Positions 1-64,000 of a DNA stretch of 64,000 bases are shown in pieces. A model generated the notes under the pieces. It saw only the letters and a list, made by a program, of their open reading frames with translations. It was not told where the DNA came from and did not search any database. This DNA comes from Occultella glacieicola. Lineage in GTDB: Bacteria > Actinomycetota > Actinomycetes > Actinomycetales > Beutenbergiaceae. The position numbers and the translations under genes were made by a program. The DNA is taken from NCBI RefSeq assembly GCF_004353825.1, contig NZ_SMNA01000006.1, forward strand, positions 310,001 through 374,000, read 5' to 3'. Positions within the stretch are counted from its first letter, which is position 1. Each line of letters opens with the position of its first letter.

Positions 1-414
1 TACGGCATCGTCGCCGCGCCGGCCGGCCCGGACGGCGACCAGGCCTCCGGCCTCGGCGGGTTCGGCATGATCATCCCGGAGGGCGCGCCCAACGCCGAGG
101 GTGCCTGGGAGTTCATCACCTGGTGGACCACGCAGCCCGAGAACGGCGTCGCCTTCGCCGAGCTCAGCGGGAACATGCCGGCCAATCTCGAGGCCGCAGA
201 GGACCCGTTCTTCACCGAGAACGAGGCCTACTCCGCGCTCCTGGAGACCATGGCGTTCGCGACCGCACGGCCCACGATCCCCGGCTACTCCGACGCCGAG
301 GGGCAGGGGCTCATCCCCGAACTGCAGCGCTTCATGGCCGGTGAGATCAGCGCCCAGGAGGCCCTCGACAACGCCGAGGAGTCCTTCAACCGGATCCTGG
401 CCGAGAACGCCTGA
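1..414 (+). CDS. Sugar ABC transporter substrate-binding protein, C-terminal part (5' truncated)
   Basis: Frame 1 is open from base 1 (YGIVAAPAGPDG...GGFGMIIP...AWEFITWWT...GNMPA...GEISAQEALD), a typical SBP family 1 C-terminus; next to GH76 genes. Confidence 0.8.
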   Translation, partial: YGIVAAPAGPDGDQASGLGGFGMIIPEGAPNAEGAWEFITWWTTQPENGVAFAELSGNMPANLEAAEDPFFTENEAYSALLETMAFATARPTIPGYSDAEGQGLIPELQRFMAGEISAQEALDNAEESFNRILAENA

Positions 415-417
415 CCG

Positions 418-1491
418 ATGACGACCACGGAACGGCCCGACTGGGCCACGCGCGCCGACCTCGCCCACCGCAGCCTGGCGACGCTCTACGGCGCACCCGC
501 GCCGCAACTGCTGAACAACGCCCATCCCGCGGACGAGAACGCCACGTTCAACTACTGGTGGCTCGCCCACGCGATCGACGTCGCGATCGACGGCTGGGAC
601 CGCACCGGCGATCCGGCCCACCTGCGCACCGCCGTCGAGATCTTCGAGAACATCGTGGACCGGAACTCCGGGAACCTGTTCAACGACTACTTCGACGACA
701 TGCTGTGGCTCGGGCTGGCCCTGGAGCGGCTGTCCCGGGCCCCGGGCCACGAGCGGTACCTCGAGCCGGCCGCCGAGATCTGGCAACACTGCCTCGACGA
801 CGGCTGGAACGAGGTGATGGGCGGCGGGATCGCCTGGCGCAAGAGCCAGACGTACTACAAGAACACCCCGGCGAACGGGCCGTTCATCATCCTCGGTGCC
901 CGGCTCGCGTCCCGGTTCGAGGGTGACGGCCCCTACCTTCCCTGGGCACGGCGGACCATGGACTGGCTCACCGAGCACCTGGTGCGCTCCGACGGAACCG
1001 TGGAGGACGGCGTCAACCGTACCGACGACGGTCGCATCGACACGGACTGGCGCTACACCTACAACTACGGCCTGTTCATCGGAGCGTGCGTCGAGCTCTT
1101 CGCCCATGACGAGGACCCGGCCCGGTTGGGCCTCGCCGAGCGCAGCGCGCGCCGAGCGGTCGAGCTCCTCGCCACCGACGGGGTGTTCCCCGAGACCGGC
1201 GGCGGTGACGTGGGCCTGTTCAAGGGCATCTTCTACCGCTACCTGGACCAGCTGCTCGTCGTGCGGCCGTCGGCGGACCTGATCGCGTTCGTGCGGTCGG
1301 GCACCGACCGGCTCTGGGACGTGAGCTGGGCCGACCGGGTGGACTCCTCCGACGGCGTCCTCTGGGCCGGCGACGACTGGCGGGTGCCGGCCACGGCTCC
1401 GACGTCGATGTCCACCCAGCTCTCGGCCGTCATGGCGACCGAGATGCGGGCCCGCACCGAAGCACGTGAACTCACCCACGCGCCGCGCTGA
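418..1491 (+). CDS. Glycoside hydrolase family 76 (alpha-1,6-mannanase-like), no signal peptide
   Basis: NDYFDDMLW catalytic DD motif, GGIAW, YKNTPANGP, YTYNYG, GLFKGIFYRY. Confidence 0.88.
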   Translation: MTTTERPDWATRADLAHRSLATLYGAPAPQLLNNAHPADENATFNYWWLAHAIDVAIDGWDRTGDPAHLRTAVEIFENIVDRNSGNLFNDYFDDMLWLGLALERLSRAPGHERYLEPAAEIWQHCLDDGWNEVMGGGIAWRKSQTYYKNTPANGPFIILGARLASRFEGDGPYLPWARRTMDWLTEHLVRSDGTVEDGVNRTDDGRIDTDWRYTYNYGLFIGACVELFAHDEDPARLGLAERSARRAVELLATDGVFPETGGGDVGLFKGIFYRYLDQLLVVRPSADLIAFVRSGTDRLWDVSWADRVDSSDGVLWAGDDWRVPATAPTSMSTQLSAVMATEMRARTEARELTHAPR

Positions 1492-2686
1492 GCAGCCCCG
1501 CCCGGTGCCACCGGCAGAGGCGGCGATCACCCGCCGTCGGGCCCTGGCACTGGGCGGTGCCAGCGCCCTCGGTGCCGCCCTGCTCACCGCCTGCGGACCC
1601 GCGCCGGAACCGCCACCTCGGACCATCAGCGCGATGCCACCGGCGGATCCACGACGTGCCGCACCGTGGCGTGCCGAGGTGGTGCAGGCGGGCCTGGACG
1701 CGTACTTCGGCGCTCCGTCCCCCCAGCTGTTGCACTACGCCCATCCGGTCGACCCGGCGGCGGACGCGCCCTTCCACTACTGGTGGAACGCGCACGCGAT
1801 CGACACCGCCCTGGATGCGGCCGAACGCACCGGGGACCCAGCGGACCTCGACCGGGCGCAGGAGCTGCGCCGGAACCTGACCCTGCGCAACGGCGACGAG
1901 CTGTTCAACGACTTCTTCGACGACATGGGCTGGTTCGCCCTCGCCCTGCTCCGGCTCGCGAACGCCACCGGCGCGGCCGGTGACGAGAGCGCACTCGAGG
2001 ACGCGATCAGGCTGCACGACCACATCTGGGACCTCGGCTGGAGCAGGCAGGGCGGCGGGATCGTCTGGGAGAAGGGTCAGTACCACTACAAGAACACGCC
2101 CGCGAACGGACCGTTCGTGATCGCCGGCCACCGGCTGCACCGCGCCACCGGCGAGTCCAGGTTCCTCGAACGGGCCCGGGCCAGCCTGCAGTGGTGGGAG
2201 GAGACCCTGGTGGAGCCGAGCGGCTTCGTCCACGACGGCATCAACCGCAACCGGGACGGCGCGATCGACACCGACTGGCGGTTCACCTACAACCAGGGCC
2301 TTTACATCGGCGCGTGCGTCGAGGAGTTCCGGACCGGTGGTGATCCGGCCCGGCTCGAGCGCGCCGCCCTGACGATCGACGTCAGTCTGGCCGAGCTCAC
2401 CAACGGTCCGGTCTTCGCACCCGACGGGGACGGCGGCGACGCGGGCCTGTTCGCGGGCATCTTCTACCGGTACGCCGGTCAGTTCCTCGCCGAGGCCGAG
2501 CACCCCGCCCTCCGCGAGTTCATCACCACCAGCACCGACGCGCTCTTCGAGAACCAGTACCGCGGCGACGGCACGCTGCTGGCCGGGGACGACTGGTCGG
2601 CGCCGGCGCCGGCGAGCACCGACCTGTCCACCCAGCTCACCGCGGCGATGGCGACCGAGGTGGCGGCAGTCCTCGCGCGAGCCTGA
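1466..2686 (+). CDS. Glycoside hydrolase family 76, predicted Tat-exported lipoprotein (start may be GTG at 1505)
   Basis: TRRRAL twin-arginine signal plus LTAC lipobox; NDFFDDMGW, YKNTPANGP, FTYNQG motifs. Confidence 0.85.
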   Translation: MNSPTRRAEQPRPVPPAEAAITRRRALALGGASALGAALLTACGPAPEPPPRTISAMPPADPRRAAPWRAEVVQAGLDAYFGAPSPQLLHYAHPVDPAADAPFHYWWNAHAIDTALDAAERTGDPADLDRAQELRRNLTLRNGDELFNDFFDDMGWFALALLRLANATGAAGDESALEDAIRLHDHIWDLGWSRQGGGIVWEKGQYHYKNTPANGPFVIAGHRLHRATGESRFLERARASLQWWEETLVEPSGFVHDGINRNRDGAIDTDWRFTYNQGLYIGACVEEFRTGGDPARLERAALTIDVSLAELTNGPVFAPDGDGGDAGLFAGIFYRYAGQFLAEAEHPALREFITTSTDALFENQYRGDGTLLAGDDWSAPAPASTDLSTQLTAAMATEVAAVLARA

Positions 2687-2715
2687 ATCGAGTCGCGGTC
2701 GCCGGGTCGCCAGGC

Positions 2716-3690
2716 TCAGACCCAACCGCGACGGACGGCCTCCGCGCCGAGCTGGAACCGCGTGGCCACGCGGGTCAGCTCCATGAGCACGCTGACCCTG
2801 CGCTGCACGGTGCGTGCCGAGATGCCGAGCTGGCCCGCGATCCGCGCGTCGGTCAGGCCGACCATCAGCAGCGTCAGCAAGGACCGGTCCAGGTCCTCCA
2901 CCTCCTCGCCCACGACTCCCGGCTCGCCCTCGTCGGTGAGGCGTGCTGCGCGCGACCACGTCGACTCGAACACCTCCACCAGCAGGTCCAACAGGCTCGA
3001 CGGGTGCACGAGGATCGCACCGTAATGCTCATCGGTCGTGCGGCGCATCGGCAGCAGGGCGATGTCGTCATCGATGATGAGCAGCCGGGTCGGCAGCGTC
3101 GGCGCCACCCGCACGTACTCGCCGTACGGCAGCGCCTCCCGGGCGGCCGCATAGAAGTGGGCGTCGTCCATGACACCGCGCTCGACGAGCACCCGGTACC
3201 GGACGCCCCGCAGCAGGGCACGTTCCTCCTCGGCGTTCTCCTCCGCAGACACGAACGGTACGTCCGAGCGGACGAAGGCCCGCACCTGGTGCGCCGCGGC
3301 CGCCTGGAGCTGGGCGAACCGCTGCCGGACGGCGTCGGCACCGAGAACGACGTCGACGACGTCCGCAGCCGTGCGGCCCGCGAGCGACTCCCGATAGACG
3401 GCCTCGAGGTCGACGAGGTCGGAGCGAACGGTATCTAGTCGACGTTCCTGCTCGGCCAGGAGCGCCCGGAGCGCGATGCCCGGTGGGGACGCCACCGCAC
3501 GCTCGGAGTCCGCCCCCTGCCGCGCCGCGAGACCCATCGTCTCGAGGGCAGCGAGTAGCTCGGTCACCCGTCCGACCGCGAGAGCGACGTCCGACGCCAG
3601 CTCGGCGGCCGTGGCGGACGGTCGCGCGACCAGCGCGCGATACACCCGCGCCGAGTCCTCGTCCAACCCGATCCCATCAAGCATGTACAT
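2716..3690 (-). CDS. TrmB-like N-terminal HTH / C-terminal LuxR-HTH transcriptional regulator
   Basis: MLDGIGLDEDSARVYRALV N-terminus; C-terminal GLTDARIAGQLGISARTVQRRV...TRFQLG; start re-called to ATG 3690 (or 3684). Confidence 0.82.
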   Translation of the reverse strand: MYMLDGIGLDEDSARVYRALVARPSATAAELASDVALAVGRVTELLAALETMGLAARQGADSERAVASPPGIALRALLAEQERRLDTVRSDLVDLEAVYRESLAGRTAADVVDVVLGADAVRQRFAQLQAAAAHQVRAFVRSDVPFVSAEENAEEERALLRGVRYRVLVERGVMDDAHFYAAAREALPYGEYVRVAPTLPTRLLIIDDDIALLPMRRTTDEHYGAILVHPSSLLDLLVEVFESTWSRAARLTDEGEPGVVGEEVEDLDRSLLTLLMVGLTDARIAGQLGISARTVQRRVSVLMELTRVATRFQLGAEAVRRGWV

Positions 3691-3724
3691 CGCCTCATTC
3701 TCCCGAGCGGGCGGGCGGCCGGGG

Positions 3725-3781
3725 TGTCGAGAATCTGCCATGGCGTAAAGACGCCACCCACAGTGCCACTCCGTGTGGCAC
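3725..3781. promoter_or_regulatory. Palindromic operator cluster between the divergent regulator and S8 protease genes
   Basis: TGTCGAGAATCTGCCA (3725-3740), TGGCGTAAAGACGCCA (3741-3756), GTGCCAC-N5-GTGGCAC (3763-3781). Confidence 0.5.
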
Positions 3782-3822
3782 TTTGTCTCCACCCGACCTC
3801 TTCGTCCCCCGGAAGGCCACCC

Positions 3823-6800
3823 GTGCGCGCTCGACCTCCCCGCTCCTCCGCCCGTCGCCGCGGCACCCGTTCGGCGCTCGCCGGACTCGCCGCCGCCCTC
3901 GTCCTGACGTCCGGGTCGTTCGCGGCCGCAGACCCCGGTGACGGCGCAGACGCCGGTTCGGGAGGATCCGGTCACGGAGCCGGTGCGGCCACTCCCGCGG
4001 ACCGTCACACCATCACGCTCCTCACCGGTGACGTCGTCACCCTCACCGACCTCGCGGACGGCAGCCGGACCGTCGACATCGAGCCGGCGGACCCGGCGGC
4101 GCTCGTCCGGACCTACGTCGTCGACGACCACATCCACGTCATCCCCGAGGCGGCGCTGCCCTACCTCGCGTCCGGCGCCCTCGACGACGCGCTGTTCGAC
4201 GTCTCGCAGCTCGTCGAGTTCGGGTTCGACGACGCGTCCGTGGCCGCGACCCCGGTCATCGTCGAGTACGCCGGCGGCCCGACGCCACGCACCGCACCGG
4301 TCACCGGTCTCGACCTCGAGGTCCCGCTGACCAGCATCGGTGGAGCCGCCGGTGGCGCCGACCGCTCGGTCGCGGAGCAGGCCTGGGCCGAGCTCACCTC
4401 GTCATCCCGACGGCTCGCTGCGGCGGGCACACTCGCGGGCGGGATCGAGACGATCCACCTGGACGCCCCCGTCGAGGCCTACCTCGACACCAGCGTCGGC
4501 TACATCGGAGCGCCCCAGGCCTGGGCCGCCGGATTCGACGGCACCGGCGTGCGCGTCGCCATCCTCGACAGCGGCGTCGACGCCGCTCACCCCGACCTGG
4601 CCGGGGCCGTGATCGAGTCCCAGAGCTTCGTGCCCGGTGAGAGCGTCGACGACGTCAACGGTCACGGCACGCACGTCGCCGCCACGGTCGCCGGCTCGGG
4701 TGCGGCGTCCGACGGGCTCTACAGCGGGGTGGCGCCCGGAGCGGACCTCCTCGTCGGCAAGGTGCTCGGCGACAACGGCGAGGGCCTCACCTCCTGGATC
4801 ATCGAGGGCATGGAATGGGGCGCGGCGAACGCCGATGTCGTCTCCATGAGCCTCGGCAGCCGCGAGCCGTCGGACGGCACCGACATCATGTCCGAGGCGC
4901 TGAACGAGATCACCGCCGAGACCGGCACGCTGTTCGTGGTCGCCGCCGGCAACAGCGCCGCACCGGGCACGATCGGCGCGCCCGCCGCGGCCTCCTCCTC
5001 GCTCGCGATCGGCTCGGTCGACGACACCACGGAGGAACTCTCCTGGTTCTCCAGCCAGGGTCCGCTGTCCGGCTCGGGCGGACTGAAGCCGGACGTCAGC
5101 GCGCCTGGCTCCGGCATCACAGCGGCCCGCTCACAGTTCTCTCCTGGAGAGGGCTCGTACGTGAGCATGGACGGGACGTCGATGGCGACGCCGCACGTCT
5201 CCGGCGCCGCGGCGATCGCACTGCAGGCGGACCCGACGCTCACCGCGCAGCAGCTCAAGGATCTGCTGGTCAGCTCGGCGCGCGACCTCGGCTTCACGCC
5301 GTACCAGGCGGGCAGCGGCGTCATCGACGTCGTGGGCGCCGTCGAGCGCGACGTGTTCGCGACCGGCAGCGCCGACTTCGGGATGCTCCCGTGGGGCGAG
5401 TCCGTCGGCACCGTGGACCGCGACGTGACCTTCACGAACCGGTCCGACACCGACCTGACGCTCGATCTCGCGCTGTCCGTCGCCGTCACGACCCCGGGCG
5501 AGGGTGACGGCGGCGGTGGCGTCGAGCCGGGCGTCGCGCCCGGCAGCACGACACTCGCGGCGGATGACGCCGTCCTGCTGCCGCAGGCGCAGGTGACGGT
5601 GCCCGCGGGCGGCACGGCATCGGTCACGCTCTCCGGCGATCACGCAGCCCTCGCACCGGGCGAGCAGCTGTCCGGGACCCTGGTCGGGTCCGTGGCCGGT
5701 GAGCCCGTCACCCGCACCTCGATCGGCATGATCACCGAGGCCGAGCGCTACGACCTGACGCTGCGCGCCACCGGGATCGATGGTCAGCCGGCCACGATGT
5801 ACGCGATGTTCTTCAACCTCGACACGCGCAGCGCCGAGAGCATCCCCGTCGACGGCGAGACGACGCTACGCCTGCCGGCCGGCCGGTACAGCGCCATGGC
5901 GTTCGCCGACGTCGAGACGGCGCCCGGCACCGACGCCATCGCACTCGTCGGCGACCCGGACATCGTGCTCGACGCCGACGCCACGGTCGAGCTGGACGTC
6001 CGCACCGCGGATCGGGTCACAGTCGACGTCGGTCGCGACGACCTGTCCGCCGAGAACCGGCGCATGGACTTCAGCGTCGAGCAGATGATGGGCTCGGCGA
6101 TCATCCCGCTCCTCGTCGACGAGCTGCTCGCCCAACCGCTCGTCGCCGAGAGCGCCTCGGACTTCGGGTTCACGACGCGCTGGCGCCTGCGCGACCCGCG
6201 CATCTCCCTCACGCTCGACGGCGCCGACCTCGGCGCCCGCGAGCAGCCCGCCGCGCCCTACCTCGACGGCGAGCTGTCCGCGACCGCCACCGACCTCGGC
6301 ACCGGGAGCAGCGCCGACGTGGCGGGCGTCTCGCTGGACGGCGGGATCGCCGTCGTCCGCACCTCCACCGAGGTGGGGCCGGTGGAGCGTGCCGCGAACG
6401 TCGCCGCCACCGGGGCGTCCCTGCTCGTCGTCGTCCAGGGCGAGGAGTCCCTCGAGTGGTACGGGGACGACTACGGCAACGACGCACCCCTACCGGTCGC
6501 CGCGATCAGCGGCGCGGCCGGTCAGACCCTGCTGGACGCGCTTGCCGCTGGCGAGGTGGACCTCGGCGCCGTCGGGAGGCCGGTGGCCGACGACGTCTAC
6601 GACATCCAGCTCTACACCGATGGCGAGATCCCGGAGAACCCGACGAAGGTCGCCGATGACCTGGCGCTCGTCACGACGACCTACCACGGCGCCGAGACCA
6701 CCCTCGTCGGCGAGTTCCGCTACGACTTCGCCCCGGGTGTCGAGGTCGGTCAAGGCTTCCGGTTCGCCACCGATCGGCCCGCGGTGCGACGCGAGTGGGT

Positions 6801-7929
6801 GAGCACCACCGACGTCGCGTGGTACCAGGACGCCACCGACATCGCCTCGACATGGGAGGTCCGTGACGTCCGACGCACCTACACCGCCGGCGATGAGCTG
6901 GAGGCGTCGTACTTCTCGCCGATCGTGCGGCCATACGTCGGAGCGGGGTTCTGGGCTCCGTTCCGGCAGGCCGACATCGTGCAGGTGAACCTGCCGTCGT
7001 GGGCGGATGGCGGCAGTGCGCACCATACCGGGATACTGGACGTGTTCTCGGGCCTGCCCGGCATCAGCCAGTTCACCCAGTTGTACGTCGACGACGTGCT
7101 CGTGGTGGAGTCCGGGTTCCAGGGGGTGACGACCTGGGGCCTGCCGGCCGAGGAGTCCCGCTTCCGGATCGTCAACACCACCTCGCACGACGCTGCGGTG
7201 CTGGCGACGTCGACCGCGACCCGGACCGAGTGGGCGTTCGACTCCTCGGCCACCGACGCCGAGAGCGTCCTGCCGATGATCCAGGCGTTCTACGACGTCG
7301 ACGCCGCGATCGACGGCACGGTCGGCACCGGCCGGACCGATGGAGAGCCGGTTCCGCTCGCGATCGAGCTCGGGCATCTGGCGGGCGCCTCCGGGTCCGC
7401 GGCGCTCTCCTCCGTGAGCGCCGAGTTCTCGACCGATGCCGGCGTCACCTGGCAGGCGCTCGAGCTCGCCGAGACAACGGCGGTCCCGGAGTCCGGCGCC
7501 GTGACACCCCTGGCGTTCGTGGGTGAACGCGAGCACGTGCGCAGCTTCGACACCGCGGTTCCCGTGCCCGACGGCGGTGGAACCGTCTCCCTGCGAGTCC
7601 TCGCCGCCGACGCGGCCGGGAGCACGTTCAGCCAGGAGATCGCGGCAGCGTTCGTCGTGGCCCCCGCGCTGGACCCGGTCGATCCGACGGATCCGCCGAC
7701 CGACCCGGGCACCCCGACCGACCCGGGCACGCCACCGGCCGGCCCGGACGGCCCCGGTGACCCCGGACCCGGCGACCCGACGGACGCCGGCGCCGGACCG
7801 ATCGGCCCCAGCGGCTCCCTTCCCAGTACCGGCGCAACCATCGGCCTGCTGGTGCTGCTCGCGGCCGCGACAACCGGCGCCGGACTGCTCCTGCGGCGCC
7901 GGGCGGCCCTGGCTCACCTGCGCGGGTAG
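3823..7929 (+). CDS. Large secreted S8 (subtilisin-like) serine protease, sortase-anchored
   Basis: Signal peptide; catalytic triad motifs ILDSG, HGTHVA, GTSMATPHV; PA-like region; Pro-rich linker, LPSTG, TM helix and RRR tail; GGAAGG before GTG 3823. Confidence 0.92.
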   Translation: MRARPPRSSARRRGTRSALAGLAAALVLTSGSFAAADPGDGADAGSGGSGHGAGAATPADRHTITLLTGDVVTLTDLADGSRTVDIEPADPAALVRTYVVDDHIHVIPEAALPYLASGALDDALFDVSQLVEFGFDDASVAATPVIVEYAGGPTPRTAPVTGLDLEVPLTSIGGAAGGADRSVAEQAWAELTSSSRRLAAAGTLAGGIETIHLDAPVEAYLDTSVGYIGAPQAWAAGFDGTGVRVAILDSGVDAAHPDLAGAVIESQSFVPGESVDDVNGHGTHVAATVAGSGAASDGLYSGVAPGADLLVGKVLGDNGEGLTSWIIEGMEWGAANADVVSMSLGSREPSDGTDIMSEALNEITAETGTLFVVAAGNSAAPGTIGAPAAASSSLAIGSVDDTTEELSWFSSQGPLSGSGGLKPDVSAPGSGITAARSQFSPGEGSYVSMDGTSMATPHVSGAAAIALQADPTLTAQQLKDLLVSSARDLGFTPYQAGSGVIDVVGAVERDVFATGSADFGMLPWGESVGTVDRDVTFTNRSDTDLTLDLALSVAVTTPGEGDGGGGVEPGVAPGSTTLAADDAVLLPQAQVTVPAGGTASVTLSGDHAALAPGEQLSGTLVGSVAGEPVTRTSIGMITEAERYDLTLRATGIDGQPATMYAMFFNLDTRSAESIPVDGETTLRLPAGRYSAMAFADVETAPGTDAIALVGDPDIVLDADATVELDVRTADRVTVDVGRDDLSAENRRMDFSVEQMMGSAIIPLLVDELLAQPLVAESASDFGFTTRWRLRDPRISLTLDGADLGAREQPAAPYLDGELSATATDLGTGSSADVAGVSLDGGIAVVRTSTEVGPVERAANVAATGASLLVVVQGEESLEWYGDDYGNDAPLPVAAISGAAGQTLLDALAAGEVDLGAVGRPVADDVYDIQLYTDGEIPENPTKVADDLALVTTTYHGAETTLVGEFRYDFAPGVEVGQGFRFATDRPAVRREWVSTTDVAWYQDATDIASTWEVRDVRRTYTAGDELEASYFSPIVRPYVGAGFWAPFRQADIVQVNLPSWADGGSAHHTGILDVFSGLPGISQFTQLYVDDVLVVESGFQGVTTWGLPAEESRFRIVNTTSHDAAVLATSTATRTEWAFDSSATDAESVLPMIQAFYDVDAAIDGTVGTGRTDGEPVPLAIELGHLAGASGSAALSSVSAEFSTDAGVTWQALELAETTAVPESGAVTPLAFVGEREHVRSFDTAVPVPDGGGTVSLRVLAADAAGSTFSQEIAAAFVVAPALDPVDPTDPPTDPGTPTDPGTPPAGPDGPGDPGPGDPTDAGAGPIGPSGSLPSTGATIGLLVLLAAATTGAGLLLRRRAALAHLRG

Positions 7930-8003
7930 GGCGGATCGGGACGAGCGCGCACCTACACCACCCCGGCCGCGCGCTCGTCCCGTGGTGCGCCCGCAGGTGC
8001 CGC

Positions 8004-9110
8004 TCAGGCGCGCGGAGGCGCCGTGGTCTCGCCGACCACGAGTTCGGTGGGCAGCACCTGCTTGGCGACCCGGCCCCGCTCGGTCAGCTGGGCGAGGACC
8101 GACTCCAGGGTCGCCTCGCCGAGCGCGTGCTCGTGCTGGTCGATGTGGGTGAACCGGCGCACCTCGTCGTCGAACACGTGCTGCGGGGCATCGAACGACA
8201 CGACCGAGACGTCCCGGGGCACCTCCAGCTCGAGCTCGCGCAGGGCCCGGACCAGTAGCAGCCCGACGGCGTGCTCGGAGGCCACGAATCCGGTCAGTTG
8301 GGAGTTGGCGGTCAGGAACTCCTTGAGGCTGGCGAGGTCGTCCGCCACGCTCACCTCGTGGTCGGGGACCACCGAGGAGACCTTCCGGTACTCGTGCACG
8401 GAACTGAACGCCAGCCCGTGCTCGGCGTGGGCGTACACGAAGCCGCGGTGCCGGTCGTCGAGCGTGGACACGGTTCCGGAGGAGGTGATCAGCCCGATGT
8501 TGCGGTGCCCGAGCCCGAACAGGTGCTCGGCGGCGGCCCGGCCGGAGGCCACGTTGTCCGAGCACACGGTCGAGACCGGCAGTCCGTCCAGGTTCCGGTC
8601 CAGGATCACGAGCGGGAGCTGTGCCGAGACCAGGTCGAGGATCGCCGGGGCGATCCACTCCGAGGAGCCGGGCTGCAGGATCAGGCCGTCCACCCCGAGG
8701 TCGCGGTACTGGGCGAGCAGCCCCTGCTCACGGTCGTGGAAGCCCTCGGTCCGACCGAGCACCACGTTCGCCCGGCCGAGGCTGGCATCGAGGATGCCCC
8801 ACAGCACCCTGGTGCCGAAGCTGTCGTCGAAGCTGGTCAGCACGCAGCCGATCGTCGGCAGCGTCGTGGACCTGCGGTCCGGGCTGGGCCCTGCCGTCCG
8901 CGAGATCACCTCGGAGCCGAGCCGGGGGCGCCGCTTGATGTACCCGTCCCGGTCCAGCAGGTCCAGGGCGTGCTTGATCGTGATCGTGGAGACGCCGAAC
9001 TCCTCGGCGAGCTGGCTCTGCGTGGGCAGCCGCTCCCCCACGGCGATCGCGCCCGACTCGATCCGGCCCTGCAGGCTGGCGAAGACCCGGGCGTACAGCG
9101 CGTCGTTCAT
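8004..9110 (-). CDS. GntR winged-helix plus LacI-type sugar-binding domain regulator (AraR-like architecture)
   Basis: GERLPTQSQLAEEFGVSTITIKHAL; DNVASGRAAAEHL..LGHRNIG; VPRDVSVVSFD. Confidence 0.88.
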   Translation of the reverse strand: MNDALYARVFASLQGRIESGAIAVGERLPTQSQLAEEFGVSTITIKHALDLLDRDGYIKRRPRLGSEVISRTAGPSPDRRSTTLPTIGCVLTSFDDSFGTRVLWGILDASLGRANVVLGRTEGFHDREQGLLAQYRDLGVDGLILQPGSSEWIAPAILDLVSAQLPLVILDRNLDGLPVSTVCSDNVASGRAAAEHLFGLGHRNIGLITSSGTVSTLDDRHRGFVYAHAEHGLAFSSVHEYRKVSSVVPDHEVSVADDLASLKEFLTANSQLTGFVASEHAVGLLLVRALRELELEVPRDVSVVSFDAPQHVFDDEVRRFTHIDQHEHALGEATLESVLAQLTERGRVAKQVLPTELVVGETTAPPRA

Positions 9111-9180
9111 CGTGACCTCTCTGGGAAGAATCAATATGTCCAGAGCGTAGCGCAGCGCGTCCGTCTCCACGTCGATCCGC

Positions 9181-9230
9181 GCCGATCCGGGCCGATGCGG
9201 GCCGATGCGGGCCGATGCGGGCCGATGCGG
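9181..9230. repeat. Intergenic 10-bp tandem repeat (GCCGATGCGG x4 plus a degenerate copy)
   Basis: GCCGATCCGG followed by four exact GCCGATGCGG copies. Confidence 0.9.
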
Positions 9231-9239
9231 GCCGGAGCG

Positions 9240-10184
9240 TCAGTGGCCGTCCGTCGTGGCCGTGGGCGCAACCGGCCGGTCGACGAAGTCGACCTGTCCG
9301 ATGACCGAGCCGGGCTCGGCCCGGAACCGCGGCCGGCTCGGCTCGAGGAGGTCGAGGCGTCCGTCGAACGTGGCCGCCATGAAGGCACGCAGGTCGGCGA
9401 GGCCCGCAGGGTCCGGCGAGCCCTGGAACGTGCGTTCCAGCAGGGTGCCGTACTCGGTGTGGTCGTGGCCGGGCGCCAGCACCAGGTCCGGCATGGACGC
9501 CATCAGGGCGCGAATGCGGGCGATCGAGTCCAGCTGCAGGCGCTGGGCCCGGCGTCCGAGCATGATCGGGCGGAGCCGGTCGACGGCCAGGTGGCGGACG
9601 GTGTACAGCGTGTCGCCGGCGCAGAGCAGGTCCCAGCCGGGGCCCCGGACCAGCACGCTCAGGTGCCCCGGTGCGTGGCCCGGGGTCGGCAGCAGCACCA
9701 CCGAACCGTCGCCGAAGAGGTCCTGGGTGGCCGCGAACGATCCGAACGGCCCGGAGTCGAGCCCTACGAGTTCTGGCTGCAGCCCGAGACCCTTCAGGGA
9801 CGGCGTCCGACGGTACGGGAAGATCCCCAGGTTCCGGGCCCGCCACTGCTCGCGGGACACGAACACCCGGGAGCCGACGAGGTCCCGAACCCCGCCGAGA
9901 TGGTCCTCGTGCAGGTGGGTGAGGACCACCACGTCGATGTCCGACGGCGTCAGGTCCAGTCCGGCGAGTCGGTTCACCAGGTGCTCGCGTTGCTCGAGCT
10001 CGTACTCGTCCTCGTCGAACGCTGCCCGCAGCAGCGGGCCGTCGTAGTACTCGCGGTGGCGGTGTGCCTGGTCGTGGTTGATCCCGGTGTCGACGAGGAT
10101 CCGGCCGTGCTCCGGATGCTCGACGAGGAAGGCGAAGATCGGGACCCGGATGAAGTGGGACTTGTCACTCAGGAAGCTCACCAT
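9240..10184 (-). CDS. N-acyl-homoserine-lactonase-family metallo-beta-lactamase-fold hydrolase (true start probably GTG 10288, separated by a 1-nt frameshift)
   Basis: LVDTG, THLHEDHLGG (HxHxDH), TPGHAPGH, AGDT, PGHD motifs. Confidence 0.82.
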   Translation of the reverse strand: MVSFLSDKSHFIRVPIFAFLVEHPEHGRILVDTGINHDQAHRHREYYDGPLLRAAFDEDEYELEQREHLVNRLAGLDLTPSDIDVVVLTHLHEDHLGGVRDLVGSRVFVSREQWRARNLGIFPYRRTPSLKGLGLQPELVGLDSGPFGSFAATQDLFGDGSVVLLPTPGHAPGHLSVLVRGPGWDLLCAGDTLYTVRHLAVDRLRPIMLGRRAQRLQLDSIARIRALMASMPDLVLAPGHDHTEYGTLLERTFQGSPDPAGLADLRAFMAATFDGRLDLLEPSRPRFRAEPGSVIGQVDFVDRPVAPTATTDGH

Positions 10185-10284
10185 CGCGCGCAGCCCCAGC
10201 CACTCCCCTCGGTCCCGCCGTAGAACTGCCCGAAGGGAACCTTCGTCGCCCCGATCCGGAGCACGTGCACCGCGGTCGGATCGC

Positions 10285-10998
10285 TCACTTCTCCTCCGGC
10301 ACGCGCCGGCGCGCGGCCGCGCTCGCCCACGCCTCGATGTCGGGCCCGGTGACGAAGTCCAGCTCCCCGTGGTCGAGCGCGAGGACGCGCTGCAACGCCC
10401 CGACGTGTGCCGTGACGGTCCGCCGCAGGTCGTCCGGGCCGGCGCTGCCCTGCATGATGGCGAGAATGGCCCGGCCGGACCGGTCGGCGAGGTCCTGGAC
10501 GAGGGTGATCACGATGTCGGCGAGCGCCGCGGGGTCGTCCTGCGTGATCGAGCCCTCGTCCCGGGCGTCCGTCAGCACCCGGGTGACGAGCGGGGTGAGC
10601 CGGGCGGCACCCTCGCGTCGCAGGCGAGCCGCGACGATCGCGTTCGACTCGGCGAGTACCGGGGCGGCCGCCTCCACGAGGAACTCCCGGTCCGCCGACT
10701 TCGCCCCGGACAGCGTGGCCAGGAACGCGCGCAGCCGGTCCAGCGCCGGTCCGGGGCGCTCGACGATCGGCGCCAGCGCGACCTCCCAGGCCCGGAGCCG
10801 ACGCTCGAGCAGCGCCGTGAGCACGTCGTCCTTCGCTTGGAAGTAGTGATAGAAGGCACCCTTCGAGATCCCCGCGGCACCGAGGATGTCCGCGATGGTG
10901 ACGCGGTCGTAGCCCCTCGTCACGATCAGGTGCTCGAGCACGTCGAGGATCGCCTCACGTTTGCGCCGATGAGCCTGCGGGTCGAGCGTGCGCGCCAT
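10285..10998 (-). CDS. TetR/AcrR family regulator
   Basis: GYDRVTIADILGAAGISKGAFYHYFQAKDD HTH. Confidence 0.92.
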   Translation of the reverse strand: MARTLDPQAHRRKREAILDVLEHLIVTRGYDRVTIADILGAAGISKGAFYHYFQAKDDVLTALLERRLRAWEVALAPIVERPGPALDRLRAFLATLSGAKSADREFLVEAAAPVLAESNAIVAARLRREGAARLTPLVTRVLTDARDEGSITQDDPAALADIVITLVQDLADRSGRAILAIMQGSAGPDDLRRTVTAHVGALQRVLALDHGELDFVTGPDIEAWASAAARRRVPEEK

Positions 10999-11007
10999 GT
11001 GACCTCC

Positions 11008-11030
11008 AATAAACCGACTGTCGGTCTATT
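11008..11030. promoter_or_regulatory. Probable TetR autoregulatory operator
   Basis: AATAAACCGAC-T-GTCGGTCTATT near-perfect 23-bp palindrome 10 bp upstream of the tetR start. Confidence 0.7.
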
Positions 11031-11096
11031 ATTCACGCAGCCGACTCCACCTGGCAAGGCCACCGATCACGAGCGGCGGTTTCGGCTCGACCAGCG

Positions 11097-13394
11097 TCAG
11101 GGCCGGGCGAGCTCCACCAGCAGGTCGCGCACCTCGAGCCGGTCGACCTGGTTGCCGGAGTCGCCGAATCCCCGGGAGGCACTCTCGGCCGCGGCCAGCG
11201 CCGCGCCACGCTCGCCCAGTGCCTGGTGGCCCCGGGCCCGGAGCAGGTGCATCCGCGCGATGCCGTTCCGGTCCCCGACCCGCTCCAGGGCGTGGATCGC
11301 CGGGCCCGCACTGCCGACGGCGGCGCGCCAGTCCGCGTGCTCGGACCAGACCCGGGCGATCGCGGCCAGCGCCTGCGCGGCGGTGAACTCCGCGACCTGC
11401 CCCCGCGGGCGCGTAGCGGGGTCGGTCACCAGGTCCACCACCTCACGCAGGGTTCCGACCGCCTCGGTCGCGCGACCGAGCCGGGCGAGGGCGATCGCGC
11501 GGCACATGATCGCCTGCGGCAGACCCTCGCGGTCCCCGACCTGACGGAACAGCCCGGCCGCGGCCGCCGCCCCGCTCAGGGACAGCACCGGGTCGTCCTC
11601 GCGTGCCGTCCAGGCGACGTAGTACTGGGCCCAGGCCGTCAGCACCGGATCGCCGGACCGCCGAGCCGCCTCCAGCCCGGCGCCCGCCGCCGCCATCGCC
11701 GCGGCGTGGTCACCCCGGCATCGGCGCTGGGCCCACGCGAGATAGCCGAGGTGGGTGGCCCGCAGTCCCTCGTCGCCGAGCGACTGCGCGGCCTCGGCCG
11801 AGGCTCCGAAGAGCGTGTGCCAGCGCCCCCAGGTCGGCCACAGGTCGGAGAACCAGTGCAGCGACTCCGCCACCTCGATGACCCGCTCGTGCGCGTCGGC
11901 TCGCGCCGCGCGCTGGAGCGCCGGGAACCAGTTGTCCGCCTCCGCGGTGAGCCAGGCTCGAGCGTCGTCTGCGCACCGCAGCGGCACCGGGTCGTCGAGG
12001 TCCGCAGAGCCCGCACCGAGGATCTCGGGCTCGAACCAGCGTCCGGCCCGGACCACGGTGTCCAGCAGCCAGGTGTCGGCGACGGCGCGGGCCTGCTCCC
12101 GTGACGCCGGTGCCTCCTGCGCACCGAACTCCGCGTGCGCGTACAGGCGCAGCAGGTCGTGCAGCAGGTAGCGGTCACCCACCGCCGGCTGTACCAGGCC
12201 CAGTTCCACGAGTTCGTCGAGGAGGTCCTCGGCGTGCCAGACCTCCAGTCCGGAGACCGCGGCTGCCACGCCCGGCCCGAAGGTCCGCCCGTCCGCGAGG
12301 GCCAACCGCCGGAACAGCCGTTGCGCGGCCGCGCCGAGCTGCCGGTAGGAGAGTCCGACCGCCGTGCGGATCGTGAGGTCCCCGGCCGTGAGCGCGTCGA
12401 GCCGCCGATCCGGCACGGCGAGCCGCTCCGTCAACTTGGCGACCGTCCACCCGCGGCGGCTGGCGAGCCGGTTCCCGGCGATCCGCAGGGCGAGCGGGAC
12501 GCCGTCGCAGAACTGGGCCAGGCGGGCGAGCTCGGGGGCCGATGCCTGCCACCGCGGCAGGATCGTCGCGAGCATCGCCTGCGCGTCCGCGTCCGCGAGG
12601 CGGTCGAGATGGATCCGGTGCACCCCGTCGAGCCCGGTGAGCGCTCGGCGGCTCGTCACCAGGACCGCAGCCGGGCCGGAACCGGGCAGCACCGCCCGGA
12701 CCTGGGCCTCGCTGCCGGCGTCGTCGAGGATCAGCAGCACCCGGCGTTCCTTGAGCAGGTCGCGCAACCGCGCCGGATCCGAGCGGCCCTCGACCCGCTG
12801 GGAGCCCAGGGCGCCCATCAGTTCGGCGATCACCTCGCCGGGTGCGAGGGTCACCGGGGACATGGCCCCGAGATCGAGGAAGACCTGCTCGGGGAACGTC
12901 TCCCGCAGCAGGGCCGCCGCCTGCACGGCGAGGCTGGTCTTGCCGTACCCGGGTGGCCCGGTCACGACCACGACCGGCGCCGGAACGAGGGTCGGGCCCG
13001 TCCCGTCGCCGTCGCGCTCGAGATCGCGCAGCGCCGCCGTCAGGGCGGCGAGCTCCCTGGCGCGGCCCGCGAAGTCCGCAACCGCACGCGGCAACGGAAG
13101 GTGCGTGCCGCCGTCGGGCAGGGAATCGGGCGGGACGGGCGGCGCACCACGCGGGCCGGCGCGACGTCGCCCGGCCCGCGCCGCGGCGACCAAAGCCGAC
13201 CGCTCCGGCTCCGGCAGCCGCAACCCTCCGGCGATCGCGAGCATGGTGCGGTGGTGCGGGCCGAGAGCCGCGCCGCGCTCGATGTCGCCGAGCGCCCGGT
13301 CGCTGACCCCGGATCGCTCGGCGAGCTGCTCGAGGGTCAGGTCGGCGCCGGTGCGCAGCCTGCGCAGCAGGGTCCCGAGGGGTTCGGGCGCCAT
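11097..13394 (-). CDS. XRE-HTH / NB-ARC (STAND ATPase) / TPR-like transcriptional regulator
   Basis: LTLEQLAERSGVSDRALGDIERG; Walker A GPPGYGKT; Walker B LLILDD; GVPLAL; LHDLLR; helical repeat C-terminus. Confidence 0.88.
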   Translation of the reverse strand: MAPEPLGTLLRRLRTGADLTLEQLAERSGVSDRALGDIERGAALGPHHRTMLAIAGGLRLPEPERSALVAAARAGRRRAGPRGAPPVPPDSLPDGGTHLPLPRAVADFAGRARELAALTAALRDLERDGDGTGPTLVPAPVVVVTGPPGYGKTSLAVQAAALLRETFPEQVFLDLGAMSPVTLAPGEVIAELMGALGSQRVEGRSDPARLRDLLKERRVLLILDDAGSEAQVRAVLPGSGPAAVLVTSRRALTGLDGVHRIHLDRLADADAQAMLATILPRWQASAPELARLAQFCDGVPLALRIAGNRLASRRGWTVAKLTERLAVPDRRLDALTAGDLTIRTAVGLSYRQLGAAAQRLFRRLALADGRTFGPGVAAAVSGLEVWHAEDLLDELVELGLVQPAVGDRYLLHDLLRLYAHAEFGAQEAPASREQARAVADTWLLDTVVRAGRWFEPEILGAGSADLDDPVPLRCADDARAWLTAEADNWFPALQRAARADAHERVIEVAESLHWFSDLWPTWGRWHTLFGASAEAAQSLGDEGLRATHLGYLAWAQRRCRGDHAAAMAAAGAGLEAARRSGDPVLTAWAQYYVAWTAREDDPVLSLSGAAAAAGLFRQVGDREGLPQAIMCRAIALARLGRATEAVGTLREVVDLVTDPATRPRGQVAEFTAAQALAAIARVWSEHADWRAAVGSAGPAIHALERVGDRNGIARMHLLRARGHQALGERGAALAAAESASRGFGDSGNQVDRLEVRDLLVELARP

Positions 13395-13595
13395 GGCGGC
13401 TCTCCAGGGTGGGTCGCGGATGCTGACACCAACTCAGACCGGGCGGACCACCAGGGTGTGACACCCGACCCGGCGTCGGTGGAACGCAGGAGGGAACGCA
13501 CTTCCTGCCGGAGAACTTCCTGGTCCGCCGGGCACCTCCTTGCGAACCTCGATGAGGCGACACGACCTGCCGCCCGAACCCGAGAAGGAGAGAGC

Positions 13596-14549
13596 ATGAG
13601 CGAGATCATCCTGGAGCCCGAGGCCCAGGCGGTCGCGGACGCTTCGTCCAAGCCGCCGTACCTGTACGAGCTGGGCACCGAGGGCGCCCGCAGGGCGCTC
13701 GACGACATCCAGGCCGCACCGGTCGACAAGCCGGATGTCGACGAACGGTGGCTACGGGTGCCGGCGGAGGTCGGCGGTGTGGACGTCCGGATCGTGCGAC
13801 CGGTCGGGGCCGAGGGCCCGCTGCCGGTCGTGCTGTACGTGCACGGCGGCGGCTGGGTGCTCGGCAACGCCGGCACGCACGACCGCCTCGTCCGCGAACT
13901 CGCCGTGGGCGTGCACGCCGCGATCGTGTTCGTGGAGTACACCCGCTCCCCCGAGGCGCGCTACCCGGTCGCCATCGAGCAGGCCTACGCGACCGCCCGC
14001 TGGATCAGCACCGACGGCGCCGATCATGGTCTCGATGCCACTCGGATCGCCGTGGCCGGGGACTCCGTCGGCGGCAACATGACCGCTGCGCTCACGCTCC
14101 TCGCCAAGCAGCGCGGCGACGTGACGTTCGTGCACCAGTCCCTGTACTACCCGGTCACCGACGCCGCCCAGGACACCGCCAGCTACCGCGACTTCGCCGA
14201 CGGCCCGTTCCTGACCGCGAAGGGCATGGCCTGGTTCTGGGACGCCTACTCCCCCGACGCCGACGGCCGCCGCGGCGAGATCACCGCTTCACCGCTGCGC
14301 GCCACCCTCGACGAGCTCGCCGACCTGCCGCCCGCGTTCGTGATCGTGGACGAGAACGACGTCCTGCGGGACGAGGGCGAGGCCTACGCCAGGCGCCTCA
14401 CCCAGGCCGGTGTCCCGACCACGAGCGTCCGCTACAACGCGATCATCCACGACTTCATGATGCTCAACCCGGTGCGCCGGAGCCAGGCGAGCACGGCCGC
14501 GATCGAGCAGGCCGTGCACGTGCTGCGCAAGGCCCTCGGCACCCTCTGA
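13596..14549 (+). CDS. Alpha/beta hydrolase, HSL-type esterase
   Basis: HGGGW oxyanion motif, GDSVGG nucleophile, DVLRDEG, HDF; RBS AAGGAG. Confidence 0.9.
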   Translation: MSEIILEPEAQAVADASSKPPYLYELGTEGARRALDDIQAAPVDKPDVDERWLRVPAEVGGVDVRIVRPVGAEGPLPVVLYVHGGGWVLGNAGTHDRLVRELAVGVHAAIVFVEYTRSPEARYPVAIEQAYATARWISTDGADHGLDATRIAVAGDSVGGNMTAALTLLAKQRGDVTFVHQSLYYPVTDAAQDTASYRDFADGPFLTAKGMAWFWDAYSPDADGRRGEITASPLRATLDELADLPPAFVIVDENDVLRDEGEAYARRLTQAGVPTTSVRYNAIIHDFMMLNPVRRSQASTAAIEQAVHVLRKALGTL

Positions 14550-14593
14550 CCAGCCCATCCCCCGCAGTACCCCACCGAAGAGAGAGAAGAACC

Positions 14594-15307
14594 ATGTCCA
14601 CCACCCCCACAGTGCTGCTCGTGCACGGCGCGTTCGCCGAGTCCGCGAGCTGGAACGGTGTCATCACGCGCCTGCAGGGCGAGTCCGTCCGGGCGGTCGC
14701 GGTCGCGAACCCGCTGCGTTCGGTCGCCGGCGACGGTGACCACGTGCGCGCCGTCGCCGACGCCATCGGCGGCCCGGTGCTGCTCGTCGGTCACTCCTAC
14801 GGCGGCATGGTGATCAGCCATGCCGGCGCGGACAACCCGAACGTGGCCGGCCTCGTCTACGTCGCCGCGTTCGTCCCCGAGACCGGCGAGTCCGCCCTGG
14901 AGCTGTCCGCGAAGTTCCCCGGCAGCACCCTCGGCGACGCACTGCTCGGCTACCCCGTGCCCGGCGGCGACGTCGAGCTGCGGATCACCGGCGAGAAGTT
15001 CCACCAGCAGTTCGCCCACGACGTCCCGGCCGACCTCGCGGCGACCATGGCCGCCACCCAGCGGCCGGTCACCGAGGCGGCCCTGAAGGAGGCGCTGGCC
15101 GTGCCGGCGCCGTGGCGGGCGGTGCCGACCTGGTCCATCTGGGCCGAGCAGGACCGCAACATCCCGGCCGAGCTCGAGGCGTTCACGGCCGAGCGGGCCG
15201 CGACCCGGGCGGCGATCGAGATCGCGGGCGCGTCCCACGCGCTCTCGGTCTCGCAGCCCGACGCGGTGGCCAAGGTGATCCTGGAGGCGGTGCGCACTAC
15301 TTCCTGA
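14594..15307 (+). CDS. Alpha/beta hydrolase
   Basis: LLVHGAFA, GHSYGG, GASH motifs. Confidence 0.88.
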   Translation: MSTTPTVLLVHGAFAESASWNGVITRLQGESVRAVAVANPLRSVAGDGDHVRAVADAIGGPVLLVGHSYGGMVISHAGADNPNVAGLVYVAAFVPETGESALELSAKFPGSTLGDALLGYPVPGGDVELRITGEKFHQQFAHDVPADLAATMAATQRPVTEAALKEALAVPAPWRAVPTWSIWAEQDRNIPAELEAFTAERAATRAAIEIAGASHALSVSQPDAVAKVILEAVRTTS

Positions 15308-15311
15308 ACGC

Positions 15312-15352
15312 CCTCCGGCCGCCGGCGAGGTTGCCCCGTCGGCGGCCGGAGG
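15312..15352 (+). terminator. Strong hairpin after the hydrolase pair
   Basis: 13-bp perfect stem CCTCCGGCCGCCG / CGGCGGCCGGAGG. Confidence 0.55.
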
Positions 15353-15463
15353 TCGTGACTCCTCCGGCGCGCCCCTGCGGTCTCAGCCGGTCCTTCCCGT
15401 TGAGGCCCGCGGTGGCCGGGCGTAGTGTCGCCGGTGACCGCGGACGTTCGCTCTGGAGGCACG

Positions 15464-15859
15464 ATGCCCACCGACCAGTACCACGAACCACCCGGGGAGC
15501 TCTCCGAGCAGACCCGCACGTTCGCCCGGATGTGCGCGAGCCTGGCCGAGGAGGCCGAAGCCATCGGCTGGTACGAGCAGCGCATCTCCGTGGAGCCGGA
15601 CGAGGTCTCCCGGGCGATCATGCTCGACTCCCTCAAGGAGGAGTACAAGCACTTCTCGATGGAACTGGAGTTCCTGTTCCGGGCCAAGCCGCTCTGGGCG
15701 GAGATCGCCCGCGGGGTGCTGTTCCAGGAGGGCGACATCGTCGCGAACGGGGGCGCCGCCGAGGAGGGGGCCGGTACCGCGGAAGCGCCCGACGGCGCAG
15801 GTACTTCCGACGCCTCGGGCACCTTGGGCATCGGGTCACTGAAGGGGCAGGGACTATGA
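15464..15859 (+). CDS. Encapsulin-associated ferritin-like protein (EncFtn/Flp cargo)
   Basis: YHEP, SLAEEAEAIGWYEQR and EEYKH ferroxidase-type motifs; disordered linker then C-terminal targeting peptide GTLGIGSLKG. Confidence 0.9.
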   Translation: MPTDQYHEPPGELSEQTRTFARMCASLAEEAEAIGWYEQRISVEPDEVSRAIMLDSLKEEYKHFSMELEFLFRAKPLWAEIARGVLFQEGDIVANGGAAEEGAGTAEAPDGAGTSDASGTLGIGSLKGQGL

Positions 15860-16665
15860 ACCACCTCCTCAGGTCGCATGCGCCGATCTCGTCGGCCGCC
15901 TGGGACCAGCTCGACGCCGAGGCCACCGAGCGGCTCACCGTGGCGCTCGGCGCGCGCAAACTCGTCGACTTCTCCGGCCCGCTCGGGTGGGAGGCCTCCG
16001 CCACGAACCTGGGCCGGGTCGGCCCGGTCGCCGACACCCCCGCGCCGGGCGTGATCGCGCGGTCGCGCCGCGTGCTGGCCATGATCGAGGTCCGGGCGGA
16101 CTTCAGCGTGTCCCGCGACGAGCTTGCCGCCGCCGACCGCGGTGCCCCCGACCCGGACCTGACCGCCCTGGACGAGGCGGCCGTGCGGATCGCCGAGGTC
16201 GAGAACACCGCGATTATGCACGGCTGGACCGAGGCCGGCATCACCGGCATCACGCAGGCGAGCTCGCACCGGGCCCTGCCGCACGACCCGGACGCGACGC
16301 ACTACCCGCAGCAGGTGGCCGCCGCGGTGGCGACCCTGTTGCGCGCCGGGGTGGCCGGGCCGTACGGGCTGGCCCTCGGTCCGGCCGACTACACCGAGGT
16401 GATCGAGTCCGCCGAGAACGGCGGGTACCCCCTGTTCGACCACCTCCGCAAGATCCTCCAGGGCGGCCCCATCGTGTGGGTCCCCGGCCTGCGGGGCGGC
16501 ACCGTGATGAGCATGCGCGGCGGCGACTTCCTGTTCACCGCGGGCCAGGACTTCGCCATCGGTTACAGCCACCATGATTCCGAATCGGTGCACCTGTACC
16601 TGGAGGAGTCGTTCACGTTCCAGGTGGCCACCCCCGAGGCCGCGATCGAACTCTCGGACGAATAG
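15856..16665 (+). CDS. Family 1 encapsulin nanocompartment shell protein
   Basis: 269 aa; MNHLLRSHAPISSAAWDQLDAEA, RKLVDFSGPLGW, GQDFAIGY, LYLEESFTF; ATGA overlap with the cargo gene. Confidence 0.95.
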   Translation: MNHLLRSHAPISSAAWDQLDAEATERLTVALGARKLVDFSGPLGWEASATNLGRVGPVADTPAPGVIARSRRVLAMIEVRADFSVSRDELAAADRGAPDPDLTALDEAAVRIAEVENTAIMHGWTEAGITGITQASSHRALPHDPDATHYPQQVAAAVATLLRAGVAGPYGLALGPADYTEVIESAENGGYPLFDHLRKILQGGPIVWVPGLRGGTVMSMRGGDFLFTAGQDFAIGYSHHDSESVHLYLEESFTFQVATPEAAIELSDE

Positions 16666-16692
16666 TCGCCGTGGCGGGGCCCGCCCCGGCGA
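16666..16692. terminator. Hairpin between convergent encapsulin and MerR genes
   Basis: TCGCCGTGGCGG-GGC-CCGCCCCGGCGA. Confidence 0.5.
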
Positions 16693-17493
16693 TCAGTCCA
16701 CCCGGGCCTCGCCGGCCTCGATCACGTCGGCCAGGTCGGCGCCGGCCCGGAGCAGCGCGAGGCTCCGGGTGCCGACGTCCGCGAGCCGGGCCTCGAGGAT
16801 CCGGTTCGTCTCGCCCGGTTCACGTCCCAGCCGCACGAGGAGTCCGCGGACCGCATCGATGCCGTAGCCGGCCGCGCGCAGGGCCGCGACGATCCGAGCG
16901 GTCCGGGTCGTCGCGACGTCGTACCGGCGCACCCGCAACGAGGTCACCCGGTCGGGGTGCAGCAGGCCCTCGTGCTCCCAGTGCCGCAGCGTCGAGGTGC
17001 GCACCCCGAGTGCCCCGCCGAGCTCGGTGATGCTCATCGCGTCGGCCGGCCCGCCCACTCCGGCACCGGCGTCGGACCCGGGCGCCACGTCGGTCCGGGT
17101 GAGTCCCGTCGGCCCGTCCGCCTCGGCGGCGATGGCCCGCAGCGCGGCGCCGGCCGCGAGCAGGTCGGCTCGCTCGCGGTGAAGTCCCGCATGCAGCGCA
17201 CTGACCGCCGCCGCGGCAGCGGTGGCCGGACCCTCCGTGAGTCCGCGCAGGGTCCGGCGCGCCGTCACCGGCCCGGCGGCGACCGCGAGCCCCCGATACG
17301 CGCGCAAGGCACGCACGTGCCGTCGCGAGTAGACGCGGTACCCGTTCGGCGCCCTGGGCGCCGCCGGGATCACTCCGAGCCGCTCGAGGTCGCGGACCTG
17401 CTGGACCGAGTATCCGGTGATCCGGGCGAGGTCGACCGTTCGCAATGTGGGGTCCGCTGCTCCATCGGACGTGGAGCCTGCACGATCGCTCAT
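16693..17493 (-). CDS. MerR-family regulator with two HTH domains (TioE-like)
   Basis: LRTVDLARITGYSVQQVRDLERLG..NGYRVY and MSITELGGALGVRTSTLRHWEHEGLL. Confidence 0.82.
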   Translation of the reverse strand: MSDRAGSTSDGAADPTLRTVDLARITGYSVQQVRDLERLGVIPAAPRAPNGYRVYSRRHVRALRAYRGLAVAAGPVTARRTLRGLTEGPATAAAAAVSALHAGLHRERADLLAAGAALRAIAAEADGPTGLTRTDVAPGSDAGAGVGGPADAMSITELGGALGVRTSTLRHWEHEGLLHPDRVTSLRVRRYDVATTRTARIVAALRAAGYGIDAVRGLLVRLGREPGETNRILEARLADVGTRSLALLRAGADLADVIEAGEARVD

Positions 17494-17531
17494 CCAACCC
17501 CACATAAGCACTCGAAGGTCACACTTGAACT

Positions 17532-18008
17532 ATGACCACGAACTCGAGTATGGCTCAGATCATCGACACCGTGCACGCCCTTCCCGGTTCCCTCGTCCTC
17601 GCGCCCGGACCGGGATCGGAGTTCCCCGAGCTCGCCTGGGGTGACTCCTTCTTCTACTACGCCCCGGACGGACAGGTGCCCACGAACACCCAGCCGTACG
17701 CGACCGTCGTCACGAAGGACTATCCGGACGATACCGGTTCCGATCTCGACCCTGCGGGCCGCTGGCGACTCAACCTCCATGTGGGCCGGGACCGCTTCAC
17801 CGAGCTCACCGGCGCGACCCCCGGCGACCTCGCCGTCGGGCGGGACCCGAGCGCGACCGATGTCGTCATGGCGCACCCGGTCTACTCCGCCCTCGGGTGG
17901 GTCGCGATCGTCAACCCGGCGGAGGGCACCCTGAGCCTCGCGCTCGACCTGCTCCGGGAGGCGCACGAGGCGGCCGCCGCCCGGTACCGACGACGTCACG
18001 CCGAGTGA
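17532..18008 (+). CDS. DUF6194-like protein
   Basis: WGDSFFYYAPDG, PYATVVTKDYPDD, HPVYSALGWV motifs; divergent from the MerR gene. Confidence 0.72.
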   Translation: MTTNSSMAQIIDTVHALPGSLVLAPGPGSEFPELAWGDSFFYYAPDGQVPTNTQPYATVVTKDYPDDTGSDLDPAGRWRLNLHVGRDRFTELTGATPGDLAVGRDPSATDVVMAHPVYSALGWVAIVNPAEGTLSLALDLLREAHEAAAARYRRRHAE

Positions 18009-18045
18009 TCGGCGAGCGCCCGCGCGCGACCGGTGGGCAGCGCCC

Positions 18046-18795
18046 CTAGGCCGGGACCGCGCCGACGGCGAACCGGAACCTGTTGACCAGCCGGTACCCG
18101 CCGTCGGGCGTGCGAAACCTCCGCGCTGCCGCGAGCACGGTCGCCGCTCGCGCCGCCCGAGTGGCCCGGTCCTCGCCGAGGAGCACGGCGCGCACGAGCA
18201 GCGCATCGTCGGGGACCTGCCACGGGACGTCGACCACACCGGCCTCCCGCACCCGAAGGCCGGCCTCGGCGAGGGCGTCCTCGAGACCACCGGCAATCCT
18301 GAGGTCGCCGTCCGGGCCCGGTTCCTCCCCCGCGTGGGCCGCCAGCGCCGCCTCGATCGCGTCCAGATCGTTGAGGGCTGCCTCGGCCCAGTTCGCGATC
18401 GCGACCAGCCCACCTGGTCGGAGCACGCGCGCGGCCTCGGCCAGGGCGTCGGTCGTGTCCGGCGCGAACTGCAATGCGTTGACGCCGGTGACCACGTCCT
18501 GGCTGGCGGCCGGCCAGGGCAGCCGCTCGAAGCCCGCCCGGCGGACATCGGCGCCGGGCACCCGCCGCCGGGCCAGTTCGAGCATCGCCGGCGCGGGATC
18601 CGCACCCGAGACGACCGCCCCGGTCGCCTCCAACGTCGCCAGGAACTCCCCGCTTCCGCAGCCGACGTCGAGCACTCGCGTTCCCGGCACGATGCCGGTC
18701 GCCGCGATGGTCCGCTCGTGCACGGGCGCGGCCACCGCGCCCCAGTGCGCCGCCCACTCCGTGGCGAGCTCGGACCATACCTGCGCGGCGGACAC
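18046..18795 (-). CDS. Class I SAM-dependent methyltransferase
   Basis: VLDVGCGSG, LPW, VLRPGG motifs. Confidence 0.88.
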   Translation of the reverse strand: MSAAQVWSELATEWAAHWGAVAAPVHERTIAATGIVPGTRVLDVGCGSGEFLATLEATGAVVSGADPAPAMLELARRRVPGADVRRAGFERLPWPAASQDVVTGVNALQFAPDTTDALAEAARVLRPGGLVAIANWAEAALNDLDAIEAALAAHAGEEPGPDGDLRIAGGLEDALAEAGLRVREAGVVDVPWQVPDDALLVRAVLLGEDRATRAARAATVLAAARRFRTPDGGYRLVNRFRFAVGAVPA

Positions 18796-18895
18796 CCGGG
18801 CAGCCTACCCACGGCTCAGCCCAGGCGCCGAGAACTGGTGACCCCTTGTACGGACATATTGACACTCTGACGCTTGCCACGAAGGCCGAGGAGCG

Positions 18896-19663
18896 TCAGC
18901 GGGCCACGACCGTGGTGTCGAAGGTGTAGCGCGAGCCGCGGTACAGGTGCGATCCGAACTCCACGACGGCGTTGACGTCGTCGAAGGCGATCCGCTCCAT
19001 GGTCAGGAGCGCAGCACGGGGCCGTTCGTCGAGGACCCGCGCCTCGGCGGCGGTCGCGAGCCTGGCGCCGATCGTCTGGCGGGCGAGCCGCATCTGCACC
19101 CCGGTGGCGCGCAGCGCGGCGTACAGCCCCACCTCGGCGAGCTCGGCCTCGGTGGGTGCGATCTCCGCGCGGAGGTGGTTGGTCATCAGCGCCAACGGCT
19201 CGTCGTCGGCGAACCGCAACCTCTCGATCGTGACGACCTCCGCGCCCGGCTCGACCCCGAGTCGCTCCGCGATGATGTGATCGGCCGGGTGCGCCTCCAG
19301 GCTCAGCACCTCGGTGCGCGGGGTCCGGCCGGCGGCCGCCAGGTCGTCGTACAGGCTGGTCAGCTCCACCGGACGGCGGATCAGTTCCGAGGCCACCTGG
19401 GTGCCGATACCGCGCCTGCGGATCAACAGACCCTGCTCGACGAGGTCCTGGAAGGCCCGCCGTGCCGTGGGGCGGGAGACCCCGAGCCGAGCGGCCATCG
19501 CGAGTTCGTTCTCGACCCGGGTGCCCGCCGGCAGGTCCCCGGAGGTGATCATCGCCTTCATCGCCTCGGCGATCTGATGGTAGAGCGGCACCGGGCTCGA
19601 CCGGTCCAGCGCGACCCGTGGCAGGTGCACAGTCTCCCCCGTGCTCGCGGTGTCCATCTCCAT
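18896..19663 (-). CDS. iolR: GntR (HutC/UTRA) regulator, probable inositol regulator
   Basis: PLYHQIA, ELAMAARLGVSRPTARRA, UTRA domain; divergent from the iol operon. Confidence 0.82.
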   Translation of the reverse strand: MEMDTASTGETVHLPRVALDRSSPVPLYHQIAEAMKAMITSGDLPAGTRVENELAMAARLGVSRPTARRAFQDLVEQGLLIRRRGIGTQVASELIRRPVELTSLYDDLAAAGRTPRTEVLSLEAHPADHIIAERLGVEPGAEVVTIERLRFADDEPLALMTNHLRAEIAPTEAELAEVGLYAALRATGVQMRLARQTIGARLATAAEARVLDERPRAALLTMERIAFDDVNAVVEFGSHLYRGSRYTFDTTVVAR

Positions 19664-19792
19664 GTCGGTCCCCCTCGTCGCAACCATCAGCAGGCCCCTC
19701 GTTGACATCCATCGGCGGCGCGCCTCGCCTCGCCTCGTGCGCTCCCTCACGCAGCGGACTCATGGTCACGTTAACGCGATTCAAAGCCTAAA

Positions 19793-19844
19793 GTCCATAT
19801 GTCCTTACAAAGACTTGACGGGGCGCGCGACGATGAGGCACGGT
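19793..19844 (+). promoter_or_regulatory. GntR-type operator and iol operon promoter
   Basis: ATATGTCCTTACAA operator-like site next to TTGACG (19815) and CACGGT 18 nt downstream; near-identical site at 18846. Confidence 0.6.
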
Positions 19845-19929
19845 TGAGACCCGCCCGGTGGCGGACAGTCGAGATCGCCCCGAGACGTGGGTGAGGTCGC
19901 CCCTGAACGGGGCAGAGGGGTTGCAGACG

Positions 19930-20913
19930 ATGACGGCGCCAACGACGCCCGCGGAGGTCCTCACCATGGGGCGCTCCGGGGTGGACATCTATCCGCTGCA
20001 GACCGGAGTGGGCCTCGAGGACGTGACCAGCTTCGGCAAGTTCCTCGGCGGCAGCCCGATGAACGTGGCGGTCGCCTCCGCCCGGCACGGGCACACCGCC
20101 GCGGTGCTGACCGGTGTCGGCGACGACCCGTTCGGGGTGTACGTGCGCCGGGAGATGCGTCGGCTGGGCGTCAGCGACGAGTTCGTGATCACCAGCACCA
20201 CGCTCAACACGCCGGTCACGTTCTGCGAGATGTTCCCGCCGGACCACTTCCCGATCTACTTCTACCGTCAGCCGAGCGCCCCCGACCTGCAGCTGACGCC
20301 GGCGGACCTCCCGGCCGAGGCGGTCCGGGACGCCCGGATCATGTGGTTCTCGGTCACCGGGCTCTCGGAGGAGCCGAGCCGGTCGGCCCATCACGCCGCC
20401 CTCGCCCACCGCGAACGGCGCGAGCACACCATCCTCGACCTCGACTACCGGCCGATGTTCTGGGCGGACCCGACCGAGGCGAGCGCCCAGGTCCGCGCGT
20501 TCCTCACCGGGGTCACGATCGCCGTCGGGAACCGGGAGGAGTGCGAGGTCGCCGTCGGCGAGCGGGACCCCGACCGGGCCGCGGACGCGCTCCTCGAGGC
20601 CGGCGTGGAGCTGGCGATCGTCAAGCGCGGCCCCGAGGGGACGCTCGCCAAGACCCGCGAGGAGCGGGTGGAGGTGCCACCGGTCCCGGTGGACGTCGTC
20701 AACGGGCTCGGCGCCGGGGACGCCTTCGGCGGTGCGCTGTGCCACGGACTCCTGTCCGGGTGGTCCCTGCGCCGGACCATCACGGCGGCGAGCGCGGCGG
20801 GCGCCATCGTCGCGGGCCGGCTGGAGTGCTCGACGGCGATGCCCACGGAGGCCGAGGTGCTCGCCGTGATCGACGAGGGCCGCTCCCCGAACGACCTCGA
20901 GCGGGCCGCGTGA
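19930..20913 (+). CDS. iolC: 5-dehydro-2-deoxygluconokinase
   Basis: MGRSGVDIYP, GGSPMNVA, DLDYRP, GLGAGDAF PfkB motifs. Confidence 0.93.
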   Translation: MTAPTTPAEVLTMGRSGVDIYPLQTGVGLEDVTSFGKFLGGSPMNVAVASARHGHTAAVLTGVGDDPFGVYVRREMRRLGVSDEFVITSTTLNTPVTFCEMFPPDHFPIYFYRQPSAPDLQLTPADLPAEAVRDARIMWFSVTGLSEEPSRSAHHAALAHRERREHTILDLDYRPMFWADPTEASAQVRAFLTGVTIAVGNREECEVAVGERDPDRAADALLEAGVELAIVKRGPEGTLAKTREERVEVPPVPVDVVNGLGAGDAFGGALCHGLLSGWSLRRTITAASAAGAIVAGRLECSTAMPTEAEVLAVIDEGRSPNDLERAA

Positions 20914-21830
20914 GCGCTCCGACCACACGGCCACTGCCGGCGTTGGGCCGAAGCGGCATCGCCGCGACCCTCGAGGGCATCCGGGACCTGCGCACGCATG
21001 CGCCCGGGCGCATCGCCGAGGTCCTCGCGGCCAGGCCGCGGGGAGAGTTCCCGACCGACCCGAGCGCCCGCCTCATGATCATCGCCGCGGATCACCCGGC
21101 CCGTGGCGCGCTGACCGCCGGTCCCCGGCCGTTGGCGATGGGCGACCGCCGCGACCTGCTCGAGCGGTGCGCGACCGCCCTCGCCCGGCCCGGCGTGCAC
21201 GGTTTCCTCGGCACCGCCGAGATCGTCGAGGAACTTGCCCTGCTCGGAGCGCTCGACGGCAAGTTGGTGTACGGCTCGATGAACCGCGGCGGGTTGGCCG
21301 GGGCGGCCTTCGAGCTGGACGACCGGTTCACCGGCTACGACGCCGACGGCATCGTCGCGTCCGGCCTGGACGGCGGAAAGATGCTGCTGCGCATCGACTA
21401 CGACGAGCCGGCGTCCGTGGCGACCATGGAGTCGGCGGCGCGGGCCGTCGACGCCCTCGCCGCCGCCGGGGTGATGGCGATGGTCGAGCCGTTCATCTCC
21501 ACGCGGGCCGAGGGTCGGGTGCGCAACGACCTCTCGGTGGAGGCGGTGGTCCGGTCCGTGACGATCGCGGCAGGGCTCGGCCGGACCTCCGCCCACACCT
21601 GGCTGAAACTGCCGTACGTGCCGGAGATGGAGCGGGTGATGGCGGCGACGTCGCTGCCGGCCCTGATCCTGGGCGGCGAGGTCGACCCGGACCCGGGCGC
21701 CGCGGCCGAGGGCTGGGCCCGGGCCGTGCAGGTGCCCGGCGTGAAGGGCCTGATCATCGGCCGCTCGCTGCTGTACCCGCCGGACGACGACGTCGAGGCA
21801 GCCGTGGACCGGGCGGTGTCGGTGTTGTGA
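20910..21830 (+). CDS. Class I aldolase-like TIM-barrel protein of actinobacterial iol clusters (Cgl0159-like)
   Basis: IIAADHPARG, SMNRGGL, WLKLP, GRSLLYP; GTGA-coupled to iolC. Confidence 0.8.
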   Translation: MSAPTTRPLPALGRSGIAATLEGIRDLRTHAPGRIAEVLAARPRGEFPTDPSARLMIIAADHPARGALTAGPRPLAMGDRRDLLERCATALARPGVHGFLGTAEIVEELALLGALDGKLVYGSMNRGGLAGAAFELDDRFTGYDADGIVASGLDGGKMLLRIDYDEPASVATMESAARAVDALAAAGVMAMVEPFISTRAEGRVRNDLSVEAVVRSVTIAAGLGRTSAHTWLKLPYVPEMERVMAATSLPALILGGEVDPDPGAAAEGWARAVQVPGVKGLIIGRSLLYPPDDDVEAAVDRAVSVL

Positions 21831-22816
21831 GCACCGGAGACCTGAGGAGCTCGCAGCCGCTGAGGCGCGCCGGTGCCGATGCCACCGGTCCGTTCACCGT
21901 GAGCCTGTCCCCGGAGGACGCCGGCTGGGCGTTCTCCGGCCTGCGGGTCCTGGACCTACCCGCCGGGGGCCGTCAGGACCTCGAGACCGGCGCCGACGAA
22001 CTGCTGGTGCTGCCGCTGACGGGAGCCTGCACGGTCACCGTGACCACGGACACCGGGATCACGGGCGGCGGCGGCGCGGGCGGCGGCGGCAGCGCGGACC
22101 CCGAGAACATGCCGAGCGCTCACACCCGGACCTTCGCGCTCCAGGGCCGAGCGGACGTGTTCTCCGCCGTCACCGACCACCTCTACGTCCCGATGGGCGC
22201 GACGCTGACGATCACGTCGGCGGGCGGCGGCCGGTTCGCGCTGCCGAGCGCACGCGCGAGCCGTCGGCTGCCGGTCAGCCACCGGAGAGCCGACGAGGTC
22301 CGCGTCGAACTGCGCGGGGCCGGAACGTGCTCGCGGCAGGTCAACAACTACGCACTCGGGAATGATCTGGACACCGACCACCTGCTGGTCTGCGAGGTAC
22401 TCACGCCGGGCGGCAACTGGTCCTCCTATCCCCCGCACAAGCACGATGTCCACTCCGAGGTCGAGCGCGAGCTCGAGGAGATCTATTACTTCGAGGTCGC
22501 GCCCGGCCCCGACGGCCCCGGCTTCGCGTTCCATCGCACCTACGGCACGGCGGACCGGCCGCTCGAGCTGACCGAGGAGGTACGCACTGGGGACGTCGTC
22601 CTCATCCCGCACGGCTACCACGGCCCGTCGATGGCCGCCCCGGGCTATGACCTGTACTACCTGAACGTGATGGCCGGGCCCGCGTCGGACCAGCAGTGGC
22701 TGATGACCGACGACCCCCGCCACCACTGGATCCGCGACACCTGGGCCGACCAGGAGATCGATCCCCGGCTGCCGATGACGAGCACGCCGGCCGAGGGCCG
22801 GGAGGGCCACACATGA
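21827..22816 (+). CDS. iolB: 5-deoxy-glucuronate isomerase
   Basis: EVLTPGGNWSSYPPHKHD, LEEIYY, GYHGP, YYLNVMAG. Confidence 0.93.
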   Translation: MSTGDLRSSQPLRRAGADATGPFTVSLSPEDAGWAFSGLRVLDLPAGGRQDLETGADELLVLPLTGACTVTVTTDTGITGGGGAGGGGSADPENMPSAHTRTFALQGRADVFSAVTDHLYVPMGATLTITSAGGGRFALPSARASRRLPVSHRRADEVRVELRGAGTCSRQVNNYALGNDLDTDHLLVCEVLTPGGNWSSYPPHKHDVHSEVERELEEIYYFEVAPGPDGPGFAFHRTYGTADRPLELTEEVRTGDVVLIPHGYHGPSMAAPGYDLYYLNVMAGPASDQQWLMTDDPRHHWIRDTWADQEIDPRLPMTSTPAEGREGHT

Positions 22817-24717
22817 GTGCTGCACCCGGAACTCCGACCGAGCGGCTCACGGTGGGCCAGGCGCTGGTCCGGTTCCTCGCCGCCCAGCACACCGAGCGCG
22901 ACGGCCTCACCCAGCCGCTGTTCGCGGGCGTGTTCGGGATCTTCGGGCACGGGAACGTGGCCGGCCTCGGCCAGGCGCTCGTCCAGAACGAGCTGGATCC
23001 GGCGCCCGGCGAGGAGCGCCTGAAGTACTACCACGCCCGCAACGAACAGGCGGTGGTGCACGCCGCCGTCGGGTTCGCCCGCACCCGCAACCGGCTCCAG
23101 ACGATGGCGTGCACGGCCTCCATCGGACCGGGGTCCACGAACATGGTGACCGGGGCGGCCCTGGCCACGATCGACCGGATCCCGGTGCTACTGCTGCCCT
23201 CGGACATCTTCGCGACCCGGTTCCCCGACCCGGTGCTGCAGCAGCTGGAGGACCCACGCAGCCTCGACGTCTCGGTGAACGACGCGTTCAAGCCGGTGTC
23301 GCGGTTCTGGGACCGGATCAACCGGCCCGAGCAACTGATTCCGAGCGCGCTGGCCGCGGTGCGCGTGCTCACCGATCCTGCCGAGACCGGCGCGGTGACC
23401 CTGTGCCTGCCGCAGGACGTCCAGGCGCAGGCGTACGAGTGGCCGGTCGAGTTCTTCCGCAGGCGGGTCTGGCACGTGGCCCGACCCTTCCCCGAACCGG
23501 CTGCCCTGGACCGGGCCGTGGCCGCGATCCGCGCCGCGAAGCGCCCGCTCCTGGTGGCCGGCGGCGGCGTCGTCTACTCGGAGGCGAGCGCGGCTCTGGC
23601 CGCGTTCGCCGACGCGACCGGGATCCCGGTCGCGGACACGCAGGCCGGCAAGGGTGCGATCGCGTTCGACCACCCGAGTGCCGTCGGCGGGGTCGGGGCC
23701 ACCGGCACCGCGGCTGCGAACGCCCTCGCCGCCGAGGCGGACCTGGTGATCGGGGTGGGCACCCGGTACACGGACTTCACCACCGCCAGTCATACCGTGT
23801 TCGCGAACCGCGACGTCGCCTACGTCAACGTCAACGTGCTCGCGTTCGACGCGGCGAAGCACGCCGCGGACATGGTCGTGGCCGATGCCCGTGAGGGCTT
23901 GCGCGCGCTCACCGAGGCACTCGCCGGGCACCGCGTGGATCCTGCCTACGAGGCCCGGGCCACCCGGCTCGCTGCCGAGTGGGCCGCCGTCACGGACGAG
24001 TGCTACCACCGCGGCCACGGACCGCTGCCCGCCCAGACCGAGGTGTTCGGCGCCCTGAACGAGCTCATGAGCGACGAGGACATCCTCATCAACGCGGCCG
24101 GTTCGATGCCCGGGGACCTGCAGGCGCTCTGGCGGGCCCGCAGCCCGCACCAGTACCACCTGGAGTACGGCTACTCCTGCATGGGTTACGAGATCCCCGC
24201 TGCGATGGGCGCCAAGCTGGCGGCCCCGGAGCGCGAGGTCGTCGCGATCGTGGGCGACGGCACCTACCAGATGATGCCCGCCGAGCTCGCGACCATCGTC
24301 GCGGAGAACCTGAAGGTGATCGTGGTGCTCCTGCAGAACCACGGTTACGCCTCGATCGGGGCACTGTCGGAGTCCGTCGGCTCGCAACGGTTCGGCACCA
24401 GGTACCGGATGCGCACCGACGACAGCGACCGCCTCGACGGCCCCCCGGTGCCCCTCGACCTCGTCGCGAACGCCCGCAGCTTCGGCCTGGACGTGCTGGA
24501 GGCCCGGACCATCGAGGAGTTCCGAGCCGCCTACATCGCGGCCGCCGCCGCACCCCGGGCCACCGTGATCCACATCGAGACCGACCTGCAGGGCCCGAAC
24601 CCGCCGTCGTCGGCGTGGTGGGACGTGCCCGTCGCCGAGGAGTCCCGGCTGGCGAGCACCCGCGCCGCCCACGAGGCCTACCTGGAGGCGAAGAAGAACC
24701 AGCGCCACTACCTGTGA
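22813..24717 (+). CDS. iolD: 3D-(3,5/4)-trihydroxycyclohexane-1,2-dione hydrolase (ThDP-dependent)
   Basis: GIFGHGNVAG, RNEQ, EYGYSCMGYE, GDG...N, WWDVPV. Confidence 0.95.
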   Translation: MSAAPGTPTERLTVGQALVRFLAAQHTERDGLTQPLFAGVFGIFGHGNVAGLGQALVQNELDPAPGEERLKYYHARNEQAVVHAAVGFARTRNRLQTMACTASIGPGSTNMVTGAALATIDRIPVLLLPSDIFATRFPDPVLQQLEDPRSLDVSVNDAFKPVSRFWDRINRPEQLIPSALAAVRVLTDPAETGAVTLCLPQDVQAQAYEWPVEFFRRRVWHVARPFPEPAALDRAVAAIRAAKRPLLVAGGGVVYSEASAALAAFADATGIPVADTQAGKGAIAFDHPSAVGGVGATGTAAANALAAEADLVIGVGTRYTDFTTASHTVFANRDVAYVNVNVLAFDAAKHAADMVVADAREGLRALTEALAGHRVDPAYEARATRLAAEWAAVTDECYHRGHGPLPAQTEVFGALNELMSDEDILINAAGSMPGDLQALWRARSPHQYHLEYGYSCMGYEIPAAMGAKLAAPEREVVAIVGDGTYQMMPAELATIVAENLKVIVVLLQNHGYASIGALSESVGSQRFGTRYRMRTDDSDRLDGPPVPLDLVANARSFGLDVLEARTIEEFRAAYIAAAAAPRATVIHIETDLQGPNPPSSAWWDVPVAEESRLASTRAAHEAYLEAKKNQRHYL

Positions 24718-24777
24718 CCGCGCTCAGCCACACCCCGCACCACCCGTCCCGCACCACCCATGGAGGGCCCACCCCTG

Positions 24778-26739
<1,962 letters not shown>

Positions 26740-27302
26740 GCTCACACCGGCGGCGTGGGACCTGTACGTGCGGAACGCGAACCGGCTCGGCAAGCTCCTC
26801 AAGGACGACTACGGGCTGAAGATGGTGCTGCACCCGCACGGCGACTCCCACATCGAGACGCCCGAGGACATCGACCGGGTGTTCGCGGCGACGGACCCGG
26901 AGTACGTCGGTTTCTGCCTGGACACCGGACACATCGTCTACGGTCAGGGCGACCCGATCGAGATGATCAGGACCTACCCCGACCGGATCTCCTACGTGCA
27001 CATCAAGGCCTTCGACCCGGAACTCGTGCGGCAGGCCCACGAGCTGGACTGGCCGTTCGGTGAGGCCGTGGCGCGGGGTGCGTCGGTGCGACCGCCGGCG
27101 GGCGAGCCGGACATGCCGCAGCTGATCGAGGCGCTGGCGGACCTCGACAAGGAGCTCTACGTCATCCTCGAGCAGGACCTGTACCCGGCGGACCCGGCGC
27201 TGCCGCTGCCGAACGCCATCAAGACCCGCGAGTACCTGGCCGAGTGCGGCCTCGGCCTGCTCTGACCCGCGCCCGACGAACCCGACCCACGAGGACCAGC
27301 AC

Positions 27303-28313
27303 ATGAGCGTTCGCATCGGCATCATCGGCCCCGGCGGCATCGGCCGCGCCCACATCGCCAGGATCAGCGACCGGCTGGCCCGCGGCCGCGTGGTCGCGGT
27401 CACCGACATCGACCCCGCCCACGCCCAGCGGGTCGCGGAACCGATCGGCGCGGCGGTGTACCCCGACGATGCAGCGCTGATCGACGCCGACGACGTCGAC
27501 GCGGTCATGGTCACCAGCTTCGGGCCGGCGCACGAGGGCTCGGTGGTCCGCGCGATCGAGGCCGGCAAGCCGGTCTTCTGCGAGAAGCCGCTGGCCCCGA
27601 CGGCGGCCGAGTGCCTGCGCATCATGGATGCCGAGCAGCGTGGTGGTCGGCGCCTCGTCCAGGTCGGCTTCATGCGCCGCTACGACGCGGGGTACCGGGA
27701 GATCAAGGCGACGCTCGAGCGTGGTGAGCTCGGTGCCGCGCTCATCGTGCACAACCGCCACCACAACCCGCACTCCCCGCAGACCTACCTGGAGGGCATG
27801 TCCATCACGGACACCGCGATCCACGAGATCGACGTGATGCGGTTCCTCCTCGGCGAGGAGATCGTCTCCGCCCGGGTGGACAAGCCGAAGCGGACCACGA
27901 GTGCGTTCGCGCACCTCTCCGACCCGCTCATGCTGGTGCTGCGGACCGCCTCGGACGTGCTCATCGACGTCGAGATCTTCGTCAACAACACCTACGGCTA
28001 CGACATCAAGTGTGAGGTCGTCGGCGAGCGTGGCCTCATCGCGCTGAGCGACCAGAACGCCACCGTGCGTACCTCTCCGACGGGGCGCGGCAACCGGATC
28101 GCAGCCGACTACAACGAGCGGTTCGAGGCGGCGTTCGAGACCGAGCTGCAGGAGTGGATCGACTCCGTGCAGGCCGGCGAGATCGTGGGGCCGACGAGCT
28201 GGGACGGGTACGCGGCCGCCGTGGTGTGCGACGCCGGCGTGCGGTCACTGCGCGCGCACGGATCCCAGGAGTTTACGGTCGACCTCATCGAGAAGCCGGC
28301 GTTCTACGCCTAA
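27303..28313 (+). CDS. iolG: Inositol 2-dehydrogenase (Gfo/Idh/MocA)
   Basis: GPGGIG, CEKPL, GFMRRYD, HEID, YGYDIKCEVVGE. Confidence 0.9.
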   Translation: MSVRIGIIGPGGIGRAHIARISDRLARGRVVAVTDIDPAHAQRVAEPIGAAVYPDDAALIDADDVDAVMVTSFGPAHEGSVVRAIEAGKPVFCEKPLAPTAAECLRIMDAEQRGGRRLVQVGFMRRYDAGYREIKATLERGELGAALIVHNRHHNPHSPQTYLEGMSITDTAIHEIDVMRFLLGEEIVSARVDKPKRTTSAFAHLSDPLMLVLRTASDVLIDVEIFVNNTYGYDIKCEVVGERGLIALSDQNATVRTSPTGRGNRIAADYNERFEAAFETELQEWIDSVQAGEIVGPTSWDGYAAAVVCDAGVRSLRAHGSQEFTVDLIEKPAFYA

Positions 28314-28340
28314 GGTGACCGGCCGCCGTCGGCCTCCCGC

Positions 28341-29207
28341 TCAGGAGGCGGGGCCGGCCACGCCCGCCCACGCCTTCGCGAACTCCCTCGGAGTGAGCGC
28401 GGTGACCCTGGTGAAGTCGCGGCTGAAGTGGGCCTGGTCGGCGTAACCGAGCACGGCGGCGACGTCGGCGAGGCTGCGCGGCTGCTCCCGCAACCGCTGC
28501 GCCGCCTCCTGCAGCCGGCGCCGCTGGATCAGCCACTTCGGGCTCAGCCCGACCCGGCGCCGCACCAGCCGCTGCAGCGACCGTTCGGTCAGGTCGAACT
28601 CGGCGCAGACCTGGGCCACCCGGAGCACGTCCGGGTTCTGCTCGACGAACGCGACCACGGCGTTGATGAGCTGGCCCTCCTCGTCCACCGGCAGGGAGCC
28701 GCGCAGGACGTCGGTGTAGGCAGCCATCGCCTCGCCGTGGGCGGTGGCTGCGGTCGGGTCGGACCGCATGACGGTCCGGACCCGTTCGGTGAGCTGCTCC
28801 CCCGCCGCGCCGAGCACGTCGGCGACGGGGACGTGGGTGTCGGTGTACTCCGAGACCGACCGGCCCGTGATCAGGTAGCCGGCCGACGGTGCGCACATCA
28901 CGCCGACGGCCCATCCGTCGCCGGTGAGCGTGGTGGTGGACAGCCCCGAGACCACACCATAGAACCGTGCGTAGGTGTTCGTGATGACGAACAGGCAGTG
29001 CGGATACTGGAGCACCCGCTGGGGCGCCTCCTGTCCCGGCGGCACCGACCAGACCGGGATCCAGAACCGTTCCACTAGGCCGTGCAGTGCCGGGTCCGGC
29101 TCGTACCGGAACATCGTGTGGGAGGCGTCCCCGGGTTCCTTCAGGTGCGCACGCTCGATGGTGTCGATCGGCCGCAACGGGCCACTGTCGGATTTCATCA
29201 AGACCAA
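28341..29207 (-). CDS. AraC family regulator
   Basis: ERSLQRL, GLSPK, LGYADQAHFSRDF. Confidence 0.88.
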   Translation of the reverse strand: MVLMKSDSGPLRPIDTIERAHLKEPGDASHTMFRYEPDPALHGLVERFWIPVWSVPPGQEAPQRVLQYPHCLFVITNTYARFYGVVSGLSTTTLTGDGWAVGVMCAPSAGYLITGRSVSEYTDTHVPVADVLGAAGEQLTERVRTVMRSDPTAATAHGEAMAAYTDVLRGSLPVDEEGQLINAVVAFVEQNPDVLRVAQVCAEFDLTERSLQRLVRRRVGLSPKWLIQRRRLQEAAQRLREQPRSLADVAAVLGYADQAHFSRDFTRVTALTPREFAKAWAGVAGPAS

Positions 29208-29296
29208 GCCTCCCGCACCTGGCTAGCGTCGAAGGCATCAGAGTTCACCAGCGCCGCTGCCGCCGCGCACGTCGCTAACCCGTTCGGAGCCTCCCG

Positions 29297-29917
29297 ATGA
29301 ACACGACCGACAACACCAGTTCGACCGATACGACGAGTTCGACAACTGGCACGAAGACGGCGGCAAGCTCGCGCGGCCCGGCGACGGCCCACCGTCGGGT
29401 CGATGAACCGTTGTCCGCGCTCCTCGGCTCGGTCCCGAGCGACGGCTGGTCCTCCAGTTCGCCGTGCGAAGGCTGGTCGGCCCGGGACGTGGTCCGCCAC
29501 CTGATCGAGACGCAGCGCGAGTTCCTCACCGGACAGGACCTGGACCTCGGTCCGGCGCCGGACGTCGATGGGGATCCCGCCGCCGGCTGGAGTGTGCACT
29601 CGGCGCGAGTCTCGGCACTGCTCGCCGATCCCGAGGTCTCCGCACGGGGCTTTGACGGATTCTTCGGACCGACCACCATCGGTGCGACGTTCGAGCGGTT
29701 CTACGTCTGGGACATGGTGGTGCACCGCTGGGACATCGCGCGCGCCACCGGCACCGACGAGGCGCTCACCGGGTACGAACTCGACATGATCGAGGCGGGC
29801 GCGGAGAGCTTCGGCCCGACCCTGTACATGGACGGCATCTGTGGGCCGGCCGTCGTCCCGCCCGACGGCGCCGATCGCCAGACCCGTCTGCTCGCCCGCC
29901 TCGGTCGCGCCGTCTGA
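29297..29917 (+). CDS. Mycothiol-dependent maleylpyruvate-isomerase-like (MDMPI/TIGR03086-like) metal-binding protein
   Basis: SPCEGWSARDVVRHL, VHRWDIARATG, RLLARLGR. Confidence 0.8.
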   Translation: MNTTDNTSSTDTTSSTTGTKTAASSRGPATAHRRVDEPLSALLGSVPSDGWSSSSPCEGWSARDVVRHLIETQREFLTGQDLDLGPAPDVDGDPAAGWSVHSARVSALLADPEVSARGFDGFFGPTTIGATFERFYVWDMVVHRWDIARATGTDEALTGYELDMIEAGAESFGPTLYMDGICGPAVVPPDGADRQTRLLARLGRAV

Positions 29918-29956
29918 GGAATGGGACCCCAAGCCGTCTCGAAGTGAATCCATGGC

Positions 29957-32184
29957 TCAGAAGGGTGCTGGTTCGTCGGGGTCGGGTGCGGTGCGGTAGC
30001 TGGGGCCTCCGGAGCTCGCGGGTCGGGTTCTGGGGAGTTCGGTGATGGTGCCGTCGGGGGTGCGCATGTAGACGTGACCGGTCGGGGTGCGCCAGAACCG
30101 GTTGCCATGCGCGTCGACCTCGTCCTCGAAGTCGCCGTGGGTCTTGAGCAGGTGGCAGCGGCGGCACTTGGGGTCGAGGTTGTCGTCGCTGGTGGGGCCG
30201 AGCGGGAACGGGATCCGGTGGTCGAGCTCGGTCATCCGGGCGGTGGCCGAGCACCCGGGCGCGGTGCAGTGTGGTTCGTTCTCCTTGATCCGGTCGGCCA
30301 TGTTTTGCGGCGGGATGTACCTGGTGGTGCCGTAGTCGATGACCCGGTCGGTGATCGGGTCGGTGACCAGGCGTCTCCACTGCCCGCCCGCGGCGAACGC
30401 GCGGGCGACGTCGGCCGGGATCGGCCCCAGCCCCTCGACGTCGGCGGGCAGGTCACCGCCCATCAGCGTCGACAGGGGCACCCGGATCAGGATCTGGGCG
30501 CGCCGGCCGCCGAGCACCCCGACCGGCCAGATCCGCGGCAGTCCTCGATCCGGAGCCGGGTTGAAGACCCTTGGGTCGGCCCCGGTGTCCGCTCCATGCC
30601 ACGAGCCATGGAACCCACCCGTCTCGCCGAACGAACTGGAGGGCACATCCGTCCCCTCGGTCCCACCGGCCGGGTCGGCCGCAGGCACACCCGACCCCTC
30701 GGACCCACCGGTGCGAAGCACATCCGCGCTCTCGGGTTGGTCTTCGCGGCTGCGGGCGGGATCGCGATCAGCTTCGCCCACGGTGGCGGGCGCGGAAGTC
30801 TCAGTCTCCGACCCGGGGCCAGACCCGGAGTCAGCGGTCGCAGTTCCGGCCGTGATCTGGCCGTGGTCACCTGCGGACGCCTCGTCCTGCTCGCCGGCGC
30901 GATCTGCGACATCGTCGCCATGCTGATGCTCATGGGCGCACGGGCCGGTCCGGAGTTGGAGGCTGAATCCGCTCAGATCGCCGACCTGGCCCACGCCGAG
31001 GCCGTGGGCGGCGAGATCGGCGAGCACGTCCGCACGCAACTGTTCCAGGGTCCGGAGATCACCAGCGGCCTTGGCCGAGGACGCCGCACTGTCCAGAAGG
31101 AGGTCCAGCGCGAGCGCATCGGCGGCCGGCCAGTACACCGAGTGAGCGGCCATCCCGTCCACGTCAACCCGGGCGCGACCCACGTACCGGCGGGTGCTGG
31201 CGCGAGCGGCCCGCTGGGTGAACAGGCTCGGGTCTGCCGCCGCGACCAGCGTCGCGACCTCCCGGGCGACCCGATGCCTCGTCCAGAGCACCGCCTTCGG
31301 CAACAGTTCGTCCTGAACCTTGAACGCGTCCTCGGCGTCCAACACCGAGACCGCGACCGCGATCACGTCAGCCTTACCGGCATCGATGTCACCGCGTGCC
31401 AGCGCGTCCCCGGTGGGGGCGGCGATCCCGCGGAGGAACTGACCCACCCGGACCAGCCGGTTGGCCTCCTGCTTCGAACACCCCACCTTCGGCGCGATCT
31501 CGTCGGCGGCAAGGGACTCACGGAACGCCGGTCCTTACCCACCGCACGAGGACGGGCCATGATCATCGTGTCCCGGGATGCCAACTCTGCGGCGACCTCC
31601 CGCACCCCCGCCGCGGCGGCGGATTCCAGACGGCGGTAGCAGGCCAGGGCGTCGACGAGTTCGCGGTCCGCCATCGCGGCCAGGTCCGCACGATCGAGCT
31701 CATCGACCAGGAACCCGTCCACAGGCCGCCTCGACAACGCCTGCGCGTCGACACGCGGCAGATCGTCCCCGCCCAGGTCCTCGGGCACCTCCGCGCGCAC
31801 CACGCGACGCCTCGAGCCATCCGGCCCAGCAGTGCCGGACTCGCCTGTGCTCCCGGGCTCGCCGGCCACGCGGGCCACGCGGGCCGTGGGCCGGATGGCG
31901 TCGACACCGCTATCGGGAGCGAGGTCGACGCGCGCATCGTCCGGAGGCAGCCCGTCGAACTGATCGACGAACTCCGCGTACCAGTCCTGGTACTCCATCT
32001 CCCGCTCGAACGCGGCCACCTCGGCCAGGTCCTCAGGGGACAACTGGGCCAACGCGGTCTCATCCAGCGCGGCGTAGTCGATCACCCGGACGGCCGCACT
32101 CGGCGAAACGACCGAGCTCGCACAGCACTCGCCCGACGGCGTCTTCGCCTGCGGGTGGCTCTCGCCCTCGGGTCGATCGAACAT
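29957..32184 (-). pseudogene. DUF222 / HNH endonuclease (13E12-repeat-like), split by a 1-nt frameshift near 31519
   Basis: N-half MFD... frame shifts into SLAADEIAPKVGCSKQEANRLV; EQLRAD, GPIPAD, RRLVTDP; C-terminal CTAPGC..LDH..NL..CRRCHLLKTH. Confidence 0.8.
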
Positions 32185-32213
32185 ACGTACTACACTACGC
32201 CCCGCGACGGACA
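32177..32213 (-). promoter_or_regulatory. PafBC/RecA-NDp-type DNA-damage promoter with a degenerate LexA box
   Basis: Minus strand TGTCCG-N10-TAGTGT-N7-ATG; TCGAAC-ATAC-GTACTA overlaps the start codon. Confidence 0.62.
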
Positions 32214-32283
32214 TTGGGAAGGCCCGCAACCCTCCTGTGGACGAGCCGATCGGCTGGGGCCCAGGGCGCATAGGCTCGCTCCC

Positions 32284-32742
32284 GTGCCCACGATCCGACT
32301 CCAGACCCTGGTTCCCGCACCGGTCGAGGCCTGCTTCGATCTGAGCCTCTCGGTCGATGCGCACACCGCGTCGATGGCGCGCTCGGGCGAGCGTGCGGTC
32401 GGGCCGGTCACCGCCGGCGTGCTGGGACCGGGCGAGTCGGTGACCTGGCGGGCCCGCCACTTCGGGATCCCGTTCACCATGACCTCGCGGGTCGTCGAGT
32501 ACGAGGCGCCGCACCGGTTCGTCGACGAGCAGGTCTCCGGCCCGTTCTCCCGGTGGTGGCACGAGCACCGGTTCGAGGCGGTCGACGCCGGGACGCTCAT
32601 GAGCGACCTGGTCGAGTTCGCCTCCCCGCTCGGTCCGGTCGGCCGGGTGGCGGACCGGTTGCTGCTGACGGGCTACCTGACCCGTCTGCTCACCACCCGG
32701 AACGACTGGATCGTCGCGACGCTCGGCGCAGCCGCGAGGTGA
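32284..32742 (+). CDS. SRPBCC family protein
   Basis: APVEACFDLSLSVDAH, VTWRARHFG, FVDEQVSGPF..W.HEH. Confidence 0.85.
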   Translation: MPTIRLQTLVPAPVEACFDLSLSVDAHTASMARSGERAVGPVTAGVLGPGESVTWRARHFGIPFTMTSRVVEYEAPHRFVDEQVSGPFSRWWHEHRFEAVDAGTLMSDLVEFASPLGPVGRVADRLLLTGYLTRLLTTRNDWIVATLGAAAR

Positions 32743-32743
32743 G

Positions 32744-32953
32744 TCACTCCTCGATCCGGAACCCCAGCTTCATCGTCACCTGCCAGTCGGCGACGGCGTT
32801 GTCCTCGATGTGCCCACGCACCTCGCTCACCGCGAACCAGTCGAGGTTGCGGACGCTCCGGGCGGCCTTGGCGACGCCGTTCGAGATCGCCGCGTCGATG
32901 CCGTCCGGGGACGTGCCGACGATCTCCGAGACGCCGTAGGTGTGGTTGGCCAT
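32744..32953 (-). CDS. Dodecin (flavin-binding)
   Basis: 69 aa; EIVGTS..GID.AI, LDWF.V.EVRG, WQVTMKLGF. Confidence 0.93.
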   Translation of the reverse strand: MANHTYGVSEIVGTSPDGIDAAISNGVAKAARSVRNLDWFAVSEVRGHIEDNAVADWQVTMKLGFRIEE

Positions 32954-33107
32954 GGTGGTTCCTCCTCGAACCTCCCGGGCGCGGGCGTGCGCGCCGGTGA
33001 CAGCACGCTAGACCCGCGGGCCGACGGCGGCGAGGCGACGGCCCCTCCGTCGCGTGCCCGACACCGACGGCGCCGATGTGTCGGCACGCCCCGACCGTCG
33101 GAGCGCC

Positions 33108-34424
33108 CTACTCGAGCACCGCCCACCCGTGCCCCGGCACGCGGACCCAGCACCCGCCGTCGCCGACCTCGGCCTGCCCGGCCACCACCGAGGTGACGCC
33201 GACCCCGTCAACCCGCGCGGCGCCGTCGGCGACGTTCAGCAACACGACGAGCCGCCCGCCGTCGCCGACCACCTCGAACGCGTACGTCTCGTTCGCCAGG
33301 CTCAGCGCAGCCGTACGCGCCGTGCGCAGCCACGGGTGCCGGCGCCGCACCGAGATCAGCTCCTGGTGCTGGTGGTAGACGTCCCAGCCGCCCTCCGGCA
33401 GGTCCGCCGGCGCGCCGGGAAAGGCGGGCCGGATCGCGTCGTCCCCGCCGAACCGCTCCTCCTTGACCGCCTCGAACCCCTGCTCGTCGCCGTAGTAGAC
33501 CGACGGCGTCCCACCCACGGTCATGAGTGTCACCACGGCGTGGGCACGCATCCGCGGGTCGGGGATCTGGGTCGCGATCCGGGTCACGTCGTGGTTGCCG
33601 ACGAAGGTCAGCGGCACGAACGTGTCGAGCATCTCGTTGTGGCGCCCGAGCGCGTGGTCGAGCTCGTAGAAGTTCCGCTCCCGGATCGAGTTCCAGATCG
33701 CCTTCCACAGCTCGTACTGGGTGACCGCGTCCATGCCGGACTCGGCGACGATCTGCGCGTAGTCGCCGTGGATCACCTCCCCGACCACGTACGCCTCGCC
33801 GAACTCGGCGCGCACCGCCGGCAGCACCCGCTGCCAGAAGGCGGCGGGCACCGCGTACGCCGCATCCAGCCGCCACGCGTCCGCGCCCGCACGCAACCAG
33901 TGCAGCATCACCTCCGTGACCAGTTCGGCGACCGCGTCGTCCTCGTGGTTGAGCGCCACCAGCGCGTCATGCCCCTCGAAGGTGCCGGCCACCGGCGATC
34001 CGGACTCGTCCCAGGTGAGGTCGAACAGCCGCGCCCGAGCTCCCCCGGGCCCCTCCTCGAGCGCGGCCCGGAACGCCGGGTGCTCCCGCCCGACGTGGTT
34101 GAAGACGCCGTCGAGCATCACCTTGAGGCCACGTTCGTGGGCGGCGGCGACCAGGGCGTCGAAGTCGGCTCGATCGCCCAGTCGCGGATCGATCGCGAGA
34201 TGGTCGAGGGTGTCGTAGCCGTGGGTGCTCGCCGTGAAGATCGGGCCGAGCGCGATCCCGGACACGCCGAGCCCGACGGCGTAGTCGAGCCAGTCGATCA
34301 GGTCACGTAGACCATGGGTCGCCTGGGTCGGCTCGGGCGCCGGCTCCCCCAGTTCCCTCGGTGCTCCGACGAAGCCGAGGGGGTACACCTGCCACCAGAT
34401 CGCGTGCTCCTGCCAGGACGTCAT
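33108..34424 (-). CDS. GH13 alpha-amylase family glycosidase
   Basis: WQVYPLGF, HGYD, DGVFNH, RLDAA, GEVIH, NHD, YYGDE. Confidence 0.9.
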   Translation of the reverse strand: MTSWQEHAIWWQVYPLGFVGAPRELGEPAPEPTQATHGLRDLIDWLDYAVGLGVSGIALGPIFTASTHGYDTLDHLAIDPRLGDRADFDALVAAAHERGLKVMLDGVFNHVGREHPAFRAALEEGPGGARARLFDLTWDESGSPVAGTFEGHDALVALNHEDDAVAELVTEVMLHWLRAGADAWRLDAAYAVPAAFWQRVLPAVRAEFGEAYVVGEVIHGDYAQIVAESGMDAVTQYELWKAIWNSIRERNFYELDHALGRHNEMLDTFVPLTFVGNHDVTRIATQIPDPRMRAHAVVTLMTVGGTPSVYYGDEQGFEAVKEERFGGDDAIRPAFPGAPADLPEGGWDVYHQHQELISVRRRHPWLRTARTAALSLANETYAFEVVGDGGRLVVLLNVADGAARVDGVGVTSVVAGQAEVGDGGCWVRVPGHGWAVLE

Positions 34425-34507
34425 GGCCCTCATCCTCGCAGCCTGGACCGGATGGGACCGGAGCCCCGGTCTCCCGCGGTCGGGATCGGTCCCTCTAGGC
34501 TCGGACC

Positions 34508-35998
34508 ATGTCGACGACGTCACCCGCGCAGACCACCCGCCTCCTCCCCCGCGCCGCCCCCGCCGACGCCGGCATCTCGGCCGCCGGGATCGGCGACTTC
34601 CTGGACGCGGTCGAGGACCGCGGGATCGAGTTGCACAGCCTGATGGTGGTGCACGGCGGCGCCGTGGCCGCCGAGGGCTGGTGGGCGCCCTACGCCCCGG
34701 AGCGACCGCACCTGCTGTACTCGCTCAGCAAGTCGTTCACCTCCACGGCGGCCGGGTTCGCGATCGCCGAGGGGCTGTTCTCCCTCGACGACCGGGTCGT
34801 CGACCTGTTGCCGGCGCACGTACCGGACGACGTCGATCCCGCGGTGGCGTCGCTCACCGTGCACCACGTGCTGTCGATGTCCACCGGGCACACGGCCGAC
34901 ACCCTCGGGACCGCCTACGACCTCGAACCCGGCGACCTCGTCCGCGGGTTCCTGCGTCAGCCGCCCCAGGACCAGGTCGGCTCGCGACACGTCTACAACA
35001 ACTCCTGCACCTACGTGGTCGCCACCCTGGTCCAGGAGCTCGGCGGCACCCACCTGACCGACTACCTGCGCCCCCGCCTGTTCGAGCCCCTCGGCATCAC
35101 CCCCGGGCACTGGGACGACGACGGCCACGGCCGGGCGATCGGCTTCTCCGGCCTGCACCTGACCACCGAGGCGATCGCCGCGTTCGGGCAACTGCTGCTC
35201 GCCGACGGCCGCTGGAACGGCGAGCAGGTGCTCCCGGAGGGCTGGGTGGCGCGGGCGACCCGGTCGCACGTGCGCACCGACTCCGACCCGGCGACCAACG
35301 TCGACTGGGCCCAGGGCTACGGCTACCAGTTCTGGATGGGGCGGCACGGCTTCCGTGGCGACGGCGCCTACGGGCAGTTCTGTGTGGTCGTGCCCGAGTC
35401 GGATCTGGTGCTGGCCACGACCTCGGTCACCGACGACATGCAGGGCATCCTCGACGCCGCGTGGGACCACCTGCTCCCAGCGGTCGGCACCGCGGACGCC
35501 GACCCGGCGGCCGGGGACCGGCTCGCCGAGCGGCTCGCGTCGCTCGCCCTGCCGGTGGTCGGGGCCGACCCGGGCGCCGCACCCACAGCGCCCATGGGGC
35601 CCGTATCGCCGGTCACGTTCGTGGTGCCCGACGGCGAAGGGCCGGGTCCGCTGCCGGCCGGCACCCGGGTGCAGGTCGCCCCGGCCGACGACGGCTGGCA
35701 GGCGAGCTTCACGTTCGACGGCGGCACCGTGCGCATCGACGGCGCGCCCTCGGTGTGGGTCGAGACCGAGGTGACGGCCGCCGTCGGGCACGACCGGAAC
35801 CCGACCCGGGGCCGCTCCCGGGAGGCCACCACGGTCCTCGCACGCGGCGGCTGGCGCGCCGACGGCACGTTCGAGGCGGACGTGCTGCTCGCGGAGATGC
35901 CGCACCGGTTCCGGCTGCGCGGCGCCGGCGGCGTGGCCACCGCCGCCTGGAACGCGGTGCCGCTGGCCGGGGAGCGGTTCGAGGCACACCTGCCCTGA
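34508..35998 (+). CDS. Serine hydrolase, class C beta-lactamase-like
   Basis: SLSK (SxxK), YNN, LFEPLGI, YGYQFW, GAYGQ. Confidence 0.88.
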   Translation: MSTTSPAQTTRLLPRAAPADAGISAAGIGDFLDAVEDRGIELHSLMVVHGGAVAAEGWWAPYAPERPHLLYSLSKSFTSTAAGFAIAEGLFSLDDRVVDLLPAHVPDDVDPAVASLTVHHVLSMSTGHTADTLGTAYDLEPGDLVRGFLRQPPQDQVGSRHVYNNSCTYVVATLVQELGGTHLTDYLRPRLFEPLGITPGHWDDDGHGRAIGFSGLHLTTEAIAAFGQLLLADGRWNGEQVLPEGWVARATRSHVRTDSDPATNVDWAQGYGYQFWMGRHGFRGDGAYGQFCVVVPESDLVLATTSVTDDMQGILDAAWDHLLPAVGTADADPAAGDRLAERLASLALPVVGADPGAAPTAPMGPVSPVTFVVPDGEGPGPLPAGTRVQVAPADDGWQASFTFDGGTVRIDGAPSVWVETEVTAAVGHDRNPTRGRSREATTVLARGGWRADGTFEADVLLAEMPHRFRLRGAGGVATAAWNAVPLAGERFEAHLP

Positions 35999-36190
35999 CC
36001 CGGGCCCGGTCCGGGGCGGAGGGGATCCGCAGCCCATTGCCGCCGCGTCCACGACCGAGGCGTCCGCTCACCCGGTCGGCGTCCGAATTCACCCGCGGAC
36101 CACCCGATCAGCACCCTCCTCGCCGGCCTCCTCGCCGGTGACCATGGAGGACGTCCGGCAATGACGCCGGGCCCGCACCGGGAGTGACAC

Positions 36191-38560
36191 ATGAGCGACG
36201 ACGACCAGGGGTCGGGCTGCTGCGGCGACGACGGCCCGCTGTACTACGACGAGCAGGGCGACCTGCTGGACCTGCCGGTGATCGGCCCGCTCCTGAGCGG
36301 ACTGCCGTTCTGGCCCAGGCCGGCCCCGGTGGACCCACGGATCCCGGTGGAGCCACGGATCCCGATCGACCCACGGATCCCGGTCGAACCACACATCCCG
36401 ATCCAGGTCCGGCGCCCGTGTTCGCTGCCGGTGCTGAACGGGTCGTGGCTGATCGAGTTCACCGCGTCCCGGCCCATACCCGTGATCGCCGCGCAACAGA
36501 TCCGTGGGCCGATGCGGATCGAGGTCCGGGACACCTCGCTGCGGGTCAGCGGCGACGTGTACGTCCGGCGCACCCCGATCCTCGGCACCCTGGAGTCGAT
36601 GCGGACGGCCTTCCAGGACGAGGCCGAATCGTATTCGCCGGGACCGCCGGACGCCGGCGGGCAGGACCAGGACCTGAACCCCGACCTGGTCCTGCGCGGC
36701 GTCAACGGGGCGCCGCTGTTCCCCTCCTACCCCCAGCTGCCGACGAACCAGTACTCCTGGTACTTCCGCTCCACCGGCGTCACCTACTCCGGTGGCACGC
36801 TCACCTTCGGCCTGCGCCGGCACGTCTGGAACCGGACCAGCCAGGACTTCGTCTCGACGGACTCCGGGACGATGACCCTGACCTGCACGCGCAGCATCCT
36901 CGCACGCGCCGAGGTCGCCACCATGTCCGGCACCGCGACGATCGGAGGGGTCGCGTACCACGTGAACGCGAGGAAGACGTCGAACTCCTACCGGGGCTGC
37001 GCCGTCGAGGTGGACGTCATGACCGGCCGGGACTGGCCCGCCTCGGCGCTCAACCACGGCGTCTCGCGGACGTTCCAGAACGTGTACGCGTCGGCCGGCT
37101 GGGACGTCCGGGTGCGGGTGGACCAGCTCGACATCCCCAGCGATGCGTCGCTGAGCATGGCCGAGCTGCAGACCCTGCTGACCAGCCACCGTGGCCCCGG
37201 CGCCGCCGACCCGTGGCGGCTCTGGCTGCTCATCGGCTCCGCGCAGGGTGGGCTCCTCGGCGTCATGTTCGACGACGACTCGGTCCCCCGGGAGGGCGCC
37301 GTCGGGTTCGCCGACGCGACGCTGAGCAACTCGAGCGTGATCGAGGCGGGCGCCCGCGGTCAGGCGATCAACGACGTACCGGCGGCGCTGCTGCGCACGA
37401 TGGTCCACGAGGCGGGGCATGCGCTCAACCTGTTCCACCCCAAGCACGACGTCCACGACCCGCCGATCGGCACCGAGATCATGAACCAGACCGGCGACGT
37501 CATCTCCTTCGCGTCCGTCTCGAACCCCTACCCGGGCAATGCCACGTTCGCGTTCGCCGTGCATGACCGCGACTCCCTCATCCACGCCCCCGACCCCCAG
37601 GTGCGCCCGGGCTGGCAGAACTTCGGGTGGGGGCACGGCAGCCTCTCCTCCGGTCTTCCGGTCCCGACCGACGCCTCCGGTCTGGGCGGCGGGGACGACG
37701 CCGAGGGCCTCCGTCTGGAACTGACCCTGCCGGGTGAGATCTACGTCGGCGAGTACGTGACCGCCGAGCTCACGCTCACCAACACCGGCGACGAGCCCCG
37801 TGAGGTGACGGCCAGGCTGAACCTCGCCGAGGGGTACCTGCGACTGCAGCACGTGCTGCCGGACGGCAGCCTCGACCAGGTGCGGGACGTCGTCGTCGCC
37901 TGCGGAACCCGCCCGACGGCGGTGCTCGCCCCGGGCGAGTCGCTGTCCGCCCGTATGCAACTCTTCTTCACCAGCGAGGGGATCACCTTCTCCCAGCCCG
38001 GCACCCATGTGGTCCGCGCCGAGTTCGACGTGGACCTGTTCAGCACGGCCCGCAGCCCGCGGGCCACCGTGTACGTGCGCACGGCCGCCACGGAGACCGA
38101 GGTGACCATCGCCGCCCAGACCCTCGACTCCGCCGTCGGGCGCGCGTTCGCCCTGGGTGACTTCGGCACGGACACCGCCGTTCGCGACCGGCTGGTCGCC
38201 GTGGCCGAGGCCCACCACGACGCCGACACCGGCGCCGCCGCGGCCCTGGTCCTGGCGAACTCCTTCGCCCGCGCGCACGTGGACCATCGGTCCGACGCCC
38301 GCGCGGCGGACGACGGCGGGCGGGCCGCTGCCCGGAAGGCGGCGCCCGAGGAGGCCAAGCACTTCCTCGACCTGGCCATGCAGGGCCGGTCGGCGGAGGA
38401 GATGGTGCGGCTCGCGGCGACCGTGGCGAGCCCCGTGGAGTCCGATGCCCCGGTGGTCACGGACGCCCTCGGCCGGGCGAAGCGGGCCCGCAAGGGCAAG
38501 GCTGACCTGGCTGCGGCGGAGGCCATCGTGGCGGACTTCGTGGCAGCATCACCCGCATGA
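36191..38560 (+). CDS. Uncharacterised cytoplasmic metzincin-like zinc protease with C-terminal Ig-like and helical domains
   Basis: HEAGHALNLFH at 37406-37438, downstream IMN Met-turn candidate; no signal peptide; GGAG RBS. Confidence 0.78.
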   Translation: MSDDDQGSGCCGDDGPLYYDEQGDLLDLPVIGPLLSGLPFWPRPAPVDPRIPVEPRIPIDPRIPVEPHIPIQVRRPCSLPVLNGSWLIEFTASRPIPVIAAQQIRGPMRIEVRDTSLRVSGDVYVRRTPILGTLESMRTAFQDEAESYSPGPPDAGGQDQDLNPDLVLRGVNGAPLFPSYPQLPTNQYSWYFRSTGVTYSGGTLTFGLRRHVWNRTSQDFVSTDSGTMTLTCTRSILARAEVATMSGTATIGGVAYHVNARKTSNSYRGCAVEVDVMTGRDWPASALNHGVSRTFQNVYASAGWDVRVRVDQLDIPSDASLSMAELQTLLTSHRGPGAADPWRLWLLIGSAQGGLLGVMFDDDSVPREGAVGFADATLSNSSVIEAGARGQAINDVPAALLRTMVHEAGHALNLFHPKHDVHDPPIGTEIMNQTGDVISFASVSNPYPGNATFAFAVHDRDSLIHAPDPQVRPGWQNFGWGHGSLSSGLPVPTDASGLGGGDDAEGLRLELTLPGEIYVGEYVTAELTLTNTGDEPREVTARLNLAEGYLRLQHVLPDGSLDQVRDVVVACGTRPTAVLAPGESLSARMQLFFTSEGITFSQPGTHVVRAEFDVDLFSTARSPRATVYVRTAATETEVTIAAQTLDSAVGRAFALGDFGTDTAVRDRLVAVAEAHHDADTGAAAALVLANSFARAHVDHRSDARAADDGGRAAARKAAPEEAKHFLDLAMQGRSAEEMVRLAATVASPVESDAPVVTDALGRAKRARKGKADLAAAEAIVADFVAASPA
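36326..36403 (+). repeat. In-frame 18-bp tandem repeat encoding P[VI][DE]P[RH]I x4
   Basis: ccggtggacccacggatc / ccggtggagccacggatc / ccgatcgacccacggatc / ccggtcgaaccacacatc. Confidence 0.85.
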
Positions 38561-39312
38561 GCTCGACGCTGACGCTGACCCTGACCGTGCCCGCGCGGTC
38601 GGGGTCGGACCAGGCCCTGCTCGGCGTGGTCGCCCTGACGAACACCGGCGCCGAGCCGGTCACCGTGAACGCCCGGCTGAACCTCGCCGACGGCGACCTG
38701 GTCATCGACGCGGCCGGGCCGGCGGGCACGCTCCGGGCCGGCTGGCCATGGCCGGCGGACAGCCTCCCCCGCGAGACGGAGCTCGGGCCGGGTCGAACGC
38801 TCGAGTCGGGCGTCCTGCTCCTGTGCACCGCGACGTCCGAGCCGCTGCTGCCCGACCCCGGCCCGTACACGCTCACCGTGTCCTACCGGGCGCACAGTGC
38901 CGGCAGTGCCGGTCGTGCCGGTGGTCCCGGGAGTGCCGGTGGCGGCGATCGATCCGGCGAGGTCACGGCCGAACCGGTCGCCCACACACGCACCCCCGCG
39001 ACCGGGCCGGCGGTGGCCGCGCTCCGGGACCGGGACGTGATCCAGTCACTGGTGTCCGCCTCGGTCCTCGGGCAGGCGGCCGACGGCCTCGCCGCCGTGG
39101 CCGAGCGGGGCGGCACGAACGCGGTGCTCGTGGCGCTGACCTCGGCGAGCACCGGGGTGGCCGACCTGACCGCCACCGCCGGCGACCCGGTGGCCGTGGC
39201 CGTCGCCGTGACCGCTGTGGTCCCGAGCACCGACCCACGCCGGGCCGACCTCGCCGACGAGTTCGCCGGCGACCCCCGCGCCACCGCGATCCTCGCGGAC
39301 CTGCCCCACTGA
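38557..39312 (+). CDS. Hypothetical protein paralogous to the C-terminal third of the upstream metalloprotease
   Basis: LTNTGAEPVTVNARLNLADG vs LTNTGDEPREVTARLNLAEG; ATGA overlap with the upstream stop. Confidence 0.78.
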   Translation: MSSTLTLTLTVPARSGSDQALLGVVALTNTGAEPVTVNARLNLADGDLVIDAAGPAGTLRAGWPWPADSLPRETELGPGRTLESGVLLLCTATSEPLLPDPGPYTLTVSYRAHSAGSAGRAGGPGSAGGGDRSGEVTAEPVAHTRTPATGPAVAALRDRDVIQSLVSASVLGQAADGLAAVAERGGTNAVLVALTSASTGVADLTATAGDPVAVAVAVTAVVPSTDPRRADLADEFAGDPRATAILADLPH

Positions 39313-39379
39313 ACCCGGCATCGTTCTCCGTCGCGCGACGGACGCGGCCGTGGTGGGCGGCCGGATAACCTCGGTAGTC

Positions 39380-40894
39380 ATGTTCACCCCGTCGAGTTCG
39401 CCGACCGCGGGCCCCGGGCCGGCCGACGCCGCCGGGGCCGACGGGCAGGTCCGGGCCGCCTGGTCCACCCGCCTGTTCGCCTGGCTGAACGACCCCGGGG
39501 AGCCGCTCTGGGAGCGACCCGGCCCCTCCCGGGACCAGCAGCGCCGCGACATCGTCGGCGCCCTCGCGTTCGTCCTGGTGGGCCTCGGCATGACGGTCGC
39601 GACGAAGTCGTTCGGCATGGTGAACGAGGCGGAGGCCACCTGGCGCGCGTTCGTCGCCGTTGCCGCGATGATCGCCCCGTTGGCCATCCGTAGGCGTTTT
39701 CCGCTGATCGCGCTGCTGATCTCGTCGGTGCTGTTCCTGACGCTCAGCTACCTCAGCCCCGAGGCCAGCGTCCAGGCCCCCTTCCAGGTGGCGTACTTCG
39801 CCACCCTCTATGCGGCCGTGGCGTGGGCGCGGGACCGGCGACTCCTCTGGATCTCCGTGGCGCTGGTGCTGCTCGAGATGGCGGCCTGGATCGTCATCTC
39901 GTTCACCATCTCCCGGGGCATGTTCGCGGAGTCCTTCGGGGACGGCGTCGGCCCGCTCGAACCGGTCGTCGCCTACGGGCTGTACACGGCCGTGCTGAAC
40001 CTTGCGTACTTCGGCGGCGCCATCCTCGTGGGCCGCAACTCCTGGCGGACCGCCCTGCACCGGTCCCGGCTCGCCGAGCAGGCGGAACGGATCCGGGCGC
40101 AGTCCGACGAGCTCGCCCGCCGCGCCGTCGTGGACGAGCGGCTGCGGATCGCCCGCGAACTGCACGACGTGGTGGCCCACCACATCTCGGTCATCGGGAT
40201 CCAGGCCGGCGCCGCTCGGCGGGTGCTGACCCGATCACCGCAGTCGGCCGAAGGGGCGATGCGCACCATCGAGGGCGCCAGCCGCGAAGCCGTGGGTGAG
40301 ATGCGGTCCCTGCTCGGGGTGCTGCGCAGCGAGACGGAGACCGGCCGCCCGGGTGACTCGGGTGACTCGCGCGCGCCCGAGCCCGGGCTCGCGGACCTGG
40401 ACGGGTTGGCCGAGCGGCACCGCCGTCGCGGTCTGCAGGTGACCCTGACCCGGGTGGAGGCCGCGCCGGGCGACCTGGACCGGGTGCCGCCGGCGCTCGG
40501 GCTGTCCGTGTACCGCTGCGTCCAGGAGTCCCTGACGAACGTGGCCCGGCACTCCACCGCGGGCTCCGCGTCTGTCACGCTCAGGACCGGGACCGCGGCG
40601 GCCGGGTCCGAAGTCGGCGATGGCGATGCCTCCGACGCGCCGGCCGGCCCGTTCGTGGAGGTCGAGGTGCTCGACGACGGACAGCCGCGTGGCGGTACGT
40701 CCGGGACCGGGTACGGTCTTCGCGGGGTGAGCGAACGGGTCTCGCTGCACGGCGGCCAGGCCGAGATCGGCCCACGCCGGACCGGCTCGGGCTGGCGGGT
40801 CCGGGCCCGCTTCCACCTCCGCGACGCCGGCCCGCACCCGAGGCCGGAACCAGGCACCGACACGAACACCGAGAGCGAGCTCAAGGCCCGATGA
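39380..40894 (+). CDS. Membrane sensor histidine kinase (HisKA_3 type)
   Basis: Several TM helices; ERLRIARELHDVVAH, QESLTNVARH, DDG, GYGLRG. Confidence 0.92.
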   Translation: MFTPSSSPTAGPGPADAAGADGQVRAAWSTRLFAWLNDPGEPLWERPGPSRDQQRRDIVGALAFVLVGLGMTVATKSFGMVNEAEATWRAFVAVAAMIAPLAIRRRFPLIALLISSVLFLTLSYLSPEASVQAPFQVAYFATLYAAVAWARDRRLLWISVALVLLEMAAWIVISFTISRGMFAESFGDGVGPLEPVVAYGLYTAVLNLAYFGGAILVGRNSWRTALHRSRLAEQAERIRAQSDELARRAVVDERLRIARELHDVVAHHISVIGIQAGAARRVLTRSPQSAEGAMRTIEGASREAVGEMRSLLGVLRSETETGRPGDSGDSRAPEPGLADLDGLAERHRRRGLQVTLTRVEAAPGDLDRVPPALGLSVYRCVQESLTNVARHSTAGSASVTLRTGTAAAGSEVGDGDASDAPAGPFVEVEVLDDGQPRGGTSGTGYGLRGVSERVSLHGGQAEIGPRRTGSGWRVRARFHLRDAGPHPRPEPGTDTNTESELKAR

Positions 40895-41646
40895 CCATCC
40901 GCGTCGCCATCGTCGACGACCAGGCCCTGGTCCGGTCCGGCTTCGCCATGGTGCTCTCGGTCGAGGACGACATCGAGGTGGTCGGCCAGGCGTCCGATGG
41001 CGCCCGGGCCGTCGAGCTGCTCGCCGCCACGCCTGCCGACGTGGTGCTGATGGACGTGCAGATGCCGGTACTGGACGGGATCGCCGCCACCGAGCGGATC
41101 GTCGCCGCCGGTGGTCCGAAGGTGATCATCCTCACCACGTTCGACCGGGAGGACTACCTGTTCGCGGCGCTGCGCGCGGGCGCGAGCGGGTTCCTGCTCA
41201 AGAACGCCGACCCGGACGACCTGGTCGCCGCGATCCGGGCCGTCGCCGACGGCCATGCCCTGCTGTCCCCGGAGGTCACCGTCAAGGTGATCGCGCGACT
41301 GGCCGCCGAACCGGCGCCGTCCGGCACCCCCGCCCGGACGACCGGGCCGACCGGCCCGACCGGCCCGAGCGAGGGCGGCTCGAGCGAGAACGGCGCACGC
41401 TGCCGGCAGGCGACCAGCACGACCGTGTCGGCCCACGCCGTCGAGAGTCTGACCGCGCGCGAGCGGGACGTGCTCGCCCTCCTCGCGGAGGGGCACTCGA
41501 ACGCGGAGATCGCGAGCGAGCTCTTCGTCGGGGAGTCCACCGTGAAGACCCACGTCTCCCACGTGCTCGCCAAGATCGGGGCCCGGGACCGGGTCCAGGC
41601 CGTCGTGTTCGCGCACCGGGCCGGCCTCGTCGGCCACCACGACTGA
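40891..41646 (+). CDS. NarL/LuxR-type response regulator
   Basis: VDDQ, LMDVQMP, LTTFD, LTARERDVL..G.SNAEIA. Confidence 0.93.
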   Translation: MTIRVAIVDDQALVRSGFAMVLSVEDDIEVVGQASDGARAVELLAATPADVVLMDVQMPVLDGIAATERIVAAGGPKVIILTTFDREDYLFAALRAGASGFLLKNADPDDLVAAIRAVADGHALLSPEVTVKVIARLAAEPAPSGTPARTTGPTGPTGPSEGGSSENGARCRQATSTTVSAHAVESLTARERDVLALLAEGHSNAEIASELFVGESTVKTHVSHVLAKIGARDRVQAVVFAHRAGLVGHHD

Positions 41647-41820
41647 CGACCCGGCGCAGCCGGTCTCCTCCCGACGACCCGGTCTCCCCCTCGCGGCGGA
41701 TCTTGACGGCTCCCCCGTGCGGCCGACGCGCCGTGGCATCCCCGTTTCCTAGGCTCGGACCAGGCCGGACGGCAGCGACCAGCGCCACGGCGAGGACCAG
41801 CTCGACAACGGGAGGACCAG

Positions 41821-42714
41821 ATGAGGCAGACAGACGCCACGCTGGAGGTGCGGGGACTGACCCGGCGCTTCGGCGAGAAGGTGGCGGTCGACGACGTGTC
41901 ATTCACCGTGGAACCGGGCCGGATGACCGGCTTCGTCGGCGCGAACGGTGCCGGCAAGACCTCGACCATGCGGATGATCATGGGCGTCCTGCAGATCCAC
42001 GGCGGCGACGTCATCTGGGACGGCCGGCCGATCACGCCCGCGGACCGCTCCCGGTTCGGGTACATGCCCGAGGAGCGGGGCCTGTACCCGAAGCAGGGCA
42101 TCCTCGACCAGCTCTGCTACCTGGGCCAGCTGCGCGGGATGAGCCGTGGCGATGCCGCGAAGGAGGCCACGCGGCTGCTGGAGCGGTTCGGGCTGGCCGA
42201 CCGGGTCAAGGACAAGCTCGAGTCGCTGTCCCTCGGGAACCAGCAGCGCGTCCAGATCACCGCGTCGCTCCTGCACGGACCGACCGCGCTGATCCTGGAC
42301 GAGCCGTTCTCCGGCCTGGACCCGGTGGCCGTGGACTCGATGGTCGACCTGCTCCGTGACCGCCTCCGCCAGGGTGTGCCGGTGTTGTTCTCCAGCCACC
42401 AGCTCGACCTCGTCGACCGGCTCTGCGACTCGCTCGTGGTCCTCTCCGACGGCAAGGTCATGGCCGCGGGCGACGCGAACGACCTCCGCAACGCCGGGCC
42501 GACGCGCTACCGCATCGTCACCGCACCGGACGCCGGCTGGCTCCGGGACGTCCCGGGCGTCACCGTCCTCGATGTCGACGGCCCGCGCGCCGTCCTCGAA
42601 CTGGCCGAGGGCACCCGCGAGCCCCTGCTCAAGCGCGCCGCGGACCGCGGCCTCACGGAGTTCGCGCCGATCGTCCCGTCCCTGTCCGAGATCTACCGCG
42701 AGGTGACCCGATGA
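41821..42714 (+). CDS. ABC exporter ATP-binding protein
   Basis: GANGAGKT, LSLGNQQ, LILDEP, SSH. Confidence 0.93.
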   Translation: MRQTDATLEVRGLTRRFGEKVAVDDVSFTVEPGRMTGFVGANGAGKTSTMRMIMGVLQIHGGDVIWDGRPITPADRSRFGYMPEERGLYPKQGILDQLCYLGQLRGMSRGDAAKEATRLLERFGLADRVKDKLESLSLGNQQRVQITASLLHGPTALILDEPFSGLDPVAVDSMVDLLRDRLRQGVPVLFSSHQLDLVDRLCDSLVVLSDGKVMAAGDANDLRNAGPTRYRIVTAPDAGWLRDVPGVTVLDVDGPRAVLELAEGTREPLLKRAADRGLTEFAPIVPSLSEIYREVTR

Positions 42715-43943
42715 CCGCCACCGACCGCTACCCGCAGACCCTGGCGCCGGCCCCGGACGGCCCGCCGGTGCCGCCGTCCCCCGTGCGTCACCCCTGGCTC
42801 GTGGTCACCACCCGCGAGATCATGGTGAAACTGACGGACAAGAGCTTCGTCATCTCCACCGTGGTGACGCTCGCGATGATCGCAGCCAGCGTCATCATCG
42901 GCTCCGTGGTCGGCAACCGCTCCTCCGACTTCACGGTCGGCACCAGCCAGGCCGAGGCGGCCGTGGTCGCCGAGGCCTCGACGGAGGTCGTCACCGAGGG
43001 CGGGGACACCCTCGAGCTCACCGAGTTCGACTCCGAGGACGCCCTGCGCACCGCGGTGCTGGACGGCGACGTGGACGCCGGCCTGGTCGCCGGCGACGAC
43101 GGCTGGGTGCTGCTCGGCGGCACCGAGGTGGACACCGATCTCGCGGCCGCGCTGACGACGGCCGTCAGCGAATCCGTCCTCGCGGCCAACGCCGAGGCCG
43201 CCGGCACCACCCTCGATGAGCTCACCGCAGGCTCGACGGTCACGACCGAGTACCTCGACCCCGATGCCGACCGGGGCGCCCTCGCGTTCGTCGTCGGCTT
43301 CGTCTTCGCGTTCCTGTTCTACATGGCCGCGATCGTCTTCGGGATGACCATCGCCAACTCCGTTCTTGAGGAGAAGCAGAACCGCGTCGTGGAGATCCTC
43401 GCGACCGCCATCCCGATCCGGCAGCTGCTCTACGGCAAGGTGCTCGGCAACTCGCTGCTGGCGTTCGCGCAGATCCTGCTCTACTGCGTGGTCGGCCTCA
43501 CCGCGGTCAACCTCACCGGCCTGGCGGGCGACATCGGCTGGATCCTCAGCGCGTCCGGCTGGTTCATCGCCTTCTTCGTGGTCGGCTTCACGGCGCTGGC
43601 CGCGGTCTGGGCCGTGCTCGGCTCGCTGGCCAGCCGCAGCGAGGACCTGCAGTCGAACACCGGACCGATCATCACCGTGATCATGGTGGCCCTGTTCGTG
43701 GGGCTGTTCGCCGAGGGCATCTGGCTCGACGTCGCGAGCTTCGTCCCGGTGGTCTCCTCGGTCGCGATGCCGATCCGGATGCTCGCCGGGGACGTCGCGC
43801 CCTGGCAGGGCATCGTCTCCCTGGCCCTGACCGCGGTCGCGGCGTACGGGCTGCTACGGCTCGGCGAACGCATCTACCAGCGTGCGGTGATGCAGGGCGG
43901 CACGGCCCTCACCTGGCGCCAGGCGCTCAAGCTCCAGGCCTGA
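42711..43943 (+). CDS. ABC-2 type permease (NatB-like)
   Basis: EEKQNRVVEIL, GKVLG, multiple TM helices. Confidence 0.88.
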   Translation: MTATDRYPQTLAPAPDGPPVPPSPVRHPWLVVTTREIMVKLTDKSFVISTVVTLAMIAASVIIGSVVGNRSSDFTVGTSQAEAAVVAEASTEVVTEGGDTLELTEFDSEDALRTAVLDGDVDAGLVAGDDGWVLLGGTEVDTDLAAALTTAVSESVLAANAEAAGTTLDELTAGSTVTTEYLDPDADRGALAFVVGFVFAFLFYMAAIVFGMTIANSVLEEKQNRVVEILATAIPIRQLLYGKVLGNSLLAFAQILLYCVVGLTAVNLTGLAGDIGWILSASGWFIAFFVVGFTALAAVWAVLGSLASRSEDLQSNTGPIITVIMVALFVGLFAEGIWLDVASFVPVVSSVAMPIRMLAGDVAPWQGIVSLALTAVAAYGLLRLGERIYQRAVMQGGTALTWRQALKLQA

Positions 43944-43964
43944 GCACTCGGCCCGACCGGCCCG

Positions 43965-44004
43965 CAACATACCCCTCGAAGAAATACCCTCGGGGGGTAT
44001 GTTG
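43965..44004. promoter_or_regulatory. CsoR/RicR-type copper operator
   Basis: ATACCCTCGGGGGGTAT (43984-44000) inside a larger CAACATACCCC...GGGGTATGTTG inverted repeat, just upstream of the Cu ATPase. Confidence 0.75.
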
Positions 44005-44009
44005 TTGCC

Positions 44010-46145
44010 ATGGGCATGGAGTCACAGACCGGTCACCACGAGCAGCACGGCCATGCGGGTCACGACCCGCACGAGGGCGACGACCCGCACGAGGGCCACG
44101 CTGGCCACGCGGGTCACGTCGCCCAGTTCCGCCGCCTGTTCTGGATCATGCTCGTCCTGGCGATCCCGACGGTCCTGTTCAGCGGCATGTTCGCGGACCT
44201 TCTCGGCTACACCCTGCCGGCGGGGACGGCCTGGGTCTCCCCCGTGCTCGGCACGGTCATCTTCGTCTGGGGCGGGCGTCCGTTCCTGGCCGGCGCCGTC
44301 GCCGAGCTCCGGTCCCGCCGGCCGGGCATGATGCTGCTCATCGGGATGGCGATCACGGTCGCGTTCGTCGCCTCGGTCGGGTCGGGCCTCGGGCTGTTCC
44401 CGGCCGGTCTGGACTTCTGGTGGGAGCTCGCCCTGCTCGTGGTGATCATGCTGCTCGGGCACTGGATCGAGATGCGCTCGCTCGCGCAGACCACCTCCGC
44501 ACTCGACTCCCTCGCCGCACTGCTGCCGGACCGGGCCGAACTGGTGGACGGCGACCGGATCACGGAGGTGGCGCCGGCGGACCTGGCGGTCGGTGACGTC
44601 GTGCTGGTCCGCCCCGGCGGCCGGGTCCCGGCCGACGGTGAGGTCGTCGACGGCTCCGCGCACGTCGACGAGTCGATGATCACCGGGGAGTCCGCGCCGG
44701 TGCGTCGTGACGCGGGTACCCGGGTGGTCGCCGGCACCGTGGCCACGGATTCCGCGATCCGGGTCCGGGTGGCCGCCGTGGGCGAGGACACCGCCCTCGC
44801 CGGGATCGGACGCCTCGTGGAGGAGGCGCGCTCGAGCACCTCCCGTGCCCAGCTGCTGGCCGACCGGGCCGCGGCGGCCCTGTTCTGGTTCGCGCTCGGC
44901 GCCGGCGTGCTCACCCTGGTCGCCTGGCTCGTCCTGGGGACCCCGGAGGACGCACTGATCCGTGTGATCACGGTGCTCGTGATCGCCTGCCCGCACGCAC
45001 TCGGGCTGGCCATCCCGCTGGTCGTCTCGATCGCCACCGAGCGCGCGGCCCGGGCCGGGATCCTGGTCAAGGACCGGATGGCGCTGGAGCGCATGCGAAC
45101 GGTGGACACGGTGCTCTTCGACAAGACCGGCACCCTGACCAAGGGAACCCCCGCCCTGCTTTCGGTGACGGCCGCCGTCGGGCCGGACGCCGACGAGGCG
45201 CTGCGGTACGCAGCCGCCGCCGAGGCGGCGAGCGAGCACCCGCTGGCCCGCGCGATCGTCAGCGCGGCGGCGGAGCGGGGCCTGACGGTGCCCGTCGCCA
45301 CCGACTTCCGGGCGGTGCCGGGTCAGGGCGTGCGGGCCACGGTGCCCGACGGCGCAGGTTCACCCCACGAGGTCGCGGTCGGTGGTCCCGGGCTGCTCGA
45401 GACGACAGGGCGGGCGCCGCTGGACGAGGCCGCCTGGCTGGCCGAGCAGGCCGGGGCCGGCCGGACCGTCCTGCACGTGCTGGTCGACGCCGAACCGGTC
45501 GCCGCGCTGGCCCTGGCCGACGAGATCCGGCCGGAGTCCCGTGAGGCGGTTGCGGCTCTGGGCGCACGTGGCATCGACGTCGTGATGATCACCGGTGACG
45601 CCGAGCCGGTGGCCCGCGCGGTGGCCGCCGAGCTCGGCATCACCGAGGTCTTCGCCGGCGTCCACCCAGAGCACAAGAGCGCGAAGGTCCGTGCCCTGCA
45701 GGACCGCGGCGCCGTGGTGGCGATGGTCGGCGACGGAGTGAACGACGCACCGGCGCTGGCCCAGGCCGACGTCGGCATCGCGATCGGCGCCGGGACCGAT
45801 GTCGCGATCGCGTCGGCGGGAGTGATCCTGGCCTCGGACGACCCGCGGGCCGTGCTCTCGATCATCGAGCTGTCCCGGGCCGCGTACCGGAAGATGAAGC
45901 AGAACCTGTGGTGGGCCGCGGGCTACAACCTGGTCGCGGTGCCGCTCGCGGCCGGGGTACTCGCTCCGGTCGGGTTCGTCATGCCGATGGCGGCGGGTGC
46001 GCTGATGATGTCCGCCTCGACAGTCGTGGTGGCCCTGAACGCCCAGCTGCTGCGGCGGCTGGACCTGCGTCCGGACCGGCTGGGCAGGGTGGGCACTATG
46101 ACTGCTCCGGCCCCGCCGGTCCGGGCGCCGGTCACGTCACGTTGA
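44010..46145 (+). CDS. copB: Heavy-metal P1B-3 type ATPase (CopB-like copper exporter)
   Basis: His-rich N-terminus, TGES, CPH, DKTGT, HP, GDGVNDAP, GYN, MSAST. Confidence 0.88.
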   Translation: MGMESQTGHHEQHGHAGHDPHEGDDPHEGHAGHAGHVAQFRRLFWIMLVLAIPTVLFSGMFADLLGYTLPAGTAWVSPVLGTVIFVWGGRPFLAGAVAELRSRRPGMMLLIGMAITVAFVASVGSGLGLFPAGLDFWWELALLVVIMLLGHWIEMRSLAQTTSALDSLAALLPDRAELVDGDRITEVAPADLAVGDVVLVRPGGRVPADGEVVDGSAHVDESMITGESAPVRRDAGTRVVAGTVATDSAIRVRVAAVGEDTALAGIGRLVEEARSSTSRAQLLADRAAAALFWFALGAGVLTLVAWLVLGTPEDALIRVITVLVIACPHALGLAIPLVVSIATERAARAGILVKDRMALERMRTVDTVLFDKTGTLTKGTPALLSVTAAVGPDADEALRYAAAAEAASEHPLARAIVSAAAERGLTVPVATDFRAVPGQGVRATVPDGAGSPHEVAVGGPGLLETTGRAPLDEAAWLAEQAGAGRTVLHVLVDAEPVAALALADEIRPESREAVAALGARGIDVVMITGDAEPVARAVAAELGITEVFAGVHPEHKSAKVRALQDRGAVVAMVGDGVNDAPALAQADVGIAIGAGTDVAIASAGVILASDDPRAVLSIIELSRAAYRKMKQNLWWAAGYNLVAVPLAAGVLAPVGFVMPMAAGALMMSASTVVVALNAQLLRRLDLRPDRLGRVGTMTAPAPPVRAPVTSR

Positions 46146-47400
46146 CGGAGATGACGGCCGCGCCGGCGCCATCGGCGTACTCCGACATCATCAGGATGTA
46201 CACACCCGGGTCCACGGCCTCCTCGAGGTAGGGGTCGTAGGAGTCGCCCCCGACCTGCGCGGCGATGTCGGCACCGCGGTCGTCGTTCGAGATCCAGCCG
46301 CCCAGCGGGCTGATCACCGTCATCAGCAGGTCCGCGCCGTTCGTGGTCCGGGCGTCGATGGTCAGCGAACCGGCGGCATCGACGACGACGTAGTTCATCC
46401 AGACGTTCCCGGCCTCCATCGAGATGTCGACGTCCACGTCCTGCGGCAGCTCCGGGATCGCGGTGAGGTCCTCGGCCAGCACCTGGAACGAGGCGGCGGC
46501 GCCCGCGTACTCGGTGATCACGACCGCGTACTGACCCGCGTCGAGGTAGATCGGCAGCAGCGGGTTCAGGGAGTTGGGCTGGAGGCCGTCGCCACCCTGC
46601 GGAACGTCGTCGATGAACGAGATCGCGTTCAGTTCCTCGTCGAAGACGGTCAGCTGGAGGTCCTCGCCGCCGTCCGCGACGCCGTGCAGCAGGTAGACGC
46701 CCGGGGTACTGACCGGGAGCAGGGCACCCCAGCTCCCGTCGGCCGGGAACGAACCCGTGGCCGCCGTGCCGATGGTCAGGGTCTGGACCATCTCCGGCAT
46801 GTCGCCGGTCGGGGCATCGGTGGGACCGACGACCGGGTCGGTCGTGGGGGGATCGGCGACCTCGGTGGGCCCGTCGGTCGGTCCCGGCGTGGGCCCCGCG
46901 GTCGGTGCCGGGTCGTCCGGGTTGAGGGCGCGGTACCCGAAGAAGCCTGCAACCCCGAGCACGAGGACCACGACGGCGACGATCGCCACGATCAGCCCGG
47001 TGTTGTTCTTCCGCGGGCCGCCGGGGGTCCCGTAGCCACCGCCGTATCCGGCGCCGGGCTGTCCGTAGCCCCCGGAAGCGGCCGGCTGGCCGTAGGGTCC
47101 CGGGACGGCCGGCTGCCCGTAGGGCCCAGCGGCGCCGGGCTGGGCTGCCGGCGGCACACCCGGGGCGCTCCCTTGGCCGTACCCGCCGGACGGGACGGCA
47201 GGGGCCGGGGTCGACGGGGCGGCAGGTGCCGCGGGGGCGCCGGTCGCGACGCCGTAGGCACCGACGGCCGGGGTGGCGGCGGTCGCCGCATCGGCCGCGC
47301 CCGGCTTGGGCGCGTAGTTCTCGGTCCAGGCGGAACCGTCCCAGTACCGGAGCCGGTCCTGCCCCTCCGGATCGGGGAACCAGCCAGCAGTTGCACTCAC
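46132..47400 (-). CDS. DUF2510-domain single-pass membrane protein with tandem extracellular beta domains
   Basis: AGWFPDP..RLRYWDG.AWT; G/P/Y-rich linker; TM helix; PT linker; two DD-containing repeats. Confidence 0.8.
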   Translation of the reverse strand: MSATAGWFPDPEGQDRLRYWDGSAWTENYAPKPGAADAATAATPAVGAYGVATGAPAAPAAPSTPAPAVPSGGYGQGSAPGVPPAAQPGAAGPYGQPAVPGPYGQPAASGGYGQPGAGYGGGYGTPGGPRKNNTGLIVAIVAVVVLVLGVAGFFGYRALNPDDPAPTAGPTPGPTDGPTEVADPPTTDPVVGPTDAPTGDMPEMVQTLTIGTAATGSFPADGSWGALLPVSTPGVYLLHGVADGGEDLQLTVFDEELNAISFIDDVPQGGDGLQPNSLNPLLPIYLDAGQYAVVITEYAGAAASFQVLAEDLTAIPELPQDVDVDISMEAGNVWMNYVVVDAAGSLTIDARTTNGADLLMTVISPLGGWISNDDRGADIAAQVGGDSYDPYLEEAVDPGVYILMMSEYADGAGAAVISVNVT

Positions 47401-47589
47401 AGCGAACCTCCAAAGCGATGGGCCCGGAACGGGCACCGATGAGATTGGGCTACGACGGGAGGCCGGGCCGCAGCCCAAGACATCTGGAGTGTAAGGTTCG
47501 CGAATCGCCGCCGTCCGGCGATCGAGGAGCGAGATTTCGGGGAGCTCTGGATCGTCGACGGGATGCGCGCCGACCGTGCCGGCGGGTCG

Positions 47590-48822
47590 TCAGTCCACCG
47601 TGATCGAGATGCTCGCCGAGGACGCCGCTCCGGACCAGTCGGAGACCATCACGAGGTACACCCCGGGTTCGACCGCGAACGTGAGGTAGGGGTCGTACTG
47701 GCCGCCACCGAACTCGGCCGCCGTGTCCACGCCCCGGTCGTCGGCGCCCTCCTCGGCCCCGTCCGGGTGGACCACCGTGAGGACCGGGTCGGCGTCGGTC
47801 GTGCTGCGGACGTCGATGGTGACCATGCCCTGCGCCGCCACCGGGACGTAGCCCAACCAGAGGTTGTCCGCGGGAACGTCGATCGTGTACGTGCCGTCGG
47901 TCGGGACCTCGGTGACGACGTCCAGGAAGTCGGCGGTCAGGTCGAAGCCGGTCTCGGCACCGTAGTACTCCGCGACACGAACCGTGTAGTCACCGGGCTC
48001 CAGGTACCGGCCCAGCAGGGCATCGCGATTGTTGGACACCAGGAGGTCCGCGTCGCCGGGCGCGTCGTCGTTGAACGCGATCTCCCGGCCGCTCGCGTCG
48101 AGCAGGGTGAGCGTGAGGTCGAAGCCGTCCGGGGCATGTCCGATGAAGGCATAGACCCCGGGATCCGTCACGGAGACGACGCCGTCCCACGTGCCGTCGG
48201 CCGGGAGCACCCCGCTGGACGTGGCGCCCAGGCCCACCGAGTCGGGCGCACCCTGCGTGGGCGGCGAGGTCGGTGACGGGGTGGTCGTCGGGGTCGGCGC
48301 GGCGGTCGGCCCGCTCGTCACCGGCGGCGCGGCCGTCGGGCCCGCCGTGGGACCGGGGTCGCCGCCGCCGGTGAGCGCCCGGACCCCGAAGAAGGCGGCG
48401 ACGGCGATCACGAGCACCGCGACCGCGGCGACCGCGATGATGACCGGGGTCTGGTTGCCGCTGCGCGGTGGCGCGCCGGCGGGCCCGTAGTAGCCGGGGC
48501 CACCGGGCTGCGCACCCGAGGCGGCCCCGCCGAAGGCGCTGGCGCTGCCGTACGCACTCGTGGTGTCGCTGGCGTAGGCGGCCGGCGCCGCCGCGTAGCC
48601 GGACAGCGCCCCACCGGCCCCCTGCCCGGACGGGCCACCCGCGTTGTGCCCGTACGGCTCGGTCACACCGCTCTGCCCGTACCCGGGGGCCGAACTCGGC
48701 TGCCCGTACCCGCTCGGCTGCGGTCCGTTCGGGGCAACCTGATCCGACCAGGTCGCGCCGTTCCAGTACCGAAGCTGGTCGGCGCCGCTCGGGTCGGGGA
48801 ACCAACCGGCTGGAGTCGTCAC
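47590..48822 (-). CDS. DUF2510-domain single-pass membrane protein (paralog of the neighbour)
   Basis: AGWFPDP..LRYWNG.TWS; same architecture; shared DDRG..YDPYL..V.PGVY motif. Confidence 0.8.
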   Translation of the reverse strand: MTTPAGWFPDPSGADQLRYWNGATWSDQVAPNGPQPSGYGQPSSAPGYGQSGVTEPYGHNAGGPSGQGAGGALSGYAAAPAAYASDTTSAYGSASAFGGAASGAQPGGPGYYGPAGAPPRSGNQTPVIIAVAAVAVLVIAVAAFFGVRALTGGGDPGPTAGPTAAPPVTSGPTAAPTPTTTPSPTSPPTQGAPDSVGLGATSSGVLPADGTWDGVVSVTDPGVYAFIGHAPDGFDLTLTLLDASGREIAFNDDAPGDADLLVSNNRDALLGRYLEPGDYTVRVAEYYGAETGFDLTADFLDVVTEVPTDGTYTIDVPADNLWLGYVPVAAQGMVTIDVRSTTDADPVLTVVHPDGAEEGADDRGVDTAAEFGGGQYDPYLTFAVEPGVYLVMVSDWSGAASSASISITVD

Positions 48823-48951
48823 GGGGGGCCTCTCAGGTCGTCGGGGCCGGCGCCTGGGCGCCGCCGGCCGGATCGGAATCTCCGCGATCATATGGTCCGG
48901 ACCCGGGACACCGACGAGGCGTCCACGGGCAGAACTGCCCGCGGTCGAGCC

Positions 48952-51345
48952 TCACCCCTCCCGCAGGACTGCCACGCTCCATGGCATCACGGTGTAGTCG
49001 CCGGTCACGACCTCGGCCTCGGGCGTGGGGGCACCGGAGTCGTCGAGCCACACGTTGAACTCCGGTTCCGCCCACCCGGCCGTGTCGATGATGCGGCGCC
49101 AGCCGTCGCCATGCGGGCTGTCCGGGACCGCGAAGGTGACCTCCTCGGCGGCCATGTTGACCAGGAGCAGGTAGTCGTGGCCGCCCACCCCGGAGCCGTC
49201 GATGTGCACGCGCACCGCCCGGTCGCCCGCGCCGGGCCCAGCGGTCCCGTCCGGACGCGTGAAGAAGTAGGACACGTCGTCATCGTTGTGGTCCAGGTCC
49301 CCGTAGCGGGCCTGGCGCAGCGCCGGCTCGGCGCCGCGCAGTCGCGCGAGCGCGACCGCGAACCGGAAGTACGGGTTGACGTCCGACGGCGCCGCTGCCG
49401 TTCCGAAGTTGTCGTGGTAGCCGATCTCGGGTCGCGCCGGGTCGACCGCAACCCGGTGCGGGGCGTTCGTGGACACCATCGCGTAGTTGTTCCAGATCCC
49501 GATCGAGTTCAGGCTCCACGGGTTGTTGTTCCCGTTCTGGGTGCGGCCGAACTCGTCACCGGAGACCACCATCGGCACCCCGCGGGACAGGAACAGGATC
49601 GTCCAGAGGTTGCGCAGCCGGACCCGGCGCAGATCCCGGTCGCCGCCGGAGTCCCACGACCTGTTGTCGTCGCTGCCGCCGTCCGAGGGTCCGAACGGCG
49701 GCGGGCCGTCATTGACCTTGGCCGGGTAGCTGACCAGGTCCATCAGGGTGAACCCGTCGTGCGCCGTGACGAAGTTGACCGAGCGCTGCGGACCCCCCTG
49801 GTCGGCGAAGTGGCGGTGGTCGCCATTGAGCTTGCGCATGAACTCCTCGACGTTGCCGTCACCCTTGAGGTAGTCCCGCATGGTGTCGCGGTAGCGTCCG
49901 TTCCACTCGCCCCAGCCGGGCGGGAAGTTGCCGACCTCGTAGCCCCACAGGTCCCACGCCTCGGCGATCACCTCGACGTGCCGGCGCCGGGCGAACTCGG
50001 CAATCTCGACCAGCAGCGGATGCTCGGGGAAGAACCTGCGCTGCGCGGACCAGTCCTCCCGTTCGAAGGCGCTCGGGGTCCGACCGAGCACCGGCGCCAG
50101 ATCGAACCGGAAGCCGTCGACGTCCATCTCGTCGGCCCAGTAGCGCAGCGAGTCCAGGACCAGGGCCCGGCTGGCCGCGGAAGAGTGGTTCATCTGGTTC
50201 GACGTCCCGGTGGCGCCGTCGATGAGGCGGTGCTCGTCGGTCATCGAGTAGTACTCGGAGGCCGCGAATCCGCCGAGGCTGGTGAAGCCGGTCGTGTGCA
50301 GGTCACCGCCCCAGTGCCCACCCTCGCCGGTGTGGTTGTAGACCACGTCGAGATAGACCTCGAGGCCGTGGTCGTGGAACGCCCGGACCATCTCCTTGAA
50401 CTCGTGGGTCGGGCCGCCCGGATCCCGGTCGTAGGCGTAGTCGCGGTTCGGGGCGAAGAAAGCCAGGGTCTGGTAGCCCCAGTAGTTCGTGGTGCCGCCG
50501 TCGCCCGGTGCCGCGGTGGTGTCGCTGGCATGGACCGGGAGGAGTTCGACGGCGGTGAACCCGGCCGCCCGCAGGTAGGGCGCGAGCAGGCCCATCCCTC
50601 GGTAGGTGCCACGGAACTGCTCCGGGATGTCGACGACGTCGGCGAACCCGGGCACGCCGGCGAGGCCGGCGCGCAGGGTGCCGACCGAGGGGTGCGCCGT
50701 CGAGGTACGCACGTGCGCCTCGCAGATGACCGCGTCCTCGGCGCGGCGGCGGGGCCGCACCCCGGTGGCCGTCTGATCGTGCACGAGCACGGACTTCGGT
50801 GCCCACCGTCCGGAGTCGAGTTCACGGCGGGGACGTCCCCGGACGAGATCGCCGCCGGTGCCGAGCACCTCGGCACCACCCCGGTCGGCGGCCCGGGCAT
50901 CCTGGCCGGCGTGGGTGCCGGTGAGAGCCGGGTGCGACAGGTTGTGACTGATCTCGCGCGCGTACGGGTCGAACAGCACCTTGTTCGGGTTGAACCGGTT
51001 CCCGGACTCGTCGACGTCGGCGGTGAAGCCGGCGGCGCTGTCGCCACGCGCCCAGGTGGGCGCCACGTCCCACCCCGGACCCCAGACCCGGAAGGCGTAG
51101 TACACCCCCGGCTCGATGCCGCCGATCCGGGCGCGCCACACGCCGTCCGCACCTCGGGCGAGGTCCGACTCGGCCGCGGCGTCGGCGCCGACCGCCTCGG
51201 CGTAGAACTCCAGGAGCACCCGGGTGGCCCGCGGCGCGTGGACCGCGAACGACGCCGTCCCCGTGGCCTCGTCCCACTCGGCTCCGAGCGGCCAGGTGCC
51301 CTCGGACCAGCCCGCAGCGTCCTCGTTCGTGATGGTCAGCGTCAT
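48952..51345 (-). CDS. glgX: Glycogen debranching enzyme / isoamylase (GH13)
   Basis: WPLGA, DPYAR, VELLPVH, NYWGY, DVVYNHTGEG, DGFRFDLA, AEAWD, AHDGFTL, GNNN. Confidence 0.9.
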   Translation of the reverse strand: MTLTITNEDAAGWSEGTWPLGAEWDEATGTASFAVHAPRATRVLLEFYAEAVGADAAAESDLARGADGVWRARIGGIEPGVYYAFRVWGPGWDVAPTWARGDSAAGFTADVDESGNRFNPNKVLFDPYAREISHNLSHPALTGTHAGQDARAADRGGAEVLGTGGDLVRGRPRRELDSGRWAPKSVLVHDQTATGVRPRRRAEDAVICEAHVRTSTAHPSVGTLRAGLAGVPGFADVVDIPEQFRGTYRGMGLLAPYLRAAGFTAVELLPVHASDTTAAPGDGGTTNYWGYQTLAFFAPNRDYAYDRDPGGPTHEFKEMVRAFHDHGLEVYLDVVYNHTGEGGHWGGDLHTTGFTSLGGFAASEYYSMTDEHRLIDGATGTSNQMNHSSAASRALVLDSLRYWADEMDVDGFRFDLAPVLGRTPSAFEREDWSAQRRFFPEHPLLVEIAEFARRRHVEVIAEAWDLWGYEVGNFPPGWGEWNGRYRDTMRDYLKGDGNVEEFMRKLNGDHRHFADQGGPQRSVNFVTAHDGFTLMDLVSYPAKVNDGPPPFGPSDGGSDDNRSWDSGGDRDLRRVRLRNLWTILFLSRGVPMVVSGDEFGRTQNGNNNPWSLNSIGIWNNYAMVSTNAPHRVAVDPARPEIGYHDNFGTAAAPSDVNPYFRFAVALARLRGAEPALRQARYGDLDHNDDDVSYFFTRPDGTAGPGAGDRAVRVHIDGSGVGGHDYLLLVNMAAEEVTFAVPDSPHGDGWRRIIDTAGWAEPEFNVWLDDSGAPTPEAEVVTGDYTVMPWSVAVLREG

Positions 51346-51476
51346 CGGTCGTCCCTCCAGCTGCGGTGGCCCCCTCGGCCCAGCGTTGGCGGCGACGCTA
51401 TCCGGGCCCGATGAAGTCCGCACGGACATCACGTGAACCTCTCCCCTACCGGACGTGACCTGCGTCTCCCCGGTAT

Positions 51477-51524
51477 TAGTTGATGTGCCTCAACTATCGG
51501 CGTATAGTTGCTGTCGATCAACTA
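51477..51524. promoter_or_regulatory. Two tandem MarR-type operators
   Basis: TAGTTG-N8-CAACTA at 51477-51496 and 51505-51524, upstream of the MFS-marR pair. Confidence 0.75.
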
Positions 51525-51552
51525 ATTCTTCGTCGCTTAGGAGCACGCTCGC

Positions 51553-53394
<1,842 letters not shown>

Positions 53395-53395
53395 G

Positions 53396-53905
53396 ATGCC
53401 CACCATGACCCGGTCCGGATCCGATGTGGCGGCTGCCGCGTCGGGTCCGGACGACCCGGAACTGCAGGCAGCCATCCGTGAGGTGGAGATCCAGTTCTCC
53501 AACCTGTTCGTGCACGCCAAGCAGTTGTTCCGGCGCCGCGCGCTGGCTATCCACCCGGAGCTGTCCATCCTCGGGTACCGGATCCTCGGCACCGTCGTCC
53601 GCGAGGGCGCCCTGCAGCAGGGGCACATCGCGGAACGGCTCGAGCTGGACAAGGCCGTGGCCAGCCGGACGATCAAACATCTCGAGGACCTCGGCCTGGT
53701 GGAGCGAGCCCCGGATCCCCGTGACGGCCGCGCGTTCCTCGTCACCGCCTCCGAGTCGGGCCGGACCCGCTACGACGCGACCAGCGAGCGTGAGCGTGCG
53801 GTGCTCCAGGCGCGGCTCACCGAGTGGGGGGTCGAGGATCTCCATCGGTTCGGGGACCTCCTCGGCCGGCTCATCGATGGAATGGACCTACGCCCCGGGG
53901 AGTAG
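53396..53905 (+). CDS. MarR family regulator
   Basis: IAERLELDKAVASRTIKHLEDLGLVER..DPRDGRA. Confidence 0.9.
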   Translation: MPTMTRSGSDVAAAASGPDDPELQAAIREVEIQFSNLFVHAKQLFRRRALAIHPELSILGYRILGTVVREGALQQGHIAERLELDKAVASRTIKHLEDLGLVERAPDPRDGRAFLVTASESGRTRYDATSERERAVLQARLTEWGVEDLHRFGDLLGRLIDGMDLRPGE

Positions 53906-53963
53906 GTCCGTCTGCACCCGGCAGCGGACGACGCCGGACGCCGTGACGGCCTAGCGTGGTCTG

Positions 53964-55121
53964 GTGACCTGGGCCTGGGACGAGCACACGCGCGAGCGAC
54001 GGCGTCGCCGCGCGGCCGTGTTCGGGCCGGTCGCCTTGGCCATCGTCCAACTGTTCGGGACCTTCGGGGCCTGGCACAACCAGCCGGACAGCAGACCGCC
54101 CGGCCCGCTGGGGATCCTCCTGCTGCTGGCCGGCCCGTTGGCGCTCCTCGGCGCGCGGTGGCGCCCTCGCACCGTGCTGGTCGCGGTGCTCGCGATCACG
54201 CTCACCTACCTCGCCCTCGGCTTCCCGTACGGACCGGTGGTGCTCTCGCCCGCCGTCGCGGCCATCATCACGGTGGTCCGCGGTCACCGTACCTTCGCGT
54301 GGCTGGCCGCCGGCGCCACCCTGCTCGGCATCCAGGTCATCCGGGTGACCCTGCGCGAGGAGACGTTCACCTGGTTCGGCACCACGGCGACGGTGGCGTG
54401 GGCGCTGATCGTCCTCGGTATCGGTGAGCTCATCCGGCTCAACCGGGCGCGGCAAGCGGAGTTCCGGCGAGCCCGCGCCGAGGCGGAGCGGCGGCGGGTC
54501 AGCGAGGATCAGCTCCGGGTGGCTCGGGAGCTGCACGACGTGGTGGCCCACCACATGTCCCTCATCAACGTCCAGGCCGGGGTCGCGCTGCACCTGGTCG
54601 ACCGGCGCCCCGAGCAGGTCGAGCTCGCCCTCACCACGATCAAGGACGCCTCCAAGGAGGCGCTCACCGAGCTCCGCGCCTTGATCGGCGTGCTGCGCGC
54701 CGAGGGCGAGGGCGCCCCACGCGCGCCGGCAGCTGACCTCGGCGGCCTCGCCCCGCTGATCAGCCGCGCCTCCCAGGCGGGCGTCAGCACCACCCTGGAG
54801 GTGGTGGGCGACCTCGACGACGTGCCCGCCGCCGTCGGAACCGCCGGATTCCGGATCGTCCAGGAGGCGATCACGAACGTGGTCCGGCACAGCGGCGCGA
54901 CCCGGGCCCGGGCCCGGGTCCGGATCACGGTCACGGACTCGGCGTTGGAGGTGGCCGTCACCGACAACGGCCGCGGCCCCGGTCCGGCCCCGGTGCCGGG
55001 CAACGGCCTGCGTGGGATGGCCGAGCGCGCCACCGCCGTCGGCGGGTCGGTCCGGCTCACCGACGGGCCCGACGGCGGGGCTGCGCTGGTCGCTCAGCTG
55101 CCCTGGAGGACGAACTCATGA
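53964..55121 (+). CDS. Membrane sensor histidine kinase (HisKA_3 type)
   Basis: TM helices; LRVARELHDVVAH, QEAITNVVRH, DNG, GNGLRGM. Confidence 0.9.
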   Translation: MTWAWDEHTRERRRRRAAVFGPVALAIVQLFGTFGAWHNQPDSRPPGPLGILLLLAGPLALLGARWRPRTVLVAVLAITLTYLALGFPYGPVVLSPAVAAIITVVRGHRTFAWLAAGATLLGIQVIRVTLREETFTWFGTTATVAWALIVLGIGELIRLNRARQAEFRRARAEAERRRVSEDQLRVARELHDVVAHHMSLINVQAGVALHLVDRRPEQVELALTTIKDASKEALTELRALIGVLRAEGEGAPRAPAADLGGLAPLISRASQAGVSTTLEVVGDLDDVPAAVGTAGFRIVQEAITNVVRHSGATRARARVRITVTDSALEVAVTDNGRGPGPAPVPGNGLRGMAERATAVGGSVRLTDGPDGGAALVAQLPWRTNS

Positions 55122-55783
55122 TCCGCGTCGCGCTCGTGGACGATCAGGCGCTGCTGCGCGCGGGCTTCCGCGCGCTCATCGACGCCGAGGACGGCCTGGA
55201 GGTCGTCGGCGAGGCCGGTGACGGTCGCGACGCCGTCGACCTGGTCCGGCGCGCCCGGCCGGACGTGGTCCTCATGGACATCCGGATGCCCCGTCTCGAC
55301 GGGCTGGAGGCGACCGCCCGGATCACCGCGGACCCGGACCTCACGGACACCCGGATCATCATCCTGACCACCTTCGAGCTCGACGAGTACGTGTTCGAGG
55401 CGATCCGGCAGGGCGCGAGCGGCTTCCTGGTCAAGGACACCGAGCCGGTGGACCTGCTCGCCGCCATCCGCGCAGTGGCGTCCGGCGACGCGCTGCTGTC
55501 GCCGTCCGTCACCCGGCGCCTCATCGGCGAGTTCGCCCAGCGCAGCCGCGCGGCCGCCCCGACCGGGCACCTCGACCGGCTCACCGACCGCGAGCGCGAG
55601 GTGGTGGCCCTGGTCGGCGAGGGCCTGAGCAACGACGAGATCGCCCAGCGCCTGGTGGTCAGTCCCGCGACCGCGAAGACGCACGTGTCCCGGGCGATGA
55701 TCAAGGTCGGGGCCCGCGACCGTGCCCAACTCGTCGTGCTCGCCTACGAAACCGGCCTGGTCCGGCCCGGGTGGGCGCCCTGA
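55118..55783 (+). CDS. NarL/LuxR-type response regulator
   Basis: VDDQ, LMDIRMP, LTDREREVV..GLSNDEIA. Confidence 0.93.
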   Translation: MIRVALVDDQALLRAGFRALIDAEDGLEVVGEAGDGRDAVDLVRRARPDVVLMDIRMPRLDGLEATARITADPDLTDTRIIILTTFELDEYVFEAIRQGASGFLVKDTEPVDLLAAIRAVASGDALLSPSVTRRLIGEFAQRSRAAAPTGHLDRLTDREREVVALVGEGLSNDEIAQRLVVSPATAKTHVSRAMIKVGARDRAQLVVLAYETGLVRPGWAP

Positions 55784-55997
55784 CCGACCGGTCGGGTGTG
55801 GCCTGACAGGTCGGGTGGGGCGACCGGACCGGTCCCCATGCGGCCGGGTACTCCGTCGGGCGTAGCCCGACCCCCGCCTCTGCTCCCGGCGCGGCAGGGG
55901 AACTGCCTTCCCCCGCCCGACGACGCGGCCACCGGAACTCGCGAGGATCTGTCACGTCCCGAAAATCGGGACGGCACATTCCCCGAAGGAGCAGACC

Positions 55998-56273
55998 ATG
56001 AACACCCTCACGGACATCGCGGCCCAGCACGGGCCGATGTGGGCCGGTGGCGGCGGGCCGGGCTGGTGGATCGTCTTCCCGATCCTGTGGTTCCTGATCA
56101 TCGCCACCGTGGTCATCCTCGTCGGTCGCTTCGGCCGGCGTCGCTGGGCCGAGGCCCGCAGCGGCGTCGTCGCCGGGCGGTCCCGGCTGGCCGAGCGGTT
56201 CGCCAGCGGTGAGATCGACGAGCAGGAGTACCGTCGACGCCTCGCCGTCCTGGACGAGGTGCGTCGCACGTAG
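55998..56273 (+). CDS. Small membrane protein with SHOCT domain
   Basis: AAGGAG RBS; TM helix; LAERFASGEIDEQEYRRRLAVL. Confidence 0.85.
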   Translation: MNTLTDIAAQHGPMWAGGGGPGWWIVFPILWFLIIATVVILVGRFGRRRWAEARSGVVAGRSRLAERFASGEIDEQEYRRRLAVLDEVRRT

Positions 56274-56351
56274 CCGGACCCGGACCGCCGATGAGCGGTC
56301 CCCCGGAGCCCATCACCCGAGGGTGTGGCTGCGGCCACAGCGGCCGGAGCC

Positions 56352-56380
56352 ACACCCTCGACACCCTCGACACCCTCGAC
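56352..56380. repeat. Intergenic 9-bp tandem repeat ACACCCTCG x3
   Basis: Direct reading of the sequence. Confidence 0.8.
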
Positions 56381-56417
56381 ACGGTTGCCCCGACCTCACC
56401 CCACCTAAACTGGCCGG

Positions 56418-57209
56418 GTGAGGCGGTTGTGGGAGTCACCGGCGGTGCGGATCGGCGCCGCGATCTCCGTGGCAACCGGGCTGTACGGCATCTCGTTCGG
56501 TGCCCTCGCAATCGCCGCCGGGCTGAGCGTCGCCCAGACGATGGCGCTCAGCCTCCTGATGTTCACCGGCGGCTCCCAGTTCGCGTTCATCGGCGTGATC
56601 TCCGGTGGTGGGACCGGCTCGGCGGCGTTCGGGGCCGCCGCCCTGCTGGGACTGCGCAACGCGGTCTACGGCACCCAGATCAACCGGATGCTCCGGACGC
56701 CGTGGCCGCTCAAGCTCGCCGCCGCGCACGTCACCATCGACGAGTCCACGGCGACCGCCGTCGGACAGGAGGACCCGGCGGAGCAGCGTCGTGGCTTCTG
56801 GGTGGCCGGGATCGGCGTCTTCGCCCTCTGGAACCTCTTCACCCTGGTCGGCGCGTTCCTCGGCGGCGCGATCGGCGACCCCGCCCGGTGGGGGCTCGAC
56901 GGCGCCGCGGTGGCCGCGTTCCTGGGCCTGCTCTGGCCGCGGCTCAAGGGTCGCGAACCCGTCGCCATCGCCGTGGTCTGCGCGCTCGTGACCGTGCTCG
57001 CGGTGCCGTTCCTGCCGCCGGGCATCCCGATCCTGGTCGCCGGCCTGGTCGCCGCCGTCTGGGGCTGGATCAGCCACGGCCGGGCCGACGAGGGCCTCGA
57101 ACCGGACCTGGACCCGTACCGGGCCGATGGTCCCGGACCCGCCGCGGCCACCGAGATCCCCGACGACCGCCGGGGTCCCAGGGGCCCGCGAAGCGGTGAC
57201 CGGACATGA
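56418..57209 (+). CDS. azlC: AzlC family branched-chain amino acid exporter permease
   Basis: YGISFGALA, FTGGSQF, IDES, GLD. Confidence 0.88.
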   Translation: MRRLWESPAVRIGAAISVATGLYGISFGALAIAAGLSVAQTMALSLLMFTGGSQFAFIGVISGGGTGSAAFGAAALLGLRNAVYGTQINRMLRTPWPLKLAAAHVTIDESTATAVGQEDPAEQRRGFWVAGIGVFALWNLFTLVGAFLGGAIGDPARWGLDGAAVAAFLGLLWPRLKGREPVAIAVVCALVTVLAVPFLPPGIPILVAGLVAAVWGWISHGRADEGLEPDLDPYRADGPGPAAATEIPDDRRGPRGPRSGDRT

Positions 57210-57520
57210 GCGGGCTGTGGTTCTGGATCCTGCTCGGATGCGTGGTCGCCCTCGCCACCAAACTGGTCGGCCACCTGGTGCCGGCGCGGCTGCTCGAGGA
57301 CGAGCGGGCGACCCGCGTGGCGGGGGTCCTGACCATCGGCCTGCTCGCCTCCCTGGTCGCGATGAACACCGTCTCCAGCGGTCAGGAGGTGGTCCTGGAC
57401 GCCCGGCTCGGGGCACTCGTCGCCGCGGCGCTCGCGCTGATGCTCCGGGCCCCGTTCCTGGTGGTGGTGATCGTCGGCGCGGCGGCGGCCGCGCTGCTGC
57501 GCCTGACCGGGCTCGGCTGA
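57206..57520 (+). CDS. azlD: AzlD domain protein
   Basis: Small hydrophobic protein ATGA-coupled to azlC. Confidence 0.85.
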   Translation: MSGLWFWILLGCVVALATKLVGHLVPARLLEDERATRVAGVLTIGLLASLVAMNTVSSGQEVVLDARLGALVAAALALMLRAPFLVVVIVGAAAAALLRLTGLG

Positions 57521-57525
57521 CCGGT

Positions 57526-58002
57526 TCAGCCGCGCCGGAGCCGCCGGGGCAACAGCACCCACAGGCCGAGCAGGACCACGAGCGCCGACCCGGCCGCGAT
57601 CAGCGCGGCCGAGCGGCCCAGCACCACGTCGAACACGAACAGTGCGGTCCCGGTGATCACGAGCGCCAACGCGACCAGGCCGACCTGGGCGAGCCGGTTC
57701 CCGGCCGAGACGAGTTCCGGCTTGCGCCGACGCCGGAACAGCAGCCGGTGCAGGCTGACCGGCGCGACCACGAGGGCGGTCGCGACCAGCGCCAGTGCGA
57801 CCAGGACCAGATAGATCGCCACCTGATCGGGCCGCAGATCGGCGAAGCGCTGCTGGAACGGCAGGGTGAGCAGGAAGCCCGTGAGGATCTGGGTCCCGGT
57901 CTGGGTCACCCGCAGCTCCTGCATGAGCTCGTCCCAGTTCCGGTCGGCGCGCTCGGAGTCCGTCTCATCGCGGCCGTCGCGGTTCCCCTCCTGACTGTCC
58001 AT
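57526..58002 (-). CDS. DUF6328-like membrane protein
   Basis: ERADRNWDELMQELRVTQTGTQILTGFLLTLPFQQRF; APVSLHR. Confidence 0.82.
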   Translation of the reverse strand: MDSQEGNRDGRDETDSERADRNWDELMQELRVTQTGTQILTGFLLTLPFQQRFADLRPDQVAIYLVLVALALVATALVVAPVSLHRLLFRRRRKPELVSAGNRLAQVGLVALALVITGTALFVFDVVLGRSAALIAAGSALVVLLGLWVLLPRRLRRG

Positions 58003-58132
58003 CCGCCCAGTGTGCCGTTTCCGGGGGTTCGGTGCCCGCGCTGACGCCACGTGCTGGACGTCACCCGCGCCGCACCACGGACCGGAGTAGGTTGCCGGAG
58101 GAGCGGGCGGCCACTGGCCGCGGAGAGTGAGC

Positions 58133-59398
58133 ATGGTGGCAGTGGGTAGTACGCCGGAACGCCGGCTGTGGACGAGGGACTTCGTCTTCTCGATCGTCAC
58201 GAACTTCTTCATCGCGATGATCTTCTATCTGCTGATGACGACCATGGCGGTCTACGCCGTGGACCGGTTCCAGGCGAGCGAGACCGGCGCCGGGCTCGCG
58301 GCCAGCGGGTTCATCCTGGGCGCCGTAGTGGGCCGGGTGTTCGCCGGGAAGCTCCTCGACGTGCTGGGGCGCCGACGGATCCTGATGGTCAGCCTGGCGG
58401 TCTTCGTGGCCATGTCGCTGCTCTACATCCCGGCCCAGAGTCTCGGCCTGTTCATCACCGTCCGGGTCCTCCACGGGATCGCGTTCGGCGCCGGCACCAC
58501 CGCCCTGGCCGCTTCCGTGATGAGTCTGATCCCGCCGCTGCGGCGAGGGGAGGGCACCGCGTTCTTCGGCACCAGCAACACGCTCGCCACCGCGATCGGG
58601 CCGTTCCTGTCCCTCCAGTTGGTGGACGGCCCCGGCTACCCCACGCTGTTCGCCCTGTGCGCCGTGGTCTCGGCCCTGGCGATGGCGTTCGGCCTGCTCA
58701 TCCGGTTCCCGGTCCCGACCCTCTCGCAGGAGCAGCGCGCCGCGGTCCGGCGCCTGCACCCGAAGGAGTTCGTCGAGGTGAGCGCCCTCCCGATCGCTTC
58801 GATGATGCTGCTGGTCGGGCTCGCCTACTCGGGCGTCCTGACCTTCATCAACTCCTACGCCCAGGAGCTCGACCTGGTCGACGCCGCCAGCGCGTTCTTC
58901 ATCGTGTTCGCGGTCGTGACCCTCATCTGCCGCCCGTTCGCCGGCCGCCTCCAGGACGTCCGCGGTGACAACATCGTGGTGATCCCGGCGCTGTGTGCCT
59001 TCGCGGCCGGACTCGCGACGCTCGCCTACGCGCAGACGCCGGCGATGATGTGGACGGCGGGCGGCCTGGTCGGCCTCGGCTTCGGCACCCTGATGTCGAG
59101 CTCACAGGCGATCGCGGTCACGGCAGCGCCGGTACACCGGGTCGGCCTGGCCACCTCGACGTTCTACCTCGCGACCGACCTGGGCGTGGGCGTCGGCCCG
59201 ATCCTGCTGGGGCTCCTGCTCGGCGGCACCGACTACGGCACGATGTACGCGCTGCTCGCCGCGCTGGTGCTGGGCGCCGTCGGGCTGTACTACGCGGTCC
59301 ACGGCCGTGCCCACGCCCGTCGGCGCGGCGCGCTCCAGCAGGCCTCCGAGGACGACTCCCCGGAGGGGCCGGAGCCGCAACCTCCGGGGCATCCCTGA
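58133..59398 (+). CDS. MFS transporter
   Basis: LWTRDF, GKLLDVLGRRR, GRLQDVRG; about 12 TM helices. Confidence 0.9.
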   Translation: MVAVGSTPERRLWTRDFVFSIVTNFFIAMIFYLLMTTMAVYAVDRFQASETGAGLAASGFILGAVVGRVFAGKLLDVLGRRRILMVSLAVFVAMSLLYIPAQSLGLFITVRVLHGIAFGAGTTALAASVMSLIPPLRRGEGTAFFGTSNTLATAIGPFLSLQLVDGPGYPTLFALCAVVSALAMAFGLLIRFPVPTLSQEQRAAVRRLHPKEFVEVSALPIASMMLLVGLAYSGVLTFINSYAQELDLVDAASAFFIVFAVVTLICRPFAGRLQDVRGDNIVVIPALCAFAAGLATLAYAQTPAMMWTAGGLVGLGFGTLMSSSQAIAVTAAPVHRVGLATSTFYLATDLGVGVGPILLGLLLGGTDYGTMYALLAALVLGAVGLYYAVHGRAHARRRGALQQASEDDSPEGPEPQPPGHP

Positions 59399-59489
59399 TC
59401 GTCGTCATCCCATCGGCCGATCCCGACGCCGTCACAGGTCCCTCCGTGGCGGGACGAACGGCGCCACGGCACGCCGTTACGCTCGTGGG

Positions 59490-60425
59490 GTGCCCGAATC
59501 CACCCCAGTGACCGTCCTCGCCGGAGGCGTCGGCGGCGCGAAACTCGCCGAGGGTTTCGCCCGCGTCGGCGACGACCTGACCGTCGTCGTGAACACCGCC
59601 GACGACGCGCAGGTGTACGGGCTGTCCATCAGCCCGGACCTCGACACCGTCATGTACACGCTCGCCGGGATCGCGAACCCCGACACCGGGTGGGGCATCG
59701 CGGGCGACACCGTTGCCGTCCTGGACCAGTTGCGCCGGCTCGGCCAGGACACCTGGTTCACCCTCGGTGATGCCGACCTCGCGACCCACGTTTTCCGTTC
59801 CGACCGGCTGCGCCGCGGGGTCCCGCTCTCGATGGTGACGGCGGACCTCGCCGCAGCCCTCGGCGTGCGGGCCCGGCTGGTCCCGATGACCGATGACCCG
59901 GTCGCCACCCTCGTGGACACCCCGGCCGGCCGGTTCGGCTTCCAGGAGTACTTCGTCGCCCGCCGGCACGCGGACACCGTCACCGCGCTGACGTTCGACG
60001 GCGTCGCCGACTCCCGTCCCGCGCCCGGCGTTCTCGAGGCTGTGCGTGACGCGGACGTGGTCGCCATCGCGCCGTCCAACCCGTTCGTCAGCGTCGGGCC
60101 GATCCTGGCCGTCCCGGGTGTCCGGGACGCCCTGGCCACCTCGGGGGCCTGGCGGGTCGCGGTCAGCCCGGTGATCGCGGGCGCGGCGCTGAAGGGCCCG
60201 GCCGCGCAGATGCTCGCCGACCTCGGGCACGAGGTCTCCGCATTGGCCGTTGCCCGGCTCTACGCGGGGCTGATCGACGCCATGTGCATCGACGAGCGTG
60301 ACCGTGACCTCGCCCCTGCGATCGCCGACCTCGGCCTCCAGGTGATCGTCACGAACACCGTGATGGGCGATGGGCCCGACCGCGAGCGGTTCGCCCGCGA
60401 ACTCCTCACCGGGCGCGATCGATGA
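59490..60425 (+). CDS. cofD: 2-phospho-L-lactate / phosphoenolpyruvate transferase (CofD/FbiA)
   Basis: LAGGVGGAK, NTADD, SPDLDTVMYTL, WFTLGDADLATH, FQEYFV, PSNPFVSVGPIL, LKGPA. Confidence 0.9.
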   Translation: MPESTPVTVLAGGVGGAKLAEGFARVGDDLTVVVNTADDAQVYGLSISPDLDTVMYTLAGIANPDTGWGIAGDTVAVLDQLRRLGQDTWFTLGDADLATHVFRSDRLRRGVPLSMVTADLAAALGVRARLVPMTDDPVATLVDTPAGRFGFQEYFVARRHADTVTALTFDGVADSRPAPGVLEAVRDADVVAIAPSNPFVSVGPILAVPGVRDALATSGAWRVAVSPVIAGAALKGPAAQMLADLGHEVSALAVARLYAGLIDAMCIDERDRDLAPAIADLGLQVIVTNTVMGDGPDRERFARELLTGRDR

Positions 60426-61129
60426 CGTCCTCGGCAGCGCCCGACCCGGTGCGACGGCCGCCGGAGCCCACGACCGCCGTCGTCCCCCTCCGCGACGGCC
60501 ACACCGGAAAGACCCGCCTGGCCGAACACCTACCGGCAGCGCAGCGGGGCCGGCTCGTGGTGTCCCTGGCCCGGCACGTGGTGGCCACGCTGCTCGGGAC
60601 CGACGGCATCCGTCGGGTCCTCGTGGTGACCGCGGATCCCGGCTTCGTCGCCGAGGCCCTCGATCCCGACCCGCGCCTGGAGGTCCTCCGCCAACCGGCC
60701 GAGCGACCCGGCCTGAACGCCGGCGTGGAGTTCGGCCGCGAGCACGTGCGGCGCCACTGGCCGACGGACCGGCTGCTCGTCGTGCACGCCGACCTGGCGG
60801 CGCTGAGCGGCGCGGACACCGCAGCGCTGCTCGACAGGTCCACCCCGGTCACCCTCGCCCCGGACCGGTACGACCTCGGCACGAACGCGGTGCTGCTCGG
60901 TCCGGGCACGGAGGGCTTTCGGTTCCGGTTCGGCGAGGACAGCCTCGCCCGGCACCGCCGCGAAGCGAGGGCGTCGGGCGCCGAGGCCGTCCTGGTCCGC
61001 CGGGACGGCACGGCGATCGACCTCGACACCGAGGCCGACTGGAGTGCCCTGCCGCCCGACGTGCGGGCCCGCCTCCGCTCCGGTATCGAGGAGCCCGAGG
61101 ACGCGCGACGACAGGAGGCACTCCCGTGA
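60422..61129 (+). CDS. cofC: 2-phospho-L-lactate / PEP guanylyltransferase (CofC/FbiD)
   Basis: VVPLR...KTRLA, GLNA, HADL, APDR..GTN, FGEDSLARH, DLDT. Confidence 0.87.
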   Translation: MTSSAAPDPVRRPPEPTTAVVPLRDGHTGKTRLAEHLPAAQRGRLVVSLARHVVATLLGTDGIRRVLVVTADPGFVAEALDPDPRLEVLRQPAERPGLNAGVEFGREHVRRHWPTDRLLVVHADLAALSGADTAALLDRSTPVTLAPDRYDLGTNAVLLGPGTEGFRFRFGEDSLARHRREARASGAEAVLVRRDGTAIDLDTEADWSALPPDVRARLRSGIEEPEDARRQEALP

Positions 61130-61238
61130 GGTTCCTCGTTGACCGGCGCCGGACCCGTTATCTTCGAAGGGTTCATGCTGGGGCCACCTGCCCGGACTTC
61201 AGTGAGTCACACCGACGAGTTCGACTGGAAGTTGCTCT

Positions 61239-62336
61239 ATGACGCTCGCCTTCATCCCGCCCGACCGGTCCGCGGTCGCCACGTCGGACCAGGTCCGCAC
61301 GGATCTGCCGCGGATCAACCAGATGTCCGAGTCCGTGTTCGGTCCCAAGGGTCACGGCGTCCACACCGCGTTCCTGGAGACCACCCAGGGGCTGCGGGAC
61401 CTCGGCTACCAGGTGGGTACGAACGAACGCTGGCGGGACGGCATCCTGCACGTCCACACGCTCGGACCGTGGCCGTTGCTCCGGCTGCGGACCCATCGCG
61501 GACCGAAGGTCGTCTCGGCGCATGTCACGGCGGACAGTCTGCGCGGGAGCCTGCGCGGCTCGACCGTGTTCCGCAGGGCGATCGAGGCCTACCTGCGGCA
61601 CTTCTACGGCTCGGCCGACCAGGTCATCGCGGTGTCCGAGGCGGCGAAGGCGGAACTCGTCGCCGGGGGTGTGCGGACCCCGATCAGCGTCATTCCGAAC
61701 GGGATCGACCGGCGGGCGTTCGCCCGGTCCCCCGACAGCCGGGCCCTGGCCCGCCAGGACCTCGACGTCGGCGACCGGGAGTTCGTGGTGCTCACGGTGG
61801 GGCAGGTCCAGCCCCGTAAGGGCGTGGACACGTTCCTGGAGATGGCTCGGGCGCTGCCGCACGTGACATTCGTGTGGGTGGGCTCGGTGCTGTTCGGAGC
61901 GCTGGCGTCCTCGCGTGGGCAGCTGGAGGCCCAGATGCGCTCGGCGCCGGCGAACGTGCGGTTCGTGGGGCAGCTCGACCGGGACCGGGTGGCCCAGTGG
62001 TACCTCGCCGCCGACGTGTTCACCTCGACCGCCCGTCAGGAGACGTTCGGGCTCGTGGCCCTCGAGGCCGCGGCCGCGAGCCTGCCCATCGTGTTGCGGG
62101 ACATCACCGTGTTCCGGGAGTTGTTCGGCGCCGATGGCGCCCTGTTCCCCTCCGACGCCGCCGGGTTCGCCGAGGCGATCGAGGCCCTCCGTCTTGACCC
62201 GGGGGTGCGCGCCACCGCCGCCGCGAACGCGGAGCAACTGGCCCACCGGTACGGCGCCGAGGTGGTCGCGCAGTCGGCGGCCGACCTGTACCGCTCCGTC
62301 CTCGGAGCACCGGCCATGGCCCGCGTGCGCGGCTGA
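61239..62336 (+). CDS. GT4 glycosyltransferase (resembles CpoA-type glycolipid synthases)
   Basis: IPNGID, GQVQPRKG, FVWVG, ETFGLVALEA. Confidence 0.87.
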   Translation: MTLAFIPPDRSAVATSDQVRTDLPRINQMSESVFGPKGHGVHTAFLETTQGLRDLGYQVGTNERWRDGILHVHTLGPWPLLRLRTHRGPKVVSAHVTADSLRGSLRGSTVFRRAIEAYLRHFYGSADQVIAVSEAAKAELVAGGVRTPISVIPNGIDRRAFARSPDSRALARQDLDVGDREFVVLTVGQVQPRKGVDTFLEMARALPHVTFVWVGSVLFGALASSRGQLEAQMRSAPANVRFVGQLDRDRVAQWYLAADVFTSTARQETFGLVALEAAAASLPIVLRDITVFRELFGADGALFPSDAAGFAEAIEALRLDPGVRATAAANAEQLAHRYGAEVVAQSAADLYRSVLGAPAMARVRG

Positions 62337-62359
62337 GGAGGACGCGCGGGCCGGACGGT

Positions 62360-63484
62360 TCAGAGCCGGCCGCGGACCGGTGTCCGCTCGGCCGGGTCAC
62401 CTCCGTCGGGCATCACCATCTCGGCGCGCACCCCGAGCAGCCGCACCTCCCGCTCGGCGTCGAGCTCGGCGGCGAGGGCCAGGGCGGCGGCGACCACGTC
62501 CGCGCGCTCGCGCGTGGGCGCCTGCAGCTTGCGGGCCCGGGTGAACGTGAAGAACGGGGCGTACCTGACCTTCAAGGTGACCCGGGTCACGGCCCGATCC
62601 TCCGCGTCCGTGTCGGCGAACGCCTGCTCGGCCAGTTCGGTCACCGCCGCGGCCACCTGCTCCGGCGTGGTGAGGTTGCGCTGGTAGGTGGTCTCCCGGC
62701 TGTGACCGCGGGCGATCCACGGGCTGTCGTCGACCTCGGCGGGGCCCTCGCCGCGGCCGAGGTCGTGATACCACCGGCCCATCCGGGGGCCGAACTCACC
62801 GACGAGGAGGTCCTCGTCGGCGTCCGCGAGCTCGCGCACGGTGCGGATCCCGTGGCCGAGCAGTCGCTTGGACACCTTCGAGCCGACGCCCCAGAGCGCG
62901 ATGGTGTCCCGGTCCCCCATCACCTCGAACCAGTTCGCAGCAGTCAGCACGAACATCCCGCGGGGCTTGCCGAAGTCCGTGGCGATCTTCGCGCGCACCT
63001 TGTTGTCCCCGACGCCCACCGAACAGTGCAGCTCGGTCGCGTCCAGGACGGCGGCGCGGACCCGGGCAGCGAACGTCTCAGGGTCGGCGAACATGCCCGG
63101 ATCCGCGGCGGGGGCACCGAGGAACGCCTCGTCCCAGCCGAGGACCTCCACGACCACACCGAGGCCGCGCAACGTCGCCATCACCCGCTCGGATGCCTCG
63201 TTGTAGGCGTCATGGTCCACCGGCAGGATGACCGCGTCCGGCACCTTCCGGGCGGCGATCCGCAACGGCATCCCGGACCGGGCGCCGAACTCGCGGGCCT
63301 CGTAGGAGGCGGTGGACACGACGGCGCGCTCGGTCGGGTCGCCCCGGCCGCCGACGATCACCGGCTTGCCGGCGAGCTCCGGCCGGCGGAGCACCTCGAC
63401 GGCGGCGATGAACTGGTCCAGGTCGACGTGCAGCACCCGGTGCTCGGTGGTGCCGGGCGTGCTGTGGCCCGGCTCGGCGCTCAT
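62360..63484 (-). CDS. dinB: DNA polymerase IV, DinB2-like
   Basis: HVDLDQFIAAVE, STASYEAR, GWDEAF, AKIAT..KP.G, LWGVG, VRLLGV. Confidence 0.92.
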   Translation of the reverse strand: MSAEPGHSTPGTTEHRVLHVDLDQFIAAVEVLRRPELAGKPVIVGGRGDPTERAVVSTASYEAREFGARSGMPLRIAARKVPDAVILPVDHDAYNEASERVMATLRGLGVVVEVLGWDEAFLGAPAADPGMFADPETFAARVRAAVLDATELHCSVGVGDNKVRAKIATDFGKPRGMFVLTAANWFEVMGDRDTIALWGVGSKVSKRLLGHGIRTVRELADADEDLLVGEFGPRMGRWYHDLGRGEGPAEVDDSPWIARGHSRETTYQRNLTTPEQVAAAVTELAEQAFADTDAEDRAVTRVTLKVRYAPFFTFTRARKLQAPTRERADVVAAALALAAELDAEREVRLLGVRAEMVMPDGGDPAERTPVRGRL

Positions 63485-63550
63485 ACGTTCAGTCTTGCGC
63501 CGATGCCGGGCCTCTGTCACGCCCGCAGACGATGTTCGCCGCGTCGCCTG

Positions 63551-64000
63551 CTACCAGGCGTAGTCCTCCGGCGCCGTGCGGTGGCCGGGGAAGATCTCAT
63601 CCAGTCGCGCGAGCGCGTCGGCGTCGAGGGTGACGTCCACGGCCCGGACGGCGGAGTCGAGCTGGTCCTGCACCCGCGGGCCGACGATGGGAGCCGTGAC
63701 CGCTGCCTGGTGCAGCAGCCAGGCGAGCGCCACGTCCCCGGCCGGGTGGCCGAGCTCGTCGGCGAAGTCCTCGTACGCCTGCACCGCTTCGCGCCGGTCC
63801 TCGAGCACCTGGGCGGCCCGGCCGGTGGTACGGCGCACCCCGTCGCGCTCCTTGCGCAGCACGCCACCGAGCAGCCCGCCCTGGAGTGGGGACCACGGCA
63901 GGATGCCGAGGCCGTAGTGCTGCGCGGCGGGGATCACCTCGAGCTCGATGGACCGGGTGGCCAGGTTGTACAGCGACTGCTCCGAGACGAGGCCGAAGGT
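63551..64000 (-). CDS. Aldo/keto reductase, C-terminal part (5' truncated by the window)
   Basis: SEQSLYNL, ILPWSPLQGGLL, ALAWLL, PIVGPR. Confidence 0.87.
   Translation of the reverse strand, partial: TFGLVSEQSLYNLATRSIELEVIPAAQHYGLGILPWSPLQGGLLGGVLRKERDGVRRTTGRAAQVLEDRREAVQAYEDFADELGHPAGDVALAWLLHQAAVTAPIVGPRVQDQLDSAVRAVDVTLDADALARLDEIFPGHRTAPEDYAW

Follow-up and report, generated by a model that had tools for sequence, protein, structure and literature searches.

A metzincin-type protease and a co-encoded paralog of its C-terminal region in Occultella glacieicola: a candidate cysteine switch with a possible aspartate counterpart

Described latency switches, co-encoded inhibitors and related folds

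A cysteine in a Cys-Gly motif and an aspartate both serve as zinc blockers in metzincin zymogens and are swapped within families (PMC6949598, in the part of that source used here). The same part describes mirolysin and ulilysin, unicellular pappalysins of family M43. These resemble the protease analysed here in having a residue other than glycine at position 8 of the zinc motif (aspartate in mirolysin), an invariant cysteine in a Cys-Gly motif and an alternation of cysteine and aspartate. Their switches, like the other latency switches described there, are carried by N-terminal pro-segments, which in the pappalysins are short and belong to secreted enzymes. In contrast, the candidate switch here lies 155 residues past the zinc motif, in a folded Ig-like domain, and the aspartate form is found on a second gene.

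Co-encoded protease/inhibitor pairs are also established (PMC9505478, PMC9890683). For example, protealysin, an M4 protease made inside the cell, shares one operon with emfourin, a 1:1 active-site inhibitor, and a toxin/immunity logic has been proposed for the pair (PMC9505478). The present locus is similar in that a metalloprotease gene whose product lacks a signal peptide is immediately followed by a small gene (58/75 loci). It differs in the protease clan and in the origin of the small protein: the partner here is a paralog of the enzyme's tail, while emfourin has no relation to protealysin. The cited parts of these two sources do not describe emfourin or the potempins as copies of their enzymes. 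The Emfourin family (PF20242) matched none of 56 partners (hhalign probability 1.1) and was not found in genome G000.

The two best fold matches of both Ig-like domains of the pair are Bacillus subtilis IPI (BsuPI, PF12690) and the N-terminal domain of the AsaP1 precursor, which we take to be a propeptide. With VIA-align, the protease domain matches IPI (3isy) with Z 9.8 (rmsd 3.0, 110 aligned) and AsaP1 (2x3a, residues 23 to 187) with Z 9.4 (rmsd 4.0, 121 aligned). The partner matches the protease inhibitor IPI with Z 8.0 (rmsd 3.1, 114 aligned), a value that common Ig look-alikes also reach, and the AsaP1 domain with 7.5; its next match is at 6.7. The matches are thus middling: Z values of only 7.5 to 9.8 are those of ordinary Ig look-alikes, and identity is 12 to 22%. 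None of 56 partners matched the BsuPI profile at E up to 0.05. In AsaP1 the domain lies at the N-terminus, whereas the Ig-like domain here is C-terminal, and the inhibitory residue of AsaP1 could not be mapped onto Cys571. IPI itself inhibits subtilisins, is ineffective on metallopeptidases and has been taken out of MEROPS (PMC3901451).

The protease and its domains

The gene pair (Table 1) lies in a window of 64,000 nucleotides from the soil bacterium O. glacieicola (NZ_SMNA01000006.1, positions 310,001 to 374,000). Third-position GC is gene-like for both ORFs (0.94 for the protease and 0.93 for the partner) and the GC content of the locus is that of its surroundings. As the earlier note had observed, the partner gene overlaps the stop codon of the protease gene (ATGA). 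No promoter or terminator consensus was found within positions 35900 to 39500.

Table 1. Features of the protease and partner genes, with positions in the window
Feature	Position	Strand	Basis or remark
Protease gene P0001, 789 aa	36191..38560	+	Metzincin-type, without signal peptide
N-terminal tail, aa 1-70	36191..36400	+	Cys10-Cys11-Gly12, conserved [FY]DExG motif, then Pro-rich repeats (alignment)
Eight-stranded beta-barrel, aa 75-265	36413..36985	+	Avidin/Cap15-like (VIA-align)
Metzincin catalytic domain, aa 266-472	36986..37606	+	VIA-align of model
Zinc motif H406-E407-x-x-H410-x-x-N413-x-x-H416	37406..37438	+	Sequence
Met-turn Met431	37481..37483	+	73/73 locus ORFs; 90/92 wide-family rows
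Low-confidence linker, aa 473-504	37607..37702	+	pLDDT <50 at residues 477-492
Ig-like domain, aa 505-632	37703..38086	+	VIA-align of model; proposed built-in latency domain
Cys571 in Cys-Gly motif	37901..37903	+	74/74 locus proteases; proposed zinc-blocking cysteine switch
C-terminal helical region, aa 633-789	38087..38560	+	Common to protease and partner
Partner gene P0002, 251 aa	38557..39312	+	Ig-like domain aa 1-147, then helical region
Asp68 of partner	38758..38760	+	57/57 locus partners; proposed aspartate switch

The protease is predicted to be a zinc endopeptidase of the metzincin fold, and the zinc motif, the Met-turn and the fold of the model all agree with this assignment, first made by eye. 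In the zinc motif (HEAGHALNLFH, residues 406 to 416) the H, E, H, N and H residues are each present in all 73 locus ORFs that cover it, and the IMN segment (Ile430-Met431-Asn432) begins 14 residues past His416. Asparagine at motif position 8 had been pointed out as an oddity. It is the usual residue here: among 92 wide-family rows, 62 have N and 18 have G. Further invariant residues beyond the catalytic motif are D361, R367, H465 and D468.

In VIA-align comparisons the catalytic domain (model residues ~265 to 472) matches ADAM8 (Z 10.2, rmsd 3.6, 164 aligned), ADAM10 (Z 10.2), TACE (ADAM17; Z 10.0) and archaemetzincin (Z 9.8), and many more metzincins at Z 8 to 10. It therefore shares the HExxHxxxxxH motif, Met-turn and catalytic fold (Z 9.8 to 10.2 over ~164 residues) with the ADAM/reprolysin (M12B) and archaemetzincin (M54) families. 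Unlike these, the protease has no Pfam match and no signal peptide, is only 13 to 20% identical to them, and carries a beta-barrel before the catalytic domain and an Ig-like domain with a helical region after it. No ADAM-type N-terminal pro-domain was detected. Archaemetzincins have a second zinc site with four cysteines after the zinc motif; this protease has no cysteine between residues 271 and 570.

The sequence had been said to belong to no named family, and database searches bear this out: no Pfam family matched at E up to 1, PADLOC and PHROG gave no match, and the sole NCBIfam match was LegP (12.8 bits against a cut-off of 300). Distant homologs give weak matches to the Pfam M10, M12B, M43 and M66 families, mostly below cut-off. 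Searching PDB sequences with the protease alignment A1 gave no match; with alignment A4 the best E was 0.005 (a glucosidase Ig domain), followed by metzincin matches to the motif only. Foldseek, run on the full protease model and on the partner, was uninformative, returning mostly GH3 glucosidase Ig domains, which ranked first.

The beta-rich (Ig-like) and helical regions seen earlier after the catalytic domain were both recovered (Table 1). The beta-barrel and the correspondence between Cys571 and Asp68 were absent from the earlier note. Invariant columns of the barrel are S120, D122 and Y124. Its best fold match is Cap15 (7n34; Z 10.6, rmsd 2.5, 103 aligned), but designed barrels score alike (Z 10.4 to 10.5) and the match is therefore generic.

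As noted earlier, the protease has no transmembrane helix; peak 19-residue hydropathy is 1.2 for the protease and 1.7 for the partner. A signal peptide, as found in pappalysin zymogens, is likewise absent: of 189 homologs, a crude screen for N-terminal hydrophobicity and Tat signals, rather than SignalP, picked out one, whose start is probably mis-set. The description of the protease as cytoplasmic is borne out only in that a signal peptide is absent. A disulfide-like pair of cysteines co-occurs perfectly in 45 relatives, which hints that part of the family works under oxidising conditions, outside the cell.

The partner and its gene neighbourhood

The partner has one origin and is a true paralog of the protease C-terminal region. 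The similarity, first noticed by eye, was confirmed by BLASTP (44% over 55 aa, E 3e-8) and by two profile alignments with hhalign (probability 98.9, E 3.4e-17; and probability 99.7, E 3.1e-25 over 213 columns). It also holds in structure: the Atlas model of the partner superposes over residues 1 to 251 on the 752-aa protease family with a TM of 0.81. The partner is modelled with pLDDT 92.5 and pTM 0.89. As had been proposed, the match is limited to the C-terminal region, since profiles of the barrel and the catalytic domain gave no match. All partners form one clade in a FastTree tree. Their mean identity is only 38%, with two invariant columns (alignment A3), and an NLxEGD motif is kept in both protease and partner. 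The best PDB sequence match of A3 had an E of 1, so nothing was significant.

The idea of a conserved two-gene module is supported. A partner follows the protease in 58/75 loci, with a 4-base overlap in 18/57, and a partner without a protease was never found; however, the partner is not obligatory, being absent from 12 of the 70 informative loci. At eight of these 12, and at none of the 58 loci with a partner, an unrelated gene of ~130 aa with invariant Asp residues lies beside the protease, as expected if the slot is that of an interchangeable inhibitor. The other four (L039, L043, L045 and L046) have neither gene downstream and a search of the rest of their genomes revealed no partner, which indicates that the enzyme can be carried alone. 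Partner-less proteases keep intact catalytic residues.

The substitute gene gave no PDB match, and its members have weak matches to DUF6438 (4/43) and Emfourin (1/43); its assignment as emfourin-like is unsupported (hhalign E 0.074). The distant proteases L086 and L087 are followed by a separate Ig-like gene, which was rejected as a partner because it does not match the partner profile (probability 0.7). The identity matrices of protease and partner are correlated (Spearman 0.87, 46 pairs). This is explained by shared ancestry and was not counted as coevolution.

A candidate latency switch and alternative readings

Cys571 of the protease and Asp68 of the partner occupy the same alignment column. 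Cys571 is present in 59/59 sequences of alignment A1. In the wide family, 130 of 148 rows have a cysteine within residues 569 to 572, whereas no other window of the Ig-like domain exceeds 3.4%; of the remaining rows, 14 carry Asp alone at this place and four carry neither. Asp68 is one of the two invariant columns of A3 and is also kept in the diverged partner of locus L063 and in the haloarchaeal copy. Since the loci were chosen by catalytic-domain patterns, the counts for both residues are not circular. No other cysteine column tracks Cys571, which is retained where Cys270 (44 rows), Cys232 (42) or Cys77 (28) is missing; it therefore looks unpaired. As cysteine in the tail and aspartate in the copy are both invariant, the tail likely keeps the enzyme off and the copy is likely a separate inhibitor. 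In a coevolution analysis of our own making (282 rows, Neff 160, 588 columns) the within-domain pairs were plausible, but the depth did not suffice to position the loop, and the inter-domain pairs, including Ala466-Val569 and Ala454-Val567, were at noise level.

Our preferred reading, to which we assign about an even chance, is that a C-terminal latency domain with a cysteine switch was duplicated into a free inhibitor with an aspartate switch. Among the roles suggested earlier for the partner (inhibitor, adaptor or hetero-oligomer subunit), that of inhibitor is favoured by inference. The Ig-like domain would likely fold back on the catalytic domain, with Cys571 blocking the catalytic zinc as its fourth ligand from the C-terminal side rather than from an N-terminal pro-segment. 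The enzyme, most probably once it has left the cell, could be activated by a cut in the flexible linker (residues 473 to 504, the candidate cut site), by oxidation of the thiol, or by both. The partner, whose translation is coupled to that of the protease in this window, would plug the catalytic domain once it is free, by means of an aspartate that oxidation cannot affect, and may protect the producer, as emfourin does for protealysin. If this holds, one scaffold would offer a natural Cys/Asp pair, with the Cys acting in cis and the Asp in trans, a function could be named for a widespread family of hypothetical proteins, and a second candidate inhibitor family would be indicated. Should the switch reading fail, the pair would still stand as a new family of metzincins accompanied by a conserved paralog.

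We put forward more tentatively, as rather doubtful, a wider reading in which a metzincin superfamily that is large (1,736 clusters at 50% identity) and as yet without a name would be latent through a cysteine switch borne by a C-terminal Ig-like domain and opened by oxidation or cleavage outside the cell. In one branch the domain would have been duplicated once, with Cys changed to Asp, to make a redox-proof immunity protein out of the enzyme's pro-domain; in other branches unrelated inhibitors would occupy this slot. Such a locus would record directly the passage from pro-domain to inhibitor gene and would add at least two new families of metalloprotease inhibitors.

The partner may instead be a non-catalytic subunit or adaptor that forms a hetero-oligomer with the protease C-terminal region, the Ig-like and helical unit serving for oligomerisation or substrate recruitment and the Cys/Asp column acting as a structural or second-metal ligand. 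We consider this unlikely. It would account for the duplication of the whole unit and not of the loop alone, the helical region being needless for a simple plug, and for the NLxEGD motif kept in both proteins; the four further invariant residues of the protease could make another site, and the 4-base overlap suggests a fixed stoichiometry. However, it leaves unexplained the clean Cys-to-Asp swap in every member of each class, and it must accommodate the partner-less loci and the unrelated protein that takes its place in eight of them.

A role of the partner in activation or folding, in which it would turn the enzyme on by displacing the Cys-bearing domain or by acting as a chaperone, is distinctly unlikely. 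In its favour, the docking surface could be contested by a paralog, and AsaP1-type propeptides have a chaperone role. On the other hand, an Asp that is invariant, able to bind zinc and placed at the blocking position is more readily understood in a plug than in a release factor, and the partner-less proteases retain their catalytic residues.

A competing and more conventional cysteine-switch candidate is the N-terminal Cys-Cys-Gly, which recalls the pappalysin pro-segments (PMC6949598, part cited above). A cysteine lies 7 to 16 residues upstream of the [FY]DExG motif in 94/120 homologs, and residues 11 to 30 are modelled at pLDDT 76 to 83. In the tail, pLDDT is <50 at residues 1 to 12 and 35 to 70, and the Pro-rich repeats are predicted to be disordered. 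The C-terminal region and partner of a regulated intracellular protease would then be substrate-binding or decoy-substrate modules. We judge this very unlikely: the upstream cysteine is missing from 26/120 homologs, several close ones among them, and its spacing varies, whereas Cys571 is invariant; in addition, a barrel region of 230 residues separates it from the catalytic domain.

Finally, we find it hardly credible that the pair defends against phage by abortive infection, with the protease freed from its partner on a phage signal: the patchy spread (5/36 genomes in the family and 6/401 in the phylum sample) and the match of the barrel to the CBASS receptor Cap15 would suit it, but that match is equalled by designed barrels, the GC content is that of the surroundings, neither protein matches PADLOC, PHROG or phage, and beyond close kin only generic ABC-transporter ATPases recur, with no defence genes among the recurring neighbours listed. 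The phage-defence role raised earlier thus found no support.

The protease family occurs in Actinomycetota, Acidobacteriota, Pseudomonadota, Planctomycetota and one haloarchaeon, and five plasmid-collection records were matched.

The gene pair and its distribution

The sequence bears out what the earlier note reported: two ORFs that overlap by ATGA, a zinc motif at 37406-37438 and an IMN segment. Third-position GC is gene-like for both the protease (0.94) and its partner (0.93), and the GC content of the pair is that of its surroundings. The pair is flanked upstream by a beta-lactamase-family hydrolase gene and downstream by a histidine kinase gene, both unrelated to it. The closest named relatives, from Occultella, show 75-76% protein identity, and no second copy of the pair was found within the genome of the window. 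Elsewhere in the window, an ORF with a C-terminal HNH-like motif is, by eye, presumably of the DUF222/HNH type.

Searches of Pfam, PADLOC and PHROGs gave no match for protease or partner and the sole NCBIfam match, LegP, scored 12.8 bits where 300 are required, in line with the initial failure to recognise a named family. In the hit listings and abstract openings of full-text searches of open-licence PubMed Central and bioRxiv, no account turned up of the family, or of any metzincin that combines a cysteine switch at the C-terminus with a paralogous inhibitor, and PMC11985622 contributed nothing further; MEROPS, subscription journals or supplements could name the family. The module is real and conserved, and represents a new family in a known clan with an unusual proposed regulatory design, which is directly testable.

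The partner lies directly downstream of the protease in 57 of 75 GTDB loci. A diverged partner in locus L063 (probability 96.5) brings the total to 58, which supports the two-gene module put forward in the earlier note. The partner is missing in 12 loci, and five stop too near a contig edge to judge. With automatic start picking, the 4-base overlap is found in 18/57 loci. Actinomycetota, Acidobacteriota and Alphaproteobacteria are all represented among the loci with a partner. The pair is also present on a plasmid of Halocatena salina, where each of the two genes is frame-broken. The spread is patchy: at least 6 of 401 phylum genomes and 5 of 36 family genomes (the window's genus accounts for four, each with the pair, while the fifth has a distant protease alone). 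No orphan partner was seen in either set (six candidates were scored per phylum genome). Among the largest clusters of neighbouring ORFs (≥90 aa), only generic ABC-transporter ATPases recur beyond close kin.

Domain organisation and paralogy

A word-based search identified 311 protease relatives among 8,000 scored candidates. A profile search (E ≤ 0.001) yielded 1,736 clusters, and many of these share the general architecture of the protease. The AlphaFold2 model of the protease (59 sequences; pLDDT 77.7, pTM 0.70), when compared with 48,161 solved chains, divides into four parts (see table). The match of the barrel to Cap15 is generic, since designed barrels score similarly. Residues G106, R109, S120-G121-D122-x-Y124, Y188 and Y191 of the barrel are invariant across the superfamily, a sequence pattern that suggests a possible binding site or interface.

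His406, Glu407, His410, Asn413, His416 and Met431 are present in all 73 locus ORFs covering those positions; one more, a frame-broken C-terminal piece, falls outside this count. Asn at motif position 8 had been taken for an oddity, a view that does not survive: 92 wide-family rows include 62 with Asn and 18 with Gly, and mirolysin has Asp at the equivalent position (excerpt of PMC6949598). Frame breaks, from decay or sequencing error, occur in the protease gene of L041, L072 and L130 and also in the L130 partner. Fused forms of the protease (P0134, P0256, P0212) carry N-terminal ATLF-like zinc-peptidase, M15 peptidase and C-terminal ferritin-like domains.

Coordinates and properties of features in the window and at homologous loci (L numbers)
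Feature	Position	Details
Pro-rich repeats	window 36329-36403	VDPRIP, VEPRIP, IDPRIP, VEPHIP; disordered N-terminal tail
Eight-stranded barrel	aa 75-265 (window 36413-36985)	Cap15 Z 10.6; designed barrels Z 10.4-10.5
Metzincin domain	aa 265-472	ADAM8 Z 10.2, rmsd 3.6, 164 aligned; ADAM10, TACE, archaemetzincin alike
Ig-like domain	aa 505-632	IPI Z 9.8; AsaP1 residues 23-187 Z 9.4
Helical region	C-terminal to Ig-like domain	scarcely probed by comparison with solved chains
Sites of Cys288, Cys449	window 37052-37054, 37535-37537	
ORF with HNH-like motif	window 29957-31486(-)	
~130-aa substitute gene	L049 (3402-3779), L059, L061, L066, L067, L069, L070, L075	three phyla
Stand-alone Ig-like ORFs	L086:5287-5799(-), L087:8093-8638(+)	~170-180 aa
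Small upstream ORFs	L085:5663-5944, L088:5205-5591	
~130-aa downstream ORF	L131:5959-6357	Caballeronia
Partner-kinase ORF	L001:8388-10529	Occultella aeris, 714 aa

The resemblance of the partner to the C-terminal region of the protease, originally noted by eye, is supported by BLASTP (E 3e-8), hhalign (E 3.4e-17; second alignment E 3.1e-25 over 213 columns) and an Atlas structural match to the protease family (TM 0.81, all 251 residues). The partner model is confident (pLDDT 92.5, pTM 0.89). Its best fold matches, with middling scores, are IPI (Z 8.0) and AsaP1 (Z 7.5), both with rmsd 3.1 and 114 aligned residues; the third scores Z 6.7. The AsaP1 segment is an inhibitory propeptide. IPI is reported as ineffective as a metallopeptidase inhibitor (excerpt of PMC3901451). 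In the Atlas, the Ig-like and helical fold also occurs in a 420-aa Bacillota cluster (648 members; TM 0.70) and a 737-aa OmpA-domain cluster (TM 0.67), possibly further architectures of this module.

A FastTree tree was built for the region common to both proteins from 168 rows, with 46 of the 57 locus partners included and word-search homologs excluded. A branch with SH 99 sets the 47 partners in it apart from the other rows, and their branching roughly mirrors the protease tree.

A shared Cys/Asp position and the proposed latency

In a joint alignment of both families, Cys571 of the protease (59/59) and Asp68 of the partner (56/56) occupy one column; counting all loci with no rows dropped, the figures are 74/74 and 57/57. 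In a 148-row wide alignment, positions 569-572 include Cys in 130 rows, only Asp in 14 and neither in 4 (29, 13 and 4 in the 46 most distant rows), while other Ig windows reach at most 3.4% Cys. The Asp-only rows carry little weight because Asp is a common residue. The cysteine is kept, by eye, in 5/6 very distant proteases, and is retained where other conserved cysteines are gone. Within metzincin families, an aspartate switch can stand in for a cysteine switch, the latter placed in a Cys-Gly motif (excerpt of PMC6949598).

We give an about even chance to a latent protease in which Cys571, by an inferred zinc contact, would block the site in cis. Cleavage of the linker (aa 473-504) or thiol oxidation would open it, and the Asp-bearing partner would then restrain the opened enzyme in trans. 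The gene pair would in this way resemble the protealysin-emfourin (excerpt of PMC9505478) and potempin (excerpt of PMC9890683) pairs in its working, but it belongs to neither. That the paralogous partner is instead a subunit or adaptor is a reading we hold to be somewhat doubtful, and a role as activator or chaperone is unlikely. An N-terminal latency switch, in place of Cys571, seems quite improbable. An anti-phage function of the pair is the least credible reading and highly improbable.

The protease had been described as cytoplasmic. The lack of a signal peptide stands: a crude screen, which in place of SignalP looked for a Tat motif or a hydrophobic N-terminus, flagged 1/189 homologs. Cys288 and Cys449, both absent from the protease of this window, are found jointly in 45 of 253 rows and singly in none; to judge from this co-occurrence the pairing looks like a disulfide, which would count against a purely cytoplasmic life. 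A tendency to appear together is also seen for Cys77, Cys232 and Cys270, with kinship as a confounder.

Loci lacking the partner and other adjoining ORFs

Two groups of partner-less loci (L039/L043 and L045/L046) are placed among partner-bearing branches of the FastTree tree, which suggests that they have lost the partner. A search for a partner elsewhere in 10 genomes returned only matches to the protease's own C-terminal region; the same search overlooked the diverged L063 partner.

A gene of about 130 aa adjoins the protease in 8/12 partner-less loci (not independent of each other) and in 0/58 partner loci, and is on the opposite strand in four of the eight. Its product includes CxxxC, G.PD..D.G and invariant Asp residues, and has 73 relatives and no named family. 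It is a candidate second inhibitor family. A link to emfourin was unsupported by the comparisons made.

Distant proteases have other neighbours. The stand-alone Ig-like ORFs directly after two of them (L086, L087) do not match the partner profile, and the small, similar-looking ORFs just upstream of two others (L085, L088) give nothing above the Pfam cut-off. The Caballeronia ORF, which has no Pfam match and follows a distant protease, is possibly a third type of partner encoded downstream. In Occultella aeris, the reading frame of the partner stays open into the histidine-kinase gene that follows; this may be a natural fusion or an assembly error.
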